Positions 1 to 14,862 are shown, counted from the stretch's first letter. The stretch is 14,862 nucleotides of DNA from Candidatus Micrarchaeota archaeon (GCA_043813365.1 JBDRLB010000043.1:1-14862), one strand, 5' to 3'. Numbers and translations are program-made. Notes: generated by a model from the sequence alone, not told the origin.

Positions 1-10
1 ACAGACAACC

Positions 11-52
11 TCGGCGGCGAAGCTACGGCCCCGTAAGGGGCCTCGCCGCCGA
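11..52. repeat. GC-rich inverted repeat / hairpin
   Basis: TCGGCGGCGA (11-20) pairs with TCGCCGCCGA (43-52). A 6-nt bulge AGCTAC follows, then GGCCCC (27-32)/GGGGCC (37-42) closing a GTAA loop. Confidence 0.85.
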
Positions 53-86
53 ATCAATAACGCTCGCGCTGAAGAAAAAGAAATGT

Positions 87-126
87 GCTGATTCATCCGT
101 CGTTTGAAAGCGACGGATTTCTCAGC
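87..126. repeat. Hairpin with symmetric 3x3 internal loop (possible IS200/IS605-type end or ncRNA element)
   Basis: GCTGA (87-91)/TCAGC (122-126), TTC/TTC internal loop (GAA/GAA on the minus strand), ATCCGTCG (95-102)/CGACGGAT (111-118). Confidence 0.7.
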
Positions 127-182
127 CTAAGGTATTAAAGATAAGCCAATTCCATTGTTAACGAATTGCCTTTTCATTCTGA

Positions 183-190
183 TTTATAAG
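183..190 (+). promoter_or_regulatory. TATA box of tRNA-Pro
   Basis: TTTATAAG ending about 29 nt before the mature tRNA 5' end. Confidence 0.6.
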
Positions 191-218
191 TATAACGATC
201 AACAATAATCGATATAAT

Positions 219-443
219 GGGGTCGTGGGGTAACCTGGTCATCCTACTGCCTTGGGGACTTTCCTCGCTCGGCGAATGCGAAAGCTATGAAAGCCAGAGT
301 GGCAGCGATCCGAGAAGCCTCTTTTTCTTTCCCGAAAGAAAAATACCCTTGGGAGAAAAAGAAAGGGTTTTTGTCCTGAAAATCAGAAAGGAGGCACGGA
401 AATTCAAATTGGCTGCAAAGCCATGACAGTCTCGGCGACCCCA
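219..443 (+). tRNA. tRNA-Pro(GGG) with three introns: 258-299 (37/38), 315-402 (53/54), 409-429 (59/60)
   Basis: Exons 219-257, 300-314, 403-408 and 430-443 join into a 74-nt cloverleaf: acceptor GGGGTCG/CGACCCC+A, anticodon stem CTGCC/GGCAG with loop TTGGGGT, T arm CCGAG-TTCAAAT-CTCGG. Each junction forms a bulge-helix-bulge. CCA is not encoded; a T-run follows at 444-450. Confidence 0.9.
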
Positions 444-449
444 TTTTTT

Positions 450-908
450 TCAGCTTAAATAGTTCTTTGATGGGATTATTTGGACCTTATGGCCGGCCTG
501 TTGCCATTCATGCAGCTTGCTGGCTACAATATGATCATGGTTGGATTCGATAGCTTGGTGTATAGCGCTCAGCAACGCCTTTTTACGCATTTTTGGCAAT
601 GCCTTGAGGGGCGCGCTCTCGACAGCCTGTTTGATAATTTGTTTTGCTCGTTCAATTTTAGGGTAGAGGCCCGGAATCTCCTCTGCCCTGAAAGGGGAAT
701 ATACGTGGGGCAGTGCCCTTCCGGATGACCGATAGATGCGACCACCATCAAATCGTATGCCCTCATCGTTACGGTGGTCACTAACGGTTATTATCAGTCC
801 CCCCTTACTTTTCCGCATAATTCCAACGCTATATAGGTCCCCCATAATGAATTTCGAAGACTTCTTCCATTCAAAAGTCCTTACTTTCCCGAATTCTCGC
901 GTAGGCAT
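450..908 (-). CDS. Hypothetical basic protein (~152 aa)
   Basis: The ORF track gives 450-974. ATG at 908 is preferred because TTTATATA (941-948, minus strand) and GGGTGG lie upstream. No recognisable motif. Confidence 0.6.
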   Translation of the reverse strand: MPTREFGKVRTFEWKKSSKFIMGDLYSVGIMRKSKGGLIITVSDHRNDEGIRFDGGRIYRSSGRALPHVYSPFRAEEIPGLYPKIERAKQIIKQAVESAPLKALPKMRKKALLSAIHQAIESNHDHIVASKLHEWQQAGHKVQIIPSKNYLS

Positions 909-1005
909 GAATTCCACCCAATTAAATTCCACCGCTGAAGTATATAAAACATCAGGCGGCGGATGCAACTGCAAGCAGATGATTCAAGCAATCCATTTTA
1001 CCATT

Positions 1006-1021
1006 TCCGCCATGTAACGGA
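1006..1021. promoter_or_regulatory. Putative operator copy 1, TCCGCCATGTAACGGA
   Basis: Dyad TTTCCG-N8-CGGAAA (1004-1023), directly upstream of the AT-rich TTAATTAA promoter-like tract of the HTH gene; 15/16 identical to 1721-1736. Confidence 0.7.
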
Positions 1022-1061
1022 AAATTAATTAATTCGTGTGCGCAAAACCATACTGATTCTT

Positions 1062-1718
1062 ATGTGGGTAGCAGTGTTCAAGGTGTGGCATCACAATTCC
1101 GTGATCATCGAGGCTACGAAAAAGCTGGACGCGCAGGCTACATCATATTACCTCAACCTGGTAAGGAAGGGCGGCAAAATACTCGTAAACAAGGTGCTCA
1201 CCGCATCCGGAAGGGATAAGGGAAAGCTGATTGAAGCAATCAAAAAGGATCCGCGGCTCAAAATCACCCATATTGAGGGCGACCAAGTGTTCTACCAGAA
1301 CACCGCGAAATACATTTTCCATTCCGCAGTACTGAACTCATCATTATTCTTCATCAAGCCGGATGTGATAAAGGAAGGGTTCGAATGGTGGTACGTCGCA
1401 AGCTGGGACAAGGATGAGCTCATGAAATTGTATAGCACGATGAAAAAATTGAAGGGGAAGGCGACAATCGAATTGATATCAATAAAAAAGCAGAAAGTGA
1501 ACGTGTTCGTGGAGGACATTTTCCAGGAACTTACGGAAAAGCAGTTCGAGGCGTTCAAATTATGCTGGAAGATGGGCTATTATTCTGTCCCAAGGAAGAT
1601 GAGCCTCGAAGAAATCGCCGAAAAGCTGCATTTGCCGTTCTCTACATTCAGGGACCGCATTAGGGCAGCTGAAAGCAAAATAATGGGGGAAATGGGCGAA
1701 AAAACCGAATTATTATAG
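1062..1718 (+). CDS. HTH_10 (bacterio-opsin activator-type C-terminal HTH) transcription regulator
   Basis: The C-terminus LTEKQFEAFKLCWKMGYYSVPRKMSLEEIAEKLHLPFSTFRDRIRAAESKIM matches the LTxxQ...GYY/FxxPR...L.ELAxxL..S.ST..xHLRxAExK pattern. ATG 1062 lies about 30 nt after the TATA-like tract; GTG 1038 is the alternative start. Confidence 0.88.
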   Translation: MWVAVFKVWHHNSVIIEATKKLDAQATSYYLNLVRKGGKILVNKVLTASGRDKGKLIEAIKKDPRLKITHIEGDQVFYQNTAKYIFHSAVLNSSLFFIKPDVIKEGFEWWYVASWDKDELMKLYSTMKKLKGKATIELISIKKQKVNVFVEDIFQELTEKQFEAFKLCWKMGYYSVPRKMSLEEIAEKLHLPFSTFRDRIRAAESKIMGEMGEKTELL

Positions 1719-1720
1719 AA

Positions 1721-1736
1721 TCCGCCATATAACGGA
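1721..1736. promoter_or_regulatory. Putative operator copy 2, TCCGCCATATAACGGA
   Basis: Dyad AATCCG-N8-CGGATT (1719-1738), followed by TTAATTCTTATTAG and a G-rich RBS-like tract before ATG 1791. Confidence 0.7.
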
Positions 1737-1790
1737 TTAATTCTTATTAGACGCGCCTAACATACCTTACATTCAAGGGGGAACAATTAG

Positions 1791-3302
1791 ATGGAATCAG
1801 CAACGCCCAGATATCTCAATGATGATGCGGAAGAGTGGATGCTAGGGGAGGATCTGCCAGAAATCGACCTCTTTTTCGGCCAGAGCTGGCTGCACGGCTT
1901 CGTAAACAACATGGAGGAAGCGTGTGGAAGGGCGTACAGGAAATGCCTAGCTGTTTTCCGGGGTTTGGGCTGCAAATTCTATTTCGGGAAGAGGGATGCT
2001 GAGGAATTCGCGGCATACCTCGTGGCAAAGCTGGAGAAGGAGAAGGATTTTGGGGAAAAAATAAATACGAACATCCGGGTGCATTCGGAAAGGATGGTGG
2101 CGCATGCAAAAACGGTGCCGGAGGAAGGGTTGGAAAAGGTTTCCAATGAACAATTAATATCCATTTTGGAGGAGCACTTGAGGCTGCATAGGGAGCTTTA
2201 CGGATGGGGGATGATAACGAATGCAATGGACATTTATTTCCCGGTTTTGAGCACAAACCTGAGGAGGATATTGAAAAAGCATACTGCAGATGAGAGGGAA
2301 ATCAACGAATATTTCATCGCATTAACTGCTCCGGAGGAAATCTCCGAGGCTGCGAAGGAGGAGATGGAATTCCTTAAGGTAGCAGCCAAAATCAAGGGGA
2401 GCGGGGATATTTTGCTTGAAAAACCGGATACTCTCGAATTGGTAAAAGCGCATTGGGGGAAATACCGGCATATAAAATTCCTGTACAACGGCACACCCTC
2501 AGAAATTGACGATTACTGCCACCACATAAAGGAGTATTTTTCGAATGGAAAAAATCCGGAGGAGGAAATAAGGAGGATGAATAATGATCTGGTTGAAAAC
2601 CGGAAGAGGAAACTTGCACTCGAGGGTAAATTGGCGCTTTCCGGGGAGGAAAAACGCCTTTTTGACGCGTACGCGAGCTTCATGCTCTCAAAGTATGTGC
2701 GGAGGTATGCGCAAATATATTCGCTCTTCAAGATGGATTTTGTTCTGAAGGAAATTGCGAAAAGATTGGGATTGAACATAATTGAAGTGAGGAATACTCT
2801 GGTGCCGGAATTGGGAAAAATGCTCCTTAGCGGGAAGGTGGACCGGAAGAAAGTTGCGGAAAGGGCACGATTAAATGCGGTTTATGTGGAGAAGGGCATA
2901 ATGATGCAGTTCGTTGGGGAGGACGCGGAGGTGCTTGAAGGGATTGCGGAGAGGAAGAACAAGGCCGACCTCAAAATTACGGAATTCAGAGGACAGGTGG
3001 CTAGTTTGGGTTATGCGAAAGGTAGGGCGAAGCTGATTTTCACTCCTGAAGATATGCTGAAATTCGGGCAGGGCGACATTTTGGTGGCTATTTCCACGAA
3101 TCCGGACGTGGTGCCTGCAATGAGGAAGGCGGCAGCAATTGTTACAGAACAGGGAGGGGTTACATCGCATGCTGCCATTGTAAGCAGGGAGCTGGGAGTT
3201 CCCTGTGTGATTGGTACAAAAATCGCGACAAAAGTGATCAAGGACGGCGATATTGTGGAGGTTGATGCACGGAATGGAATCGTGAGAATCCTCCCGAAAT
3301 AG
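1791..3302 (+). CDS. PEP-utilising enzyme mobile (swivelling phospho-His) domain protein with long helical N-terminal region, no ATP-grasp or PEP-binding barrel
   Basis: C-terminal GQVASLGYAKG...GDILVAISTNPDVVPAMRKAAAIVTEQGGVTSHAAIVSRELGVPCVIG...DGDIVEVDARNG, with the His codon at 3168-3170. At 503 aa it is too short for PEP synthase or PPDK. Confidence 0.88.
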   Translation: MESATPRYLNDDAEEWMLGEDLPEIDLFFGQSWLHGFVNNMEEACGRAYRKCLAVFRGLGCKFYFGKRDAEEFAAYLVAKLEKEKDFGEKINTNIRVHSERMVAHAKTVPEEGLEKVSNEQLISILEEHLRLHRELYGWGMITNAMDIYFPVLSTNLRRILKKHTADEREINEYFIALTAPEEISEAAKEEMEFLKVAAKIKGSGDILLEKPDTLELVKAHWGKYRHIKFLYNGTPSEIDDYCHHIKEYFSNGKNPEEEIRRMNNDLVENRKRKLALEGKLALSGEEKRLFDAYASFMLSKYVRRYAQIYSLFKMDFVLKEIAKRLGLNIIEVRNTLVPELGKMLLSGKVDRKKVAERARLNAVYVEKGIMMQFVGEDAEVLEGIAERKNKADLKITEFRGQVASLGYAKGRAKLIFTPEDMLKFGQGDILVAISTNPDVVPAMRKAAAIVTEQGGVTSHAAIVSRELGVPCVIGTKIATKVIKDGDIVEVDARNGIVRILPK

Positions 3303-3349
3303 CGAGTTCCGACCGTTTTTTTAACTGATTCGCCCAGAATAATCCTCAC

Positions 3350-3451
3350 GCGGTCGTGGTCTAGTGGTCAGGATTTGGGCCTTCCACCTCCTTTTCGGAA
3401 GAAAAGGACCGAAGACAGCCTACGGCCCGGGTTCGAATCCCGGCGACCGCA
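3350..3451 (+). tRNA. tRNA-Gly(TCC) with 30-nt canonical intron (3387-3416)
   Basis: Acceptor GCGGTCG/CGACCGC+A, anticodon stem TGGGC/GCCTA, T arm CCGGG-TTCGAAT-CCCGG. BHB central helix CTTC/GAAG with bulges CA|C and AC|A; intron hairpin TCCTTTTC-GGAA-GAAAAGGA. Confidence 0.95.
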
Positions 3452-3466
3452 TGTGAGGTTGAAAAT

Positions 3467-3820
3467 ATGTTCAAGAAAGCGCTGCAGGAGCTCGCAAGAA
3501 GCATGAAAAAATATTATGCCGTCCGGGCGCAGAATATCGCATCCATCGAGGGGGGAAAGCCTAATTTTAGAATGCCAAAATACAGGAAAGTATTTCGGCC
3601 CGGGAGATCATACTTCGCTGTCGATTCGCAAACTCCAATGGGCGAGCATTTCTGCGACCATGTATTCAGGAGTGATGTCGTCAAGATGATGAAAAGGATC
3701 GGAAAGGAGCACGGTCTGCACTCATTCCAGGAATTGCGCGGAAACACCCTGCATTTCGGCTTCATGGTAGAACCCAGAGGGGCGGATTCGGAAATTGTCC
3801 TTCCTAAAAAAAGGGATTAG
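3467..3820 (+). CDS. Hypothetical protein (117 aa)
   Basis: ORF with SD-like GAGGTTGA upstream, starting 15 nt after tRNA-Gly. No recognisable motif. Confidence 0.65.
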   Translation: MFKKALQELARSMKKYYAVRAQNIASIEGGKPNFRMPKYRKVFRPGRSYFAVDSQTPMGEHFCDHVFRSDVVKMMKRIGKEHGLHSFQELRGNTLHFGFMVEPRGADSEIVLPKKRD

Positions 3821-4215
3821 GCAAGAAGGTCCATTTTCAGCTCGAAAAACCCGTTTCCGTCGAACCATAATCTGGATGAGTGGAACCGTTTTGCAAAGGA
3901 ATTCCTTTTTGAATCGCAGTTTATTTCCACCTTATTCCCTTCCGCCTCCACTTTGAGGCAATAATCGCCCAGCTGGGAAATTAGGGAGGAATATTCAGCT
4001 TCAAGGGACTGCTTAGAAAAGGGATCCCCGTTTGAAAAAGCAACCGTTTCGGAGTACATATTCTCCGCCGTTATCTGCTGGAAATCATTCACTAGCTCGT
4101 AAAGGTAAACATCCGAGAACGTGGGAAGCCGCATGTAATGGATAGAGGAGATCAGAACGGCAGTAAGAATGAGCGTAATCGATGCCTCGAGTGAGAATAC
4201 GAATGCTTTTTCCAT
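3817..4215 (-). CDS. Pilin-like protein with class III signal peptide-like N-terminus
   Basis: MEKA|FVFSLEASITLILTAVLISSI resembles the archaeal K-G/A-F-x-F-S/T-L-D/E-A prepilin-like start followed by a hydrophobic helix. Confidence 0.65.
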   Translation of the reverse strand: MEKAFVFSLEASITLILTAVLISSIHYMRLPTFSDVYLYELVNDFQQITAENMYSETVAFSNGDPFSKQSLEAEYSSLISQLGDYCLKVEAEGNKVEINCDSKRNSFAKRFHSSRLWFDGNGFFELKMDLLA

Positions 4216-4326
4216 GAATAGAGAGGGCGGATTATGGGATTTATTGGTTGGGTTGATGATGTGTCAAAAAAGAGTTGATTCCCGGTAAAGCCGCTATCAT
4301 TGGGAAAAAAGGCTCGTACCAAACCA

Positions 4327-4334
4327 TTTATAAA
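4327..4334 (+). promoter_or_regulatory. TATA box of rpo operon
   Basis: TTTATAAA preceded by an A-rich BRE-like tract, about 65 nt upstream of the rpoH ATG. Confidence 0.6.
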
Positions 4335-4399
4335 CCTTAATTTCGAAATCCTTACTCTTCAAGAGGGCCTAGATTTCTCTCCAGCTGTTGGTCGATAAG

Positions 4400-4630
4400 A
4401 TGGATCCTAATTTTAGTCATAGCTTTCTGCCGAAACACACCATCGCTTCCGAAGATGAAGTGGATGAAGTGCTCAAGAAATATAGTATCACCAAGGAGAA
4501 TTTGCCGATCCTGAAGTCAGATGACCCCGCAGCGAAAGCGATGAATGCAAAGGCCGGCGACGTGATCAGGATCGTAAGGATCCTTTCCGACGGCAAGGAA
4601 GCGCTTTACTGGAGGGTTGTGGTCGATTAA
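4400..4630 (+). CDS. rpoH: DNA-directed RNA polymerase subunit H (Rpo5)
   Basis: HSFLPKH...LPILKSDDPAAKAMNAKAGDVIRIVR...YWRVV; first gene of the rpo operon. TTG 4388 is the alternative start. Confidence 0.95.
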   Translation: MDPNFSHSFLPKHTIASEDEVDEVLKKYSITKENLPILKSDDPAAKAMNAKAGDVIRIVRILSDGKEALYWRVVVD

Positions 4631-4631
4631 T

Positions 4632-6104
4632 ATGGAAAGCCGCGAGCTCACAAAATTCTACCTGAACGAGAACTCGATGATGAAGCAGTTCATCGAATCC
4701 TACAACAAGTTCATCGAGGAAGGATTGCAGCTGGTGGTTGAATCGCAGGCGACAATTGAGCCGCAGGTGGAAAACCTTGTTTTGAAGCTCGGTAAAGTTA
4801 CAGTTGGCCAGCCTTCAATCACGGAAGCGGACGGCACTAGGAGGGTGCTTTACCCGCAGGAGGCAAGGCTCAGGGACCTTTCATACACGGCGCCGTTATT
4901 CCTAGAGATAACGCCGCTTTTCTCCGGAAGCGAAGGCCGCATGGAAACCGTTTTCATAGGGGAAATACCGGTGATGCTCAAATCCAAAATCTGCTATCTC
5001 TCGCAGATGAATAGGGACGAGCTTATAGCAGCAGGCGAGGATCCCCAAGATCCCGGCGGGTATTTCATCATCAACGGCACCGAAAAGGCGCTCATTAGCA
5101 TAGAAGATCTTGCGCCGAACCGGATTTTCGTTTCCAGGGAAAAGGAAAAGGAGCTCATACAGGCAAAGGTTTTTTCAACAAGGCTTGGATTCCGCGGGAG
5201 GATCACAGTTGACCGCACAAGGGAAGGCCGCCTTTCCGTTACTTTGCCCTCATTCAACAAATCAATAGAATTGCTCGTATTGCTAAAAGCGCTCGGATTG
5301 GACAGGCAGGAGAAAATATTTGCCGCTTTCCCGGAAAGCCCAGACATTGCAAATGATCTGCTGCTCAACTGGGAAACCGATTCTGATGTGAAAACAAAGA
5401 AGGATGCATTGGAAGCAATTGGGAAGCGCGCAGCACCCGGCCAGCCGGTTGACTACCAGCTAAAGCGCGCCGAACTTCTTATTGATAGGTACCTCCTTCC
5501 GCACATTGGTGTTGAGGAGAAGGATCGGCTCGCGAAGGGGTATTACCTCTGCAGGATGGCGGAAAGGTCCATCTTGACCGCCTACAGGAGAAGGAAGCCC
5601 GAGGACAAGGATCACTATGCGAACAAGCGCATCAAAATTGGCGGGAAACTCATGGAGGAGCTATTCAGGTATGCGTTCCAATTCTTCGTCAAGGATGTTG
5701 CCTACCAGCTGGAGAGGGCGAATATCAGGAGAAGGAAGATGACGCTCTTCACAATTGTGAGGCCGGATGCATTGACTGAAAGGATCAAATACTCAATGGC
5801 AACAGGTAACTGGATGGGCGGCCATACGGGAGTATGCCAGCCGCTTGACAGGTACAATTTCATTTCCTCGGTCGCATTCATGCGCAGGGTAATTTCGCCG
5901 CTTGCAAAGAAGCACCCGCACCACAAGGCAAGGGATCTGCACGGCACCCATTTCGGCAGGCTGGACCCGAACGAAACCCCCGAAGGCCCGAACTGCGGCT
6001 TGATCAAATCACTCTCGCTTTTCTGTGAAATCACCCCAGGTTCGGAGGAGAAAGGCATTGAGAAATCCTTGAAGAGCCTGGGAGTTACAATGCAGGCGCT
6101 ATAA
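4632..6104 (+). CDS. rpoB2: RNA polymerase subunit B'' (Rpo2N)
   Basis: PQEARLRDLSY, DPGGYFIINGTEK, DKDHYANKR, ARDLHGTHFGRLDPNETPEGPNCGL. ATG 4632 lies 1 nt after the rpoH stop. Confidence 0.96.
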   Translation: MESRELTKFYLNENSMMKQFIESYNKFIEEGLQLVVESQATIEPQVENLVLKLGKVTVGQPSITEADGTRRVLYPQEARLRDLSYTAPLFLEITPLFSGSEGRMETVFIGEIPVMLKSKICYLSQMNRDELIAAGEDPQDPGGYFIINGTEKALISIEDLAPNRIFVSREKEKELIQAKVFSTRLGFRGRITVDRTREGRLSVTLPSFNKSIELLVLLKALGLDRQEKIFAAFPESPDIANDLLLNWETDSDVKTKKDALEAIGKRAAPGQPVDYQLKRAELLIDRYLLPHIGVEEKDRLAKGYYLCRMAERSILTAYRRRKPEDKDHYANKRIKIGGKLMEELFRYAFQFFVKDVAYQLERANIRRRKMTLFTIVRPDALTERIKYSMATGNWMGGHTGVCQPLDRYNFISSVAFMRRVISPLAKKHPHHKARDLHGTHFGRLDPNETPEGPNCGLIKSLSLFCEITPGSEEKGIEKSLKSLGVTMQAL

Positions 6105-6113
6105 GGAATAATT

Positions 6114-6212
6114 ATGTTCAAACAATTTTCAATGGAGGGGGATGCTTTCAAGGGTAGCGGGGGAACCGAAGGTGCCCCCAAGACGCTTGGAGTGACGATG
6201 CAGGCGCTTTGA
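6114..6212 (+). other. 32-codon mini-ORF ending in a diverged duplicate of the rpoB'' 3' end
   Basis: MFKQFSMEGDAFKGSGGTEGAPKTLGVTMQAL*. Positions 6180-6212 match 6072-6104 at 26/33 nt; a hairpin lies at 6159-6179. Whether it is translated is unknown. Confidence 0.6.
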
Positions 6213-6230
6213 AAGAAAAACATTTACGTG

Positions 6231-8045
6231 ATGACAATGAAAAGTTCCGTTTTCCTGAATGGCCGGTTCGTAGGTTTCCATGACAGCGGAGGGAAGCTCG
6301 TGGAGGAGATGAGGGATAAGCGAAGGAAGGGCGAAGTGGACTCCCAGATGAACGTTTGCTTCTACGAAAAGACAAACGAAGTGTTCATAAACTCGGACGA
6401 GGGAAGGGCGAGAAGGCCGGTCATAGTCGTCAAGAATGGGAAGAGCGCCTTGCTTCCGGAACATGTGGAAAAGCTGAAGGCCGGCCAGCTGAAATGGAAG
6501 GACCTCGTAACCAAGGGAATAATCGAGTACGTTGATGCGGAGGAGGAGGAGAATGCGTACATTGCAATGCGCGAGGATGAGCTTTCAACGCAGAATACGC
6601 ACCTTGAAATTGACCCGAACGGCATTCTCGGATATGTTTCCAATCAAATTCCTTTTCTTGAGCATAACATGGCTCCCAGAGTGCTAATGGCATCGCAGCA
6701 TGCAAAGCAGGCATTGGGGCTCTATTCTGCGAATTTCAACCTCAGGGGCGAAACCCGCGGTTACATTCTATTCTATCCGCAACGCCCGATTGTGCAGACA
6801 AGGGTTTACGATAACCTTAAGAATTACAAGAGATGCGCGGGCCAGAATTTCGTTGTCGCAGTCATGAGTTTTTATGGGTTCAACATGAACGATGCGATCG
6901 TGCTCAACAAGAACGCAGTTGACAGGGCAATGGGAAGGAGCGCATTCTTCAGGACGTACAATGCGGAAGAGCGCAGGTATCCCGGCGGCCAGAAGGACAA
7001 GTTCGAGATCCCTCCGGAATACGTGCAGGGCTATTTGGGTGAAGAAACTTACAAGAATATTGAAACCGATGGTTTGATATCACCGGAGGCATATGTCCCG
7101 GGGGATTCCGTCCTGATAGGGAAAACGTCGCCGCCAAGGTTCCTCAAGGAAATTTCAGCCCTCGATGTCGAGGTGGAGAAGCGCAGGGAATCATCGGTAA
7201 CTGTAAGAAGCAATGAGGATGGGATAGTCGATTCCGTAATGGTTTCGGAAAGCATTGCAGGCAACAAATTCGTGAAGGTCCGTGTGAGGAAAACGAACGT
7301 GCCGGAGATCGGGGACAAATTCGCCTCGAGGTACGGGCAGAAGGGAATTGTCGCACTTCTAGTCAACCAGGAGGACATGCCATTCACCAAGGACGGCGTA
7401 GTCCCGGACCTGATCATCAACCCGCACGCAATTCCGGGAAGGATGACTGCTGGCCACCTGCTTGAGATGCTGGGCGGCAAGGCAGCATGCCTTGAGGGAA
7501 GCCTGAGGGACGGCACGAGCTTCACCGGCGATTCGCAGGATGATTATGAGGCGATACTCGAAAAATACGGATTCGCGCCTTCCGGCCACGAACGACTCTA
7601 CGACGGCTATACGGGAAGGATGATGTCGGCAAAAATTTTCACCGGAGTAATCTACTACCAGCGGCTCCACCATTTGGTTGGATTGAAAATTCACGCAAGG
7701 AGCAGGGGACCCGTGCAGATGCTCACCCACCAGCCAACAGAAGGAAGGGCTCGTGAGGGAGGGCTTAGGCTGGGGGAGATGGAAAGGGATTGCTTCATCG
7801 GCTTCGGTGCGGCTTCCCTTCTGAAGGAGAGGATGATCGAGAGCTCGGACAAGACAACGGAGCTTATTTGCAATAAATGCGGCGCGAATGCGGTGTTCGA
7901 CAAGCTGAAGAACAAGACCACATGCCCGCTTTGCGAGAGCACGAGCTTTTCGGAAGTGGAGATGAGCTATGCATTCAAGCTTCTTGTCGATGAGATGAAA
8001 TCCATCGGAATATTTCCAAAATTGAATTTGAAGGATAAGGGTTGA
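6231..8045 (+). CDS. rpoB1: RNA polymerase subunit B' (Rpo2C)
   Basis: VFLNG, IEYVDAEEEE, LIGKTSPP, GDKFASRYGQKG, QPTEGRAREGGLRLGEMERD, Zn ribbon CNKC/CPLC, YAFKLL. The start could be 6228, 6231 or 6237. Confidence 0.96.
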   Translation: MTMKSSVFLNGRFVGFHDSGGKLVEEMRDKRRKGEVDSQMNVCFYEKTNEVFINSDEGRARRPVIVVKNGKSALLPEHVEKLKAGQLKWKDLVTKGIIEYVDAEEEENAYIAMREDELSTQNTHLEIDPNGILGYVSNQIPFLEHNMAPRVLMASQHAKQALGLYSANFNLRGETRGYILFYPQRPIVQTRVYDNLKNYKRCAGQNFVVAVMSFYGFNMNDAIVLNKNAVDRAMGRSAFFRTYNAEERRYPGGQKDKFEIPPEYVQGYLGEETYKNIETDGLISPEAYVPGDSVLIGKTSPPRFLKEISALDVEVEKRRESSVTVRSNEDGIVDSVMVSESIAGNKFVKVRVRKTNVPEIGDKFASRYGQKGIVALLVNQEDMPFTKDGVVPDLIINPHAIPGRMTAGHLLEMLGGKAACLEGSLRDGTSFTGDSQDDYEAILEKYGFAPSGHERLYDGYTGRMMSAKIFTGVIYYQRLHHLVGLKIHARSRGPVQMLTHQPTEGRAREGGLRLGEMERDCFIGFGAASLLKERMIESSDKTTELICNKCGANAVFDKLKNKTTCPLCESTSFSEVEMSYAFKLLVDEMKSIGIFPKLNLKDKG

Positions 8046-8089
8046 ATCGATAATCAATCGCCATATGCGTTCCAAAATGTTGATACAAA

Positions 8090-11000
8090 ATGAAAGTCGT
8101 GGAATCCATTGAATTCGGGGTTTTCTCGCCGGACCAGGTGAGGAAGCTATCGGCAGCAAAGATAACCGTGCCGGATACTTACGACGAGGACGGCTACCCC
8201 ATTGCAGGAGGTCTAGCTGACCAGCATCTTGGCGTGATCGACCCGGGCTTGAAATGCAAAACATGCGGCGGAAGGATGAAGAGCTGCAGCGGCCACTTCG
8301 GCCATATTGAGCTTGTAAGGCCGGTTATCCACGTGGGATTCGCTAAAATGGTCTACCAGCTGCTGAAGGCAACATGCTCTAGGTGCGGGAAATTGCTGCT
8401 TGAAATTGATTCATTGGATAAGGTGAGGCGGGTTGCGGAATGCCCCCATTGCAATGAGAAGCAGAAGCAGATAAAATTCATAAGGCCCATTTCATTTTAC
8501 GAAGAGGAGCGCAAGCTGCTCCCTTCGGAAATCCGCGAGCGCCTTGAGAGGATCCAGGACGAGGACCTGCAGACAATACGAGTAGCATTCAGGCCCGAAT
8601 GGATCGTGCTTACAGTATTGCTCGTGCCTCCTGTTTCCGTCAGGCCTTCCATAACGCTTGAAACCGGCGAGAGAAGCGAGGACGACCTTACCCACAAATT
8701 GGTGGATATTATTAGGATCAACCAGCGGCTAGCGGAAAACATCGATGCGGGAGCGCCACAATTGATCATCGAGGATTTATGGGAGCTGCTCCAATATCAT
8801 GTTGTGACCTATTACGACAATGAAACGGCGGGGATACCGCCGGCCCGCCACCGCTCGGGAAGGCAGCTGAAAACGCTTTTCCAGAGATTGAAAGGGAAAG
8901 AGGGCAGGTTCCGTTACAACCTGTCGGGAAAAAGGGTTAACTTCTCCGCGAGGACGGTTATTTCTCCTGATCCGACATTGGGGATCAACGAGCTCGGGAT
9001 TCCGGAAAGCATTGCTGCTGAGCTGACGCTGCCGCTTACAGTGAACGAATGGAATATGGAATACGTCAAGGAACTTGTCAAGGACCACACCGACAAAATC
9101 AATTACGTCATACGCTCCGATGGAAGGAGGAAGAGGGTCACGAAGGAAAATTTGGAGGAAGTGCTCGGCGAAATCGCGGTCGGCTATACGCTTGAGAGGC
9201 AGCTTATGGACGGCGACACCGTGATTTTCAACAGGCAGCCCTCATTGCACAGGATTTCGATGATGTGCCACACCGCAAAGGTGCTTCCGGGAAAAACCTT
9301 CAGGTTCAATGTTGCGGACTGCAGGCCTTACAATGCGGATTTCGACGGCGATGAAATGAACCTCCATGTGCCGCAGAACGAGGAGGCGCAGGCTGAAGCG
9401 GAAATACTCATGAAGGTGCAGGACCAGGTGCTCTCCCAAAGGAACGGGGAGCCGATCATCTCCGCAGATCTCGACCAGATTTCAGGGATCTACCTCATGA
9501 CCCTGCCGGACATAACCTTCTCCAAGGCGGAAGCATGCGAATATCTTGATGCGGGCGGCATCGTATCTGATGTGAAGGACGATATCACCGGAAGGGAGCT
9601 ATTCAGCCTGATGCTTCCGAAAGGATTCGAGTTCAGCTTCGTTAACAAAGTGAAGGAGAATGTGGAGATAAAGAATTCCAAACTCGTCAACGGCCACATC
9701 GACAGCAAGACGAATGATGCGATCACGAGGGAAGTTTTCGCGAAATACGGCGCATCCGAAGCGCAGAAGTTCATCGACGCATCCACGAAAATCGCAAGCA
9801 AAATCGTTACCAGATACGGGCTTTCGCTGAGTTTGGTCGATTACGAGCTTCCCATAGAGGCGAAGAACGATATCCGCCAGATTCTCAAGGACAGCAGGAA
9901 CAGCCAGAAGACAGTTGTCAACCAATTGAGGGAAGGCAGGCTCGTCAGGCAGCCCGGAAAAACCCTCAAGGACAGCTTCGAGGAAAAGATGATGAACATC
10001 CTCGAGGAGACGCGTGAAAAATGCGGCAGGGTCATTCTCAAGCACATCCACAAGGAAAAGGTATTTTTCGGGGACGTTGAGCTGCACCAGAATCCCGCGA
10101 TCATGATGAGCAAGGCAGGCGCAAAAGGCAAGCTGCTCAACGTAGTGCAAATGGCAGCCATTGTAGGCCAGCAGGCAATCCGTGGGAAAAGGATGACAGC
10201 CGGATACAGCAACAGGATACTTTCGCATTTCAGGAAGGGCGACCTCACCGCGTACGCGAAGGGATTCGTCGCAAACAATTACAAAATAGGCATGGATCCG
10301 ATCGAATATTTCTTCCATGCGGCCGGAGGAAGGGACTCCGTCGTGGACAAGGGAGTCAACCCCGCGAAAACGGGCTACATGCAAAGGAGGCTTATCAATG
10401 CACTTCAGGACCTGATCGTAAAGGAAGACATGAGCGTGCGCGATGCGGAAGGGAACATCGGCCAATTCACTTACGGAGAGGACGGGCTCGACTCGTGCGG
10501 CCAAAAAGTTGCCTACGGGGAGCCGGTAGGGGTCATTGCCGCCCAGAGCATCGGCGAGCCAGGGACGCAGATGACTCTTAGGACCTTCCACTATGCGGGA
10601 GTCGCATCCCTCGCACAGTTGGGGTTCACCAGGCTCGTTGAAATAGTCGATGCAAGGAAAACCCCGAAGAATCCCGTCATGGACATAGTGCTGAAGCCGG
10701 AGTACGCGAAGGATTACAAGAAGGTCGCCCAGATGGCCGCGTCAATAGAGCAGGTTTCGCTTTCCAAAATAGCGACAATAAAGGAGGATTTCGGCTCCAA
10801 GAGGATAAAAGTCATGCTCAACAAGGAAAAGATGAAGGAGGTCAAGATAGGCGAGGAGGAAGTCCTCAAGGCCATCAAGGCAGTATCGGACTTCGAGAGG
10901 AGGGGCGATACGGTCATGGTTATCCCGAAGCAGGACACGCTGAAATTCATCAGGAAAACAACTACAAAGCTTTCCGAAATCATCCTCAAGGGGATCGCGG

Positions 11001-11482
11001 GAATAAACCGCGCTATCATCATCGAGCAGCCGGACGGCTCGCACTCAATTGCGACCGAAGGCACGAATCTGGAGGAAGTATTCAAGATCCCGGAGGTTGA
11101 CGCGGCAAAAACCGCCACTAACGACACGATGGAAATCCAGCGCGTACTTGGGATCGAAGCCGCAAGGAACTCCATCATTGCCGAAATCGATAAGGTCATG
11201 AAGGCGCAGGACCTGAAGGTGGATTACAGGCATATCGCACTTATTGCGGACACGATGACTTACAAGGGGGAAGTTAAGAGCATTGGCCGGCACGGGCTTG
11301 CAGGGGAAAAGGCATCGGTGCTCGCACGCGCTGCTTTCGAGGAAACCGCAAAGCACCTCATCAACGCATGCATCGGCGGTGAGAAGGATGAGCTCCGTGG
11401 AATCACCGAGAACATCATTATAGGGCAGACGATACCCTGCGGAACCGGACTCGTGAAGGTCGTCATGAAGGCGCAGGAATAG
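8090..11482 (+). CDS. rpoA: RNA polymerase largest subunit, A' and A'' fused in one 1130-aa ORF (Rpo1)
   Basis: CKTC..CSGHFGH, RLKGKEGRFR, FNRQPSLH, YNADFDGDEMN and GYMQRRL (A' part) continue in frame into AAQSIGEPGTQMTLRTFH, LGIEAAR, SVLARAAFE and ENIIIGQ..GTG (A'' part). Confidence 0.97.
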   Translation: MKVVESIEFGVFSPDQVRKLSAAKITVPDTYDEDGYPIAGGLADQHLGVIDPGLKCKTCGGRMKSCSGHFGHIELVRPVIHVGFAKMVYQLLKATCSRCGKLLLEIDSLDKVRRVAECPHCNEKQKQIKFIRPISFYEEERKLLPSEIRERLERIQDEDLQTIRVAFRPEWIVLTVLLVPPVSVRPSITLETGERSEDDLTHKLVDIIRINQRLAENIDAGAPQLIIEDLWELLQYHVVTYYDNETAGIPPARHRSGRQLKTLFQRLKGKEGRFRYNLSGKRVNFSARTVISPDPTLGINELGIPESIAAELTLPLTVNEWNMEYVKELVKDHTDKINYVIRSDGRRKRVTKENLEEVLGEIAVGYTLERQLMDGDTVIFNRQPSLHRISMMCHTAKVLPGKTFRFNVADCRPYNADFDGDEMNLHVPQNEEAQAEAEILMKVQDQVLSQRNGEPIISADLDQISGIYLMTLPDITFSKAEACEYLDAGGIVSDVKDDITGRELFSLMLPKGFEFSFVNKVKENVEIKNSKLVNGHIDSKTNDAITREVFAKYGASEAQKFIDASTKIASKIVTRYGLSLSLVDYELPIEAKNDIRQILKDSRNSQKTVVNQLREGRLVRQPGKTLKDSFEEKMMNILEETREKCGRVILKHIHKEKVFFGDVELHQNPAIMMSKAGAKGKLLNVVQMAAIVGQQAIRGKRMTAGYSNRILSHFRKGDLTAYAKGFVANNYKIGMDPIEYFFHAAGGRDSVVDKGVNPAKTGYMQRRLINALQDLIVKEDMSVRDAEGNIGQFTYGEDGLDSCGQKVAYGEPVGVIAAQSIGEPGTQMTLRTFHYAGVASLAQLGFTRLVEIVDARKTPKNPVMDIVLKPEYAKDYKKVAQMAASIEQVSLSKIATIKEDFGSKRIKVMLNKEKMKEVKIGEEEVLKAIKAVSDFERRGDTVMVIPKQDTLKFIRKTTTKLSEIILKGIAGINRAIIIEQPDGSHSIATEGTNLEEVFKIPEVDAAKTATNDTMEIQRVLGIEAARNSIIAEIDKVMKAQDLKVDYRHIALIADTMTYKGEVKSIGRHGLAGEKASVLARAAFEETAKHLINACIGGEKDELRGITENIIIGQTIPCGTGLVKVVMKAQE

Positions 11483-11527
11483 GGGCCTAACGCTCACGTT
11501 TATATTTTCCCTATTTGTAACCAGCTC

Positions 11528-12586
11528 ATGAGAAAAACAATCACATTGCTCCTTATTGCTCTGTTGCTCTTTGGCTGCACCGAAGAGGGCAAGCCAACGC
11601 CCAGCCCCAAGCCAACTGTGAAAAACCAGCCGCTAATTCAGTTCCCGTCCCCCTCCCCCACGATAATTCCATCACCAACGCCGAATCCGCTGAAGTTCGT
11701 TGCATTGCCTACTGTAAAAATTACTAACACGACCGCATTAGTCTCTTGGACCACTAACTTGAAATCAAATACGATAATCGAGTATGGAAAAACCGATGGT
11801 TACGGAGAGACCAAAATGACGGCCAACAATGTCACTTCGCATGCGATAAACGTCACCGGCCTCGAGTTCGTGTCCGAATACCATTTCCGGGCAATCTCCT
11901 GCGACGGTGATGCATGCGTGAAATCCAACGGCACAGTTGCCAAAACTGGGCACAAGCAGTGCCCCGGCGGAATGAGTTACATTGCAGATGGAGATTTCTG
12001 CATGGATAATTTCGAGGCGTTCATTGTTGATGGGAAGGCGGCCATAAGCGGCGCGGCTGTTCCTAGGAACATGATTTCAAAGGCGGATGCCATCAGGGCA
12101 TGTGAAAATGCAGGCAAGAGGATGTGCACTTCGAAGGAATTCGACGCAGCATGCAACGTTAAGGGGGAGAAATTCGGCCATATCGGAAACAACATCTGCA
12201 ATGTGCAAAACACGTCGTACATCGGTGCGGGCTTCGCAACGAACTGCACTTCGGCCGAAGGGGTTCACGACCTGATTGGGAACTTATGGGAATGGGTTTC
12301 AGACGTGACAACCGACAAGACCCCAATCGCCTCGGGATTGGTTGATCGTGATGATATACTTACCGCAGGGAGGGATTACGTGCTTCCAAGGCAATTCAAT
12401 GTCGAAACAGAAAGGCGCGGCGGGGATTATTACTACAATGTCGAATCGAATCCAGGGCTCTTTGTCGGGAAAGGCATTGCGCGCGGCGGCTATTACGAAT
12501 CCCGCCAGGGCGGAGGATGCTTCTCCTACCAAGTCGGGGTTCCTTTGGAAGGGGATGCAAAATTAGGCTTCAGGTGCTGCTCGTAA
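11528..12586 (+). CDS. Lipoprotein: Pro/Thr linker + FN3-like domain + formylglycine-generating enzyme (FGE/SUMF1, C-type-lectin fold) domain
   Basis: Lipobox LLLFGC; linker PTPSPKPT; FN3-like VSWTTN..IEYG..HAINVTGL...YHFR; FGE motifs CPGGM..FCMD.FE, AC..AGKRMCT..EF, GVHDLIGNLWEWV, RGG, GFRCC. TTTATA at 11499-11504. Confidence 0.82.
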   Translation: MRKTITLLLIALLLFGCTEEGKPTPSPKPTVKNQPLIQFPSPSPTIIPSPTPNPLKFVALPTVKITNTTALVSWTTNLKSNTIIEYGKTDGYGETKMTANNVTSHAINVTGLEFVSEYHFRAISCDGDACVKSNGTVAKTGHKQCPGGMSYIADGDFCMDNFEAFIVDGKAAISGAAVPRNMISKADAIRACENAGKRMCTSKEFDAACNVKGEKFGHIGNNICNVQNTSYIGAGFATNCTSAEGVHDLIGNLWEWVSDVTTDKTPIASGLVDRDDILTAGRDYVLPRQFNVETERRGGDYYYNVESNPGLFVGKGIARGGYYESRQGGGCFSYQVGVPLEGDAKLGFRCCS

Positions 12587-12650
12587 AAAAAATGGCGGCC
12601 TCGGATAAATAATCCAAATGGGGGGTTTCCAAATTAGTCCATTCACACGC

Positions 12651-13892
12651 TTATTTCTGCTTGAGATGCCGTTGCATGAATTTCTCCAAATGGTCGTATG
12701 CCTGCTTTTGCACTTCCAGGGAAGGCAACGTCACAACCCGGAAATACCCTTCAGATGGGGGCATTGCAAACCCGCTTCCCGGAACGACCCTGACGCCTTC
12801 TTCCCCGAGCAGCTGCATTATGAATTCCTTGTCCGTCTTCCACCTCATTTTTTCCACTTTCGGAAGAGCATAGAATGCGCCCCTTGGGGGATTGCAGCTG
12901 ATGCCATCAATTGAATTGAGCCTCTCTGAAGTGAATTTCGCGCGTTCCTTCAGCCAGCCTAGGTATGTGCGGTACTCCTCCATGTGCGCCTCCCTTTCGC
13001 GTACCCCCTTCGCATATGCATGCTGCACCGCGTTGTTCGCAGAAAGCCTGAAAGAACACACCTTCACCATCGCCCTGAAAATCGAATCGTCCCTGAAATT
13101 GGAAAACAGCGCATGCCCTATCCTCCAGCCCGGCGCGTAGAAGCCCTTTGAGAACCCATCCAAGGTGATGACAGGGACCGAATCTGTAAGGGAAGCAGTT
13201 GGCACGTGCGTTTTCCCATCGAATCTCAGGAGGTGGTAAATCTCATCCGATATTATCGCAACTTCCCCTTTCCCCTTATCTTCAACTGCATCTATGATCG
13301 CCTTCAGCTCCGGCTCATCGAATACCGCACCAGTTGGGTTGTCGGGGTTTATGAGTACGACCGCAACCGTGTTCTTATCGATTGATTTTTCAATTTCCTC
13401 GACTTTCGGCTTCCAGTTATCCTTCGGGTCCATAGTATAATAGCGCGCCTCCCCCTCGTACCAGTTAACTCGTGCAGTGTAAAGCGGGTAATCAGGCCTA
13501 GGAAGAACCACGTTCCTCCCTTTTTCAACAGAGCAGCCAAAGAAATAATCCAGAAGTTCGCTCAGTCCGTTCCCAACAACCACTTTTTCGGCATCCGCAT
13601 CCCTGATCCCGATTTTCCTCGAATAATCCGCAACTGCCTCCCGGGTTTCCTTTTCCCCCTGCTCGTTCGCATACCCGTCGTACTGGCCGCCCATTCCAAC
13701 AAGCCGGATGATCTCATCCTTTATGTGGGAAGGCATCCTGAAGCCGTATTCCCCAAGGTTTGCGCCGGGATCGCCGATGTTGAGCTCATATGTTTTCCTG
13801 CCCTCCTTCTTGAGCTCTTTTACCTTCCTTGCAACATCCTGGTCCCTGATCGCATAGTTTGCCCGATCAACGCGTGCAGCTATCTTTAGCAT
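12651..13892 (-). CDS. PLP-dependent aminotransferase class I/II (alanine/aspartate aminotransferase-like)
   Basis: LNIGDP, INPDNPTGAV, ISDEIY, GFSKGFYAPGWRIG (PLP lysine), PRGAFY, VVPGSGF, YFR. SD GGGTGA and TATA-like TTTAAAAG (13937-13944) upstream. Confidence 0.93.
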   Translation of the reverse strand: MLKIAARVDRANYAIRDQDVARKVKELKKEGRKTYELNIGDPGANLGEYGFRMPSHIKDEIIRLVGMGGQYDGYANEQGEKETREAVADYSRKIGIRDADAEKVVVGNGLSELLDYFFGCSVEKGRNVVLPRPDYPLYTARVNWYEGEARYYTMDPKDNWKPKVEEIEKSIDKNTVAVVLINPDNPTGAVFDEPELKAIIDAVEDKGKGEVAIISDEIYHLLRFDGKTHVPTASLTDSVPVITLDGFSKGFYAPGWRIGHALFSNFRDDSIFRAMVKVCSFRLSANNAVQHAYAKGVREREAHMEEYRTYLGWLKERAKFTSERLNSIDGISCNPPRGAFYALPKVEKMRWKTDKEFIMQLLGEEGVRVVPGSGFAMPPSEGYFRVVTLPSLEVQKQAYDHLEKFMQRHLKQK

Positions 13893-13978
13893 TGTTGGTT
13901 CACCCGGAAGGAAATAGCTGTAATTCTCCGCGAATGCTTTTAAATTCTCGCTAACGCTGGGCTTTACGCGGTTTGACG

Positions 13979-14022
13979 AATAAAAAAATCAGAAAAATAA
14001 AAATAAAAAAAGAAAGGAAAAA
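13979..14022 (-). terminator. Poly-T tracts downstream of TRAM gene
   Basis: Several consecutive T-runs on the minus strand just after the stop at 14033, as in archaeal oligo-U terminators. Confidence 0.6.
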
Positions 14023-14032
14023 GGATGCGTAC

Positions 14033-14464
14033 TTACGCAGCCTGCTCGTCTGCGGAATCCTCGGACTGATCGCCCGCGGGCTCCTCAACGGCCTCGCTTT
14101 CCGTGCTTGCTGCTGCAGTTTCTGGCGCGGACTGTGCCTCGCCTGATTTCTGCGCTATAGCAAAACGGTTGCGGACCTCATTGATCCGAATCCTGCATCT
14201 CTCGCCCTTGCTCGTGCCCGGGACAAAGATGATGAATCCCTGGATCTTGCAGATCCCGTCTCCCTTTGCAGCGATGTCTGTTATCTCAACATCGTACTCT
14301 TCACCGGACTTCACCGGTGCCTCGCGCTGCGAGAATCCGCCGCCGCCTCCAAAGCCGCCGCGATCTCCGCCGCCCCTGAAGCCGCCGCCTCCGCCGCGAT
14401 CTCCGCCGCCGCGATAGCCGCCGCCGCGTCCTCCCCTGTCTCCGCCTCTGTCTCTAAAACCCAT
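14033..14464 (-). CDS. Single-TRAM-domain RNA-binding protein with RGG-rich N-terminus and acidic C-terminal tail
   Basis: APVKSGEEYDVEITDIAAKGDGICKIQGFIIFVPGTSKGERCRIRINEVRNRFAIA is a typical archaeal TRAM domain. SD AGGTGA at 14473-14478. Confidence 0.92.
   Translation of the reverse strand: MGFRDRGGDRGGRGGGYRGGGDRGGGGGFRGGGDRGGFGGGGGFSQREAPVKSGEEYDVEITDIAAKGDGICKIQGFIIFVPGTSKGERCRIRINEVRNRFAIAQKSGEAQSAPETAAASTESEAVEEPAGDQSEDSADEQAA
14355..14410 (-). repeat. Coding direct repeat, 2 x 20 bp with 36-bp period (GGGDRGG units)
   Basis: CCGCCGCGATCTCCGCCGCC at 14355-14374 and 14391-14410. Confidence 0.85.
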
Positions 14465-14646
14465 ACCTTACTTCACCTATCTATACAGTTGCCGATGCTA
14501 ATCGCTGCAAGGTTACTTTGCCAGAATTAGAAACCATCCTTAATGAACGTACTCAAATCCGTCAAGCCCTTAACTAATTAGCTCACAACTTAGTGCTATA
14601 AATATGGATAATACAATTTAAAAAGGTGCGTTTTGGCCCCGTTCAG

Positions 14647-14862
14647 CTACTTGTAAGTGGTTTCGCTTCTGCGCTCGATGCTCGTAATCCTGACGATCTT
14701 CTCGTTCCAATAGATTTCATATAATATCCGGAAGCTTGAGAGCCTTATGCGGTAAGAATGCCCGGAACCTTCGAGTTTTATCAGGTCATATTCCCTGAAT
14801 GGTGCCGGATTTTCCTTCATAATGACGAACAATTTTACCAATTTTTCACGGATGCCGGCCTG
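14647..14862 (-). CDS. RelE/ParE-family toxin, 5'-truncated by window edge
   Basis: The frame is open to the edge: QAGIREKLVKLFVIMKENPAP..YDLIKLEG...YRIRLSSFRILYEI......VRITSIERRSETTYK, matching the RelE-like KL.G...YR.R.G.YR..Y pattern. Confidence 0.8.
   Translation of the reverse strand, partial: QAGIREKLVKLFVIMKENPAPFREYDLIKLEGSGHSYRIRLSSFRILYEIYWNEKIVRITSIERRSETTYK

Follow-up and report, generated by a model that had tools for sequence, protein, structure and literature searches.

The window analysed here, a stretch of 14,862 nucleotides from a Candidatus Micrarchaeota archaeon (GCA_043813365.1, JBDRLB010000043.1:1-14862), raises the question of whether a tRNA gene split into four short exons can be recognised as a working gene, in what order its introns would leave the transcript and where those introns came from. 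An earlier note on this DNA had proposed a tRNA-Pro(GGG) gene with introns at positions 37/38, 53/54 and 59/60 and a micro-exon of six nucleotides, and this proposal is borne out by the ARAGORN result for the spliced 74-mer. The three-intron gene lies at window positions 219-443 on the plus strand (as do all window features below unless stated otherwise), and its coordinates and motifs were all confirmed in the sequence. Exon 1 (219-257) holds the 5′ strand of the acceptor stem, the D arm, the 5′ strand of the anticodon stem and the anticodon loop as far as G37, with the anticodon GGG at 254-256; it fits the ARAGORN cloverleaf and is conserved in 12 orthologues. It is followed by intron 1 (258-299), which is 42 nt long, sits at the canonical position 37/38 and has a strict hBHBh' motif. 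Exon 2 (300-314) contributes U38, the 3′ strand of the anticodon stem, the 4-nt variable loop and the 5′ strand of the T stem, CCGAG. Intron 2 (315-402), of 88 nt at position 53/54, has a near-strict BHB and belongs to a tRNA-intron repeat family with dispersed copies. Exon 3 (403-408) is the micro-exon TTCAAA, corresponding to tRNA positions 54-59 in the T loop, and is separated by intron 3 (409-429; 21 nt, position 59/60, relaxed BHB) from exon 4 (430-443), which comprises U60, the 3′ strands of the T and acceptor stems and the discriminator A73; CCA is not encoded.

When joined, the four exons (39+15+6+14 nt) give a 74-nt molecule that ARAGORN identifies as tRNA-Pro(GGG). In the cloverleaf that it draws, the acceptor stem is 7 bp long, the D arm contains G18G19, the anticodon stem has 5 bp and the loop UUGGGGU, the variable loop has 4 nt, the T arm reads CCGAG-TTCAAAT-CTCGG and the discriminator is A. 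The conserved tRNA core, read off the same drawing, is represented by U8, A14, G18G19, A21, G37, G53-C61 and A73. The three introns account for 151 nt (67%) of the 225-nt precursor. In the unspliced window DNA, neither ARAGORN, with introns allowed or not, nor Rfam reports a tRNA at 219-443, just as had been predicted of standard annotation.

The flanks resemble those of a transcribed gene. A TATA-like AT-rich box, TTTATAAG, is read from the sequence at 184-191, 28-35 nt upstream of tRNA position 1, and a comparison of upstream flanks places a T/A-rich box at an equal distance in orthologous loci; boxes of this kind act as promoters in archaea, and this one would be the promoter of the gene. 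Immediately after the discriminator comes a run of seven Ts (444-450), likely a transcription terminator, which we assume from the way archaeal transcription ends at oligo-T. A T5 run on the sense strand within intron 2 (322-326) also resembles an archaeal termination signal and might reduce the yield of full-length transcript. The gene model is secure, and we are highly confident that positions 219-443 represent a single functional three-intron tRNA-Pro(GGG) gene in an uncultured DPANN archaeon of Micrarchaeota type, a gene whose transcription and splicing we infer. The locus would be transcribed as a 225-nt precursor with introns at 37/38, 53/54 and 59/60, and RtcB would join the exons to the 74-nt tRNA, to which CCA would be added afterwards.

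This architecture has already been published for a relative, Candidatus Micrarchaeum acidiphilum ARMAN-2, and its novelty was overrated in the earlier note. Figure 1C of Fujishima et al. (2011, NAR 39:9695, PMC3239211) presents an ARMAN-2 pre-tRNA-Pro(GGG) that has introns at 53/54 and 59/60; the two genes thus share the isoacceptor, the adjacent pair of T-loop introns and the implied 6-nt micro-exon, and they belong to the same lineage with the same epsilon2 type of endonuclease. They differ in that the legend of that figure names only the two T-loop introns, both with strict hBHBh' motifs, whereas the present gene also has an intron at 37/38 and its T-loop motifs are slightly relaxed. The introduction of the same paper gives three introns as the known maximum per archaeal tRNA gene. 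Intron sequence families, which are shown below for the present gene, are not reported in the sections of PMC3239211 considered here.

All three introns have BHB architecture with cleavage after the second bulge nucleotide; their bulge/4-bp helix geometry is that of EndA-type introns, and their excision restores a canonical tRNA. In intron 1, the central helix pairs 252-255 with 294-297, its first pair being the wobble T252.G297, and is flanked by bulges at 256-258 and 298-300, by an inner helix (259-263/289-293) and by the anticodon stem as outer helix; our own geometry scorer gives it 0 mismatches, inner 5 and outer 5. The motif of intron 2 scores 12 on the same scorer and consists of a central helix (309-312/397-400), bulges at 313-315 and 401-403 and a 2-bp outer helix (G307-C405, A308-T404). 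These elements had been described correctly before, but the inner helix GCCTC/GAGGC (317-321/391-395) does not lie beside the bulge as then described: an A316.A396 mismatch intervenes and renders the motif slightly relaxed. For intron 3, the central helix (403-406/424-427) contains a T403.C427 mismatch, the bulges lie at 407-409 and 428-430, and the inner hairpin (410-414/419-423) closes a GCAA loop. Its outer helix is the T stem (310-314/431-435), which abuts the rest of the motif only after intron 2 has been removed. Two of the three BHBs, those of introns 2 and 3, are therefore other than strict.

The source genome (G000) is a MAG of 1.34 Mb in 78 contigs with a completeness of 88.6%, and it encodes the enzymes that such a precursor would need. 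Its one EndA gene is a 388-aa ORF with two tRNA_int_endo_N and two tRNA_int_endo Pfam domains in the order N, N, C, C, and residues 12-388 match PDB entry 4fz2 (4fz2_A) with E = 2e-128. This entry is the epsilon2 EndA of ARMAN-2, for which the catalytic triad and a loop lysine are named in PMC3488258; by our own count Y236, H251, K282 and the specificity-loop (ASL) K161 are identical in the alignment. Judged by its sequence, the G000 enzyme is a full-length relative of the ARMAN-2 epsilon2 (three-unit) endonuclease, in agreement with the ARMAN-type lineage and broad-specificity endonuclease that the earlier note had called. The RtcB ligase is also present in G000, with matches at two places. 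One is a 246-aa frame at C7:31021-31758(-) that covers profile positions 186-426; the other is a 719-aa frame at C27:11425-13434(+) that covers positions 1-50 and 42-194, with about 1.4 kb between them. This distribution over two contigs suggests a split gene with an inserted element such as an intein.

How the two T-arm introns are removed depends on an overlap between their motifs. BHB-2 occupies 309-312 and 404-405, and a strict BHB-3 needs the T stem at 310-314 together with the central helix at 403-406. Because nucleotides 403-405 and the T-stem strand are common to both, the strict forms are mutually exclusive, as had been claimed from the sequence. It had also been claimed that the full intron 3 motif, with the T stem as outer helix, forms only after intron 2 is removed; this too holds, in that the intron 3 score rises from 7 in the precursor (scored by hand) to 11 once intron 2 is gone. 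The enzyme would be unable to hold both strict motifs simultaneously, which would allow one complete cut-and-join at a time, and such sequential processing would prevent the release of the TTCAAA micro-exon as a free hexamer. Either T-arm intron may go first, as the overlap would not set which.

A further claim had been that the order is obligatory, that is, that intron 2 is excised and its exons ligated before BHB-3 forms, so that no intermediate arises in which intron 3 is gone and intron 2 is still present. We evaluated it with energies from constrained folding in place of ensemble base-pair probabilities. Unconstrained folding gives these BHBs no preference, and even the canonical intron-1 central helix has a probability of 0.00, so that thermodynamic prediction says little either way. 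The unconstrained MFE of the 225-nt precursor is -81.3 kcal/mol; a strict BHB-2 lowers stability to -78.1 kcal/mol (a cost of 3.2), and a strict BHB-3, in which the T stem closes around intron 2, to -75.7 kcal/mol (a cost of 5.6). An obligatory order is favoured by the T stem serving as outer helix of the strict BHB-3 while its nucleotides 310-312 are taken by the BHB-2 central helix, by the gain in the intron 3 score, and by the cost of the strict BHB-3, which is 1.8 kcal/mol above the MFE after intron 2 removal as opposed to 5.6 in the full precursor. Yet the MFE structure of the precursor already contains a relaxed intron-3 motif, made of a 3-bp central helix and the inner hairpin, and relaxed BHB-2 and relaxed BHB-3 can coexist on one molecule at -77.4 kcal/mol (a cost of 3.9). 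BHB-2 is unaffected by the removal of intron 3, after which its strict form costs 4.5 kcal/mol above the MFE. The two paths have similar costs, 3.2 + 1.8 for intron 2 then intron 3 and 0 to 5.6 + 4.5 for the reverse. In vitro, moreover, the EndA of ARMAN-2, a close relative of the G000 enzyme, cuts a 59/60 intron with a relaxed hBH motif (PMC3239211, PMC3488258). Since the relaxed forms coexist at a small predicted cost, the obligatory order is unsupported as it was stated, and we regard it as unlikely.

Splicing orders dictated by motifs are already in print for nested introns. Soma et al. (2013, PMC3728597) state that in some archaea the BHB of the last intron forms only once the others have been processed, an accepted idea that also speaks for an obligatory order. 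The multi-intron tRNA genes of Thermoproteales, as described in papers citing Sugahara et al. (2007, 2008), resemble the present gene in having up to three BHB introns, non-canonical positions and a broad-specificity endonuclease, and in some of them the last BHB likewise cannot form until the other introns are gone. They differ in phylum, in enzyme type ((alpha-beta)2 there, epsilon2 here) and in arrangement, their introns being nested, whereas those of the present gene are adjacent and share three nucleotides. Three-intron tRNAs that include a T-loop intron are also found in Cyanidioschyzon merolae, where RT-PCR of intermediates established the order of BHB processing and this order correlates with BHB free energy (Soma et al., 2013, PMC3728597). 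Unlike the archaeal gene, those of this eukaryote, a red alga, have motifs that fold independently and without overlap.

Support for the exon boundaries comes from relatives. Searching 60 related genomes at the DNA level and then dissecting the loci yielded 12 orthologous tRNA-Pro(GGG) genes, in which the exons are conserved while the introns diverge. Eleven of the 12 have a 37/38 intron homologous to intron 1; the exception, in G010 (L014:1467-1539), is an intron-free tRNA-Pro(GGG) that scores 52.8 bits against Rfam RF00005 (gathering score 29). In G001 the 37/38 intron is the only one. G002 and G005 add an intron at 53/54, of the same family and at the same site as intron 2, and have no intron at 59/60; TTCAAATCTCGG is uninterrupted there, with exact borders. 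G003 and G004 combine the 37/38 intron with an intron of about 110-140 nt at 59/60, in place of intron 3, and GATCCGAGTTCAAA is uninterrupted. In orthologues without T-loop introns, GATCCGAG-TTCAAAT-CTCGG is contiguous, and no orthologue among the 12 combines the two T-loop introns. Because the relatives carry none, one or two introns, each proposed junction is found uninterrupted in some relative. At the gathering threshold, Rfam misses L026 and L005, two orthologues whose canonical introns are long.

Across six species of a single genus, one tRNA displays all four combinations of T-loop introns (none, 53/54 only, 59/60 only and both), and these species form a natural series for tests of intron gain and loss and of splicing order on real substrates. 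RpoB' identity to G000 is 86-89% for each of G001-G005. We further note a compensatory change in a paralogous host: the BHB-2 central helix, TCCG/CGGA in tRNA-Pro(GGG), is TCTG/CAGA in the tRNA-Pro(UGG) of G005 (L028), where an intron of the intron-2 family occupies the identical site, TCTG being the exon strand and CAGA the intron strand. The sequencing runs listed in a search for those holding the gene include none of RNA, and four metagenome runs returned only low-depth contigs of relatives, which bear on neither expression nor intron-less DNA variants of this gene.

The same comparisons bear on whether the locus is a decaying or non-functional copy, a relic that has accumulated introns and repeats and whose transcript no longer matures into a working tRNA. 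Such a reading could point to the share of the gene that is intron (67%), to intron 2 as a copy of a spreading repeat, to imperfect BHBs in two of the three introns and to the T5 run inside the gene. Against it, the four exons are intact and form a flawless cloverleaf, exon sequence is kept in 12 orthologues whose introns diverge, the BHB-2 helix shows its compensatory change in the paralogous host, and the promoter-like and terminator-like flanks are retained. Indeed, this is the only tRNA-Pro(GGG) gene found in the genome; the search found no second one in the 78 contigs of an assembly that is 88.6% complete, from which another copy could have been left unassembled. We therefore consider a relic very improbable.

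A blind search bears on the gene model as a whole. In window positions 151-500, our BHB-geometry scorer removed each candidate segment, rescored after each removal and submitted every product to ARAGORN, which was set to permit a canonical intron. Among 129 single and 3161 double removals (3290 states), exactly one tRNA emerged, in which 315-402 and then 409-429 are removed and a 42-nt canonical intron is left. The idea that tRNA-like fragments came together here by chance, without any gene, has in its favour the blank result of standard finders at the locus and nothing further. None of 12 dinucleotide shuffles of that region gave a tRNA call in the same pipeline, and the orthologues of 12 relatives, which have the same exons, refute the idea in practice; its probability is negligible. 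A functional gene accordingly remains our reading of the locus.

The other tRNA-Pro isoacceptors of G000 are encoded by separate genes, of which Pro(CGG) has a 37/38 intron only. The tRNA-Pro(UGG) gene, on the minus strand of contig C2 with its start at 14821, has a single 20-nt intron at 59/60, whose hairpin closely resembles that of intron 3 of Pro(GGG). Both Pro(UGG) and Pro(CGG) have a weak D stem; a weak D stem in ARMAN-2 tRNA is mentioned in the legend to Figure 1A of Fujishima et al. (2011, PMC3239211). Public records that share the 5′ end of tRNA-Pro are labelled as Candidatus Micrarchaeota, Micrarchaeia, Norongarragalinales, Anstonellales, Woesearchaeota and similar groups. By a script criterion only, the T arm of tRNA-Pro is non-contiguous before the 3′ acceptor strand in seven loci from Anstonellales, Nanoarchaeota, Micrarchaeota and Woesearchaeota (L051, L052, L063, L069, L083, L113 and L120). 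From these sequences, T-loop introns in tRNA-Pro would seem to be widespread across DPANN. In G000 as a whole, 22 tRNAs are found by ARAGORN when introns are permitted and 19 by Rfam; the count reported for ARMAN-2 is 43 (Fujishima et al., 2011, PMC3239211). In DPANN genomes as heavily interrupted as this one, annotation pipelines will report isoacceptors as missing that are in fact present.

What is new here is that intron 2 belongs to a dispersed tRNA-intron family with a conserved pyrimidine-purine-mirror-purine core. The family has five copies in G000, all in tRNA genes, with 79-92% identity over 39-103 aligned bases; besides window 315-402, they lie at C3:74-163, C17:2208-2310(-), C19:32651-32729 and C76:18306-18394. 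One copy each sits at 53/54 in Pro(GGG), at 37/38 in Cys(GCA), at about 37/38 in Asp(GUC), past the D arm of a Ser(GCU)-like gene and at 53/54 in a tRNA truncated by a contig end; the removal pipeline did not reconstruct the hosts on C76 and C17, the latter being the one cut by the contig end. About 30 further copies occur in relatives (loci L002-L048). Their hosts, assigned partly by eye, are Pro(UGG), Ile(UAU)-like, His, Leu, Thr and other tRNAs, and the copies sit in the D loop, the anticodon stem or the T loop or at 37/38. Automated host typing of the roughly 35 copies gave several wrong anticodons, because R/Y hairpins mimic BHBs, and we relied on clean cases and on reading of the flanks instead. 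The family spans the genus and other families of the order, and the 3′ tail of each copy is host-specific and pairs with the host exon. Closely similar introns are thus found at different positions of non-homologous tRNA genes, the hallmark of a mobile type of tRNA intron. One of the host genes, the Ser(GCU)-like gene at C76:18277-18637 (L045), is about 360 nt long and apparently has at least three introns, among them the family copy after the D arm and a T-loop intron of about 175 nt with two modules of the kind described next, in inverted orientation.

The core of intron 2 is a three-tract module at 322-364. A pyrimidine tract Y (322-330, T5CT3) is followed by a 4-nt loop, a purine tract A' (335-343, A3GA5), a short, GC-rich connector (344-355) and a second purine tract A'' (356-364, A5GA3). 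A' is the reverse complement of Y, and A'' is the mirror image of A', in a register in which G361 faces G338-C327. The segments therefore follow the order of a class II potential intrastrand triplex, namely a pyrimidine tract, its Watson-Crick purine complement and a mirror purine tract in register, and on this pattern we class the module as a potential intrastrand triplex. G000 has 33 modules in at least seven run-length classes, and by our reading of the table the asymmetric ones all obey the mirror rule, with none in direct orientation. Within introns the modules occur in either orientation, and others directly adjoin tRNA genes. Tracts with two Gs obey the same mirror rule.

The rule extends across the order. 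With a strictly asymmetric pattern, 67 genomes of the order give 62 mirror matches in 22 genomes, these matches being copies related by descent, versus 3 in 2 genomes for a direct-repeat control. Over 20 distinct connectors occur among the 62 matches. When the pattern is relaxed, 46 of the 67 genomes of the order contain it, as do 77 of 301 genomes in a sample of the phylum, and its distribution is patchy by family (for example, 0/54 and 1/74 in two large families).

Semerad and Maher are said to have found in 1994 that RNA strands are poorly tolerated in purine-motif triplexes, which would point to triplex formation at the DNA level, or in the complementary strand. Taken together, these observations lead us to a joint reading that we put forward as a tentative possibility, and one we ourselves rather doubt. 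Intron 2 would be a copy of a mobile family that has spread within Micrarchaeia to at least 10 tRNA species, at D-loop, anticodon-stem, 37/38 and T-loop sites, and the conserved core of that family would be an A/T-rich class II triplex module and not a splicing motif. The module would be selected as a three-strand structure, tied to tRNA genes and involved in the arrival, persistence or handling of the introns, most likely at the DNA level, and the 3′ tail would be re-tuned to the host exon and thereby build the BHB. The conserved module offers, in any case, a concrete and testable sequence feature for how archaeal tRNA introns spread.

Two known systems come close to this family. The transposed introns of the Thermoproteales type (2010, MBE 27:2233, as described in PMC4090602 and PMC3239211) show the same pattern as the intron-2 family. 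The latter differs in its lineage (Micrarchaeia), in its defined Y-A'-A'' core and in the occurrence of the module just outside tRNA genes, in both orientations. The bacterial class II potential intrastrand triplex motifs, or BoxC-PIT (Holder et al., 2015, PMC4666352), have the same segment order as the present module, with the second purine tract antiparallel to the first, and like it are abundant, dispersed and conserved. The bacterial motif is G/C-rich and intergenic, however, whereas the archaeal module is A/T-rich and tied to tRNA introns and to the flanks of tRNA genes, and the word tRNA is absent from the main text of Holder et al. (2015, PMC4666352). Literature searches that combined the triplex module with tRNA introns or Micrarchaeota, and others on intron transposition in Micrarchaeota, turned up no paper connecting them.

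Several features surround the gene in the window. An ORF of 174 aa on the minus strand (450-974) directly adjoins it. No Pfam family matches this ORF at E <= 1, its best PDB sequence match is at chance level (E = 0.44) and its Atlas TM values reach at most 0.41; its identification as a homing endonuclease accordingly finds no support, Pfam, PDB and Atlas all being without a usable match. A tRNA-Gly(UCC) with a canonical intron of about 30 nt lies at 3350-3451 (Rfam, 54.2 bits; also called by ARAGORN). In several relatives this gene is located directly downstream of tRNA-Pro(GGG), and here the two are 2.9 kb apart. Further along the plus strand, at 4617-11482, is an RNA polymerase operon in which subunit B is divided between two ORFs (4617-6104 and 6228-8045), with an A' subunit of 1130 aa after them.
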